Source: Octopus vulgaris | Taxonomy: Eukaryota | Reading direction: 5' to 3' | Assembly (NCBI GenBank): GCA_951406725.2 | Contig: OX597816.1 | Span: 64,294,001-64,358,000, forward strand | Length of the DNA: 64,000 nt | In this document: positions 1 through 64,000 of the stretch, one piece after another | How positions within the stretch are numbered: position 1 is the stretch's first letter | Layout of the letters: each line of letters begins with the position of its first letter | Program-made: the position numbers and the translations under genes | The notes under the pieces: generated by a model | The model's input: only the letters and a program-made list of their open reading frames with translations | Database searches by the model: none | Told to the model about the DNA's origin: nothing

Positions 1-95
1 AGATGAAAGTCAAAGTGGACATCAGCGGAATTTGAACGCAGAACGTAAAAGACAGAAGGAAAGCTGCCAAGTAATTCGTCCTGCGCAGTAACAAT
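1..95 (-). mobile_element. SINE family A (tRNA-derived) partial copy
   Basis: Diverged match to the reverse complement of the family-A head (ggatgaaaggcaaagtcgacctcggcggaatttgaactcagaacgt); truncated by the window edge. Confidence 0.75.
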
Positions 96-216
96 TGTCA
101 GTTTACCGCCATTGCCATTTTACAAGTATTAAATCTTTATCTTCCATTGTCTTCACTTACGTTTGTTTCTGTCTCCCCTTTCTCTTTGTCACACCCACTC
201 CCTTACTCTCTCTTCC

Positions 217-256
<40 letters not shown>

Positions 257-570
257 TGTTATTTATTTATTCCTCTTTCGTCTTCTTACTCATTCATATG
301 TTTTCTAGTGATTCATATTCCGTAAATTCGTATTTATATTTTCATTTCGAATCGCTAATAAATTGAATGATAACAACACTTACAATGTGTCACGACAGCA
401 AATTCCATTCACAACGCAGACTCTATAACACTTCAAATATCTTTCTTTGATTTCGAACAGTAATTGAAGTGGTTCATATCCGGTGGTCTTTTATCGGAGA
501 CGATCTTAGCTCTATGGATTTTCTTTTCTCTTCGAAACTACGCAATCGTAACATTACTTTGAAAACAGCA

Positions 571-575
571 ATACA

Positions 576-671
<96 letters not shown>

Positions 672-747
672 CATACATATATATATATATATACATATAT
701 ATATACATATATATAAATACATATATATTTATACACATACATATATG

Positions 748-826
<79 letters not shown>
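571..826. repeat. Compound microsatellite (ATAC)n/(AT)n/(GT)n
   Basis: Seen directly; representative of dozens of similar tracts (e.g. 11290-11412, 20086-20202, 30860-31080, 38985-39182, 43580-43790, 49300-49460). Confidence 0.98.
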
Positions 827-1719
827 ATGTATACACTCTTCACATTACTTGATTAAAAAATCAACACAAGCAATTATCTTACACGCCTAACCTACTAACG
901 CATTGATAAATGATTACTTTATTACCTCAAGAAGATTATTTATTTTTAACACCTCTGTAAGTTATGTGAAACTATAATGTCATAATTAGGAGGAATTACT
1001 TTAAAATGACCCCTCATATGTTTTCCGGTCGAAGAAATGATTATCAATATATTTTAAATTAGCTTATTTCCCAATTTTAACTGTAATTTAAGAATGAATT
1101 TGTGTCGTGATGAAGTTTTCCTTTTCTGTGTAGCCACTTGTCCTAAACTGAGTGATCTTAATTAGGAGGAAGATAATAGAAAACAAGTCGAGATATTTAT
1201 TGTTCTAAATACAATAAAGCAGTGTGTAATTACGTTTTTCTTTAGCTTACCTATTTCCAAAATCATTAAGGAGAAAGGAATAAGCGCTTTGCAATCATAG
1301 AGTCCAAAGTATCTTTAACACTTAGCAAAATATATAATACGATCAATACGTATTAGTGACATAGGTTATACTCAAACTGCTATAAGCATCAATCTACTAT
1401 AACAAAGATGTTGTCATGTGCTTATAATGTAAACTTACAAACTTTCACCCCAAGCAAACCTAGTTTTTTTCATACATATTCCTAGGTAGATGAAGAGGAG
1501 GTAAATCGGATCGATTATAATCTTTATGTTGGGATCTCATCAGCAAACAAATATCTCAGTTGACGTCCTGCAGTGATAATTGTATGGCATCGATTTCTCG
1601 AAACTTATAATGTCTATATATTATTATGTGTGCATGTATATATAAATATATATATGCATGTTTGCACGTAGCTATGTATGTATATATACACACGTATGAA
1701 TGTATATCAACACCCCTGA

Positions 1720-1900
1720 CTCTCTTGCTCTGTCTATCCTTCTCTATACATCGGTCAAACTGGACGCCGCTTGGTTGAGCCTTTCGCGGAGCACCTCCGA
1801 GACATCAGACTCGGCAACGACAACCCGGTCCCGCGCCATTTCCGCTCTACCGGTCATTCTTTTCAACACCTCTCTGTGTTCGGATTGTCCTTGCACAGGG
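1720..1900 (+). pseudogene. Penelope-like element GIY-YIG endonuclease fragment
   Basis: Frame from 1720 reads LSCSVYPSLYIGQTGRRLVEPFAEHLRDIRLGNDNPVPRHFRSTGHS. YIGQT-R-L--RF-EH...V--HF is the PLE GIY-YIG signature. In-frame TGA at 1717-1719. Confidence 0.85.
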
Positions 1901-2349
1901 CCATCCAGACTCCCATCTTCGACGTGAACAGGGATGAATGTTCTCTCTTCGCTCCTTTGCGTCTGTCCATCTCTATACATAGATTTCTGGAAACTTTTAC
2001 TTTTCAGGATTATTGATTTGTTCAACATATACTAAATTGTGCAAATGTTAAAATAATTTTAGGAAATACAGTTACTTGTTCATTGTTACACTTCGTACAA
2101 GTTTAACACTGCACTGTGCAAAATACAAGCCTGTGCTAAGTATCAGTAAAATAGTCTGGAGGCCGCAGAAACCTGAAATTCCTGCTCGTAATTTAGTGCA
2201 GATTAAAGGTTCTGGACCTTCAGTGTTCGCAAAGTCCGTGTTGTACTAGTGTTACTTGAAAAGCTACTATGGATAAATAGTTTCCCAATGCTGACAAGTC
2301 GATATATCTTAGAAACACCTGATTCGATTAATAAATCACATGTTCGCTA

Positions 2350-2703
2350 AAGGCGGCGAGCTGGCCGAATCGTTAGCAAGCAAGGCAAAACGCTTAGCGG
2401 TGTTTCGACCGGCTTTTACTACTGAAATCAAGTCCTACGAGGTTGACTTTACCCTTTGTTGTGTGGACGCCCTCAGGCGATGAAGTAGGCTAGCCCAATA
2501 CGTAGATATAGAGGGAGAAACCTAGACGTCAAGAGTGTGGTAGAGAGTCGAACAGAGTTGAGTAGAGGTCATCCGAACGTGCGACATAACACCCTTTATC
2601 ATTTCTGGGTCAATAAAATAAGTACCAGTTGAGCACTGAAGTTGATGTAATCGGATTTTCCCCTTCACCGGAATTGCTAGCCTTGTTCCAAAATTTTAAA
2701 CAA
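2350..2703 (+). mobile_element. SINE family A, interrupted by a 135-bp insert
   Basis: Head aggcggcgagctggccgaatcgttagc; body resumes after the insert with ...gggtcaataaaataagtaccagtt...gccttgttccaaaatttt. Confidence 0.85.
2457..2591. mobile_element. Very short solo LTR-like insert (TG...CA, 5-bp TSD)
   Basis: Starts TGTTGTG and ends CATAACA (imperfect terminal IR); CCCTT duplicated at 2452-2456 and 2592-2596. Confidence 0.75.
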
Positions 2704-4887
2704 TGAATTATATGTTACTTCAGACTGTTGAAGTACCGTGGTAGGATGCATATTGTAATATATCTACAGACTTTTAGCCACGTTTGTGTATATTCCAACT
2801 AAATGTTTACATCTGTCTATGCACAACGGGCTTGGCTAGAACTCCATAAATTTGTTCTATAGTATATCATAGCATCGTTACAAAATCCTGTTAATGTGCT
2901 AGTAATTCAATAATTTATACGTCTGAGTATAAGTACTGAAGGAAACTATAACATTTGTGCAGAATATAATTATTTAAAAATACTGGACAGAGGAAACATA
3001 TGAGAAAATAATATTCAATTTGAAAACAGAAAACTCAATTTAAAGACGAATTATCACTTTTGAAAATGGAGACCAATGTATAATTTATTTTACGTATTGT
3101 TATTGAAAATTCTGGATATAGAGTTATTTAAATTTCCTGTGATTATATAGTGACGAAAACGTGAATACTATCTACGGATATCGTTTAAGTTGCATCAGTG
3201 AAGGTAATTATAGACAAAATAATTTCCTCAGGTGAAGATGATTTCAGTGAACAGCTAATTTAAGTTTTGTATTCTGTCAAGCACACAAATAACGCATTTC
3301 TCTTTCCGTCCACTCCCTCTATCTATCTACTCCTCTCTCTCTCTTTCTCTTTCTCTCTTTCTTAATGCCTCTCTCTCTCCTTTTTCTTTCTTTCGCTTCT
3401 GGTGTTATGTCTACGCTTAGGGAGATCGTAACGCACAATATCTAACTCTGATGTTAAGTGTTCGGCTTACGTAAGAAAACTACTCTAATAATTTCCAGTC
3501 ACCTCCTGGAATGGCTAACGGTTTAGTTTGCTAATCCTCTTACTTTATGGAGCTTACAGTCGAGGCGCAGTGTTCATTTAAGGTTTACGCACAGTGACTA
3601 TTTTACGTAACACCAGAGAATGTCCATATACCGATAGACATTTGTAACATCTTGGGATCAGTCATTTTCCTAGTTCTGTAGAGCCATGAGGGTATTTGCC
3701 GTTTCATCAGCAACTTTGAAACTTGATATCTACTAACACACCGTGTTAAAGGGACCTGTTGGGTAGTGATAACGAAAATGTTTTAGGGACATCGCTGCAT
3801 CAAACACTGGTACAAGCAGGACCTGATATTTCATAGGAGGCTGCTACCGGAGGCATGCGCTTCACTCAATACTTTCAGAAAGCTTCCTGCGCTAAGGAGC
3901 AGTTTTCTGATATGCAGCAAGATATTTTAGTCGCTGATGTGGCTTTGTATGAAACCAGCCGGCAGGGACGTCACTGATACCATCGAAACGAAGCAAAAGC
4001 CAAGCAAAATGGTTTTTACAACGAAACGAAAGCCAAACAAATGGTTGCCAGAAATTATAACGAAACTATACGTAGTAAAATACAAAGCCCTCAAATATTT
4101 TTATACGCCATTTTTAATGCAAAACTATAATGTTATTTAAGTACAATGAGAATGCAGAGAAAGATAAAAATGAACTCAAGTTACATATTGAAAGATATAG
4201 TCTTGTAAATTGTCTGCGTGTGCTTTGGTTAGTGTGTGAGTATACATCCATATATATACATACACACGTACACACAGAGTATGTAAAGTTAAGATCCATT
4301 GATCAAGATGTAGTAATTTAGTAAGTTTCGAACAGTCTGTAGAACGTATGAAAACAAGTTTCAGGAACAATAGTACTTTATTGGTGTAGAAGGTTTTTTA
4401 AATTTTCCAATATCGAAGTTCGGTAAGCAGAAAAAGTCATTTTATAGTTCACGGTTAGTAACTAGGGTCGCTGTGTATGCAACTAAAGATCCATATTTAG
4501 GGAAAGGGGCAGGTAAAATCCAGGTTATATAAGGTTATACAAATTTATATAAGGCCAAGCTAAAATAATAAAACAATTGTAAGCGTATATACTACAAAAG
4601 TATAATAAAATAATTAATATGAATACAAGAGAAAAACAATACGCTATGAATTTATGTTGCGAAATTCCAGATGTGAATTCGTGTTTTGAAACAAATATTG
4701 TTGTATTTCGGAACGGTCTGTTCTTTTTTTTGTATGCAAAATATACACGCGAACTATATATTCGTTCTTGAATAAACAGAACAAGAGCACATACGAAGAC
4801 GGAAAGTATCGCTGAAGAGGTCACAGATGTGTGTAGAAAGATTTCCAGAGAAACACACGAGTGAAGAACGGATATATAGTGTGTGTA

Positions 4888-5103
4888 AGGCGGCGTGCTG
4901 GCAGAAACGTTAGCACGCCGGGCAAAATGCTTAGCAGTATTTCGTCTGTCTTTATGCTCTGAGTTCACATTCCGCCGAGGTCGACTTTGCCTTTCATACT
5001 TTCAGGGTCGATAAATTAAGTACCAGTTGCGTACTGGTGTCGATCTAATTGACTGGCTGCCTCACTAAAAATTTCGCGCCTTGTGCCTAGAGTAGAAAAG
5101 AAT
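4888..5103 (+). mobile_element. SINE family A monomer
   Basis: A-box-like tggcagaaacgttag, B-box-like gagttcacattcc, core gcctttcatactttcagggtcgataaattaagtaccag, tail gccttgtgcctagagtagaaaagaat. Confidence 0.92.
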
Positions 5104-5527
5104 ATATAGCAAGTGTGTTTATTTGGCAAAAAGCAATTAAAAACTAAAAGTCACCATCCCGAAATACAACAGTAGAATACAGCATATACAACAGAAAAAA
5201 CCTTTCGGCTATCAAACATTATCAGTGAGGTAAACACAGACGTGACTGGTTTGGTCAAACCCAGGGCGAAAAAGAACGACACCGCCTTAGGTAGACACGG
5301 GTCACGTGGTAGTGGGAGGAAAGAGGAAGTATTTTAGAAGGCAGAGGGACTGAAGAAAAGGGGAAGAATAAGAGAGGGGGAAAGAGAGAAAGAGAGAGAG
5401 AGAAAAAGTAAAAGGGAGGCAAGGAAAGGAAAGAGTATAAGAGTCATTTTTGCAATTAAGTAAAGAAATACGGGTGCGTTGCATTATAAAGATATTTCAA
5501 GTTTTGAATAGGAAGAACATTAGAAAG

Positions 5528-5566
<39 letters not shown>

Positions 5567-5571
5567 TATAT

Positions 5572-5770
5572 TACTCTTTTACTTTTTTCAATCATTTGAC
5601 TGCGACCATGCTGGAGCACCGCCTTTAGTCGAGCAAATCGACCCCAGGACTTATTCTTTGTAAGCCTAGTACTTATTCTATTGGTCTCTTTTGCCGAACG
5701 CTACTTTACGGGGATGTAAACACACCAGCATCGGTTGTCGAGCGATGTTGGGGCGACAAACACAGACACA

Positions 5771-5842
<72 letters not shown>

Positions 5843-5994
5843 CACATATATACGACGGGCTTCTTTCAGTTTCCGTCTAACAAATCCACTCACAAGGCTT
5901 TGGTCGCCCCGAGGTTATAGTAGAAGACGCTTGCCGAACCCGGAACCATGTGGTTGGTAAGCAAGGTACTTACCGCACAGCCACTCCTGCGCCT
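5572..5994 (-). mobile_element. SINE family B (tRNA head, CORE-like domain, internal microsatellite)
   Basis: Reverse complement of aggcgcaggagtggctgtg...; internal (TA)n(TG)n; 3' ctccagcatggtcgcagtcaaatga and taaaagag tail. Confidence 0.92.
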
Positions 5995-6834
5995 ATATAC
6001 ATTTATAAATTGTATGTATATATATATATGTATATATTTATAACATGAATGAGATTAATCTATGGTACCATAACACTGACACCATCCGTAACCAGGGGTA
6101 TATTATATAAACATAACGATCATTCGACTCGTGTTTATCGTTGAATTTATTTCTTTTTTCTAATACTTTCACGCGTGTGTGAAGACTGTATTATTTCAAA
6201 AACATATCTCTAGAACTAATATACTTGTTAGACTTTGGTCATGTGTGCGATATTTTAAAATGTCTGCTCTCCGTATTTGTAATAATGTATCTATGTATGT
6301 ATGTATGTATATTAATTTGGCTTATTTTGTACGTATAACTGTTATTGTTTTGTCTTTGTTTTATTTTTTAATTTTTTTTTTTTATTTTTGTTCTATTTGA
6401 CATATGAGTCAATGTATGTCTTCAGTTAAAATCCATTGATAGAGAAGAATACAAATCGTTTCAGACATCCGACACATTGTATTTATTGATGACTTGTGCT
6501 TGCTATACCAAATATAATATTTAAGTTAATATAAGCATGAATTAAAATCTTGTACAGATGAATGCACGCAGGGCACCAGTACGTCTGCAATATATAATAG
6601 CGTAAGCTCTATACAATTGTATCTGTGGGTATTATTAGTGTATTAGAATTAGTTTTGATATCTTGATCATCAAAAGCTGGCTGGAGATGATTAATTATTT
6701 GTGGATCTTAGCCAGAAGGAAAATGTTGTAGCTATCAACTATTATGTATCGCTGATATAATGTTAAAAATATGCTCAAGAGATTTAGCTATTTTAGAGGT
6801 TCGCACTCTGTTGTAGATTTTCTTCTTATTTTTA

Positions 6835-6900
6835 TAGTAGTAGTAGTAGTAGTAGCAATAGTTGTGGTAGCAGCAGTAGTATTAGAAGTAGTAGTAGTAC

Positions 6901-6941
<41 letters not shown>

Positions 6942-7113
6942 ATGGTGGCAGCAACAGCAATAGTAGTGATAGTAGTAGTAGTAGTAATGGTGGCAGCAGC
7001 AGCAATATTAGTGATAGTAGTAGTAGCAGTAGTAATGGTGGCAGCAGCAGCAATAGTAGTGATAGTAGTAGTAGTAGTAATGGTGGCAGAATCAGCAATA
7101 GTAGTGATAGTAC

Positions 7114-7158
<45 letters not shown>

Positions 7159-7202
7159 CAGCAGCAGCAACAACAGTCTTAGTAGTTGTTGCAGTAGTAG
7201 TA
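6835..7202. repeat. (GTA)n/(GCA)n trinucleotide tract with about 45-48-bp higher-order units
   Basis: Unit gtaatggtggcagcarcagcaatagtagtgata(gta)n recurs four times between about 6939 and 7110. Confidence 0.92.
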
Positions 7203-7520
7203 CATTTTTCAGAAGACTAGATGTAGAAAAATGCCTGTCAAAGGATACGGCTGTCGATTTAATCGACATTAAGCTACGCTAAAAATTTGCGCAAATTGTG
7301 CCAATATAGGAAACGTCTATCAATATATGACGGAGATGGAAGCAACAGGATGACCGTTTGAGCATCAACGATTTTGCAGTTGAAAGAGGAGGCCGAAAAG
7401 ACCCGGTCAGCTAACTGGACAGTAAAAACAAAAACTAGAGTAACAATGAAATAACAAAGGCAAAACGAGTAAAACTGAGAAACAATCAACAACAACATCA
7501 GGATGAAGAATATTCTACAC

Positions 7521-8186
7521 CAATGCTTCTCAAACTATCTGATGTGATGTACTGGCGGTTTTTTTCCAGTGTGCCAGGTACCATTAATATTTCTTATTTT
7601 TAGGCGGCGAGCTGGCAGAAACGTTAGCACGCCGGGCGAAATGCTTAGCGGTATTTCGTCTGCCGTCACGTTGTTGAGTTCATATTCCGCCAAGGTCGAC
7701 TTTGCCTTTCATCCATCCGGGGTCGACAAATTAAGTACCAGTGACGCACTGGGATCGATGTAATTGACTTAATCCCTTTGTCTGTACTTGTTTGTCACCT
7801 CTATGTTTAGCCCCTTGTGGGTAATAAAGAAATAGGTATTTCGTCTGCCGCTACGTTCTGAGTTCAAATTCCGCCGAGGTCGACTTTGACTTTCATCCTT
7901 TCGGGGTCGATAAATTAAGTACCAGTTTCGCACTGGAATCGATGTAATCGACTTAATCCCTTTGTCCTTGTTTGTCCCCTCTATGTTTAGACCCTTGTGG
8001 GCAGTAAAGAAATAAATATTTCTTATTTTTATATCTTATATTTATTTTGCAAACAAATATTATAATATTACATACGCATTTTATAAGCATTTTATAATGT
8101 TTCTTTTCTGGAAATTCGCCGCGTACCGGCAGCTGATGACTCGTGGACCGGTATCGGTGTATCGGTCACGACTTTGAGTAGCGTTG
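7521..8186. mobile_element. hAT (Charlie-like) MITE interrupted by a SINE
   Basis: TIRs CAATGCTTCTCAAA ... TTTGAGTAGCGTTG; degenerate 8-bp flanks ttctacac / cttcacac. Confidence 0.7.
7603..8014 (+). mobile_element. SINE family A tandem dimer with TSD
   Basis: Full head plus body, then a second unit restarting at gtatttcgtctgcc (about 7837). TSD aatatttcttattttta at 7586-7602 and 8015-8031. Confidence 0.93.
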
Positions 8187-8226
8187 CTTCACACTATAAC
8201 AACTACTGTAATATCAAAATTTTTTT

Positions 8227-8643
8227 AGGCGTAGGAGTGGCTGTATGGTAAGTAGCTTGTTTACCAACTACATGGTTGCGGGTTCAGTCCCACTGCGTGA
8301 AATCTTGGGCAAGTGTCTTCTACTTTAGTCTCGGACAGACCAAAACCTTGTAAGTGGATTTAATAGACGAAAACTGAAAGAATACCATCGTATATATGTA
8401 TATGTATATATATGTGTGTATATGTTTGTGTGTCTGTGTTTGTCCCCCCCCCCCCCAACATCGCTTGACAACCGATGCTGGTGTGTTTACGTCTCCGTAA
8501 ATTAGCGGTTCGGCAAAAAGAGACCGATAGAATAAGTACTAGGCTTAGAAAGAATAAGTCCTGGGGTCGATTTGCTCGACTAAAGGTTGTGCTCCAGCAT
8601 GGCCATATTTAAATGACTGAAAGAAATAAAAGAGTAAAAGAGT
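8227..8643 (+). mobile_element. SINE family B full length
   Basis: aggcgtaggagtggctgtatggtaag...ggttcagtccc...cttgggcaagtgtcttc...(TA/TG)n...ctccagcatggcc...taaaagagtaaaagag. Confidence 0.93.
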
Positions 8644-10029
8644 TAATCACAGTAACAGTAGAAGGTACGAACAACCAAAAATCAACAGACACAACCTTTC
8701 ACTTCAATTTCTCTGTTCTTTTCTCTGAACAGTTTCTCTGAACAGCAGTAAATTATTCAAATTCTTCTCCATCCACATGTACGTATAGAGGAATATATAG
8801 CATATTCCTCTATACGTTTCTTGTACAGAAGTAATCATGCGTTTCTGCAAAAATGCCACAACTTGGATATTTTGACAACGCCTGAGTAACGCGCAAAGGC
8901 TTCCTAGAACATGAAATCGCAATCTCCGTGTTAATAATAGCTACAATAAGGTAGATTGGTTTTTGGTAGCTCTTCTTTTCCAGCTCTTTTGCTAAACAAC
9001 ATATTGCAATTAATGTGCATACACACATGTGATTTGAGACGGTCGAGAAAGCAGATGTTTGTTGAAAAATCTCTAGTCACTAATTTTAAATGTTGTAGCC
9101 ATCAGTGAGACGATAATTTGAACGACTCTTACTATCGTTCTCTGCGACTAGGACCTTTCTTCAAGCTCAGATCGCGTAAACTAACTGTTTCGGAAAACTT
9201 GTATCTCATTGTAAGCCCAATCTTCCAAGATGTGATACTGGATGAAAGTAGCTGTGAATATTGTGGTGGTCGCTTAAGCCTAGGCTAGGGATGAACGGCC
9301 AAATTTACGGAGATATTTAAAATTATATATAGGAACATCTTCATTCGTGGACGACAGACGTAAGAACTGAGTAGAAGTAACTAATAGGAGAATTATGCAA
9401 AAGCCCTCATACTTTTAGGATCGAGCATACCTCAATGGATAATAAAGAATATTCATTATATTTGCTAATGGAGTATAAGTTATCTATAATTTTGACTAAT
9501 ATGCTGCACTGACCATAATTTTCTTTTTAAATACATATTCAACTAAGGAAAGACAAATAGGCGTAGACAGGATTCTGAATACTGCATATGGCAAACCGTT
9601 TTCAGAAACGGAGCCAGATGTCGGCTTTGCTATCAACAAAAATCAACGAAAGTTACTAGTAGCAAAGCTGTAGCAATCGAGTACAGTAGATTATAAAAGA
9701 AATTACACAATCGGTTAGAAGTGGAAACTAGCATCGTATACAAAGATTAATGGCGGGAGTGGCCTTTTATAATTTCCTTGTAGTAAAATACGCATGATAG
9801 GATGCTTTTGATGGTAGGGAAAATGATCTAAAAAATATAAGATCGAGAAAATTGTTCGATAGATTAAAGTGCTAGAGATATAGTATAAAAAAATCTTCGG
9901 CCATAAAGGTGCAACAACTTGGCTGTGTTATAAGCAGAAGGGTGCATTTTTTCAGCAAAACATTGTGCAAATGTTGGCGAAATATTAAAAAGCAGGATGA
10001 TGATACAAGATCGACACCAAACCAGATAT

Positions 10030-10635
10030 AACAGAACATTTTTTATCGGGAACACCGGTCGACACAGAGATAAACACTTTGACAGGATGACTGCCAAAAG
10101 GCAAATAACAATGTAGATGGTTCCATGAAAACATTCAAAATACTCTGTAGATTTATCAGTTATCCAGGCAAATATCAGAATATTGGAACGATGAGCAATG
10201 TGTAGGAAAAATTAGCTTCTGAAATATCAAAATTACTCGCTAAACGCACAACACCAACAGTCAACACATTTGGCTTCTGTAATTATGGAACATGTATCAA
10301 ACTCACAGAGGGCGCATAAATTTAAATTTGATGATATTTTCACTGTGAACACGCACTTGTGTGCCATAGAAGTGATTTATGCTTTTAAATGTAAGGAATG
10401 TGACAACGATTACAGAGGACTAAAACACATCTAACCTCCAGGATCACACTCAATATTTATAGGCACCGATTACGATTTCCTAAAATCAGACAAAATTTGA
10501 AACTTTAGATATTTGTGAAACAAACCAAGTGCCGAGTATTCTCACCTTCCCACATTACATTTCTCCAGAGAATGCCAAGGATCAAAGTTATCGACTGAAA
10601 GAAAAAAGAGAAAATTGTTTATTAAGAAATACCAA
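10030..10635 (+). pseudogene. Degraded Penelope-like element 3' part (GIY-YIG region)
   Basis: 10372-10419 reads VIYAFKCKECDNDYRG (VIY-I-C--C---YIG motif), with a Cys-rich stretch upstream; many frameshifts, boundaries approximate. Confidence 0.6.
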
Positions 10636-10647
10636 TGACAGTAAAAT

Positions 10648-11066
10648 AGGCGCAGGAATGGCTGTGTGGTAAGTAGCTTGCTAACCAACCACATGGTTCC
10701 GGGTTCAGTCCCACTGCGTGGCATCTTGGGCAAGTGTCTTCTGCTATAGCCCCAGGCCGACCAATGCCTTGTGAGTGGATTTGGTAGACGGAAACTGAAA
10801 GAAGCCTGTCGTATATATGTATATATATATATATATGTGTGTGTGTTTGTGTGTCTGTTTGTCCCCCTAGCATCGCTTGACAACCGATGCTGGTGTGTTT
10901 ACGTCCCCGTCACTTAGCGGTTCGGCAAAAAAGAGACCGATAGTATAAGTACTGGGCTTACAAAGAATAAGTCCCGGGGTCGAGTTGCTCGATTAAAGGC
11001 GGTGCTCCAGCATGGCCGCAGTCAAATGACTGAAACAAGTAAAAGAGAAAGAGAAAGAGAAAGAGA
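10648..11066 (+). mobile_element. SINE family B full length
   Basis: Same architecture as 8227-8643; (gaaaga)n tail. Confidence 0.93.
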
Positions 11067-11292
11067 GACAACCAAAAAGCGAAAGAAAATATATAAAAGA
11101 CAGACGTTACAATCTGTGCCTCATAATCTCTCGGACAAATACATTCCGATGGCCTCATTAGTGATTGTGTATACGTATGATTGTGTATGCCGGTAGGTAA
11201 TCGGTAGGAAGGCATGTAGATGGGTACGTACGTACTTAAGTATGTATGCATCTGTGTATACATTCATACACACATATATATATGGATAAACA

Positions 11293-11414
<122 letters not shown>

Positions 11415-11680
11415 TGTATGTATGTTTGTATATTTTTATGTATATATCTATATATGCATATATAGATATATGGATATACTTATACGTACGAATGTGCTAC
11501 AGTTCACTGTATAGTTTTCCGCTCTCATGTTAATCGCTGTGTTTCTTTATCAATCGCCCGACGATTAATTTGCTCCATGCTGTCCATATAAGCTGCACCT
11601 ACCGGCTGCATTTGTAGTGAGACGTCGCATAATCACATACACACATATACACTCATATCTATATATATATATATATGTGA

Positions 11681-11712
<32 letters not shown>

Positions 11713-11734
11713 GTGTGTATGTGTGCGTATTATG

Positions 11735-11808
11735 GCATCGGGCTGACCAAAACCTTGTGAGTAAATTTGGTAGATGTGGTCTGCCGAAAGAAGCCCTCTG
11801 TATATGTT

Positions 11809-11858
<50 letters not shown>

Positions 11859-12078
11859 TGTACATTTCTGTCCGAGTTTGTACCCACCTCAATGCTTGAA
11901 AACCGGTGTTGGTGTTACTACGTCTTAGTAAAAATTGCGGTACGACAATAGCGAACGATAGTATAAGTACTAGAGTTTAAACAATAAGTCCTGATGTCGA
12001 TTTGTTTCTCTAAAACCTTCAAGGTGGTTCTCGAGCAGGGACGCAGTCAAATGACTGAAACAAGTAAAAGAATAAAAG
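11735..12078 (+). mobile_element. SINE family B, 5'-truncated and diverged
   Basis: gggctgaccaaaaccttgtgagtaaatttggtaga...(TG)n...gcagtcaaatgactgaaacaagtaaaag. Confidence 0.85.
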
Positions 12079-12101
12079 TATATCTTATATACATAGGTAT
12101 G

Positions 12102-12140
<39 letters not shown>

Positions 12141-12190
12141 ATATATATATACACACATACATATAAATATATATATATATATACACATAC

Positions 12191-12230
<40 letters not shown>

Positions 12231-12231
12231 T

Positions 12232-12509
12232 TTTTCTGGAAAAATCGTTCTCTACTTGTGATGATCTGTGTAAGGCAGCTCCAGTGAAAGGCTCGTGAAC
12301 AGCAGTGAGCACACTTCTCCATCATCAGGGCCCTTCGCAATGACATTCACAAGCGATGTGCCCTTTCACAGCGATGTGGTCTGTACTCCGTTGCTTTGAT
12401 TTCCACGGTCACTTTCTTCGGCCTTATCATTGCGTTCCATGACGGTATTTTACCACGTGTTGGCATGCAGAATATACTCCCTGAGTTATTCGTCATCTCC
12501 GGTGTTGAT
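12232..12509 (-). other. Candidate exon of an unidentified gene or ncRNA
   Basis: Apparently non-repetitive, GC-richer block. On the minus strand it is preceded by a pyrimidine tract and CAG (ttcttatttttattcttcaatcacag). No protein family recognised. Confidence 0.3.
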
Positions 12510-12791
12510 CTGTGATTGAAGAATAAAAATAAGAACGGCTAACACAAGCTCAAGTGCCCGGTAAATCAACGAGAATTTTGATACCTTGGCAAACTATTTA
12601 GCTGCTCATGTATAATGACTAACCAATATTAATCAAGAATAGAAGGAATTCTACATTTCATCCATTACCATTTGGCCATGAAATATGAGAACTGTTGATT
12701 AATATCTTAGTTTAATTATTAGAAAGTTAATTAGCAATATGACTATCAGAAATGTAAATGTATATCAGCTGCTTCATCGAAATCTATTATG

Positions 12792-12842
<51 letters not shown>

Positions 12843-12937
12843 TACACACGTGTGTATCTATGTTTATGTACAGGTATATACATATATGTATGTCTTTGTA
12901 TGTATGCATGTATGTATCCATATACGTATATATATAT

Positions 12938-12987
<50 letters not shown>

Positions 12988-13477
12988 GAATGGATATATA
13001 ACATAAACATTGAACATAATTATCATGATTAACGTGAGCAAACAATATCACTGCCAAATAGGACACCCGCTGTTGTATATCAGATTAAATTCCATATCTG
13101 TTTCCAATAGTTGTAAAATTACACCAGTTGGTAAATATCAATACTACTATGTTAATATTTTGTTTGGACTACATCAACTCTTATATTTGATAAAAAGGGA
13201 AAATAGAGATAATTTCTGCAGCTAATTCAAACTAATAAGTGTCAGCTGAAAACGGAATTTAGCTCGTGCACGCAGTTAAGAAATCGAGTTTGTGGTCGCA
13301 AGACGCAGAGCGAAAACAATTGATATTGGTTTCCATTTGTCTATGAATAAAGAACGTAAATTCTAAAGCAAGAAAAGGTGGGTATTGTGTCAATTTTCAA
13401 GGCGATTAGGTTTTAATGCAATTGAAAAATAAATATCACACCATATAAACAGGTCTCATTGACAGGAGTGCTAAATC

Positions 13478-13514
<37 letters not shown>

Positions 13515-13515
<1 letters not shown>

Positions 13516-14010
13516 TAGCAGTATCGCCCGGCGTTGCTCGGGTTTGTAAGGGAAATAACTATATAAGCATTTTTAGAGAGTTATTTCCCTTATAGATGCC
13601 AATTCGGGCTTTCTTAGCCATTTTTGTTTTGGTGTCTTCAAGCCATGAAGTCGTTGTTCTAAAAGAACGCTGGTCTCCTTGACAACGCTTTACACTCCCT
13701 TCCCCACAGCTTCACGAGGGAGGGAAGAAGGGGGAGAAGCAAACAGGTGCAGGTATGACCATAGATGCCAGCTCCGCCGCCATCGACACATGAAAAATTA
13801 TGCATTAAAATGGAATAAAAAATGATGTTAAATTATTTTTAAAATCGTAGACTCATCGTAGACGCGCGCTAATACTCAGACGGGCTCGATATGAATCACG
13901 ACTATAAGATACCCGAATTTGGTTAAACTGCACCGCAAAATGTGGGAGTAGTTAGGAATCTAAATCGAAGGGGACAGACACTCACACAACTACAGTTTTA
14001 TATATATAGA
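13515..14010 (-). mobile_element. Non-autonomous Helitron
   Basis: Minus strand starts 5'-TC(TATATATATAAAA) and ends with hairpin CCCGAGCAACGCCGGG plus CTAG-3'; inserted between A and T in a (TA)n tract. Confidence 0.85.
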
Positions 14011-14341
14011 TATACACATATACATATATATATATATATATGCTGCAACACAATTCAAATAAAATAACCGTTGGGATGGCATGAAAAACAGCACACAGTC
14101 AATAAAGTCGAGACGTCAGCGAAGGACTAAATAAGCCACTTGACCATATATGTGAGCGTGCGCACAACACACACACACACAAACACACAAAAGCATGGAA
14201 ATACATCTCCAATACCTTGTTTTAAAAGTTCTCACAGGAAAATCACATTGGCGCGTAACGGCATTCACTAGAAAAGATTCAGTTTTAGGATTTATCAAAA
14301 AGCATATAAACACACATGCACACACACACACGCACGTACAT

Positions 14342-14412
<71 letters not shown>

Positions 14413-14599
14413 GTAAGATTTTCCTGAATTACAAATTGTGATTAATCTACTTTTTAAAAAAAATGAAAGATAATATGAATCAGGAGTGCATTAAATTTGT
14501 GGAATGCAATGGTTGTATTGTGTATGCGCCTTTTAATATTTCAGCTTTTCAAACACACGTGTTATAAGGGATTTTCTAGACGTAATGAGGTAAATGGTT

Positions 14600-16060
14600 T
14601 TAGAAGAGAATTGGCTATATCAGGTTTTGATTCCGATTCAGAATTTTATAAAATATTCTTTTACCCATCCTAGTTGACCATTTACTTGGTTTTATTTTCC
14701 AAAAGAGAGATACGCTAAATTTTCCAGATGCACAAATCTCGTGATGTTCACTCTATGTAACATTTCTAACAAATGGCTCTTTGAATTGTTGCTTATATAC
14801 TCTAGTTCTCTCTATTCATTTTAAGCTATAGAATTCTCATTGCATTGCGGGTATGTGATGTAGTGAAGTATTTTGCTTTTGTTTTGCAATTAATATCTGC
14901 ATTAAAATTCAATTATACCGCAATTTTGAATTTTTTGTGTTTTTGCCTTATTCAGATTATTCACACGTCTCTCAGCTCAGGTTTCCCTTGTTTGTCATAT
15001 GCATTAATTCTTTCTGTGAAGTGAATTTCGCCTTATATTTTAACAGTCTTACAAACTTTGGTGGATGTCTTCGGCAGTTTGTAATTTGTGATTTCATATT
15101 TATTTTTTTTCTGAGATTCGATGAGTTGTTGTGTAGATTTGCAAGGTATCGTTTGGTGAAACGTAAGATATACGGTTTCCAGCATTATTAGTGAGTGAAA
15201 ATGGAATATTTATGTTTCTGCTTTAATCTTCACTCTCATTGTGACTGTATCTCTGTATGTCAGCGATTGTTATAAGTACTGCTTTGGTTTTCGTATGATT
15301 TACTATATTTTGTTTTAGAAGGTATAGTTTTAGCTGTACCAGTTGTCTCTCTTATCTGCTTGGGTTCGTACCACATAAGTCTTGGCATAAATACATTTAA
15401 TTTGATATGGAACAGACGACAAGATATGTAATCTAGGTGCTCTGTATTTTCCTTCCGGTCTCATTTTCCTTAACTAGCAAAATATCTGAAAAGAGAACTT
15501 ACCATTTTCCTTTCATCAATTCCCACAGTGAACTGGATGGATTCATGACTGATATATATATATAATTATTATATATATATTTCTGGAAGATTGTGAGATC
15601 CTTCTTACTTCAACATCAAAATAGGAATCAGTCATCCATGAATCTTATTCATTATTGTCTTAAATATGAATGGCAATACTTATCAAAATAATCCCACGTC
15701 TAGTATAGGTATTTTCTTCAAGGATTCCTTTCACATGTGTTGAAGACTTGCGTGCAGTTATCATATTCAGTGCTGCCCATTTCCTTGAAGGAATTATTTG
15801 TTATCAAAATAGTATGTGTTTCCAAGCATCAGTCATAATCCTTCCAATGTAAATCCTTTTGGGCATCTCTCCTGAACTCTGTGTGAGTATTTGTCTATCC
15901 AGAATCCTACTGTTTGCATTCTATGAACGATATTTCTGTTGGAGTTGGTTGCGTCGAAACTAATCAGGATTGTCTATAGATTTTCAATTTCTGGAACGCG
16001 ATTAAGAATATCCACAACATCTCTGATAAATCTAGGAACTAAGTTGCATTATGGCTTCTA
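14600..16060 (-). pseudogene. Degraded Penelope-like retroelement (RT through GIY-YIG)
   Basis: Minus-strand pieces LVPRFIRDVVDILNRVP..TILISFDATN..GFWIDKY..YYFDNK*FLQ (RT), NCRRHPPKFVRLL..AKFTS (linker) and ILHYITYPQCNENSI (GIY-YIG-like); many stops. Confidence 0.75.
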
Positions 16061-16349
16061 AATTATATGCAGAATGATTCGGTGTATGTATATGTATGTA
16101 TGTATATATATCTATGTATTAGTAGAATGAGTGGAGTATAATGTGCTGATGAGGTGAAATAACAGCAAAATATCGATACCCACCGTTCTAATTCACCTAG
16201 GAGACGATACATTTCACCTGTTTTAGAGTTATTCAGTGCATTTAAAACCCGGCGGCGTAAAGAGACTTTTCTTGGACAACATACCACAGCTAAAAAGTGT
16301 TTAAGCAAAATACATACATTAGATGTGACGTCAATATTGTTTAAATTCT

Positions 16350-16552
16350 TAGAGCTTGCAGAATCGTTAGTGCGGTGAGTAAAATGCTTAGCGGCCTTTC
16401 ATCCATTTTTAACTTCTGAGTTCAAATTCTGCCATGATCTACTTTGATTTTATCACTTCAGAGGCTATAAAATGAGTCCCAGTTGAACAGTAGGGCCTAT
16501 GTAATTGACTTAACCCCATCCCCCGGAAATGTTGATCTTGTGCCAAAATTTG
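16350..16552 (+). mobile_element. SINE family A monomer, diverged
   Basis: gagcttgcagaatcgttag...ctgagttcaaattctgcc...cttgtgccaaaatttg. Confidence 0.85.
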
Positions 16553-16616
16553 TAATTTTTATGCTTGTAATTAAAGATTTCATATATATTTACATGTGTG
16601 TATTGTATGTATGTTT

Positions 16617-16918
16617 AGGTGCATGGCTCAGTAATTAGAGCGGACAGCTCACTATCGTGAGATTGTGAGTTCGATTCCCGGAACGAGCTGTGTGTTGTGT
16701 TCTTGAGCAAGACACTTCATTTCATGTTGCTCCAGTTAACTTAGCTGTAGAAATGAGTTGCGACATCCATGGTGCCAAGCTGTATCGGCCTTTGCCTTTC
16801 TCTTGGATAACATCGTTGGTGTGGAGAGGGGAGGCTGGTATGCACGGGCGATTGCCGGCCTTCTGCAAACAAACTTGCACAGACTTGTGCCTCGGAGGGT
16901 AACTTTCTAGATGCAATC
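16617..16918 (+). mobile_element. SINE family C (tRNA head + CORE-like domain)
   Basis: A box tggctcagtaattag, B box gagttcgattcc, CORE-like gtgttcttgagcaagacactt; 3' body shared with 57189-57450. Confidence 0.88.
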
Positions 16919-17538
16919 TTCTCCTCCTTCTATTCTACGTATGTATGTTGCCTAACAAATTTATTAATGGACGTGTGTATTTGGCGGTCAGTACATTACT
17001 TTCCCAATGATAAGTAAAGCAATCGTCTCGGTGAACTAGATTGTTCCTGGAAAATCAAGAGAAATAAATTCCATGCAGTATGAAAATAAAAAAAATAATA
17101 AATGTTAATATAAATTACAGGATATCTTCATGTCTGTTAATATCCTCTTGACATGTTTCTGATTCTATGAAAAAAATATATCCATTATATATTCTTTCAG
17201 GTTATCAATTTTTACCCTCTATCCTTCCCTCTCGTTACTCTCTCTCTCCTCTTTCTCTCTCTTCCGCCCTTTCTCTCCCTCTCCCTCAGTCTTAAACTCT
17301 CTCATACACGCTCCACTTAAATCTTTAAAGCCTCATTGCCCTTCTATGGTCTCTGTCAGTATTTTGTTCATTTTTCGAGTCTGCATATGATATATGTTTC
17401 ACTATATCGATGGTTATATATGAATATCTGCAGAAATGCGCGCGTATATATGTACACATACACGCAAACACAGACACACACACACACACACACGCGCATA
17501 TACATACATATGTCTATGCCTATCTCTCTCCGGATGTA

Positions 17539-17607
<69 letters not shown>

Positions 17608-17623
17608 CTGTGTGTGTGTGTGA

Positions 17624-17755
17624 AGGCGCGTGGCTTAGTGGTTAGGGTATTCGACTCACGATTGTATGGTCGTGAGTTCAATTACCGGTACGCGTTGTGT
17701 CCTTGAGCAAGACACTTTATTTCCCGTTGCTCCAGTTCATTCAGCTAGCAAAAAC
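17624..17755 (+). mobile_element. SINE family C, 3'-truncated
   Basis: ggcgcgtggcttagtggttag...gagttcaattacc...gtgtccttgagcaagacacttt. Confidence 0.88.
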
Positions 17756-18637
17756 TTACGCTGTAGTTTCGAATACCATTCTTCCTGCTTTGGTCAACAA
17801 TATAAGGTATCAATCAACAATTTGGGTCGAATATCTTGGCTTGCTTCTCCTCCACAAGAGGTGCAAGACCATCTACCTCCAAGAAGCAAGTAATATAGCA
17901 CTGGTAGAAAGAGAAAAGGTGGAAATACCAGACTAGGGCCCAGCTGCTTTCTAATAAAGATTAAATGTCAAACTGTCGTGTGGCTCTTCTATATATACAC
18001 ACTGGAGTGCCCGCACCACTGTCTCGCATGAGCCAGAAGTAACCCAGCGTGAGTCTCATGAGAGATTTGTAGAATGGCAACAGCTATTTGTATTTGAAAT
18101 ATTTTCTGCCTCTGAAGAAAAGGGAAAGTTTGGGAGATGCGATGATAGTGATATTAAAGTTATATTATCATCAGAAAAGTGATGGTTCTCTCTATCTGAC
18201 TGCAGCTCAGGTTTCATGCGTTGGTATTTACATCATATGATCATTATTGGTATAAATGAGGTAAACCATAAATTTCATTAGATATGTGGTCCCATTACAA
18301 CAAGTCTTGCATAAATGCTTGTGGAAGCAATACAATTATTTTAGTATATTTTGTTAGCACCCACGAACGATCGGGCTTTAGCTAGGAATAGTTCCTCTAC
18401 GTATTTTGCCGAATCGATTTTTTTGTAGGATAATCTTACACAAAAATTCATCTAAAAAAAAATATATGGTCTACACGAGGTAAATAACACAGAGCTGGTG
18501 AACAGAGATGTAATTGCTATTGAAATCCGTCATATCACCATTACAAACTGAAATTAGATTTGGCAGGACATGAATTTCATAGGTAAAAATTGAGATGATT
18601 CAAAATACATGGTATTTGGTGCAAATGTAGCAAAGTA

Positions 18638-19195
18638 TTGGGTTGTCCGGAAAATTCGTGCTGATTTTTAAAGGAAAGAAAAAGGTCAATAAATACTTGC
18701 CATTACATTTTTAATCAACCAAGTATGAAACATTTTGTTACACAATGCGTTTCCGTCTGTCCTTTAACTTGAAAGTACCCTCTACCCAGAACTGAGGTGA
18801 TTTCATGGCAAATAATTCATCAAGGCATCTTCTTGCGTCATCCAACGAATTGAATTTTTTACCATTAAAACTATTCTGCAGAGACCTGAATAAGTGGAAA
18901 TCTGAAGGAGCAATATCTGATGTATATGGAGGGAGGGATAACACATCCTAGCCGAACTGCAGCAATTTTTGTCTGGTTCCCAAAGCATCAAGTGCGAAAA
19001 TGAAATTATCTTCCATTTTAAAGGGTTACAGAATTAACACAGGTTATAGGAACATAAACCTTCTACGAAATGATAACTTAAACTGTGCTCAAAATGGAGG
19101 TGAAGTCAAATCCTATTTTATGGACTCAACCATGTTCTAAAATAAGTCGAAAGATAAGCTACTATAAATCGGCACGAACTTTCCGGATAACCGAA
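18638..19195 (-). mobile_element. Internally deleted mariner element
   Basis: TIRs ttgggttgtccggaaa(a/g)ttcgtgc...; TA flanks. C-terminal transposase remnant PPYTSDIAPSDFHLFRSLQNSFNGKKF (mariner YSPDLAPSD motif). Confidence 0.92.
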
Positions 19196-20085
19196 TATTA
19201 TTGACACACTAATGAAAGTTGGGTACGTGATTTTGAATACTGTATATTTTGTTGATTTTTATCTAATATATTGCAAAATGAAACTCAAGTCATTCTGCTG
19301 TGACCAATGAGCCAAAGAAGCAATATTTTTATCAACTCTAAAGAATATATCGTTACTTTCCTCTTTACATACATGTATAATAGATTTTTAAAATAATTTC
19401 CAACGACTGGAAGATGAGATTGTATATAGCTGCAATAAATAATAAATAAGGATCGCAGAAAAAACCAAAAACACCGATATATATACACATTAACACATAA
19501 ACGTGTTTGTATGTATGCGGTTCTGAATTTGTGGATAACTTCACTGACAACAGTTTTGTACGTGTGTACATGTGTACGTGTGTCTCTTTGTGCTTGTATG
19601 TATATATATATGTGTGTATGTAGATATGGCTGTATATAGATCTATATGTGTACCCACTTCCATGCTTACACCCTATTCCACACACATAGAGTTACAGAAA
19701 GATATTTCATATTAGTGCGACGAGAATATTATCTTTGCGTATAAAATACAAAAAATAACTCAAAAAGAGATAGGAAATGCCACTTCGCTGTGTAGTATAC
19801 ATACCAATGCAAAAACTGCTACCAGTATCTGGGGGAAATAAAACAAAATATGTTATACATGCAGAAAATAATACACACATACATACATATATATATATAC
19901 ATACATACATACATACACACATATATATAATATTTCTTCATTCGCTTATTATTTTTCTTATTTTATTATTCTAACGCCTGCCCATTTTCGGGAAATCTTT
20001 CGTCACACATCTGTGACCGCTTCAACAACACTTTTCGTTTCCGTGAGTGTCCTCGCTCCACTTACTTCCTTCACGAATTGATAAA

Positions 20086-20445
<360 letters not shown>

Positions 20446-21214
20446 CATATATATGCATATATAATTCCTTATTAGAGATCTTTCCTTTTATCAGAGGGGT
20501 GTAGTTATTCGAAGTGCAGCTCCCATTTTTCTATGTCACCGATTGGTCTTAGTAAAATTCAGGGTCAATAAACACGGAGAGAAATGAAGGGGCCAACTAA
20601 AGTGATTTGTGCACTACAAACATGAAAACATCTTATCAATAAACTGAGTATCGATAGATTATTAATAGAATCACCTGCATCACAGCTGGCTTCGATGCAC
20701 TTCCCGGCCGGTGCAAGCAACTTTTTGAGTATTTATTTTGCTTTTCTAAGCTATATTCCAGCATGGCCGCAGTCCAGTGGTTGAAACAAGTGAAATGTAA
20801 AACGCTAAACAAATGCTACGTAGTGTATCTCGGGGAGCAAACAGATTTTATGAATGCTGAAAGCGTTAAAGAAAAACAAATCTATGTATAAATCAATATT
20901 TCTGCTAGGATGTGACTGTATTTTGCAAACAGATCATGTGACACACTAATTCGGTTTACATTCGAGAAAACGAGACACGTGTGCAAGGTGATAAATAGCT
21001 GGGATATGAACGGTCACGAAAAATCGGGAAGAGAATATAGTTTCCGGATAAAGCGGGGTTGTTTGTATATGACTATGTATATAGGATGTATAATATGTAT
21101 GTATACATGGACGCACTCACGTGTGTGTGTATTTCGATATACATATATATATATTAAAAGAAAAGAATATATATCATGGATATATATTCTTTTGTTCGTT
21201 TATTCCTTAATTCT

Positions 21215-21415
21215 ATTAATTCTTGCAGTCATTTCAGTGTGGCCATGCTGGAGCACTGCCTTGTAGTGTTTTTGTCGGAGAAATCAACTCGAAAGCATTC
21301 ATTTTAAGCCTAGTATTATTTCTATCGTCTCTTTTGCCGAACCGCTAGATTATGGGAACGTAAAGACACCAACATCGGTTGTCAAGCGATGGTGGTGGGA
21401 CAAAGACACTCACAC
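21215..21415 (-). mobile_element. SINE family B 3' half
   Basis: ggccatgctggagcac...ctcttttgccgaaccgct...ggttgtcaagcgatgg. Confidence 0.8.
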
Positions 21416-21436
21416 ATCAATATGTATATATATACG

Positions 21437-21502
<66 letters not shown>

Positions 21503-21865
21503 AAATCTATAATCAATATATATATATACAAAATCTATAATGTGCACCCTCTCGGGGGCAAATTATAGATTTTGTATACAAGTTCTTTCTCGAGATAGTT
21601 GTTATTTAGCGGACAGCGGTTTGGGGATCTGATATTGCCTTGTCTTTCTGGAGTGTTCTTTGTGTGTTCATTTTTATTGTGATTGAGTATTATTGACCCT
21701 ACATTGGGGAGGCAATTATAGCTAACTTTACCAGTATTTCTATTGAAGATCTTATGGTATTTGTGTGAATGTGGAAATTGGTTATATATATATATATATA
21801 TATTAAGAATTCGTAGCTATATAAGTAGTTACATTCATGCTATAAGGTGGGTTGAACTATAATAT

Positions 21866-22994
21866 TGTTACGAGGGGACCTCCGAAAACTGTACGGAATC
21901 CCTCAGACAGGCCCGACTCGATCAGCGAATGTTCTCGCCACGGAAACTCGTCAGAGAGGAGAGGAGAGACACAACAACCGCAGCAGCACAGAGGCACAGA
22001 GGCAAGGCAACAGAGAGAGACACCAAAAGAGGCAAAACGGCAACACTGGCTTATATTTAACAACTAGTTTATATGACAATCAATTACTACACATCAAATA
22101 CATTTAAGGCAAACAACAAATCAATGCATCATACGGGTATACCACAGATCAAAGCATTTAACAACATGCATGTAACAATATAACAGTGTTCAGTAACGAC
22201 ACAACAAGTCCAGATCAAATAATGTTCACGATACGTCACAGTCCAATCAGAACACTTCGATACATTATACAATGTTCGTATCACAACAACTCACGTTACA
22301 ATTCAACAAGTCCTTTACTGTTCTTTTCACTGTTCATTTCTTTTCACTGTCTCTTTACATCGTGACACGTATCAATACACAATCACATACCTTAATTCCT
22401 AACTGAATCGCCAGTGTCCCATTCTGCACTCATCTCTCTCTCAATACTGCTAAATCCAGCTTGCCAAACTCCTGCATCCCAACTTGCTTGCTCCTAAGAT
22501 TCCACCGCTTGCTCCTAAGATTGCACCTACTCGCTCTGACTTCCAGAATCCCACTGTGCTTCTTCGACGACCGGCTCCAACTGCCCAAAACCTCACCTCC
22601 TTGTCCTGACTTCCACTCCCTCATCTCCCTCTGTCTCTACCGCTCACACCCTCTCTAACTGCCCTGGTCCCTTACTGCCTATCTCTATCGCCTGCTGCCT
22701 ATCACCCTCTCATGACAGCTCTGCCATACTCTCTGCCTGTCCTTCTCTGCCCCCTCATCCTCTCTTACTGCCAATACCCTCTCCATCTGCTCTTAGATTC
22801 CTTACTCTATCTTTCTCACTACTTTTCTTCCTCTTCTTCAAGGGATGTCTAGAACGACCCCTAATCGACCGCACAAGGCCAGAAAGGTCCCATTAATCTC
22901 CCATTAAACAAAGGACTGTCACTTTTCTTCCAGACGTGCCGGCACCACACCCAAAGTGGGTCACCAAGAAACTGCACTTAGCCAAACTGTAACA
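21866..22994. mobile_element. Solo LTR (Gypsy-like, 1129 bp)
   Basis: TGTTAC...GTAACA ends; 4-bp TSD ATAT at 21862-21865 and 22995-22998. Removing it rejoins the host PLE frame (SKIL*FNPPYS). Confidence 0.88.
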
Positions 22995-24049
22995 ATATTT
23001 TACTCAGTCTGCATCTTCATGGTCTATTTATATTTGGTCCAATGTAATGTATGCTATTCGTGAAGTTGGACCCTGCTAATGCAGCATTATATGGGGTGGC
23101 TTTTCCAAAAGTGCCCCTGTCGACGGATAAATTGGAGACACGCATTTTGTTTAATTACTGCTGGTGGGCGGCTGGATCCTTTGTCTATGTAGGAGGGTTC
23201 TTCGCTTTGTTTTTGGTAGGGCTTAAATTTTCCTTAAGTTTCATCTTAATGCCTAGGAAGTTGACTTCTTTAAGGCTTGTACTAATTCTTAGGCCTAATT
23301 GGCTAAATATTTAACATTTTTACTGTGTACTACTCCCAGGCCATCTTCCCTGTACAAACTTACGTTAGCTCCTTTTATTTCTTTTATAAGGGCATCTATG
23401 ATATAAAGGCCTACAAGTTCAGCTATCTCTGCACAGTCATAGTACCCATTCCCACGTCAAATAACTCGTCTCCATTCATTTTTTTACCCAGTGGAAATTA
23501 TCATTGCGTTCATAGTTATGTCTATATCGGTATTTGTTATAGGGACATATGTTTTGCTAAATTCAAGTGCTTTCTTAAGCAAGCTTTTGGTGATCGATGG
23601 TTAGAACTCTACGATATCGAATTGTACAAATTTGTATTTGTGTTTATCTTCTATTTTTTAAACCATTCAATAATTGCACTACTACGTATCCATTGGGTAA
23701 GTTTTGAGTGTACTTTGATATGGCGAACAATAATTATCTAATATAGATTTACTAATAATTCCTATTTCACTTTTTATGGGATTTATTTATCTACAGCTAA
23801 GATTTTGCGTGAAATTGTTTTTATTGGACTTTCAGAGTTAAAAAAGGATTTCGTGAGATAAGCTTTTCTACTTTGTCTTCTATTTTAAAATTTGTGGCTA
23901 GATATTTTGCTTCTATATTAATAGAATTATAAGAGGTTGGGTTTATTTTCTTGCACGTTTTAATTATGTTGACGGTTAGTAGTTTGTTGTGTGTTTGGTT
24001 GTTTACTTCGTAAATATTTTTTGTTTTATCAGCTTTAATATGCATGTTC

Positions 24050-24251
24050 TTTTATTTATTTATTTTTGGTTTCAGTCATTTGACTGCGGCCATGCAGGAG
24101 CACCGCTTTTAGTCGAGCAAATCGACCCCAGGACTTATTCTTTGTAAGCCTAGTACTTATTCTATCGGTCTCTTTTGCTGAACCGCTAAGTTACAGGGAC
24201 GTAAACACACCAGTGTCAGTTGTCGAGCGATGTTGGTGAGGACAAACACAG

Positions 24252-24289
<38 letters not shown>

Positions 24290-24297
24290 ATACATAA

Positions 24298-24335
<38 letters not shown>

Positions 24336-24497
24336 GACGGGATTCTTTCGGTTTCCGTCTACGAAATCCACTCACAAGGCTTTGGTCAGCCCGAGCCTAT
24401 AGTAGAAGACACCTGCCCAAGGTGCCACGCAGTGGGACTGAACCGGGAACCATGTTGTTGGTAAGCCAGCTACTTACCACACAGCCACTCTTGCGCC
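24050..24497 (-). mobile_element. SINE family B full length, inserted in the PLE
   Basis: Complete family-B structure; atgttc duplicated at 24044-24049 and 24499-24504. Confidence 0.93.
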
Positions 24498-24944
24498 AAT
24501 GTTCGTTGATGTTTTGAAAGGTTTGATGTATGTCTGTAACGTGTGTTGGAACTTGTGGGATCTTTGGTTGAATTTTACATTTCTAACTAACTTTAAAGAC
24601 CGTCTTGAAATCTTTCTAGATCTTTAATATGTAGTGTGTTTTTATAAGATCTGAAACCGTAATTATCCCCCTGCATTAGGGATGCACGAAAAAATAGGTC
24701 TTCCATTTCATTTTCTCAGAAGTTTTCTGTTTTTGTCAATAAGATGGTTGATGTATACTTTCCTTGGTGGAATAGGAATATTTTTCAGTGATGTTATTCT
24801 TTCGTGTTTTTTTCCATGTTCGCTTTCACTGTTTAACCGATGTTTGTTGACATCAGAAGCTTAGACACGAAAATGTCGAGCGATGAAATGAGAGCTCAAC
24901 ACCGCATTGGTAGCTATATAATTTCTTTATTTGCAATTTAAAGC

Positions 24945-25180
24945 TACCAGATAAAGGAGGAAAGTGACTTCACGACATTCAAACGCTCCCTCGATGATTA
25001 CCTCCAACAAATAGCAGACAAACCACCCATACACGGATATGCCTCTGAAAACAATAACTCTCTGCTTGAATGGGCTATGGTACCCAAGAGTTGACTGTGC
25101 ATCTCTTCAAGATGGTGCTATTAAATTAGACATGGCCTGGGCCCAACTTCGCCGGAAACTTATCAAAGTAATCCAAGTAA
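24945..25180 (+). mobile_element. CR1-group LINE 3' end
   Basis: IKEESDFTTFKRSLDDYLQQIADKPPIHGYASENNNSLLEW matches the FK--LD--L--IPD-P---GY----NSL C-terminus, then a short UTR and an atcaaagta/atccaagta tail. Confidence 0.7.
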
Positions 25181-25207
25181 TATATATATTTCAAGCGAAC
25201 TACAATA

Positions 25208-25249
<42 letters not shown>

Positions 25250-25261
25250 TACATACATACA

Positions 25262-25293
<32 letters not shown>

Positions 25294-26138
25294 TAGGCCT
25301 ACTTTACTACATTTCTTTATTGGTTTGTAAGTTGCCGAATGAGAATGTTCCAGATCATTCTCCTACAAAGTAGTTGTGAATGACTGTGATAAGCCACCAA
25401 CGGTCAAATATATGCAAATTGCTTCATTATAAAGAGGAAACAAATTTATATATTTTTGTTCTTGTTCTTGGCCTGCAGGTTTACCTAATGTTTAAGTATA
25501 CTTGTAATCGAGTACGTTCCAAGATTTGTTAGAGTATTATTTTGAGATTATCATAAGCTTTGATTTCTACCATATTTTATTAGGGTAGGAATGGTTTACG
25601 ACAAATTTGACTTCTTGCATCAGGGGCTTGAAACTACACACTGGCTCTTTCATTTTCGCATTGTCATAGTGTGAAAATAGCGAAATACATTCCAGCATGT
25701 CCCTCGATACCAGATCCTGTTGAAAACCTGTATATGCTTTTATTGCAGAACTGACATATCTATCAAGAATATAAAATATAAGCTGCGAAACGAATGACGC
25801 TCTAAAGAAGCTAAATTCCAAACGTCAAGTATTGAAAATAAATAGATATAGACTATTTATTAACCTTTTATAATCTTTACGTTTCTCTACGTCTCTTCAC
25901 TTATGTATTTCAATATACACACTAATATACTATACACATAGAAACTCATATACAGCACTAAACAGACACACATATATTTACACATAAATAAACACAAGAA
26001 CACTAACTTATATATATGCACACATACATATTCACACATAAACGCACGCACACACACGCACATATATACATATATCAATACATGTATGTATATATATATA
26101 TGTATATGTATATATATCTAGATATATATATATATGCA

Positions 26139-26224
<86 letters not shown>

Positions 26225-26522
26225 GTATTAGTCTGTTTTGTTTCTATTTCTAAAAGTTTTAACTGTAGTGTGATTTTGTGTTATTACTGTTCCTTTTTCT
26301 TTACAAATTTTCTTCTGGTCGGCTGCTTGAAGATTTCTTCTGCCTGATTCGCTTCCGATGCATAGCGCCCGAGGCTCTATAACTTACATTTGAAACACGT
26401 TTATGTCGCTCGCCAATCCTTTGTATTGACTAATTAAATAAAACTAATGCATATATATATACATAAACACACGTACATACAGGGATACGCACAAACAGCA
26501 CATACGTACGCACACGTTCATA

Positions 26523-26561
<39 letters not shown>

Positions 26562-26596
26562 GTGTGTTTATGTATATATATATGCATTAGTTTATA

Positions 26597-26647
<51 letters not shown>

Positions 26648-27845
26648 AACATACCCGCACACACATATATAATATATGTACACACTCATACACGTACATA
26701 CGCCTTAATAAAACAGTGGGCTAGTTGTATTATGTATTACTATGTGCAAGAAAGAGTGAACTCAATAGCCTTTTAGAGTTAAATTTATAGTGAATATTTA
26801 TAGTGAAAGTTCAAAGCCTTAGGTGATTAGTAGTTTCATCTCAATGTGTGAAATGCTAAAGAATGGAAGTAGCACTGATAAGATGTTGAGTAGCCTCCGG
26901 CCTCTGTGTGTAAGTCTATAAGTCTATATAATGTTTTTTTATAGGCAATAATTAGTATGAGTGAACTTGAGATAGGCGATGATGATGATGATGATGACGA
27001 TGATGAAAAGCTTTTTATATATTTATATGTGTGTGTATGTGTGTGTACAATATGTATGCACACACACGCACACACACAAACACGCACACATATATGTAAT
27101 GCTGTTTTTATATCCTCATTGTGGTGACGAGGTATAAAATAAGTTTCAATAAAATTATTATATTACTAACTTGGGTGTTGTCCAGATAGGTAACGTAACG
27201 TGCTAATTAAGATATATTAAATATCTGACGGTGAGCTTCGTGGTAATAATGAAGTGCATATAGTTTCTTGGTACGGGTTTGTGTGGTCATGTAAAGGTGT
27301 GTATTGGTGTTTATATGGTTTGCGGTTTAATTTCTGGGGTCAAAGACAAGTAGAAAGATAAGTGTAAAGGGATATGGGAGGTAGTAAGAAGTGTAATGGC
27401 TTGGTTGGGTATGAGATATTTGTGTATGTATATGTGTGTGTATGTGTGTCTATGTTTGTGTTTCTTTGTGTGTCGTAGTGTCCAACCGCAGCAGTCGCTT
27501 GGAGCTGAATTTGTAATACCTCGAGGACGAAGATTGTTTCAGTTCATATTAGTTTGAAACGGTCTCGAATACTCTTGACACAAGTAACAGCTCTTGTTGT
27601 TTTGTAGGAGATTGTAATTTGTTCTGACCAGTTAATTTATGTGTAGTTACATACACTGTTAACTGAAAAAAAGAAACTGATTCCCTGATATCATGGGTGT
27701 TTGTGAAGGGAGAAACCTTTTAAAGCAAAACAGTCGTCAGTAAGGGATATCTAGAATAGTAAACTCTAAGAAGTAATGGCTGTTGCTGACTATTTAAAGA
27801 AATATATCTTTGAATCCACTCGACATCGTTGTTGGTACTTGAATC

Positions 27846-28172
27846 ATAGGAGCACTCCGTCGGTTGCAACGACGAGGGTCCCAGCTGGTACGATCAACCG
27901 AACAGCTTGCTCGTGAAAATAACGTGCAAGTGGCTGAGCACTCCACAAACACGTGTACCCTTAACGTAGTTCTCGGGGAGATTCAGCGTGACACAGAGTG
28001 TGACAAGGCTGACCCTTTCAAATACAGGTACTACTCATTTTTGCTAGCTGAGTGGACTGGAGCAACGTAAAATAAAGTGTCTTGCTCAAGGACACAATGC
28101 GCCGCCAGGAATCGAAATCACGACCCTACGATTATGAGGCGAATGCCCCTAACAGCTAAGCGACGCATCTTC
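27846..28172 (-). mobile_element. SINE family C, long-body subtype
   Basis: Reverse complement of a tRNA head plus gtgtccttgagcaagacacttt, then a distinct body (gccttgtcacactctgtgtcacgctgaatctcc...ttcacgagcaagctg). Confidence 0.88.
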
Positions 28173-28189
28173 ACACTAGAATCATGCAT

Positions 28190-29080
28190 ACTCTTACGTG
28201 AATAAACTACAATTCCAAGCTTCATGAGCGAATAACGTTGCACTGTGCAAGATACTGTAACTTATGATTATATGTTTTATTCTATTTTTAATCTCCAAGC
28301 AAGATTTCATGTTAAAATAATCCAGTTCATTGACTAGCACAAGCATGTGTTGCATGGATGTTCTCCTAAATGAATTTCGGTGAGCTACGTATAACATAAC
28401 AACGGTGGCTGTTACTTTCATTACAGAGCACATTCATTCGATGAAGTTTTAAAAGCGTTGTCTTTTCTGGATACGCTGCTATGTATTACATTTACACTAG
28501 ATTTGGAATTAAGCGTTACTGTTATTCTTTCGCTAGTGTGGTGCATAGAACGATTCGCATTTTATATTTTACAAAAAACTTTATGAATCATATATTGTAT
28601 CTTTAAAATACTATTACGCTCACAAATAGAGCACTACGCAAGATTGTGACCATACCCTAAACATTCTGACATTTCACAATAGCATGCAGAATGTTCAAGT
28701 TGCATAGTTCTTTGCTACTTTCGTCTCTACAAAATTTTGTCATGGACACAAATTTGGACGCTGGTCCTATTGTAAGGTATTTAGAAGTTCTGCATTGTAA
28801 TTTTTGGTTTGCCAAACTTAGGAATTTGCATTGCCTAAATATCAATAGCTCTATCTCAACGAAAAGCAAAGTTACAGAAATTTCGATGATATATGAAATT
28901 GAACAAGACCTGGTAGAGGAAGGCCTTCCATCAGAGAGATATATGACGCGGTGCAGAAAAAGCAGAAAGGATGCTGCAAGAGAAAACCAAGAGTCTAACT
29001 ATAGAGAAACAGTATAAAGTGAAGACCGGTAAGAAAAGTTGGCGATGACCTATGCTCTACAGGAGTCGATGACTTTAAGT
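28190..29080. mobile_element. Highly degraded LINE (RTE-like) pieces in both orientations
   Basis: Minus strand ILHSATLFAHEAW resembles LLY--E-W; plus strand TRPGRGRP and a gacctatgctctacaggagt tail. Confidence 0.35.
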
Positions 29081-29435
29081 ATCTTGCTTAATGTTGTGGC
29101 TTTCCATCGTTTTAACATTTTATGGAGTCTTTTCTTAACTTCATTTTCTGTTCACCACATTTTATTCCTAAATTCCTTTCATTAGTTCTTTCATAAGCAA
29201 AATAATTCATTTGAAACTTTAATCTATTATTACTTATTCTTATTTGTGATTCAAAATATTCTTGAGCATGTTGAGATATTACCGACCTGAAACCCTTTCT
29301 GTCACTTTTTAATTAATGATCAATGAACATTTAGTGCAGCGATTTCTGAGTAAAGAAAATACATGTGAATATGACAGTCTAACTGAACAGTTTGAATTTT
29401 CAAATCAGGATTGAAATATTAGAAATAGAAAATAA

Positions 29436-29648
29436 GTCGGCATGCCTGCAGAATGGATAGCATGCCTGTCAAAATACTTAGCGGTATTTCGACTGTCTTG
29501 ATGTTCTGTCTTCAAATTCAGTCGAGGTCGACTTTGCCTTTCATCTTTTTCATGTCGATGAAGTAAGTAGCAATTGAGTTACTGGAGTCAGTGTAATTGA
29601 TTTACTCACACCTGAGAAATTGCTGGCCTTGTGCCCGAATTTGAAACC
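29436..29648 (+). mobile_element. SINE family A monomer with TSD
   Basis: Core gaggtcgactttgcctttcatc; TSD aatattagaaatagaaaa at 29415-29432 and 29649-29666. Confidence 0.9.
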
Positions 29649-29895
29649 AATATTAGAAATAGAAAACGGAGGTGGTGCTGAATGTCACCTAGCACTTTAT
29701 TTTCTCCTAAAAATGTTTACATCTGAAAATTCATTTCACGAGTTAACTATGTGAAACAAAGAGAAAAGCCTATAAATTCTAGCATCTGTTTTGCTTACTC
29801 CTTTATGGGCTGGACTAGCTATAACGTCTTAAACTTCTTTAAATGTCAAGCAAACTATATGTAAATGGAAACGTATATGCCGCTGCTTTAACATA

Positions 29896-30743
29896 CAGGG
29901 TGTTTAAAAAAATCTGATATCATTTGAGATGTAAATATCACAGAAACTACATAGTCAAAGTAATTGAAACTAAAAAAGGCTTAATGTTGAGTAACATAAG
30001 GTTTATTCCTCCAAATTTGAATGAGAAATTTAAAGGTAAGTGAATTCCATGAACGATCTCACAAATGTTCAATATGCGCACCGTCCAAACATACTGCTGC
30101 ATGTCTTGGGTAACTGTCTCCAATGCGGTAGTGATTCTCTGCTCGAGTTCTTCTAGGTTTGCAGGAAGAGCGGGGACACAGACCAGGCCCTTCACCTAAC
30201 CTCATGTTTGCGCTTTCGCTTGTCATCAGCCGTTATGGCCTGAACGAACTGCAGCTTGTAGGATTTCAGTAGCATATTTTTCCTCAGGATGCGCCAAACT
30301 GTCGTTGTTGGAATCTGGGTTTCCAGACTTATTCTTATGATAGACTTCTTGGGGCTCCGCAAGAGTTTTGGGGGAACCCGCTCGATCGCCTCTTCCCATG
30401 TCAGTGGTCGTCTAGATCCTTTTGCCCTGCTCAGACAGCCTTACCCTTTGAATTTGTTTTGCCATGTCCAAATCTGCATTGCCGTTGGTGACTTTTTACA
30501 GAACTCGCTCACAATTGCACGCTGCAGTCTTTTTCGACTGTGTTCGAGCATATTCCAACAAACAAAACGCCTTTTCTCTTCCAGTGAATGTCATTTCTAT
30601 ACCTGAAAAGATAAACATATCAAACATTACGCATAAAATTTCGACCTGTTTCTACACATGTTGTTAACATCTGAAGTCATTTGAACAAGAACTGGCAAAG
30701 TTATAAGATTGCGAAATGATATCAAAGTTTTTGAAATACCCTG
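29896..30743 (-). mobile_element. Internally deleted Tc1/mariner element (DUF4817-type HTH)
   Basis: TIRs CAGGGTGTTT...GATATCATTT / AAATGATATC...TACCCTG, TA flanks. Remnants MTFTGREKAFCLLEYARTQS..PTAMQIWTW..RSPKKS..TTVWRILRK..YKLQFVQ and PANLEELEQRITTA; catalytic core deleted. Confidence 0.88.
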
Positions 30744-30863
30744 TATTTATGCACTAACGTTTGGCTATGGCATTGTTTATACTGTTACTACCATACTTTT
30801 ATATATATTGTGTTGTGCCGCTCGCGCTCGTAAGGATTATGAATATTAAAATATGTATATATG

Positions 30864-30938
<75 letters not shown>

Positions 30939-30941
30939 GTA

Positions 30942-31067
<126 letters not shown>

Positions 31068-32094
31068 GTATATATATACATCTACACACTCACACACACA
31101 AATATATATATTTATGCATAGATATAAAAAGATATCCATATATGTGTATATGTGTGTATGTGTGTACACGTGTGTGTGTGTGTGATATTTTGCAAACAAC
31201 ATGCAAGTGCTACCAGTCGAAAGCTCAGCATACCGAAAGCCAGCACGTGTATGGGGCCTCCCTCGTGACGGTGTCGTTGAGAAATGAGATGAAGCCCCAC
31301 TTACTAGAGCAAATGTTAATGAGGAACCATTAACTCGACTATATTTACCACTTTCTTTCTTTCACAACATATTATTATATCCGGTTTCTTTCTAATTGGA
31401 ATAGGAAAAAAATCCTTGGCACCGTGGTAAATCTGCAGCCTCCTCTCAATAGCCGTTCCACTTTTCATCGCTCACAGGAAGTTTCTTCTTCTTCTTGAAA
31501 CGGATCTGCTGTTCGAGCGCAGGATTGTAATGAAATCTCTGGTTGATTCTTTCAATGGGTTTTTACCACTGTTGACAAGAGCAATTTGGTCTGTGTAGCA
31601 TTGAAGATAACTTTAAGGTTCAGGTCGTGTCTCCATGTATATTTATTCAATACCAGTGAACAACTGGAAGGAATATGTTTCATTCTTCCCACTTTTCTGC
31701 ATCTGCATGTATCATTTTCTGAGACGTTCCATATTACTAGATTTGTAGGCGATAGCAAAACAACGTAGGCTAAACGTATCAGAATACTTAGCCGTGATGT
31801 ATTCCACCTCCATATCTCATTCCAACTTATTTTCCTCCCATTATCCCTGCCATTTTGTTATCTGTCGTTGCAGAGCACACTGGATCAAATGAAATTCTCT
31901 TCTCTCTGTTTCCCTTGGTTTGGCGCTGTTGCTAACAACAGATCTGCGATCGCTATGCATCCAAGTCTCAAATCCAAGTCCCTTCCGATGAATTTGCGTT
32001 GCACCCACCATATCCCGGTATGATCTTAGTATCTGATTCTGCTTTCCACTCCCTGACTATTTTAGCTCTGTTTATACATACATACATACATACA

Positions 32095-32205
<111 letters not shown>

Positions 32206-33392
32206 CCTCATTCTCCATCTGCCAAAACAAGGTGTTGTTCCTTTCTATGCTTTCATGTTGACCCGCGAAGCACAGAGTAACGAAATATAGAAGTTTCAAA
32301 AGCATTGAATGATTAAACATACTTGCTCTATGTATTCGCTACATTTTCTCCCATCTGTAAATTCAAACTTATACATACATTCATTCGGTGTATTTGATTT
32401 TGCTTGCCATTTAATCGGATATTGTCCTACCACCTATAACCTCACACCTATATTACAACTTGCCATTTCAGTCTCTAACTAGCGTTACATACATTTATCA
32501 AGTTCATTACCAAACTCCAAAGAATTTCTAAGTGCCTTGGAGGAAGAAGCCTGTCCGAAACGTCAGAATATATTTCGTTTCATGTTACACGAACTTATCT
32601 TGATTTACAAATTACTTTTCAATTTACACAGATAAGCCCGAAACGAAATATAATAAAGTATTCTTCCTTGCATTCCATTCTGCATCAAATTGTAGATGAC
32701 AGAGATATAAATGTGAATAAGTCACAACTGAAAAGCTGATTAGAAAGATAACAGAGTGGCACAAGAAACACTGTTTCATATAAGAAAAAAACTTAATAAG
32801 AAAGAGAAAGAGGGAGCGAAAGAGAACGAAACAAACAGAAGATAATAAAAGGAGAATTCCGTTAATGGTTTTGTGGAGAACACTAGATGGTAAAAAAAAA
32901 AAAATAAAGCATTCTATAGAACTTCTTTTGAGGAAAATAATACTATTTTGGAAAATAAACTAGCGCAAATATCTCGTGATGAAGTAGAAAAAACCCAGGA
33001 GCCTGATGCGTTCCCTATAGAATCTATCATTAAGAGGTATTGTGAAGATTCGCATGAAGCTAAGGGAAGTAGGATATTTATGCATTGAGCTTACGTGTGG
33101 CTTCCCATGGAATGATGCTGATTTGCTTATTAGACAAATCGCATCTAGATACAATTATATGCAACATAGAATGAGGTCAAATGGAATTTATATACCTGGC
33201 ACATAAGATTGAGAGATAATCGGTTTAAGAATATAACGATAGCGCTCTATAATATGAGTCAAGCTAACATGAGATAAGATAATATAAAAATTATAGTAAT
33301 GAATATTGATTTAATAGATATTAATAAAATAAAAAAATATTCCCTAATATAATATTTGAATGATATTCTTGAGAGATTCCAAACAAAAAATC

Positions 33393-33393
<1 letters not shown>

Positions 33394-33456
<63 letters not shown>

Positions 33457-33482
33457 TAATAATAATAATAACAATAATAATG

Positions 33483-33527
<45 letters not shown>
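33394..33527. repeat. (TAA)n microsatellite
   Basis: Seen directly. Confidence 0.98.
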
Positions 33528-33531
<4 letters not shown>

Positions 33532-34844
33532 TTCATTGTATGATATTGAGATATAACGTATATGTAGGTTAATTTGAAACGTTAAAGTAGATAAAAATCA
33601 CCATTATTAATGGCATCAGTTATAGAAAAGGATATTTAGTCTGAGATTATTGGTACGAAAAAGAGAGCAAGAAAATTAATTGAAAAAACAAATGTTGCTG
33701 AATTGTAAAAGAAAATCTTCTGAATAGATACAAAAAGATAAATTTGATAAATGTGAATGTATAGCCTCTACATAGTTCGAGATAAGAAGAAAACCGACTG
33801 AATTGCAATATCATAATTGGAAAATGCTACGTATAATACCATGCAAAAAAGGATTGAGAATATTTTAAAGAGAAAATCAGATAAATACTTCTATCAAAGT
33901 AAGTAGAAAATAAACGATTGCTGCAGATTTGATTGTTTAGAGCTAATGAAGTCATTGTGCAAAACATCTGACTATATACAGTATCGGGAAATCAGATGAA
34001 AAACATATTGAAAATAAGGAAAAAAAAAAAATGAACAGTGAAACGATATCTAGGTTAAAGATAAAGAATGTTTTAAAACTTTTGTCGGTGTATAAAATGT
34101 AAGGTAAATTCTGAAACTTCAGATTTAGGAGAAAGTCTTAATTTTATGATAAATTACAGAATTGCACGCCTCAGGTCAGAGCTTGTTTAAATAAACTAAG
34201 ATATGAATTACAAATACATACTTCGTTTACAGATTTATCGATTTTTTGTTGACACTAATTGTAGATGAAATTTAAATAGGAACTGAACGTTAGCAGAAAC
34301 AATGTATTATAACCATACAAACTAACTTGTGCATCCACATCTTCAAAAGTAACTGAATCGCAATAATGTGGAAAATGAGGATCTAAAATAAAACCAGAGT
34401 TATGGGCTAGATATAGGTGTTTCTAGATAAGTTAAATTGATACCATACACCAACTGCGTACAAATCATTGAATACACTAGCATCATAACAAGTGATCTAC
34501 AACTTGATTGCCAATGAGATGAAAATCATGTACCGTGAGAGATTTATGACTTAGATATGAATCAGATTTACTGTTTCCAAGATTTGCAAGGCGGATGTCA
34601 GGAAGATAGTGACGTCCACTGATATTCATGCTGGGGAATTCTAATTAGTCAATTACCTAGAGAATTAGGCGTATGTAAGTAATTATTGAGTCTATTATAG
34701 TTTAGAACTCACTGGATCAGCTGGTGAATAACAAAAAAAATATTAGTAGTAAATAGGTCGCTATTAAAGAAAATGTTGGTCGTTGACGTTGAGCGGCATA
34801 AGTGGGCATTTTTTTTCCAGGTAAAAATGGAAACAGTATTATGT

Positions 34845-35403
34845 TGAACTGGTAGAAATGTTAGGAAACCGGGCGAAATGCTTAGCGGTATTTCGTCTGC
34901 CGCTACGTTCTGAGTTCAAATTCCGCCGAGGTAGACTTTGCCTTTCATCCTTTCGGGGTCGATAAATAAGTATAATCGACTTAATCCGTTTGCCTGTCCT
35001 TGTTTGTTCCTTCTGTGTTTAGCCCCTTGTGGGTAGTAAAGAAATAGGTATTTCGTCTGCCGCTACGTTGTGAGTTCAAATTCCGCCGAGTTCGACTTTA
35101 CCTTTCATCCTTTCGGGGTCGATTACGCACTAGGGTCGATATAATCAACTTAATCCGTTTGTCTGTCCTTGTTTGTTCCCTCTGTGTTTAGCCCCTTGTG
35201 GGTTGTAAAGAAATAGGTATTTCGTCTGCCGCTACGTTGTGAGTTCAAATTCAACCGAGGACGACTTTGCCTTTCATCCTTTCGGGGTCGATTAAATAAG
35301 TACCAGTTACGCACTGGGGTCGATATAATCGCCTTAATCCGTTTATCTGTCCTTGTTTGTCTCCTCTGTGTTTAGTCCCTTGTGGGTAGTAAAGAAACAG
35401 GTA
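34845..35403 (+). mobile_element. SINE family A tandem trimer
   Basis: Three units joined by aaagaaatag|gtatttcgtctgcc (about 35047 and 35216); ends aaagaaacaggta. Confidence 0.92.
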
Positions 35404-35716
35404 TGTAACAACCAGTTGGTGAGTTTGGCAAAGAGTTAAATCTGCGTCCATGTGTAGTCTTAGGATAAGCCGGTGGAAATGTTTTCCACCAGTGCTTTGT
35501 GTTTTATTAATAAATAGTAAGATGGCTTAAACGATGATGTAAGCGGAATGGAAGACTCATATTATGAAGAATGAGAAAGTAAATTGTGTTAATAAAAGTG
35601 TAGAAAATGGGAAGATGGGTGTGGCGGATAGGCAACTTATATTTCCTCGCACATACGTATGCATTTACAGATATGTATACAAACACACGTGTATACATGC
35701 ACACACAAACACAGAC

Positions 35717-35753
<37 letters not shown>

Positions 35754-35801
35754 GACACACACACATGCACAGACATATGCCTATGGAGCCGTATGTATGC
35801 A

Positions 35802-36063
35802 CAGGTGTTGGACAAAATGATGGATAGACATAGCATCATAATTTTAAATTACCTATAAAACCGTCAAAAGCTTGTCTATTGTTGTTTTTTGATATGTTAT
35901 TAGTGTTGTTTTTTATGTTTGGCTAAAATTGCTGTTTCTTTTCAGATATCATCAGAAAAAGGAAATTAAATTTCTTTAAAATGGCATATCTATTATACTT
36001 TCAACCTGGTCAAATTGTTGGTGCTCGTATGCCAGGTGCTAACGTAACGAAAACAGCCGAAAT
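35802..36063 (+). mobile_element. Tc1-like transposon 5' fragment
   Basis: TIR-like CAGGTGTTGGACAAAAT; ATG at 35981 gives MAYLLYFQPGQIVGARMPGANVTKTAE (Tc1 N-terminal HTH, cf. LSDFQRGQIVGAR). Confidence 0.75.
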
Positions 36064-36116
36064 AACCAGCAGCACATATGTAGTTATATTCCTGAAGTTG
36101 TATACACACACTCACT

Positions 36117-36194
<78 letters not shown>

Positions 36195-36196
<2 letters not shown>

Positions 36197-36420
36197 TCTT
36201 TACTCTTTTACTCTTTTACTTGTTTCAGTCATTTGACTGCGGCCATGCTGGAGCACCGCCTTTAATCGAGCAACTCGACCCCGGAACTTATTCTTTTGTA
36301 AGCCCAGTACTTATTCTATCGGTCTCTTTTGCCGAACCGCTAAGTAACAGGGACATAAACACACCAGCATCGGTTATCAAGCAATGCTAGGGGACAAACA
36401 CAGACACACAAACACACTCT

Positions 36421-36466
<46 letters not shown>

Positions 36467-36622
36467 TACGACGGGCTTCTTTCAGTTTCTGTCTACCAAA
36501 TCCACTCACAAGGCTTTGGTCGGCCCGAGGCTATAGTAGAAGACACTTGCCCAGGGTGCCACGCAGTGGGACTGAACCCGGAACCATGTGGTTGGTAGAC
36601 AAGCTACTTACCACACAGCCAC
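36195..36622 (-). mobile_element. SINE family B near full length
   Basis: (taaaagag)n tail, internal (TA)n, CORE-like segment and tRNA head, all in reverse complement. Confidence 0.93.
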
Positions 36623-36627
36623 ACGTA

Positions 36628-36830
36628 TATAAATTAAATTAGAGATAAAACCAATATTAGGCAAATCAAACAGTGAAAAACATAAAGCAAAACATAAAAA
36701 TAAAAATAATCGATTTGCCTAATAGTGATTTAACTGTAATTTAATTTATATTTATACTGTGAAATTAGATTTAATCCTAAATCTAATTTTTCCCAGTAAG
36801 TTTGGATTTACTCCCTAATATTATTATTAT
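36628..36830. mobile_element. Fold-back cassette (PLE pLTR-like)
   Basis: Imperfect inverted arms at 36628-36668 and 36712-36750, plus an asymmetric tail. Confidence 0.5.
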
Positions 36831-37039
36831 ATATACGTATATATATTTTTTCTTCACTCGTTTATTACTGCTCTTATTTTATAATTTTTACTCATGTCCA
36901 TTGTCCGGAATTCTTTCGTCACATATCTGTGACACCTTTTGCGACAGTTTTCTTATTCCTGTGTCTTCTTGCTCTACTTACTCCATTTTGTTCTTCTAAG
37001 GTGTGTATCCTTACGTGCGCATGCGTTTGTGCCCTAGTT

Positions 37040-37086
<47 letters not shown>

Positions 37087-37578
37087 GCTTTTGTGTGTGT
37101 GTGTGTGGCATAGTGTTTTTAGCAACAGTGTGGCCTTCCTCTCAGCAGCCCTGTCTTCATACCCCATGGTGCAGCTGCTGTACTAACATCCGAAAAGCAT
37201 GGTACACTTCCGGTATTCTGTGTATGCGTGTTCGCCCACGGTTACTCCAACATGGTAATTGTTGTTGTTGTTATTACCATCCTTCTCACCGCCGCTGCTG
37301 CTGTCGTTGTTAATCATGATATTGACATTGATGTGGCTGTCCGTGAAATTTCATGAGTGTGTGTATGGGTTCGATTTTGTGTATTGTATTTATCCGCGGT
37401 CTTTATATATAGTCATTCATTTATTCTATCTACCTCCATATCTTATATCTATACCGGGTATAATACAAATATATCTATATATTTGTTTCTTTATTTATTC
37501 ATCTACTTATTTATTTTTATGCATCTACCTCTATTTCTCATAAATATCACAAGTAAGCGCTTGTAGGTGTAACACAAA

Positions 37579-37615
<37 letters not shown>

Positions 37616-39022
37616 GCATACATATATATACACACAATTATACATACCTGTATATGTATGCGTATGTATACCTATCTATTTATCATGATATTTAAATTTA
37701 TGTATGTATGTATGCATCTATCATGATATTATCATGATATTTAAATTTTAATTTAAATATACATACATACATTTACACACAATTATACATACCTGTACTT
37801 GTATGTATATTTGTATGTGCATGTATACCTATCTATTTATCTATATATATATATGTGTGTGACTGAGCGTGCATGAGTGTATCAGTGTGAGGACAGAAAG
37901 TGAGAGAGATAAAGAGAGACAGAAACAGAGAGAGAGAGAGAGGAGGAGGAGGAGGAGGAGGAGGGAATTGTCACACAGGTAGATAGAGAGATCGAAAGTA
38001 GACATTGTTCCGAACTTTTAGCAGAAAAAAACACAGAATTGATTGAAAAACCTTTAAAAACATTCCATAGAGATCCAGGCGAACGATGTTAATTACTCGC
38101 CTCCCCCAAATATTTGTAACCATGTGCCAATCTTTGGAAAATATCACATGTTAGAAGGCATCATCAACATCATCGACATCATCATCAAAATTATCATCCA
38201 CTCCTACCATAATAATAATTATTATCATCATTACTATTTCTCATGTTCTCGTGATTTTGAAAATATATTTAATCAACCTGATATATTTAATCAGATAATA
38301 TAATTTTCTACACAAAAGTTTTATATTTCTCATATTTTTTATTACATATTTCCGTCGAGATCTTCTGTAATGTGATAAGATAAATTTTGCAATATCTTCT
38401 TTTTTTTTCATTCTATTTGCTGGCAAGTTATGAGGCCAAGGAATGATATAGAAGAAGAACGGAGATGTTTTGACGTATATGTCACTTACATGAACAACGA
38501 AGGCGTTATATTGTTTTAATTATATTTCTAAAATAATGCAACTAATATCCTTACAGCATTAATTACACATTCCGGCTTGCTAATGATTAGAACAAAATTT
38601 AAATTTGAAGCGAAAAATAAAGACGATGGAAGAAATAACGCCTCTGAAGCTATACTTTGCTGCGTCAATGAATAAATAAATAACACAAATAATAGGCATA
38701 CAAAATAATTTCTCATAAAAGGTTTGTTATTTATTTTTTGTTGTCTTCGTTTCTGATTTTTCCTTTTTTTTTTTACTGCAATTTTAAAATATGGGTCAGA
38801 TGCTGATTTAAAAGTAAGTGTAAACTAGGTGAACATTCTGAAAAATATTGGATTCTGTGTTTCCTTGGAAACCGATTATATTGTAGAATATGCCATCCTC
38901 CATGTGTACATGAATTTATTAATATTTGATGTGTGTATGCGGAGTTTATCTGCATTCATCTATCTTTATACCTATGCATGGATGTATACATACATACATA
39001 CATACATACATACATACATACA

Positions 39023-39054
<32 letters not shown>

Positions 39055-39137
39055 CATACATACATATATATATATATATTTATACATATATATATGTATA
39101 TATATATATATGTGTGTGTGTGTATGTGTGTGTATAC

Positions 39138-39182
<45 letters not shown>

Positions 39183-39288
39183 TAGTTTGATAGATAATTG
39201 GATACATACATACATACATATATACATATATATACACACACATATGTATATATATTTTATTAATAAAGTTGCAAAGACATCACCAAAA

Positions 39289-39322
39289 CTGTTACTCAGA
39301 GTTTCACGTTCCCGTTCATCGG

Positions 39323-39325
<3 letters not shown>
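39289..39325 (-). ncRNA. Minimal type-I hammerhead ribozyme motif (second copy)
   Basis: Minus strand TGT CCGATGA ACG-GGAA-CGT GAAA CTC-T-GAG TA ACAG; (TA)n abuts its 5' end. Confidence 0.72.
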
Positions 39326-39362
<37 letters not shown>

Positions 39363-39368
<6 letters not shown>

Positions 39369-39526
39369 GGTCCCGGGTTGAGTCGGGGTTAACCACAGTA
39401 AATAAGGTACTCAATACATTGCAGAGTAAATTAATTTATTTTATAGAAGGAGCTTCTACATGACTAGAACTGTTTCATTTGAATGAAACAGTTCTAGTCC
39501 TGTAGAAGCTCCTTCTATAAAATAAA
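39363..39526 (-). mobile_element. Fold-back cassette family 2 within (TA)n
   Basis: Near-perfect palindrome 39435-39526 plus a tail that matches 48760-48830 in the opposite orientation. Confidence 0.75.
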
Positions 39527-39527
39527 A

Positions 39528-39578
<51 letters not shown>

Positions 39579-39960
39579 CATACATTCATACATACGTTCA
39601 TGTAAGTATGTGTGGCGGGGAGACATATATATTTATATATATATGTGAGTGTGAGCGAATATAAGTTTTCAGTAGTAACTTTTCTGCTATTTCCAAATAT
39701 TCCCGAGAAGAAATAGTTGAAAAAATATTTAGGAAAGGAAAGATCTGAGAGAGGAAGGGAAAGATCTGATTCCAAAAATAGTAAACGTCAGTTAGGGCTT
39801 ATACATTCATCAAATTCCGCTTGTTATATGTTATATAATTATACATTCAATCTTCGTCTTAACGGCTCGCTTTCTTTTCCTAGGGTAGGACACTGGATGT
39901 TTCAGAATTACCGATTAGGCATACGTGAAACTACACGCATATGTTTGCCATTACGCATCT

Positions 39961-40578
39961 TACTTCTTTATTGCCCATAAGGAGCTAAACATAGAGGGGA
40001 CAAACAAGCACAGACAAAGGGATTAAGTCGATTACATCGATCCCAGTGCGTAACTGGTACTTAATTCATCGACCCCGAAAGGATGAAAGGCAAAGGCGAC
40101 CTCGGTGGTATTTGAAACCAGAACGTAAAGACAGACGAAATACCGCTAAGCATTTCGCCCGACGCGCTAATGATTCTTATTTTTTTATTGCCCACAAGGG
40201 GCTAAAGACAGAGGGAACGAACAAGCAGAGACAAACAGATTATGTCGATTACATCGACTCCAGGGCGTAACTGGTACTTAATTTATCGACCCTGAAAGGA
40301 TGAAAGGCAAAGGCGACATCGGCGGAATTTGAACTCAAAACGTAACGGCAAGAGAAATATCTATTTCTTGACTACCCACAAGGGGCTAAACACAGAGAGG
40401 ACAAACAGATTAAGTCGATTATATCGACCCCAGTGCGTAACTGGTACTTATTTAATCGACTCCGAAAGGATGAAAGGCAAAGTCGACCTTGGCGGATTGG
40501 AACTCAGAACGTAACGGCAGACGAAATACCGCTGAGCATTTCGCCCGGTGTGCTAACGATTCAGCTAGCTCGCCGCCT
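39961..40578 (-). mobile_element. SINE family A tandem trimer
   Basis: Three reverse-complement units; degenerate TSD attacgcatct / attatgcatct. Confidence 0.9.
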
Positions 40579-41599
40579 TTTGTTATTATGCATCTGTAGT
40601 GCATTGCTATGTATTTTTGTATGTATGTATGTATGTATGTATGTATGTATGTATGTATGTATGTATGTATGTATGTATGTATGTATAAGCAGACCAATGA
40701 ATTTTTCTCTTTTATAAACACGACTCAGGCAGTAATTATAATCTTTAAACATGTGTATGGAGATAGGTACATAACAACATGTACATACTTGAAATACAGT
40801 CATGCTCATTAACAGACACAGACATGTACTCACGCACACGTAAGCATCTGCATACATTGAGGGTGCATACGTATACAAACGTATACACTCACCAATATAC
40901 ATTCACAGACATACACATATTTAGTGGAAGTAAACTCGTCTTCCTATACGGCCACATCTAAGAGAGCTGCGACAATGAAGGAATCAGCTACGCGAGCGAT
41001 CGATGTACTGCGACTACGACGATTTCTGGTACACATTCCGCTTTTTCTCAGGTTTGCTGAAACTAAAGAATTGGTGGGGTTCACTGTCTCAGGCGCTTGT
41101 AACACACCAACCACCTCAAGGATTACGATCCGTTATGAAACGACTGGTTCTTTTTTGTTTTGTGGTTCTAAGATATTGAGACCAATGAATATCTTAGGAC
41201 CAGAAAAAGAAAATGAAAATGAAGATATAGATTGAAAGGTTTTGTGTCCTGTACACGAACAACGCTCAATAGTAGGACCTTCTTTGTTGACGACTGCCAG
41301 AAAAGGCGTCGATCTGAAAAGGCCAAAATACTAAAGATTCCTATAGAACCAGAACCGAAGATTATTATCTTCGAAAACCCATACCACTCGCATTCACACA
41401 GCATTTCTATATTCTGCTATATTACTGGCAGTTATTAAAAGAACCTTCATATTATTTGTGTCCCGCTATCAATTCTAAATATTTCCAAACATCATATTAA
41501 TCGAAATCTGATGAAGGTCACTCATCTCTATGTGTTTCTGATGTTAGATTTGGAATATGTAAAATGCAAGAATTCCTACCACAATCTTCTGTGTATCAC

Positions 41600-42680
41600 A
41601 GAAATGTCATGATGTAAAGTGCAAAGAGGGAAGCAGATAATGCTCATCCGTGGAAAGAAAAACCTACGGAAAAGACCACGGTAACCTCGATCAATAATGT
41701 TACATGTTACCACATTTGTTTGCAAAAAGGTAACCCTCTGTTTTAAATTTTTCTGGGCTCATAAGATTATGCTCAAGGTGGCTTCGTCATTCATACGTGC
41801 CAGCCTTGCTACATTCACCTATCTTTTTTTGAAACATTCTCAAGACAAAATACTTGCCTCTCTACTCTCACTTTCCTTTTCAAGTGATACTTGAAGAAGT
41901 TGGTGAGAGATTGACCAGAGAGGAATTTGTTTGTCTCCAATCCTTGATACATTCTTTCGCCATAGCCACAAGAATGATGAAAATAGCTCTTCCTTCTCGT
42001 TTGAAAGAAGGAGGCGTGACAATATTGACGATAGACTTGGCTGATAAACCGACTCGTCCCACACGTGACAGCAGTCGTTCGACATAAGCCCACAGGTCGG
42101 AAATTGTTGAAAACTGCACGAGTGTGTGCAGAACGGTTTCGTCGCTCTGACCGCATCTCGGGTAGGTCGGCCCCGTGTTTCTCGAGCCGTGTCTGTAGAG
42201 CTTATCCCGAACGGGTAGCGCTTCTCGGTAGCACTGCCAGGTCAGGGATCTCTGGAAGTTGTCCATTGGCCCCTGCCCGAAAGTCGTCCTGAACAGGTGG
42301 GTCAAGTATTCCTCGTCGACATCCAGGTTCGCCCCGAGATCGTCGTCGTACCTCCCCTCCACTAATCCTCTATAGAATGCTTTGGTTGTGTTGAAGTCAC
42401 TCGAGGTCGACTCGGGACGGCATAGTTGCTTGAGAGCAACGCGACACTCGCGGTGCCATTCGCCCTTCCTCGGCCTTTTTATGATCCACGAATGCAGGTC
42501 GGTCATGGAGACGAGTTGCGGGAAAGCGTGCCTCACAAACGGCGTCCACACCTGTTCACCGTCGTCTACGTAGAGCCTGAGATGTCGTAGTCTCAGCGCG
42601 TGTCTGCGCATCATCAACCACGGCATACCCAGTCGTATTTTTAATGGGTGTTGACAGCAAATGGATCGTCTGACCACAGT
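41600..42680 (-). pseudogene. L1/Tx1-like LINE ORF2 C-terminus and 3' UTR (5'-truncated)
   Basis: HPLKIRLGMP..., LPVRDKLYRHG...YPRCGQSDETVLHTLVQF...LW is a zf-RVT CCHC region with decayed cysteines; frameshift near 41940. Confidence 0.85.
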
Positions 42681-42734
42681 ACTTATCGTAAAGGGTCTCC
42701 TTTCACCAAGCTTCTAAGGAGGCGTAAACAATTC

Positions 42735-42972
42735 AACGTCGATCGTCAAGTGATTTTGGGGGACAAACACAAACACAGATACGCACGTATTTATTCACGC
42801 ACACACACACACACACGTGTGGTTATTTCAGATTTCATATACCAAACCAGCTTACAAGGCTCTGATCACCCCATGGCTTTTATAGAAAACCGTTGCCCAA
42901 GGTGTCCTGCAGTGGCGGTGAACCTAAAACTATGTGGTTGAGATGCAAACTTCTTACCACAAAGCTACCCTT
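42735..42972 (-). mobile_element. SINE family B, old diverged copy
   Basis: gggggacaaacac...ttgcccaaggtgtcc...aaacttcttaccac. Confidence 0.7.
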
Positions 42973-43521
42973 ATACGGATTTGAAATAAATATAAACGAA
43001 ACGACTCAATCACAAGCATGGAATGTTCGGGATAATTACTAATGCTGCATATTTGTATTGGAAAGAATTTACTTTGAAGACTAATGAAATATAATATCTG
43101 TCTTTAGAAAATTGAGCTTCTGTAATTTCAAGATAATTCTGATTACTATTGGTGATAAACAAATCCATTGACGCCGATAAATTCTGCATTTTGAAATGAT
43201 GTCAAGTAAGAAAACCGCGCTATATCTAGGTCCTCATTTGTTCTCTTAAGTTGCTAATGAGCCTGCTTTGATTGCTGGAGACGTTTTTAAGAGATAATCG
43301 GAAATTTATAACATTTATTTACATCAGATACACATCTAAGCAATTACAAGTATGTAACGACTGTAGAATTGGAAATTGTAGATATATATACATACAATGA
43401 TGCACTCCTAAGAAACAGTCAGAGGCTTTACTATCATTCAGTCTGTCTGTCACTCTGTCCGTCCCTCTCTGTCTGTCTTTCTCCCTGCCCTTCTCTCCAG
43501 CTCTTCGTCACTCTCTCTGCT

Positions 43522-43558
<37 letters not shown>

Positions 43559-43576
43559 GTCGGACTGTCTGTCTGT

Positions 43577-43644
<68 letters not shown>

Positions 43645-43663
43645 ATATCTATCTATCTATCTA

Positions 43664-43788
<125 letters not shown>

Positions 43789-43799
43789 AAAAACTGATT

Positions 43800-44392
43800 C
43801 CTCATCCTTATACCGCAAACACCACACACAAATATTCAACAACCAACAGCAACGAAAACAACAACACAACCACTTACACAGACATACATAGAAGCCTACA
43901 ACATACCCCTACCCCCTTCTGATTCTTCAGAAATTTCGTCGGAAGACGAAACCAGTGAGGAATGGCAAATAGCTAGAAGAGGAAGGAAAAAAAAGCAGAA
44001 AAACAACCAAACCAAATGCAAACATACAAAGCAGGGGGATATACATCTCCAGAAGACATTTGGAAACCCACCACAAGCAACAGCCACACCAACACCACAA
44101 AAATATATTCAACTAACATGCTCACATCTATAGACACCAAAAACACAATTTTGATGGAATACATCAAATCAAAAACAAACATAACAGAAGATGACATAAA
44201 AACAAACAATTACCCATTCACAACACCGGATCACATCAAAATACTACATATCCCCAGAAGTCTGCACAACACACTAACATGCATTTTCCCCAGTGCGTTT
44301 TGTAAATGCCAAAAATACCTCACGAAGAAGCTTTACTGCGATCTCCTCGAGGACAAACCAAAGGAGGAGAAAGCAAAAACTTTCGAGCAGTA
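43800..44392 (+). mobile_element. LINE ORF1-like 5' region
   Basis: A/C-rich coding-like strand with DSSEISSEDETSEEWQIARRGRKKKQK, upstream of an APE endonuclease remnant. Confidence 0.45.
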
Positions 44393-44454
44393 AGTAACCC
44401 TCTGTTCCTTTTGCTTGTATTTTAATTCACTAGGATTATGATCAAGCTTGGTTG

Positions 44455-44890
44455 TGGAAATGCGCGTGGTGTCCCCTTGGAAACAAGGGTACCTCTTAAA
44501 TAACATAAAGTCACACAAGTTAGAAATCATAGCCATAAGTGAGACCAGACTCTACAATCCCCGGGCCCTAAAGACCATGTTTGGCAGACAGTTCAACATT
44601 TATTTTCCCCACTGTCTGCCGAGAATGGGCGGTAGTGGCATCGAGGTACTATTTCGCAAGAGTCTTGATCTCAGAGTAAAGACAGTATTCGTAGACCCGG
44701 AGGGTAGAATGTTCGTCCTGGATGTCGACGGCAGCAACGGGTGAGCTTTTCGACTCGTTTCAGTCTACGCACCGCCTTTAACAGATCGGGCGGATTTCTT
44801 TCGACGTCTAGAAATATTCCTGGGAGCGTCTCGTCCTTTACTCTTAGTGGGGGATTGGACACGCATGTAGACTACGTCGGCAGAGATAGC
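44455..44890 (+). pseudogene. L1/Tx1-like APE endonuclease fragment
   Basis: LEIIAISETRL...GGSGIEVLFRK...DPEGRMFVLDV..*AFRLVSVYAP...LLLVGDW; truncated at the mariner insertion. Confidence 0.85.
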
Positions 44891-44895
44891 TAATA

Positions 44896-45458
44896 TTTGG
44901 TTGTTCGGAAAGTTCGTGCCGATTTATAGTAACTGACATTTCGTCTTATTTTAGAACATGGTTGAGTCCATAAAATAGGATTTGACTACACCTCCCTTTA
45001 GAGCACAGTTTAAGCTATCTTTTCGTGGAAGAAGGTTTATATTCCTATACCTGTGTTAATTCTGTAACCCTTTAAAATGGAAGATAAGAAAGTTCATTTT
45101 CGGCAGTTGATGCTTTGGGAACCAGACAAAAATTGCTGCAGCTCGGCTGGGATGTGTTACCCACCCTCCATATTCACCAGATATTGCTCCTTCGGATTTC
45201 CACCTATTCAGGTCTCTGCAGAATTGTCTTAAGAGTAAAAATTTCAATTCCTTGGATGACGTAAAAAGATACGTTGATGAATTCTTTGCCATGAAACAAC
45301 CTCAATTCTGGGAAGAGGGTATTTTCAAGTTAAAGGATGGATGGAGACGCATTGTGTAGCAAAATGTTTCATATTTGATTGATTAAAAGTATAATGGCAA
45401 GTATTTATTGAGTTTTTCTTTCCTTTAAAAATCGGCACGAACTTTCCGGACAACCCAA
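44896..45458 (+). mobile_element. Internally deleted mariner element (same family as 18638-19195)
   Basis: Matching TIRs and TA flanks; HPPYSPDIAPSDFHLFRSLQNCLKSKNFNSLDDVKRYVDEFF. Confidence 0.92.
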
Positions 45459-45516
45459 TACCAATACAGTTAATAGAATGGTGAGAATAAGCCATTGATG
45501 AGACAATAAAATACTG

Positions 45517-45561
<45 letters not shown>

Positions 45562-45834
45562 TCGGCGACAGAGTAATGGATCGCTGATGATGTTTGTTTA
45601 AATTTGAAATCAGCGAAGATTCCATCTCGCTTATCGAAGGGAGCGAGCTTGTCTCCCTCGACAACTATTAGAAAAGTGCTCTTACGTTGCTAAGAGTTAT
45701 TTTGATTCTTATTTCTAGCAATGCTGGTGCTTTCTAACATCCTCTGTCACTTTAGTGACAACTGTACCTGTTCCCTATCAGTTCGAAATTGCAAACAGCC
45801 ACCTTAATAATGTATATATTTATGTGTGTTCACA

Positions 45835-45879
<45 letters not shown>

Positions 45880-46050
45880 TCAAAATAAGCAATAAATATA
45901 TCCAAGGTAGTTATTTGTTGCTTATTTTGATTATAATCACCCCATTTGATTTATATGGATAATACCATACTAAATTCTGTTGCCTTTAACTTAAGTACCA
46001 TATTCATCTGAATCTAAATTTTGCTGAACTTATATATATATATATATATA

Positions 46051-46200
46051 CTTTATTTAAAGCAGCAGAAAATTCAACAAAACCTGTTACTCTGAGTTTC
46101 CCGTTGTCTTTCTGCTGCTTTAAATAAAGCATATTATTCTACCACTGGTATTTGAGTACTCTTTTTTCCACCTTGTTTCACATTTATGTGTTTACTCCGG
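46051..46200 (+). mobile_element. Fold-back cassette family 1 (second copy)
   Basis: ctttatttaaagcagcagaaa ... tttctgctgctttaaataaag plus the shared tail. The inverted arm contains the reverse complement of the hammerhead 3' half (46084-46100). Confidence 0.75.
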
Positions 46201-46336
<136 letters not shown>

Positions 46337-47468
46337 TGTATGTATGTATGTATAAATAGAAACTAACTTATTCTTTTCATATGAAATATAAGGTTGATGC
46401 TTACCTTAACATAGATAGTGCACTAAATCTAAAGTCGTAGCACTAGGATGATTGGAAAAGTTCAAATCATAGCTGGTATGTATTGTAGGACATTTCGAAA
46501 CTTTAAAAATATATATATATACACAATAAACTATATAGATGTTATTAAATAAATAAACTGTAGGAATGACAAAACAAACACATTTCTTTGTCTTAAACAC
46601 AGAAAAAGGATGTTTGTATAGGTTGAAGTTGCTGATCCATGGATAAGAAATATTAAAAGCGAATAGTTGTGAAGTAGTTTTCGGGAGCATTTTACCTGGC
46701 CGCGTGGTAGGTGTGGTAGTCGGGCATGTGATTGGCCACGTGGTTGGTTGTATAGCTGATGACGTCCAATCATATTGATTGATAGTTTAGTTTTAGAAAT
46801 AGTCATGTGCTTGTACTGTTATCAGTTACATCCTTGTTTTTTTTTATTTTGTCTTATATTTTATTTTTTTTTTGCAAAACACTATCAGCAGGTAGCTCGG
46901 CCTTAGGCTAATCACCGAGAGTTGGCAGTGCTGTTGATGACATTCATTCCATTTGACAGGTATCAGCGGGCGGTTATTCACGTTGAGAAACCACGTGGTT
47001 CGAAGTGCTTCTAATGACGTTCTCTCTTATAACTGGCAGAAGTTTTGTATACAAATTTAATATCCTGGGGCAAACGGTTTTTTGTATAAGGTGACTTCGT
47101 TAGATTTTTGCACAATATGCAGGGAAATTCCATAAACAGGACATATATGTGTGATAGGTATTTATGTATATGTATGTCTGTCTGTCTGTCGGTCTGTCTG
47201 TCTGTTTGTATGTATGTATGGATGTATGTGCATATATATGTGTGTTTATGCGTGAGTATATGCGTGTGTCTTTGTAAGTTGAGGTGAGGAGCATGTATGT
47301 AAATGGTAGATGGCGTTGTAAAAAGATAACAAACCATGAGTTTATTTATATTGCAATGCTTTTTTACGCGTGCTAACAAGCCTGGTGGTTGTAAAAAAAG
47401 GTGAAATTGCTAAGAATGACTACAAGTAGCCGTATTTGCATACACACACTCACATGTATAATACATAC

Positions 47469-47479
<11 letters not shown>

Positions 47480-47505
<26 letters not shown>

Positions 47506-47542
47506 CCAAAGTGTAAGTACGTATCTCTCTTTCTCTCTCTCT

Positions 47543-47596
<54 letters not shown>

Positions 47597-47660
47597 AGAG
47601 AGAGAGAAAGAGAGATACGTACTTACACTTTGGTCTCTCTCTCTCTCTCTATATATATAT
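47480..47660. repeat. Palindrome centred on (TA)n
   Basis: (AG)n-accaaagtgtaagtacgtatctctctttc... mirrored as ...gaaagagagatacgtacttacactttggt-(CT)n. Confidence 0.9.
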
Positions 47661-47754
47661 TTATAAATAAGGATAAGATCGTTCATTTAAATATCGATCT
47701 TATCAAGTAGCCAGCATGGGAATAAAAACCTTCAAAGGTAATAATTATTATTAA

Positions 47755-47940
47755 AATTATAATTTAGGGTATCTAAGAGATACCTCCACGCTGGAAATAG
47801 CAGCCAAAACTTGACTCTAAAACCACATTAAAACTTCATACAACGTCAGGTGCTGTATGAACATCCAATGTGGTTTTAGAGTCAAGTTTTGGCTGCTACT
47901 TCCAGCGTTGAAGTATCTCTTAGATGCCTAAATTATAATT
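47755..47940. repeat. Long inverted repeat (arms of about 75 bp), PLE pLTR-like
   Basis: Arms 47755-47829 and 47867-47940 are reverse complements with a few mismatches. Confidence 0.8.
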
Positions 47941-48205
47941 GTATATATATATAAAATTGGGACAAGAACGCAAAACATCCAGATAGACGATACAAAGAAA
48001 TCAAGGACAGGTCATTCGGAGTTTTTCCTCAGTCGAGTTCCAGATTATCTTTGCAGTTTCGGCTGGTTATACTCAAGATTGCTCCAATCTGGCTATCCCC
48101 AAGGGAAAACTAAGATAACTTCTCCACTGGACTTTCTACCTTTCTACCCTTTACGGATTCTCTTTTGGACATTTACCCTCCAGCTGCACCTCTCCTACCT
48201 GTGTA

Positions 48206-48276
<71 letters not shown>

Positions 48277-48641
48277 CGCACACACTCACAGAAACACATA
48301 TAGATGTGTGTGAGAGTGTGTACTGTGTGTGTACAGATATACACATAGTGAGATAACTTGGCACCAGGGACGCATTACATTTCACGGTGTATTATCAATA
48401 ATTGTTTGGTATGTTCACACGATGGTGGTACTAAATCTTAAATAAAAGACCATACAGTATATGTATATTTGAGCATATATATAAGCACTTACACTTAACC
48501 ATAACATAGTACACACAGCAAAAACATAAAAATATACACGGACACACCTATATATATCAATATATGCACACTCACACGCACAAATACATAGATACATCCA
48601 TCCATCCATACATACATACGCATATATATGTATATATATAT

Positions 48642-48827
48642 ATTTATTATATAGAAGGAGCTTCTACAGGACTAGAACTGTTTCATTCAAGAGAAATCTT
48701 AGATTTCTCTTGAATGAAACAGTTCTAGTCCTGTAGAAGCTCCTTCTATATAATAAATTAATTTTACTCTGCTATGTATTGAGTACCTTATTTACTGTGG
48801 TTAACCCCGAATCAACCCGGGACCTAC

Positions 48828-48830
<3 letters not shown>
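48642..48830 (+). mobile_element. Fold-back cassette family 2 (second copy)
   Basis: Palindrome 48642-48758 plus tail ...gtggttaaccccgaatcaacccgggacctaca, between (TA)n tracts. Confidence 0.78.
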
Positions 48831-48886
<56 letters not shown>

Positions 48887-49730
48887 TATTTACATACATA
48901 CATACACACATATATATTTACATACATACATACGTACATACTTACATAAATATATTCACAAAATCAAAAATATTCACCAGTACATAAGACAACTTCCATT
49001 TGCATCGTCAATAAGAATATAATTATAATTGATGATACGAATCGGAAATAAAATCTGCCATTTAAAAAAACAAAAATATATTTGACCTTTATTTTCTTCC
49101 TACACATGAAACTTATTTTTAATGCATACTGATGCAAGAGTCACCAGCGTAATCATATAAGTGCAAGTTTAATGTGAACTCAAATATTTAATGATTCGGT
49201 CGTGGAACGTCAGATTGTATTTCTGTGCCATTGTGTTGTTTTTGACTTTTTTTATATTAGTTACTTTCATCTATTCTCTACATGCTTCTAACTACCTGGT
49301 ATGTATGTATGTATGTATGTATGTATGTATGTATGTATGTATGTATGTATGTATGTATGTATGTATGCATGTATGCATGTATGCATGTATGCATGTATGT
49401 ATGTTTATACACACAAATACATACATACATACATACATACATACATACATACGTACGTACATACTTCGTATCTTTAGCCTCATTTAGAAATCTATTGAAA
49501 TTCAAGAGATTTCAGTGAATAGATGCGTGTATGTACATAGCTGTATATATATATAAATATGCATATAAACACACACACACACATATACACGTACGCACAC
49601 ACATACATGCACATACGCATATATGTAAAGTTATATACATATATGTTATAAATGCAATTATATATATACGTACGCATCTAAGTGCAAAATATAATGGACG
49701 GGGAAGGTGAAAGATTACATACACACACAC

Positions 49731-49823
<93 letters not shown>

Positions 49824-51694
49824 TGTATCTATATATATGTATATGCATGCATATGTACATGTGTGTATATAAATTTATGTATTTTTAAAAGTAAATATAT
49901 GCTTTAATGTACATAACATGCATTTGAAACGGGAAACACTCAACGACAAATTCATTTAACAGATGGCAAATGTTTCTGTTTTTTGTGGGCTGGGGATGCC
50001 TACCGCATCATTACGTTGGTGATTTTGTCAGAGGAATTCTCCTTAATGCTAAATGCCGGTTAAGTTTAATTTAATTATTAAGATATCTCCTACGAATTAA
50101 ACTTCAATTCGATATGCAAGCTTTGGGTAGCTTAAACTCTACATAGCATTCGTAATCGAAAACTAGACGTGGTATCAGGATACACAGATATGTTTTGAAT
50201 AAAAATTTGTCTCCTCTGTCCCAGATATCGTGCCATCCACTTGTATCAATGCTATTTATGCACTACTCAAGTCTTCCGATGGTACAATACACTTGAACAC
50301 TCATTCAGCTGTAGTTGATAAAGTTGGTTGTAGCTTGTTGAATGTAGGAACTCGTAGTAATGATTAACGGATCAAGTTTAAGCAAAATTTTACAAGGAAC
50401 ATAGCAAGTTGCAAAAGTGGTAGGTGGCGCTCTATATCTTACTTTTTATAGTAGCATCGACTTCCAATTGTCCATTATTTGCATTAACTCTTTTTTCTGT
50501 AATTTTTCTTTATTTGCAGTACAATGTTAGTAATGAATAGACAATCCGAAACAATGATCGTCCATGTTCATAGGAGTTCGATCTTGACAAAGGCTGATCT
50601 GCACACCAGTACTTTTAAACATATTCTTGGGAAACAATACAGGACGTATCGCAAGGATTCCCCTCTTTCATTTTCATCATATGACATACCTCTAACAGCT
50701 TGTGCTTTACGGAAGATATCGATTGAATGGAAAACAGAGAAGCACATCCCGAGACTGAGCAGGAGATTGGCAGTCAGATCATAAATTGCAAGATTGGCTA
50801 AAAGCCCCAGCTAGGCAATTGTAACCAAGATCAGGACAATTTATGAAGACGGATTGGGAAAGCATAGCACCTCAATAACAGACACAGAAGTAAGCTTTGG
50901 CTTTGCTTCAGTTGTCATGAAGAAAACAAATGCCAAATGGAAAGCAGTTTTATCAATGCCCTCATGAATCACAAACAGTGCAAAAAACCCTAGCAACTTA
51001 GGACCAACAAAGAACATACCTGCGAGGTTTTCAATCATTACGTTCTTCGTGTTAGGCTCTCTAGGGTTTATGCCTCTCTTCCATAGTTATATATGAGTTT
51101 GTGTGTGTGTGAATAAGTTTGTCTTTGAGTCTGCATGTATTTATGTTTGCATGGGCTTTTTTCACTTGGGATGCTTCAACAAATTTATATGCCCTAGTCT
51201 TTGTCCTACTCTTGAAGTACAGTGTATACTGCTTGATAAGACGCACAGTTTTTTTACTCCTGAATGTAACAAAATTTTGTCATGCTTCTAATGCGACTGT
51301 AATATGGATGACAACCAAGTGTATCAGTGTATGATAAAAAATAATAGTCCCCCCTCCCCAAAAAAACTTTTCCCACAAAAATTGGCTTGTTGTACGCAAG
51401 AGTGTTTCTTGTTTTATGCGAGAGTGTGTACGATATTCCTAGTGATGACTGAAAGACACTGCTTTTATCTTTCTCTACTTCCTGCTTCTCTTTTCTTTAT
51501 ATTGCTGTGTTATTTTCTTTCTCTCTTCCCTTGTGATACTTTTTTTCCTTTTTCTCTCTACTTCCCTTGAACGACACATAAAACATTCGTCCTTCTCTTC
51601 TCTCTACGCTCATCCGTTCTTTCTTTTCATCTCCCACATTTTAAAAATTTATTCCTTTCTTGAGCGTCACCCTAATAAAATCTTATTCATATTG

Positions 51695-51865
51695 TAGCAC
51701 GAAACCAGCAAGTACATTTTGCTCAACAAATATTTATATTATCGAACCCGTAATGATGAATGGCAAATTCGCCCTCCACAGAATTTGAACTCAGAAGTTA
51801 AAAACGGACGAAAGACCGCTAAGCAGTTTACTTGGCATGCTAACGATTATGCCAGCTACCCACCT
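51695..51865 (-). mobile_element. SINE family A, old copy
   Basis: atcgaacccgtaatgatgaatggcaaa...gaatttgaactcagaag...tgctaacgattatgccagct. Confidence 0.7.
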
Positions 51866-51937
51866 TCATCAACCTCATAATAATAATCCTGAACGTCCTT
51901 TTTTCTTTTTTTCAGTTTTCATTTTTTATTTGTATAC

Positions 51938-51972
<35 letters not shown>

Positions 51973-53113
51973 TGTATGTATGTATGTATGTATGTATGTA
52001 TGTATGTATGTATGTATGTGTGCGTTGGTGTACATGTGTGTGTGTATGCGTGTGTGTGAGTGTAAAGCGGTCGATTGAGGTAGATCTTCATGAGAGAGGG
52101 CTTGCCATTGATGAGGTCACAAATGGTGACGAAAGGAGTTTGACAACCTAATTTATTGATTTACCGCATGATTTAACAAACAAGCGATTAGTTACTTGGT
52201 TAAATAACCAACCAATTGACTCACAATAAAGATACAAAACTCTACTACTATGTGTTTTTATCATTGGCGTCCGGAGCCCCTCGAGATGTTACAAAATATA
52301 TTTTGTATCACAAGCTCGCATCAAGAATCTAGCAAACTAAATGCAAAAATGAAACTGTCGATAATTGATATAGAATCTTATAAATAACTTAACGGCCGTA
52401 AATTATTTTAAGTGTCATAAGCGGTCATAAGCATTATGATGTTTAAAATCCCTAACTTTAAAAGCATCGTTTTGGTTATTTACGTTATCTAAGTAAGGAT
52501 GCAAATTATGAAATTTTTAGTCGTTCCGAAAATTGGTAATGAGAAACTTGTTACAATATCGGTGACAAGCATCAACTGGTGTAATGCAAACACATACACA
52601 CTCACTGATATACACACATACATGAATATACATACATAAAACACCAGCAAACAGAAACACACACACAAGCCAACATATACGTGGGTGTAAGGATGATAGA
52701 CATAAAATTGTCACAAAACTTTTGACAGTAATTCAGGAAGATTGTTGGTTTCTCCCTTTCATCGTTCGTTTTCATATCTTTTTCCTATATTAACATGGCT
52801 TCTTTCTATTTCAGATATTAATTCATACCTCCTATAATGTAGTCTTTCTAGAGTCATTTGAAGGTTTTCCACCGATCTAATTTTATGTTAATGCGTAATT
52901 ATACAGTATAAATACACTAACAAGACCCATACAACTTTACACCGTATTTCAATAATATAGAGACCTGATGTTGACGTTGATGGATATTAATTTTCTGATA
53001 AATTCAGTAAACTTAACTCAAAGATATATTCTGATACGTTATCGATTATGATACGCAGATGCCCACTTCTACATACACACACATGTATATGCATACACGC
53101 ATATATATATATA

Positions 53114-53146
<33 letters not shown>

Positions 53147-53317
53147 CATATATTTATATTTATATACATACATACATATGTAAAGTAGAGAGAGAGAGAA
53201 TGAGAAAGAGAGAAAGAATATGACATATATAGATATTTGTGTATTTGTATACATATGTATATACATACATACATTCATGCATACACACACACATACACAC
53301 ACACACATACATACACA

Positions 53318-53348
<31 letters not shown>

Positions 53349-53349
53349 T

Positions 53350-53391
<42 letters not shown>

Positions 53392-53396
<5 letters not shown>

Positions 53397-55018
53397 GCGG
53401 CCAAAATGTTCAGAACGGCATTGTTTTCGTCAGAAAAGTAAGTATAAGTTTTTATTATAGTGATTTTCTATTCTATAATTTTCACAGACAATAAATACAG
53501 TATTAATTGTTATTGTCTGAAATTTTTGTGTAATTTGAGAGGATAATACAAAAGTTATGGATGATTTAGTGATTTACTGCAAAACCCATGGCGGCCAAAA
53601 TGATCAGAACGGTTTAAAAAATAACAAAATAATCAAAAATGACAGAGAATACTGGAATTATTTAATATTTAGTGTGAAACCCTTTAGCTTCAATCACACT
53701 CTGACATCTTCGACTGCATGAGGAAATTAAATTTTCAATTTCTTGCTGGGTGATCTTATTCCATTCTTCCTGAAGGGCATTCCATAATTGCTCAGTTGTT
53801 TTAGGATTTCTGGCTTTCGAACGTTCTCCTAGAATATTCCATACATTTTCAATAGGATTGAGATCTGGGCTTTGAGCAGGCCAATCCATAACAATAACCT
53901 TTTCAGCCTTGAGGAAGTTCATGACCACCTTAGCCTTGTGACATGGGGCATTGTCCTGCAGGAATATGGGTGGTCGCTTAGTTGAATTTCTCAGCACAGG
54001 CAAAACATGATCTTTTACAAGTTGTTTATAAACTTCTGCATTTACCTTTCCATGTAATCGCACCAAAGGGCCCACACCATCTCCAGATATCATCGCCCAA
54101 ACCATGACACTTCCTCCACCGAATTTAACACTAGTCTTAAGGCATTTAGGCGACAATTTTTCACCTACTTTTCTACGAACGTACATTTTCCCATCTGAGC
54201 CAAATAACATAAACTTAGATTCATCACTGAAATGCACCGTTTGCTATTTTTCTTGAGACCACAACACATGTTCGGTTGCAAAGGTAAGACGACACTTTTT
54301 ATTCTTGGAGCTGATCAGTAACTTCACTGCAGATGCTCTTGCTTGTAGGTCATGTTCAACTAAACGACGAGACACAGTTATTCGAGATAAAGTTTTCTTC
54401 AATACAATGCTCATTTTCCGAGAAACAGCAGCAGCAGTTTTAAATCTGTCCTTTTTAACCAACTTTACCATAGCACGATCTTCTCTCTTGGTCGTTTTTC
54501 TTGGCCTACCTGTAAACTTTCTTGCTTCACATGAACCACAACCATCCTAGACCTTAAGAATACCGTGTACAACACTTTTTGACTCGTTAACAATTTTTGC
54601 AACAGATCCAATACTTAAATTATCCTTCCTTCGAAGCTTAATAATCTGCTGACGAATTGGTAACCGAGTAAGTGGCATTATATTAACAAAGTACACTGCA
54701 AATATTCTTACTAATGTTTAGTAAACGAACCGTCATGTAAACAAATTCAAAACATTAGAGTTCGCCGGTTAAATATACTAAAACACGGAGTAAAAGCAAC
54801 CGTTCTGATCATTTTGGCCGCCATGGGTTTTGAAGTAAATCACTAAATCATCAATAACTTGTATTATGCCCTCAAATGACACCAAAATCTCAGGGAATAG
54901 CAATTGATATCGTCTGTATTGTCTGTGAAAATTATAGAATATAACACAACTTTGATAAAAAATTATATCTACTTTTCTGACGAAAACAATGCCGTTCTGA
55001 ACATTTTGGCCGCCGTTG
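53392..55018 (-). mobile_element. Full-length Tc1 element with long IR/DR-type TIRs
   Basis: TIRs of about 220 bp, each with two copies of gcggccaaaatg(t/a)tcagaacgg (outer; inner at about 53590-53612 and 54800-54822); TA flanks; 1627 bp. Confidence 0.95.
53662..54678 (-). pseudogene. Tc1 DD34E transposase, 338 codons, with two in-frame TAG stops
   Basis: MPLTRLPIRQQII...GRPRKTT...FSDESKF...QDNAPCH...SPDLNPIENVW; 34 residues between the second D and E. One continuous frame with TAG at 54547-54549 and 54244-54246. Confidence 0.93.
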
Positions 55019-55124
55019 TATATGTATGTATGTATGCATGCATGTATGTATGTATGTATGTATGTATGTATGTATGTATGCATATATGTATGTATATATA
55101 TACATATAAATATACATATGTATA

Positions 55125-55265
55125 CAGTGGCCTTTTAACAAATCCACTCAAAAGGTTTTGGTCTATCCGACACAGTGGTACAAGGCACTTGTCTAATGTG
55201 CCATACAGTAGGACTGATTTCGGACCTACGTGACTCAGAAGCAAACTTCTCACCACACAGCCACG
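55125..55265 (-). mobile_element. SINE family B 5' half, diverged
   Basis: aaatccactcaaaagg...ggcacttgtctaatgtgcc...caccacacagccac. Confidence 0.7.
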
Positions 55266-56049
55266 ATATGAACACACACACATACACACACACACGCACA
55301 CACACATGCATATATATATATATATATATGCATACAAAGATTTTACATGTGTGAGTATGTATGTATTCGTACATTTGTGTAAAGTAACAGGGATTTTACG
55401 GGAGACATGGCAGCTGGTTTATTTGATAAATTATATGTAGAAACATTTAGCAAGAATTAAATATCCAACTTGAAGCCTTTCGTTTTCCTGATATGACAAG
55501 AATAAGCAACCCTGGTGAAAATATAAAGAGAAAGGGGAATTACTAATTTCGTTATAGGTTTGGTATTTCGAAGCAATAAAAATTTAAAGATGGCTTCCGT
55601 TACATGTGTGAAATTTACTGCTGAAATTTGTGTTGCTTAGGCTGCTATGTCTCAGGAAAATGTTGGCATGTATTTGGGAAGCAAACGGGAAATAAAGAAT
55701 TTTCTGTGGAATATTTGTAGTTACCTTTAATGCAAAATGTTCTTTCACGGCGACATTGATATTTAAGCAAGTACTGACACTGTTAACAGCATACTTGCAG
55801 ATTTTTCTGTCAGAACGCAAATAGAAATAACTTATAGTGAAAATAGTCTTATACATCTCTCTGACATTTCCGCACATCGACCATGCCGGGTTTACTTTAT
55901 TCAATCCCGAAAGTATCACTGGAAGATTTGAGTTCAGCATCATTTGAACCCATGGACATATAGATTCACAACAATAATGCAAAACATTCTATCCAACGCT
56001 CTAAACTTCTGCCAATATCCCATCTTTTCTATATAGCTCTCACATTTTG

Positions 56050-56210
56050 TCACAAGGCCACCAATTTCGCCCCCGGTACTAAACTGCTACTTATATTACC
56101 GACCTCGTGAAGATGAGGGGCAAAATCAACCTCGGCAGAATTTGAACTCAGAGCGCCAAGACGGACAAAATGACGCTAAGCATTCCGCCCGCCCTACTAA
56201 TGAGCCTTGC

Positions 56211-56212
<2 letters not shown>
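56050..56212 (-). mobile_element. SINE family A, old copy
   Basis: cacaaggcc...caacctcggcagaatttgaactcagagc...gctaagcatt. Confidence 0.7.
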
Positions 56213-56252
<40 letters not shown>

Positions 56253-56260
<8 letters not shown>

Positions 56261-56620
56261 TAGAGGGAAACCAATATGTGGACATCCTTATGCTATGATC
56301 TACGGACATTTATGTAAGTAAAATTACGTAATATGTTAATAATGAAACATGTATACGAATAATCCATATTTTTATTGCTTTTTCTTTTGTCTTGCTCGAT
56401 TACGTTTTGGTTGTTTTGCTAAATTTTTATTGAGAACATTTCTTAGTGGTAAGACCATAGCGGATCTATTTCTAGCATAAGGGTGTCCACATAGTGGTTT
56501 CCTTCTAATATGTATGTAATACAATTTTACTGAACCTTCAGTTATTTTTATATGCTAGACCACTGGTGTGAAATCGATGTTAAATAAATTAAAATCTAAT
56601 TCCTCACCCTCAGTTTAAAT
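56253..56620. mobile_element. Fold-back cassette (PLE pLTR-like) within (TA)n
   Basis: Inverted arms at 56253-56295 and 56473-56514, then a tail of about 100 bp ending in (TA)n. Confidence 0.6.
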
Positions 56621-56766
56621 TTATATATATATAAGTAAATAAATGGAATACTTAGGGCGCTACGTCCTTGATACTTGCGTGAATTTTGTTACCCTGGTAA
56701 CAGTTTATTGAATTTTCGATGTTAACGGTAAACAAATGATAATTCATTCATCCATTTATATATATA

Positions 56767-57150
56767 CTAGCAGTATCGCCCGGCGTTGCTCAGGTTTGTA
56801 AGGGAAATAACTATAAAGCATTTTTAGAGAGTTATAGCCAAAAAATAGCAAAAAAATGGGAAAAAAATGATGGTAATTTTTTTTTGAGAGTTAAAGAAGG
56901 TGGAGTTGCGTCCCCTAGACGGTCTGTGGTTTGGGTTTCTGATTCTCGACCCCATGTCGAATTTATCGATTTTTTCAGAACTGGGGGAACTTTTCAAAAT
57001 TTTCGCTGCGTTAGTTTTGAATTATGACATTGGGCTATGTGTGTGTCAAGTTTCATCAGAATCGGTTGAAAGCCGTGGTCAGAGTGAGGGTACAACCTAA
57101 CAGACACACAGACACACACACAGACAAACTGCCGTTTATATATAGAGAGA
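56767..57150 (-). mobile_element. Non-autonomous Helitron
   Basis: Minus strand 5'-TC...hairpin...CTAG-3'; the 3'-terminal approximately 65 bp are shared with 13515-14010. Confidence 0.85.
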
Positions 57151-57188
57151 TATATATATATACCAATGATTGAGTGTGCGTGTGTGTA

Positions 57189-57450
57189 TGTGCAATGGCT
57201 GAGTGGTTAAAGTGTGGGGATCACCATCATTGGGTAAGTCAATTCGATTCCCGGACCGGGTTGTATGTTATATTCTTGAGCAAGAATAAATAAAATTTAT
57301 TTTACGTTGCTCTAGTTCACTCAGCTATAGAAATGAATTGCAACGTCACTGATTCTAAACTATATCGGTCTTTGCCTTTCCCTTGGATAACATTGGCGGT
57401 GTGGAGAAGGGAGGCTTGTATGCAAGGGAGGCTGCAGTCTTCACAACCTG
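57189..57450 (+). mobile_element. SINE family C, diverged
   Basis: tggctgagtggttaa...ttcgattccc...ttcttgagcaag...tttgcctttcccttggataacattggcggtgtggagaaggg. Confidence 0.8.
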
Positions 57451-57652
57451 GGACTTTGAAGACTGCTTAAATGCAAGAAAGTATACTAGTCCCTTAATAT
57501 TTGATATTCAATTATTCATCTATTCAATAAGACAATCAATACTTCATTTCAATTTACTATATATACTATTTATACTATATATTTTATATTCTACATAAAT
57601 ATTATAAAGAATATAAATGAAACAAAAAAAAGAGTTGGAATTCCTTTGAATA

Positions 57653-57684
<32 letters not shown>

Positions 57685-57690
57685 ATGTAC

Positions 57691-57721
<31 letters not shown>

Positions 57722-58389
57722 TGTATGTATGTATGTATGTATGTATGTATGTATGTATGTGCGTATGTATATATATAACATAAATAAAATAAAACAAAAT
57801 ATCATTGTGTTATTATTTTGCTAAATTGATGCTGCAGAGGTGTTTTCTAAGATATTAGTCTATTATTTTCTTTGGGGATACATAAAGAACTTAGTACGAG
57901 TTTATTGCCAAAGGTAAGTATTTGAAAAATTGATACAATCGTAAGCTTATTCAAGTAACTAATAAGAACCTGACCAGATACGAAATCTCCAGAAAGATAT
58001 GGCAGATTGTTAGAAGCAATTAAGAGGAAACAAGATTCCGAAGAAAAAAATAAAATAAAATAAAATCTTCTACTAAGCCACATATATTTCTTTGATTATG
58101 TTTCTGATTGCATTCAGCAAGTCTGTATCTTTCAGAACCGTTCGCTTTGATCTTTCCATTGAAACAGCGCAAATCACACAAACGACGTTAATGGACTTGG
58201 AGGACGGATAACCTGGTTTTCGCTTTCAGTCAGTCAGTCAGCGATTCTCAATTTACTAATGTCATTTGGAAGAAGGAGGAGGAGTAGAAGAAGAAGAAGA
58301 AGAAGAGGAAGAAGAAAACACGTTGTTATCATTGTTATATTTGCTGCAAATACACACATTGAGGTACACACAAACACACACACATGCAC

Positions 58390-58436
<47 letters not shown>

Positions 58437-59456
58437 TACATACATACACTCACACGCACAGAAAGGAAAACATAAGCACCAATACATATGTGCGTATGCA
58501 TGTGTCATTGTATATGGGTGCACATACGTTTAGAGAGAACTGCAGTATATATGTGTGTGGGTTTGCCTGTGTGTATGTGTGTAGATATACATGTATGCAC
58601 ATACAGATATAAATAGGTATGTATATATATATATATATATGTACACACACATACATACATACATGCACATGTGCTCTTTATAACAAACGAGAGAAAATAG
58701 TCAGTACATTGATTAAATCAAATATTTATACATTTATTGGTTTGACTCTACTGTTACTTAAAGTTCCAAATTAACACAATCAATCAAATGCTTAATGAAA
58801 ACTATTCTCTAATCCACGATGGCGGGGCAGCCTCTCCATTCCATGGAGAACAACAAATAAAGTGAGTAGTCTGTTGTAGCCGCAGTCGTTGACATTTGAG
58901 GGAAGACGTTCTTGTTAAGGGTACCATATTCTTTGAAGATGATGTATGACAAAATATTGACATTGCAGCATTAACTTTTACAGAAATTCACTGCCAAGTT
59001 ATCCATATAAGTTTCTAAATTAAGCCTTATAGTACAATGCACTTCTAAGATAATATGCTTTCTAATATGGGACCACGATTACGTTGCTAGGTGTTAATAT
59101 TTCGACATGGTTTGAGGCGTCGAATTCTAGCTTATTGAATGAGTTAATTATGTAGTGCAGTTTCAGTTACTTCACAAAATGTGCGATATGTTTGACTTGT
59201 GCAAAAATTTGAAATACTTTAACGAAAACACTCGCTAAATGAATATAATATATGAAGATGATAAGTTTCTTGGATATAATACGAAATACGAAACACAAAC
59301 ACTGGTAAAAATACAGCATACCTATCACAACCTCGCCATATAAGAAAAACTATTCTACTAGAAACTCTAAACATATCATGACTATACAGCCTGAAGAGCA
59401 TGTTATCCGTTTTCCAAGATCATTTACATCTAGACTCTTATCGAATAGAAATATAT

Positions 59457-60050
59457 ATTTCTTTATTGCCCACAAGGGGTTAAACATAGAGGGGACAGGA
59501 CAAACAAGGACAGACAAACGGATTAAGTCGATTACATCGACCCCAGTGCGTATCTGGTACTTATTTAATCGACCCCGAAAGGATGAAAGGCAAAGTCGAC
59601 CTCGGCGGAATTTGAACTCAGAACGTAGCGGCAGACGAATTACCTATTTCTTTACTACCCTCAAGGGGCTAAACACAGAGGGGACAAACAAGGAAAGACA
59701 AACGGATTAAGTTGATTATATCGACCCCAGTGCGTAACTGGTACTTATTTAATCGACCCACGAAAGGATAAAAGGCAAAGTCGACCTCGGCGGAATTTGA
59801 ACGCAGAACGTAACCGCAGACGAAATACCTATTTCTTTATTACCCACAGGGGGCTAAACACAGAGGGAACAAACAACGACAGACATAGGTATTAAGTCGT
59901 TTACATCGACACCAGTGCGTAAATGGTACTTAATTTATCGACCCCGAAAGGATGAAAGGCAAAGTCGACCTCGGCGGAATTTGAACGCAGACGAAATACC
60001 ACTAAGCATTTCACCAGGCGTCTTAACGTTTCCACCAGCTCGCTGTCTCT
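59457..60050 (-). mobile_element. SINE family A tandem trimer with 21-bp TSD
   Basis: Three units; TSD tcttatcgaatagaaatatat at 59436-59456 and 60051-60071. Confidence 0.93.
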
Positions 60051-60560
60051 TCTTATCGAATAGAAATATATTGAACAAACTGTCCCAAATATAATAGATT
60101 AGCAGCTGGGAGTATTTTCAGCATCAAGCTTAAAGACAGACAGCAAACTTCTGCAAGTAACACCAAACATAATGATATAAATCACATGGGAATCTGATAC
60201 TTCCCTCAGATTTATAAATGTACCCAGCACCTTCCTTACATACTCAGAAAATACTTTCTCACATCTATTTCCCGTCCATGAGTCAGTTTCAGATATGAAA
60301 AAATCCCAACAGGGCATGCAAAATTTCAAACACAATTTTATTTATGAATATAATATATTGCTCATTACTGAAGCAGTAATTACTAAAAATTATTGTTTTC
60401 ATTCAAAACTTGATTTCCCATTGGTTACGTTTTATTGTCTCTTACCCATCCTCTTTTTTCCCTTCCAAATGTTTTTATGTTTTGTTTTTTTATATTAAGT
60501 GATCGCTATTTTTTCCAAAGACTTCTTGGAATCAATTCTCTTTTTCTGTTTCCTTTTTAT

Positions 60561-61036
60561 ATATTTTTTTCTTTATTACCCACAAGGGGCTAAACATAGA
60601 AGGGACAAACAAATGGATTAAGTCGATTACATCGACCCCAGTGCGTAACTGGTACTTAATTTATCGACCCCGAAAGGATGAAAGGCAAAGTCGACCTCGG
60701 CGGAATTTGAACTCAGAACGTAACGGCAGACGAAATACGGCTACGCATTTCGCCCGGCGTGCTAACGGTTCTGCCAGCTCGCCGCCTTCTGTTTCCTTTT
60801 TATATATATTTCTTTACTTCCCACAAGGGGCTAAACGTAAAGGGGACAACAAGGACAGACAAAATGGATTAAGTCGATTACATCGACCCTAGTGCGTAAC
60901 TGGTACTTAATTTATCGACCCCGAAACGATGAAAGGCAAATCGACCTCGGCGGAATTTGAACTCAGAACGTAACGGCAGACGAAATACGGCTACGCATTT
61001 CGCCCGGCGTGCTATCGATTCTGCCAGTTCGCCGCC
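60561..61036 (-). mobile_element. Two full SINE A monomers separated and flanked by the same 17-mer
   Basis: ttctgtttcctttttat at 60544-60560, 60787-60803 and 61037-61053. Confidence 0.92.
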
Positions 61037-61881
61037 TTCTGTTTCCTTTTTATGTAGGCAGTCTATGCATATTTACAAGAACACAGCAAGATCTCGTGCA
61101 GCGGCTATGGTTCAATTTTTTATCATTAACTATATACCATTAATATAAGAACGTCTATATTAGTCTTATGTGATTGGTAATGAACAGAATATTTGCAATT
61201 TTTCTCTTGCAACACCCATGCAGCAACACACGGTTCCATGAAATATTATTACTCACCACATGCGCCTACTGAAAAAATAAAAAAAAAAAACTAAGCAGTA
61301 ATTCTTATACCAGAAACCATAGAATTTGAGACCCATTCACTCATTTGCTTTGCCTGTTGGGAAACACAAACATTCACTACTATTTAAATGTCATTTTGTA
61401 TTTCAAAGCTCTCATTATGATACAGAATTCCCTTGTGCACATATAACCTAATCGTGATTCATCTTTACCAGGTGCGGAGAAGCGTTTCTCTATTTATCTG
61501 TGAAATTTCTAACTATAAAAAGTTTTACACTAACACGTGCTCATTGGGCTCCTTACAATATCATGTATTTTTTTTCTGATGATTAATCCTCTTCGTGTTC
61601 TTAATTAGCAGTGGAGTAGAAAATAGTAAATTTAAACCAGGGATAGGCTTGTACTTCTCCTTATACAAATGTTTGGCTTATAAACGAAGAAAAGCGTCCC
61701 AGTTTATTCGAATTCAACTGGGTATGTAACTTAATAAAAGTTTTCTTTAGTAAACCACAATGGTTTCAATACATCTGAAGTCCTTCGTTCAATGTTAAAC
61801 AAGATCATTAGCATTTAATGGAGACTAAGTTTCCGCTCTTCTTGAAGTTTCATGAAAAGTTTTCATACAAAAGCTCGAAAC

Positions 61882-62169
61882 ACTCTTTACTCTTTACACT
61901 TTTACTTTTTTACTCTTTAACTTGTTCCAGTCATTTGACTGTGGCCATGCTGGAGAACAGCTTTTAGTCGAGCAAATAGACCCCAGGACTTATTCGTTGG
62001 AAGCCTAGTACTTATTCTATCGGTCTCTTTTTGCCGAACCGCTAATGTACGGTGACGTAAACACGCCAGCATCGGCTGTCAAGCGATGTTTGGGGGACAA
62101 ACACAGACACACAAACATACATACACACACACACACGCACACACATATATATATATATACATAGAAGTG

Positions 62170-62220
<51 letters not shown>

Positions 62221-62386
62221 TACGACAGGTTTCTTTCAGTTTCCGTCTACCAAATCCACTCACAAGGCTTTGGTCGGCCCGAGTCTATAATAGAAGACGG
62301 TTACCCAAGGTGCCACGCAGTTGGACTGAACCCGGAACCATGTGGTTGGTAAGCAAGCTACTTAACACACAGCCACTCCTACGCCT
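61882..62386 (-). mobile_element. SINE family B full length
   Basis: Complete reverse-complement copy with internal microsatellite. Confidence 0.93.
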
Positions 62387-62422
62387 ACACATCCAGTTTT
62401 ATTCAGAAAGTTCAACACGTAT

Positions 62423-62601
62423 AGGCGTAGGCGTGGTTACGTGGTAAGAAGCCTGCTTCCCAATCACATGGTTCTAGGTTCAGTGCCACTGCTTGGCATC
62501 ATGGGCAAGTGTCTTCTACTATAGCTCGCCTAAGGGGCCGATCAAAGCCATGTGAGTGGATTTGGTAGAATGAAACCGAAAGAAGCCCCTCGTATATATA
62601 T

Positions 62602-62680
<79 letters not shown>

Positions 62681-62886
62681 ATACATATGTGTGTGAGTGT
62701 TTGCGTGTAGTTGTCCCTCACCACTGCTTGACAACCGTCGTTGGTGTGTTTACCTCCTCATAACCTAACGGTTCGGCCTAAAAAAAACCGACAGAATAAG
62801 TACCAGGCTTTAGAAATTCGACTAAACAAATTGCTGGGGGTGATTCCCATAGCATAGCCGCGGTCTAATGACTGAAACAAGCAAAA
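62423..62886 (+). mobile_element. SINE family B full length (head-to-head with the previous copy)
   Basis: aggcgtaggcgtggttacgtggtaag...atgactgaaacaag. Confidence 0.9.
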
Positions 62887-62982
62887 CATATGAGTTACAC
62901 AAGAGAATACTTTTAAAATTCTAACTTAAACATTTATACTCGTATCAACATTTGGTCTCCGAACATTTACCCGCTGCAGAGT

Positions 62983-63240
62983 TCATTTCATTTTATTTTG
63001 AATAAACAAGACATTTTCCTTTATGGTTCTTGTGTTGAATATAATTTTCTGGTTTACATTTCTATTTTGTTCATAATATTCGGTTTTTAAGCAATCAGTC
63101 CTCTGAATTGTGTTTTTTTTTTTATTATCACACACAATCCATGTTTCCGTTATTGAAATTCTCTGACGATTGCTTGCGATTCTGTCTCTATTAGTTACCG
63201 AAACTATAGCATTTCCATTTGAGTAATTCAAATATGTTCT
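62983..63240 (-). mobile_element. Possible LINE APE endonuclease N-terminal remnant
   Basis: ISITETW motif in an otherwise decayed, A-rich ORF. Confidence 0.35.
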
Positions 63241-63365
63241 AGAGTCTGTGGTATCTACTTTTCATGAATCATATTGCCGAATTTAATTGTTATATAGTTT
63301 CATGTATGTATTACTGTTTTAGGAGACATTTCTATTGATTCAGTTTCTCAATGTTTTCATTAGAG

Positions 63366-63600
63366 CAGGGGTCGGCGAACCGGAGTAAATTACCCCAAAT
63401 GGATAAAAATATAATTCTTGGGTGTAATGAGGACTCATTAGACATAAGTTAAATTATATAAAAAACGTGCTCTTTGTTACGACAGAAATTGTTCTTCCGG
63501 CAACACTGTATCTATCCAATGTAATGGCCGTGTAAATAGATTCATATAAATTGATTCAATAAAATAGATTGATTAAACCTTTTGAATTCGAAGAATCTAA
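63366..63600. mobile_element. hAT (Charlie-like) left end
   Basis: tagag|CAGGGGTCGGCGAAC is a typical Charlie TIR in a typical target context; no matching right TIR found. Confidence 0.45.
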
Positions 63601-64000
63601 GATTTTCTTCCTTTCAAATCAAGGAGGTAAACGTCCGCGTTAATGATTAGAGGAACAGAAGATATATATTTTTTTTTAATTTCCTCTTACAAGCTAGAAT
63701 AAAAATAAGGATTCTTCCGTCCTTTTCTCAAACTGCTGAAGTAGACCCCGCTGAAACCAAGCGATAACGTCGTGGTATTAAGCGAATTTTTGCTTCAGGC
63801 ATATTGTTCACCAGGCTGTAAAAACCTTATGTCGCTTCCCCTACACCCACCTCACACCTACTTCAGCTCTGGCTTACTGTGTCACCATGTGTGACTGCTT
63901 CACAACTTCTGGTCTGTTAGCAAAGTTACCGAAATTTGTCTCAATCAGGAACGTTACAATCGGCACACTCTAAAAATAGATGCTCGATGCAATCGCCTCA

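What the first reader, a model, noticed from the sequence alone, without database searches (positions are those of the whole stretch)
39255..39326. Second hammerhead copy: ribozyme conserved while its flank has diverged
Seen: the minus strand gives TGT CCGATGA ACGGGAACGT GAAA CTCTGAG TA ACAG. Across this span it differs from 20255-20291 only at the variable N7 position (C/T) and the stem III loop base (A/T). The downstream flank (ttttggtgatgtctttgcaactttattaataaaa) is clearly different from the first copy's (gtattgttgaattctctgctgctttaaataaag). Inference: two subfamilies keep the CCGA core under selection, so it is not a one-off decay mutation.
Basis: partly seen in the sequence, partly recalled or inferred. 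Interest (0 to 1): 0.75.

Follow-up and report, generated by a model that had tools for sequence, protein, structure and literature searches.

The report
Altered hammerhead core in Penelope retrotransposon
This is the cut-short end of a jumping gene whose hammerhead-shaped RNA motif carries an unusual core letter in thousands of copies, while its oldest and its intact branches carry the normal letter, so the odd letter was likely tolerated rather than needed and fast self-cutting is probably not what the element depends on.

Summary
Confirmed: 39325-39289(-) differs from 20255-20291 at two bases only. Both are truncated 3' ends (pLTRs) of one Hydra-clade Penelope-like retrotransposon lineage: 6,998 exact motif copies in the genome, 3,050 with the CCGA (U4C) core.

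Not supported: the flanks are homologous and begin with the far arm of stem I. Copy 2's N7=T is most likely CpG decay. C4 itself shows no sign of selection: an older sister family, 74 of 76 motifs in outside relatives, all 26 published rows and the subfamily with intact 726-aa ORFs have CUGA. The path is likely U to C to U, and C4 lasted no longer than neutrality allows.

None of 30 sampled copies starts at the cut site, so the copied RNA is uncut or re-joined, which would explain tolerance of a weak core. Cleavage is untested; one key paper (Lunse 2017) was unavailable. The scan earlier noted Hydra-clade ends with altered cores elsewhere in this genome (e1-8666049).

The parts
39289..39325 (-). 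Type I hammerhead motif of copy 2: stem I remnant TGT, core C3-C4-G5-A6-U7-G8-A9 (C4 at 39321), stem II A.U + 2 bp + GGAA loop, GAAA, palindromic stem III ACTC-T-GAGT, predicted cut after GUA between 39293 and 39292, stem I 3' strand ACAG
   Evidence: assigned to old subfamily B (64 of 71 identical, best of 7 subfamilies)
39278..39288 (-). First 11 nt of the 'flank': decayed far 3' arm of stem I, whose 5' partner (ATCACAA in subfamily B) was lost by truncation
   Evidence: A fuller B copy folds an 11-bp stem I with this arm; copy 2 does not; subfamily majorities
39255..39277 (-). Rest of the pLTR end up to the short terminus (AATAAA then TA repeat), likely the nearer of two reverse-transcription start sites
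   Evidence: The same two termini (about 36 and 107 nt past the cut site) recur across copies; two-start-site model from PMC11167929
39326..39364 (.). (TA)n target tract at the 5' truncation point; microsatellite also follows the 3' end (below 39254)
20233..20396 (+). Copy 1: younger A4-subfamily pLTR end with full stem I, CCGACGA core at 20258 and the 70-nt tail; a short inverted piece lies just upstream (about 20203-20232)
46046..46204 (.). Third copy of the same lineage in the window: head-to-head pair, both arms truncated inside or past the ribozyme, core strand absent

Best explanation
The stretch is a 5'-truncated, decaying 3' end of a Hydra-clade Penelope-like retrotransposon inserted in a TA repeat, and its CCGA core is an inherited variant of the hammerhead that the lineage likely tolerated for a long time and later lost again. 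Shown: the motif lies in the pLTR of elements with a 726-aa RT plus C-terminal GIY-YIG ORF in tandem units of about 3,430 bp; subfamilies B, C, A3, A4 and G (and the 4 D copies, less cleanly) have C4; family O and subfamily Y have U4; the motif as a whole changed more slowly than its flanks between B and A4; copies end about 36 or 107 nt past the cut site and run upstream across it. Inferred: the order O (U4) to B...G (C4) to Y (U4); purifying selection acts on the hammerhead fold in the few master elements, not in genomic copies; reverse transcription starts downstream of the ribozyme and reads through it, so its template is uncut or re-joined RNA, and a slow core (U4C) costs little; cleavage, if any, happens in dimers through the palindromic stem III.
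For: ORF link: endonuclease fragments upstream of C-type pLTRs; CCGA motifs downstream of endonuclease hits and intact ORFs with CTGA motifs. Copy numbers. Subfamily majorities and decay levels. Conservation test 1/38 vs 28/114, p=0.001. Copies picked by flank decay at least as fast inside the motif as outside: B 11.4% vs 8.5-8.7%, C 4.7% vs 2.2-3.9%. CTGA in old C4 subfamilies is symmetric CpG decay: TG 10, CA 14, CG 70. Family O: U4 in 12 of 13, 22.7% decayed, flank closest to B in 10 of 11. Outside relatives: U4 in 74 of 76 descriptor hits and 26 of 26 Hydra rows of File S2, PMC8557442. Nucleotide tree ladder C-A3-A4-G-Y; third positions C-G 30.5%, G-Y 7.8%. 0 of 30 copies start at the cut site. 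PMC11167929 passages: catalytic mutants of a PLE hammerhead do not affect insertion in vitro.
Against: The endonuclease protein tree with distant outgroups rooted inside Y (support 16-40 on those nodes), and an outgroup-state test was neutral (14 sites for C, 16 for Y; P0004 6 vs 10). The direction therefore rests on copy decay and on family O, which is only 13 pattern hits. pLTR decay does not separate Y from G or A4. One O-like inverted arm reads CCG (L345). The excess conservation is not significant against the tail alone (1/38 vs 8/67, p=0.10) and is absent for C vs Y (5/38 vs 21/142, p=0.52), so a non-catalytic constraint on the whole pLTR end could contribute. No Rfam hammerhead model matched copy 1, copy 2 or a Y copy. 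All CUGA single mutants had low activity in a deep scan (PMC9901934 passage), so the C4 form may be simply inactive.
Confidence: 0.7

Rival explanations
1. One reading: C4 is positively maintained, because a weakened core or a C4-specific contact is needed in these subfamilies.
For: C4 persisted across at least five subfamilies and about 0.6 neutral substitutions per site although it sits in a CpG. U4 returned only after the 10.1-11.1 pair had become a mismatch (A.U, then A.G, then A.A) and loop III had become A, which lets CUGA pair with stem III in the predicted monomer fold.
Against: Neutral survival over that path has probability 0.22-0.55. O, Y, outside relatives and published Hydra elements use U4. 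O has U4 mostly with loop U or C, so no competing helix.
Confidence: 0.15
2. The C4 motif is catalytically dead. The 38 nt are conserved for another role (promoter, protein binding, template fold-back), and Y's U4 is a chance CpG transition.
For: The tail is about as conserved as the motif. CUGA single mutants show low activity. Naiad elements thrive without canonical hammerheads (PMC8557442 passages). Copies read through the cut site.
Against: All six changes from B to Y fall at position 4 or at sites a hammerhead tolerates (N7, loop II kept as GNRA, 11.1, loop III twice), while C3, G5, A6, G8, A9, GAAA, UA and the stem III palindrome never change. The far stem I keeps pairing through sequence change. 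A U4C viroid hammerhead still supports infection (PMC3088659 passage).
Confidence: 0.12
3. The similarity of the two copies only reflects recent common ancestry or gene conversion, with no selection on the motif at all.
For: Individual copies decay neutrally. Only 5 of 22 flank-picked B copies keep all ten core bases, so copy 2 is a lucky survivor that was noticed because it is intact.
Against: The test on subfamily majorities removes copy-level luck and still gives 1/38 vs 28/114 (binomial p=0.0003; Fisher p=0.001). The 3' UTR of C and Y is only about 65% identical over 450 nt, against 33 of 38 in the motif.
Confidence: 0.03

Closest known systems
Hydra clade of C-terminal EN+ Penelope-like elements (Craig et al. 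2021; bioRxiv 10.1101/2021.04.23.441226 passages and section 11; PMC8557442 passages, supplement Files S1-S2)
   Same: RWK and DKT motifs, C-terminal GIY-YIG without CCHH, CxCX5C linker in older copies, (TA)n targets, tandem and inverted insertions, tail, type I hammerhead in the pLTR. Hydra-2_aMil has the same stems I and III (ctgt...acag, actc-N-gagt).
   Different: All 26 Hydra rows of File S2 have CUGA; this lineage has CCGA in at least five subfamilies. Stem II has only 2 firm pairs. The unit is about 3.4 kb (published ones mostly under 3 kb). The linker is CxF in G and most Y copies. By eye it is a different family from Hydra-1_Obim (different protein and ribozyme stems; no alignment run).
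PLE hammerheads with short palindromic helix III (Cervera and de la Pena 2014, PMC4209133; main text parts 1-2 of 4, supplement file 2 searched and part 2 read, file 1 not searchable)
   Same: Type I topology, palindromic stem III that favours dimers (self-duplex -7.4 to -7.9 kcal/mol), thousands of solo truncated copies, opposite-strand pairs, low expected activity.
   Different: The core variant described in the parts read is U3-A8. CCGA occurs twice in supplement file 2, neither time in a core.
U4C viroid hammerhead variant (cited in Perreault et al. 2011, PMC3088659; passages and section 8)
   Same: Same core change; reported to lower activity in vitro yet allow infectivity.
   Different: There a rare viroid variant; here the master state of a retrotransposon lineage with at least 3,050 exact genomic copies and a later likely reversion.
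Poseidon element PAc of Anolis (Frangieh et al. 2024, PMC11167929; passages)
   Same: Two termini separated by a tail; reverse transcription starts downstream of the hammerhead; no RNA reads begin or end at the cut site.
   Different: Different PLE clade; canonical core; the ribozyme overlaps the ORF start there, while here it ends about 170 nt before the first Met of the ORF.

Membership tests
Hydra-clade PLE | Single ORF, RT followed by C-terminal GIY-YIG-like endonuclease | tested here: met
   P0003, 726 aa: FDIINFYPSI, YRDDGL, then GVVY...YTG near the C-terminus (read by eye). No Pfam hit for P0003 itself; one homologue carries PF01541.
Hydra-clade PLE | DKT in place of DKG, and RWK motif | tested here: met
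   NSDKTRN and RLRWKAFF in P0003; features
Hydra-clade PLE | CxCX5C linker | tested here: met
   CNCKDGTSC-type linker in most C and A4 copies; second Cys is Phe in 7 of 7 G copies with cover and 8 of 12 Y copies
Hydra-clade PLE | [quoted passage not shown] | tested here: met
   No Cys between GVVY and YTG in P0003
Hydra-clade PLE | (TA)n insertion, pLTR tandems, inverted truncated copies, tail | tested here: met
   (three motifs 3,430 bp apart in L123)
Hydra-clade PLE | Placement in the Hydra clade of an RT tree with named references; no IFD | not tested
   Trees used unnamed homologues only
Type I hammerhead ribozyme | Three stems around the core in type I order with UH cut site | tested here: met
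   Descriptor scan with shuffle control; stem I pair probability 0.88-1.0 for three of the four core-side pairs in five fuller copies; not met in truncated copy 2 itself
Type I hammerhead ribozyme | Consensus core C3-U4-G5-A6-N7-G8-A9 / G12-A13-A14 | tested here: not met
   U4C in copies 1 and 2 and subfamilies B-G; met in O and Y
Type I hammerhead ribozyme | Match to an Rfam hammerhead model | tested here: not met
   No hammerhead family at E up to 10 for copy 2, a canonical-core Y copy or copy 1. The miss for Y shows the models do not fit this short-stem layout even with U4.
Type I hammerhead ribozyme | Self-cleavage after GUA | not testable with these tools
   Needs an in vitro assay; only assembled contigs were available, which cannot show RNA ends
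Non-LTR retrozyme | Short non-coding tandem units, each with a hammerhead | tested here: not met
   Copy 2 is a solo 71-nt end; the tandem units seen are 3.4-kb coding elements

The most novel reading that the evidence does not exclude
This lineage keeps its hammerhead deliberately slow, because its reverse transcriptase must read across the cut site. It first crippled the core (U4C) and returned to U4 only after stem II had lost its first pair and loop III had gained an A that lets the core strand pair with stem III. The seven subfamilies would then be a dated natural series of compensating brakes on one ribozyme.
Probability: 0.15. Interest if true: 0.75.

Novelty: new variant of a known kind. 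Interest (0 to 1): 0.45.

Why it matters
Whether hammerhead cleavage matters for Penelope-like elements is stated as open in PMC8557442 and PMC11167929. Here one lineage likely went from the canonical core to U4C, made thousands of copies through at least five subfamilies, and went back, while the rest of the motif stayed fixed. That gives a short natural allelic series (O, B, A4, G, Y) with an intact partner ORF, which can be assayed directly. It also shows that CUGANGA descriptors miss about 44% of this lineage's exact copies (3,050 of 6,998). The locus itself is a dead 71-nt fragment.

Tried and rejected
Rfam: no hammerhead family among the 150 listed of 277 window-wide hits or in three short scans.
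Pfam: 0 families for P0003.
Rooting by distant proteins: the tree rooted inside Y with support of 40 or less and the state test gave 14 vs 16. Outgroups were picked for likeness to a Y protein and rows were anchored on it, so I set this aside as uninformative. L090 was left out (62 residues), and L132 carries a G/A-type motif but a C-like endonuclease (mixed locus).
No B-type copy with a linked ORF was found, so B is placed by pLTR sequence only.
Expression: no RNA holder listed. Contigs of four runs under four organism codes show both T and C at position 4, which shows presence only.
'N7=T marks a subfamily' rejected for copy 2; it does mark G and Y.
A 'fixed 5' end 345 nt upstream' was the query copy's own truncation.
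Literature: searches for U4C (1 paper), CCGA-type core strings, PLE core mutation and subfamilies (0 papers), octopus + Penelope + hammerhead and the viroid variant found no report of a U4C core in a PLE. Lunse et al. 2017 is not held. A CYGANGA descriptor with C/T degeneracy is used for virome hammerheads in PMC13481778 (passages). Look-ups of earlier scan notes by sequence and by words returned nothing.

Full report
OBSERVATION. The minus strand at 39325-39289 and the plus strand at 20255-20291 carry the same 37-nt motif and differ only at N7 (T/C) and the loop III base (T/A). The pattern occurs twice in the window and never in 100 shuffles. A loose type I hammerhead descriptor finds just these two sites, against 2 hits in 30 shuffles. 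The downstream flanks are diverged but homologous: 24 of 36 aligned columns are identical, and 0 of 2000 shuffles score as high. Copy 2 starts inside stem I, directly after (TA)n, and ends at AATAAAA before another microsatellite.

WHAT IT IS. The window lies in a 2.8-Gb genome that holds 2,342 exact copies of the GGAA-loop form. A pattern open at five positions has 6,998 exact copies, of which 3,050 have C4. Exact matching favours young copies, so these are lower bounds. Walking upstream from copies led through a 3' UTR to endonuclease fragments. A protein search then gave many copies, some with open frames of 723-735 aa. Locus L123 has three motifs 3,430 bp apart flanking two 726-aa ORFs. 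[quoted passage not shown] These are the marks of the Hydra clade. Copy 2 is therefore a truncated pLTR end of such an element.

SUBFAMILIES. I aligned 243 distinct segments that span the motif (out of 400 BLAST segments), dropped 26 from repeated or duplicated loci, and grouped 183 of the remaining 217 by flank; loop II was used only to split A4 from G, and 34 stayed unassigned. The groups are B (30), D (4), C (44), A3 (12), A4 (9), G (37) and Y (47). The majority core is CCGACGA in B through A4 (D less cleanly: 1 of 4 copies intact), CCGATGA in G and CTGATGA in Y. Loop II goes GGAA to GCAA, position 11.1 goes U to G to A, and loop III goes U to C to A. Copy 2 fits B best (64 of 71) and copy 1 fits A4 (68 of 72). 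Non-CpG decay in the downstream flank is 9.6% in B, 6.9% in D, 3.2% in C and 0.6-2.1% in the rest. Samples came from different searches and favour copies near the queries. The ORF tree gives the ladder C-A3-A4-G-Y. Of the loci with an open frame over 700 aa fetched, all 8 carry the Y motif.

IS CCGA DECAY? No. In B copies picked by flank alone, positions 4-5 read CG 9, CA 6, TG 5, other 2 of 22. Pooled over B-A4 they read CG 70, TG 10, CA 14. This is symmetric CpG decay from a C4 master. Copy 2's N7=T is most likely the same kind of decay, since the B majority has C7.

IS THE MOTIF UNDER SELECTION? In master elements, probably yes. B vs A4 majorities differ at 1 of 38 motif sites and 28 of 114 flank sites (p=0.001); B vs C at 0/38 and 25/123 (p=0.0006); B vs Y at 5/38 and 35/124 (p=0.04). 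Against this, the contrast with the tail alone is not significant (p=0.10), and C vs Y shows none over the short flanks (p=0.52), although their UTRs are only about 65% identical. Apart from position 4, changes fall only at sites a hammerhead tolerates. The first 11 nt of the 'flank' are the far arm of stem I, which keeps 10-12 pairs in B, C, G and Y despite sequence change. In genomic copies there is no sign of selection: the motif decays at least as fast as the flanks.

IS C4 ITSELF SELECTED? No evidence for it. Among 77 metagenome loci of related elements (40-49% identity), the descriptor gave 76 hits, all on the ORF strand, 74 with U4; ten rounds of shuffles gave 5 hits in all. Many of these loci are the same families from related samples. 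The one CCGA hit has a different, minimal layout upstream of an ORF. All 26 Hydra rows in File S2 of PMC8557442 have CUGA, including Hydra-2_aMil with identical stems I and III. In the host, a pattern left open at positions 4-5 found a family O (13 of 39 hits by loop II, one ambiguous; the other 26 are point variants of the GGAA families). It has U4 in 12 of 13, a U.U pair at 10.1-11.1 like many outside relatives, 22.7% decay, and flanks closest to B in 10 of 11 fetched copies. This roots the ladder at the B end and gives U4 to C4 to U4. Rooting by distant proteins did not confirm this: it fell inside Y with support of 40 or less, and the state test was 14 vs 16. One O-like arm reads CCG. The C4 interval spans about 0.6 neutral substitutions per site (0.24 + 0.39), so a neutral base survives with probability 0.55, or 0.22-0.37 at CpG rates. 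U4 was one frequent transition away throughout, so any advantage of U4 was probably small.

HOW IT LIKELY WORKS. Copies end at two fixed points about 36 and 107 nt past the predicted cut, which matches the two internal start sites shown for an Anolis element (PMC11167929 passages). Of 30 copies picked by the sequence just after the cut (30 of 40 matches fetched; 40 of 262 candidates scored), 28 continue upstream across the cut, 2 start 16 and 21 nt after it, and none starts at it. The template is therefore uncut or re-joined RNA (inference). In the Anolis system, catalytic mutants did not affect insertion. A slow ribozyme would cost little under these conditions, which fits tolerance of U4C. 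U4C lowers activity in vitro yet supports viroid infection (PMC3088659), and CUGA single mutants had low activity in a deep scan (PMC9901934). Stem III is a palindrome that pairs poorly within one molecule (probability 0-0.3 in fuller copies) but forms a self-duplex of -7.4 to -7.9 kcal/mol, as expected for dimer cleavage in tandems (PMC4209133). In Y, U4 plus loop A lets the core strand pair with stem III in the predicted monomer; this is the basis of the novel case and is only a prediction.

KNOWN AND NEW. Hammerheads in Hydra-clade pLTRs are known. I found no report of a U4C core as the master state of a PLE lineage, or of its reversion, in the searches. Lunse et al. 2017, which surveys small PLE hammerhead variants, was not available, file 1 of the Cervera supplement could not be searched, and bioRxiv supplements are closed; any of these may hold a prior report. 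Other papers seen: PMC6765202, PMC6155905, PMC6962438 and PMC13481778 as passages, and bioRxiv 10.64898/2026.07.22.740005 part 1 of 5. An earlier scan note (e1-8666049) reached a similar reading for another piece of this genome and led me to Hydra-1_Obim, which I checked in the supplement.

VERDICT. The locus is a dead fragment of a known element class. The lineage-wide core variant and its likely reversion are a new variant of a known kind with a clear bench test. Interest 0.45.

Noticed in passing
window 39365-39525 (-): End of a second, unrelated hammerhead-bearing element in the same TA tract, just 5' of copy 2: a head-to-head pair cut off in stem II, plus tail. Fuller copies elsewhere have a canonical core, CTGA[A/T]GA...GAAA CAGT[A/T]CTAG TC.
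   Followed up: partly
window 21571-24791 (-): Old, broken ORF of a different Hydra-like family (34-44% identity to P0003 in five pieces), interrupted by other repeats.
   Followed up: partly
L123:1029-1045 and many loci: Head-to-head copies often fold back at a 4-nt palindrome just 5' of stem I: about 10 of 39 close pairs have a 23-24 nt spacer around CTAG. The same place reads TTAA in subfamily C and GATC in B, so a palindrome persists while the letters change; may be chance.
   Followed up: partly
P0003 residue 579; G and Y loci: The second cysteine of the CxCX5C linker, invariant in 39 of 39 outside homologues, is Phe in 7 of 7 G and 8 of 12 Y copies and Cys in 4 Y copies on different branches, yet these copies still sit in (TA)n. 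This bears on the idea that the linker guides TA targeting.
   Followed up: partly
L266:1938 and L288:2400: U3-A8 covariant cores (TTGA.AA) in pLTR position of two metagenome relatives.
   Followed up: no
L219:2668: A CCGAAGA minimal hammerhead upstream of a Hydra-like ORF in a marine metagenome contig; could be a second natural U4C or a single decayed copy.
   Followed up: no
L146, L150, L154-L156, L170, L171; L014-L016: Sets of near-identical loci that share host flanks, several on contig C31, suggesting recent segmental duplications or carriage inside another repeat.
   Followed up: no
window 47487-47652: Perfect inverted repeat of about 165 bp around a (TA)n core, with GA-rich arms; it gives spurious miRNA hits.
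   Followed up: no

Follow-up and report, generated by a model that had tools for sequence, protein, structure and literature searches.

Copies of an octopus SINE family, here called A, are chained into multimers through one recurrent junction, in which the tail of one unit runs directly into position +48 of the next (tail/+48). The frequency of this junction was far beyond chance: an exact 20-mer across it showed 39,269 matches in the 2.8-Gb genome, and a reversed control showed 0. The tail/+48 multimers are a real and large feature, and we regard them as a new variety of target-specific retrotransposition. We lean towards the reading that a new A copy was reverse-transcribed into the +48 site of a resident head, either of A or of a sister family, B, after which the two heads fused by homology. 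No description of the octopus tail/+48 junction was found in the open-access literature.

The window analyzed here is a stretch of 64,000 nucleotides (C3:64294001-64358000). Its focal element is a trimer of SINE A with a single outer target-site duplication (TSD), composed as follows.

59456-60050, minus strand: SINE A trimer, one full unit plus two head-less units, with a single outer TSD
60051..60071, no strand: TSD copy at the 5' end of the element, 21 bp, exact match to 59436-59456
59830..60050, minus strand: unit 1, full SINE A with tRNA-like head, GTAATA tail type
59820..59838, minus strand: junction 1, tail/+48, break between 59830 and 59829
59645..59829, minus strand: unit 2, head-less A48-231, GTAGTA tail type
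59635..59653, minus strand: junction 2, tail/+48 with one substitution, break between 59645 and 59644
59456..59644, minus strand: unit 3 (terminal), head-less A48-231, GCAATA tail type
59436..59456, no strand: TSD copy at the 3' end of the element, 21 bp, final base overlapping the tail

Unit 1 aligned to A from A5, and its first ~7 nt were diverged. The tail classes of the trimer run 5' to 3' from the youngest (GTAATA) through the middle (GTAGTA) to the oldest (GCAATA). The three units were 7.7-10% apart with 0 rare variants in common, and their distance at polymorphic sites (0.38-0.46) was at or above the between-array mean of 0.38. Unit 3 would be the resident copy.

The window holds further arrays and copies of the two families.

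7603..8014, plus strand: A-A dimer, tail/+48 junction at 7834/7835, units 10% apart
7586-7602 and 8015-8031: TSD of this dimer, 17 bp
34846..35397, plus strand: A trimer joined twice at +48, units 1 and 2 carrying internal deletions, GGTAT remnant after the element
39961..40577, minus strand: A trimer joined once at +48 and once at +15, distance of 13-14% between units
60568..61036, minus strand: two full-length A copies, with the same ~20-bp TSD between and around them (TSD-SINE-TSD-SINE-TSD)
4889..5103, plus strand: free monomer of sister family B, head and core as in A, tail different

The first-pass annotation had listed four arrays, one dimer and three trimers, and all were present where it had placed them, with ends agreeing within a few nucleotides. 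Its statement that at least two of them lie within a single clear TSD was borne out by the exact 21-bp duplication of the focal trimer and the 17-bp duplication of the dimer, and, as it had counted, six of the seven internal junctions were tail/+48, the remaining one being tail/+15. No TSD was visible by eye around the trimer at 34846-35397, and the TSD candidate of the trimer at 39961-40577 was just 11 bp with 1 mismatch. The tandem at 60568-61036 is of a different kind, probably produced by duplication between TSDs or by reinsertion into a TSD. Elsewhere in the window, a 265-aa open frame lies on the minus strand at 41880-42677 within a slightly GC-richer stretch.

The consensus of family A, derived from 101 full copies, is 231 nt long and consists of a tRNA-like head, a core and a tail, the tail closing with a small stem-loop plus AAAGAAATA. 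The sister family B (~215 nt, 23 copies) has head and core in common with A and a tail of its own. Inspected by eye, the A consensus contains A- and B-box-like words and a cloverleaf-like fold; neither ARAGORN nor Rfam called a tRNA in it. Monomers showed TSDs of 9-24 bp in 19/42 cases (control, 0.9%). In its general look, A resembles the octopus OR-type SINEs, to which it may belong. OR1 and OR2 are octopus CORE-SINEs (PMC4824008 and PMC5804259). The A head forms a long hairpin at 27-64 (-19 kcal/mol) with its loop at ~43-47. The junction had been proposed to be itself a hairpin of 6 bp around GG; a hairpin does exist there, and it has 5 bp, a 4-nt loop and -2.3 kcal/mol. The accompanying proposal that the tail can replace the 5' arm of the head hairpin failed, the cis pair probability being 0.000 and the trans duplex reaching -3.6 versus -18.3.

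Genome-wide, the 23-mer of the head loop showed 42,829 exact matches, and the tail/+15 junction 4,111. The sample comprised ~1.0 Mb of sequence, in which regions centred on junctions and heads were overrepresented. Within it, 144 of the 167 joins that follow an A tail were at +48 and 10 at +15, and an identical 19-mer was common to 107/150 junctions. In the small portion of the sample that was chosen without these motifs, multimers made up 6 of the 14 A elements. The two kinds of join alternate inside arrays, and other microhomology joins were rare (7 matches for tail/+36 and 8 for a GAAAT crossover). For the B tail joined to +48, only 4 pattern matches were obtained genome-wide, 3 being true joins and 1 not. 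B tails are thus nearly never joined to +48, indicating that the join is a property of the A tail. The 3 B-tail joins versus 39,269 for A tails also disfavor the suggestion that the loop is cleaved and the RT then jumps from end to end regardless of sequence. A B unit was the terminal one in 37 of 92 head-bearing multimers, and a single TSD enclosed the entire A-to-B chimera in 12 of these 37 arrays (control, 0.2%). A rare array of head-less B units with B-tail/+48 joins was also observed (L263, C24:32711417-32714447).

The tail of A is shared with the 3' end of an L1/Tx1-type LINE. A189/204-231 was found at the ends of 18/30 loci with a zf-RVT domain and of 13/20 full-length loci (27/45 distinct loci overall), with 78-96% identity to the LINE 3' ends. 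The ORF2 of this partner has 1132 aa with APE, RT and zf-RVT domains, and its typing as L1/Tx1 is by domain content (APE, RT and a C-terminal zinc domain) rather than by placement in a tree. When the partner was sought by an RVT_1 search, a tail match was found at the LINE end in 0/30 loci. The RT matches are dominated by one LINE family of very young age (L148-L152, L155-L157 and others), which has a 949-aa open frame and an (ATT)n tail; B tails are often followed by ATT repeats. Three A-tailed LINEs (L392-L394) are followed by a common downstream sequence other than the A head, which suggests another fixed target. A second L1/Tx1-type family (L382-L387) has an ORF2 of 1134-1140 aa, lacks the A tail and is followed by constant downstream sequence; it also occurs in tandem on C2 (C2:73046133-73068136) with a spacing of ~5.4 kb, and looks site-specific.

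A insertions favor sites that start with GGTAT or AGAA, the words of the +48 and +15 junctions. Among reconstructed pre-insertion targets of monomers with TSDs, 11/23 started with GGT, like +48; among multimer-end targets, 4/28 did so and several started with AGAA, the +15 word. Terminal A tails ran on with at least GGT in 27/88 cases. Furthermore, ordinary nested insertions pile up at +48: those that keep their head numbered 175 at this site versus 10 at a control SINE site. The duplicated remnant matched the downstream unit, as a true TSD, at L172, L174, L177, L190, L191 and L192, and was unmatched to it at L184, L185 and L195.

In the reading that we favor, a new A copy would be reverse-transcribed into the +48 site within a resident A or B head, and the copied head would then fuse by homology with the resident head, leaving one head and the TSD that flanked the resident. 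Transcripts of junction-bearing copies would extend into GGUAUUUC and could pair with the nicked site, which would make the preference self-reinforcing. The cDNA may anneal to the identical head sequence upstream (47-65 nt) and mostly overwrite it without creating a new TSD; loss of the extra head is likely to occur by such homology-guided joining. As the site would be recreated at every insertion, chains could grow. That the head serves the SINE as its own landing pad with read-through RNA as a guide, combining Tx1-type RT priming with prime-editing-like overwriting of the head tens of thousands of times, is a serious possibility that we put forward more tentatively.

The ages of the units bear on this reading. 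The 3'-terminal units lean to older classes: in the shared core, terminal B units diverged by 0.076 versus 0.041 for the first A units (n = 74, p = 1e-7), and the GCAATA tail class, which is older (0.055 versus 0.036), made up 40/92 terminal units. In the original sample, terminal B units were as diverged as free B copies that retain an intact site (0.089 versus 0.091, p = 0.63). Among 83 terminal B units, 0 sister pairs were found in 3,403 pairs, and a source locus for one tested terminal B was not found among the 40 scored of 4,367 candidates, as expected if each is an original resident. Direct fusions of resident and new heads were seen at L224 and C1:3629030.

Several results count against self-insertion. 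With all loci pooled, terminal B units came out slightly younger than free B copies whose site is intact (0.077 versus 0.092, p = 0.04), and the first and last A units did not differ significantly in age (p = 0.2-0.9). The heads of A-B chimeras are mostly of the new type: G43 occurred in 14/69 versus 1/57 in B, T19 in 22/65, like A, and positions 61/63 were not B-type in 20/22. A mixture estimate placed the B-type share of these heads at 0.17 (0.02-0.40), on a scale in which true shares of 0, 0.5 and 1 read 0.09, 0.40 and 0.76 and the A-A control read 0.21. Self-insertion would therefore need biased overwriting of the resident head by cDNA. The TSDs of the chimeras look A-aged, found in 22/54 with 5.3% mismatch, compared with 26/50 and 5.1% for A monomers and 6/22 and 8% for B monomers with 0.05-0.12 divergence; the difference between chimeras and matched B was not significant (p = 0.42). 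Also counted against self-insertion are the scarcity of head-keeping nested insertions, estimated at ~2% of junctions, the occurrence of A-tailed LINE copies at +48 in 0/27 cases (mostly young families), and the finding of a LINE ahead of the junction in 0/140 cases in the original sample. Other comparisons were null. B-box conservation in transcribed versus resident B did not discriminate (ratios of 0.39-0.63), the extra divergence of chimera head positions 1-12 was not significant after an unbiased read-out (p = 0.09), and an A-type gradient at the front of terminal B units did not differ from that of young B (p>=0.3). At the A-B locus L251, none of four contig sets spanned the element; one contig reached the 3' flank plus ~20 nt of the B tail.

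Relationships among units further narrow the options. Dimer units were 4-17% apart, like units from different arrays (mean of 10%). One exact 110-nt junction was common to 67 arrays, and the 21 complete dimers carrying it showed 21 different pairs of upstream and downstream haplotypes. Common A polymorphisms were nearly unlinked across the sampled loci, r2 being mostly 0.00-0.05 with a maximum of 0.18, and all four haplotypes were common for sites 30 nt apart. SINE families do not usually show so little linkage among their common diagnostic sites. This shuffling is expected both under self-insertion and under template jumping, which the first-pass annotation had proposed as one of two routes and which we retain as a rival rather than as the best-fitting reading. 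Here, an RT working on one SINE RNA, A or B, would stall at the head hairpin and, guided by homology, move onto a second A RNA at its GGUAUUUC extension; the entire chain would thereby be inserted in one event with a fresh TSD. The new-type heads are explained directly, and the A-aged look of the chimera TSDs (not significant), the different haplotypes of dimer units, the near-absence of linkage within and across units and the strong hairpin at 27-64 all fit. However, the process must start on B RNA, which is without the partner-LINE tail, and jumps are required in a large share of events. Moreover, the +48 hot spot in DNA is not predicted, terminal B units are older than their A partners and match resident B, and the one tested terminal B had no source locus among the scored candidates. 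We judge template jumping unlikely, though still a live rival.

Less probable still is an origin from multimeric masters, in which transcription of rare nested insertions would start in the inner A head and continue through the 3' half of the resident, and the read-through RNA would be retrotransposed as a head-less multimer. This accounts at once for the new type of the heads, the fresh look of the TSDs and the age of the terminal B units, and nested templates do exist. In addition, a few elements (C1:1208419 and C1:1415065) end inside unit 2 directly at the TSD, indicating that read-through RNAs are sometimes copied. Nevertheless, sisters are predicted, yet no terminal-B sister was found in the pairs compared, and more than ~1,100 masters would be needed versus an estimated 400-600 or so nested B loci, a gap that unfixed masters could fill. 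The simpler alternative raised at the outset, a multimeric master copy with later gain of units, had a split outcome: later gain was confirmed in longer arrays, and a single master was unsupported. Units did not cluster by position across arrays, distances by role being 0.098-0.115 and rare-variant sharing flat, and all 21/21 dimers of one junction haplotype differed in their flanking haplotypes; both results also weigh against masters that arise from nested insertions. A true dimeric SINE master of the Alu kind was rejected, as left and right units form no separate position-specific lineages.

It is quite improbable that ordinary nested insertions came first and that the extra head was deleted later, between the adjacent head copies. 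Nested forms are present at the same site and unit gain at the DNA level is common, but crossovers across 1-63 would give a calculated ~58% T19, above the share counted in A-B heads, and ~98% of the extra heads would have to be lost, yet adjacent duplicates persist at 60568-61036 and at L181.

Rolling-circle RT of a ~184-nt circular RNA cut in the loop, the other route that had been suggested, can hardly be correct despite a unit length of precisely 184 nt and an average unit distance of 0.070 within versus 0.102 between arrays; that likeness within arrays is owed to near-identical neighbours 0-3% apart, the mark of later duplication, and the focal trimer (units 7.7-10% apart, 0 rare variants shared) and the dimers mix haplotypes, arrays often end in a unit of the other family, +48 and +15 joins alternate within them, and the hammerhead core CTGANGA was absent from both strands. 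No Rfam ribozyme matched at E<=1. A back-joined read from a circle and the genomic junction are identical in sequence. Mixed-family ends, non-clonal units and the lack of a hammerhead led us to reject this candidate.

We compared the multimers with known systems. In SINEU-3, which is associated with Tx1-Mar LINEs, and in Tx1L within Tx1D, one-site insertion into another repeat and tandem insertions are described (PMC4494074). As is proposed for family A, a Tx1-type LINE moves a SINE into one site of a repeat; the target there, however, is a DNA transposon and the tandem copies sandwich a TSD (PMC4494074), whereas A would target its own head and its units are head-less with no internal TSD. For the Drosophila R1 and R2 elements, annealing of cDNA to the upstream target was proposed for precise 5' joins without a TSD (PMC2718515), and tandem insertion at a regenerated site is a further likeness. 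R1 and R2 are autonomous, with a single rDNA target and 2-28 nt of homology (PMC2718515); A is non-autonomous, its homology would be its own head, and its targets would be tens of thousands of dispersed copies.

Head-to-tail multimers of the rodent SINEs Dip, B2 and B1 comprise about half of copies, some being mixes of two families (PMC8466645). Their units are full-length and joined at the tail (per PMC10702118); their origin was left open by the authors, and no fixed internal join is described in the part of that account compared (PMC8466645). In the blood clam Scapharca, TSD-(SINE)n-TSD arrays have one head, head-less repeats of fixed truncation and one outer TSD (PMC11481361), features that A arrays also have. 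In the clam, however, tails are truncated in the first and middle units, as by internal duplication, and the arrays amount to ~3% of copies (PMC11481361); in A arrays the tail is complete in every unit, and the units are drawn from more than one subfamily or family. Retrozymes also form genomic multimers of short units (PMC4918200), but A has no hammerhead core, its units are non-clonal, and it has a Pol III-type head, TSDs of 10-20 bp and a LINE tail. No account of a SINE with seamless targeting of its own head at such scale was found in the portions of the open-access texts compared.

If self-insertion is correct, about half of the copies of a major SINE family lie in chains made by seamless self-insertion, and the SINE finds harmless landing sites in itself. 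It would provide a route for shuffling SINE modules and subfamilies and would explain births of 184-bp satellites from a SINE; in the more tentative landing-pad version, it would also mix haplotypes until linkage is almost gone over 30-100 nt and capture old sister-SINE copies under fresh promoters. An APE-type retrotransposon would then offer a plentiful example in nature of insertion that is guided by RNA and finished by homology. Estimates of copy number or age that treat units as independent insertions of the same age would then be wrong for family A.

Arrays of at least 4 units grow mostly through tandem duplication at the DNA level, occasionally into 184-bp satellites. Rare variants in common averaged 0.86 for within-array pairs and 0.08 for between-array pairs, a ten-fold excess that arises because neighbours are 0-3% apart; as this is below their own divergence from the consensus, it marks later duplication. 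Nearly all middle units of arrays with at least 4 A units were explained by local duplication, and those of most trimers, the focal one included, were not. Two loci on C31 are satellites of the 184-nt head-less unit, with 38 junctions at L265 (C31:9540001-9550000) and at least 49 at L266 (C31:2672001-2682000), of essentially one haplotype; they have the same 3' flank and are therefore possibly two versions of one locus. Squamate SINE-derived satellites are long homogenised arrays of part of a SINE, as far as the part of the account compared describes them (PMC10702118). The C31 arrays (38 and at least 49 units) fit this description, with the difference that the seed unit of SINE A was made repeatedly at one fixed join. 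At C10:17996023-17996502 and at L181, a 64-nt head plus TSD is repeated in tandem, with eight consecutive repeats on C10.
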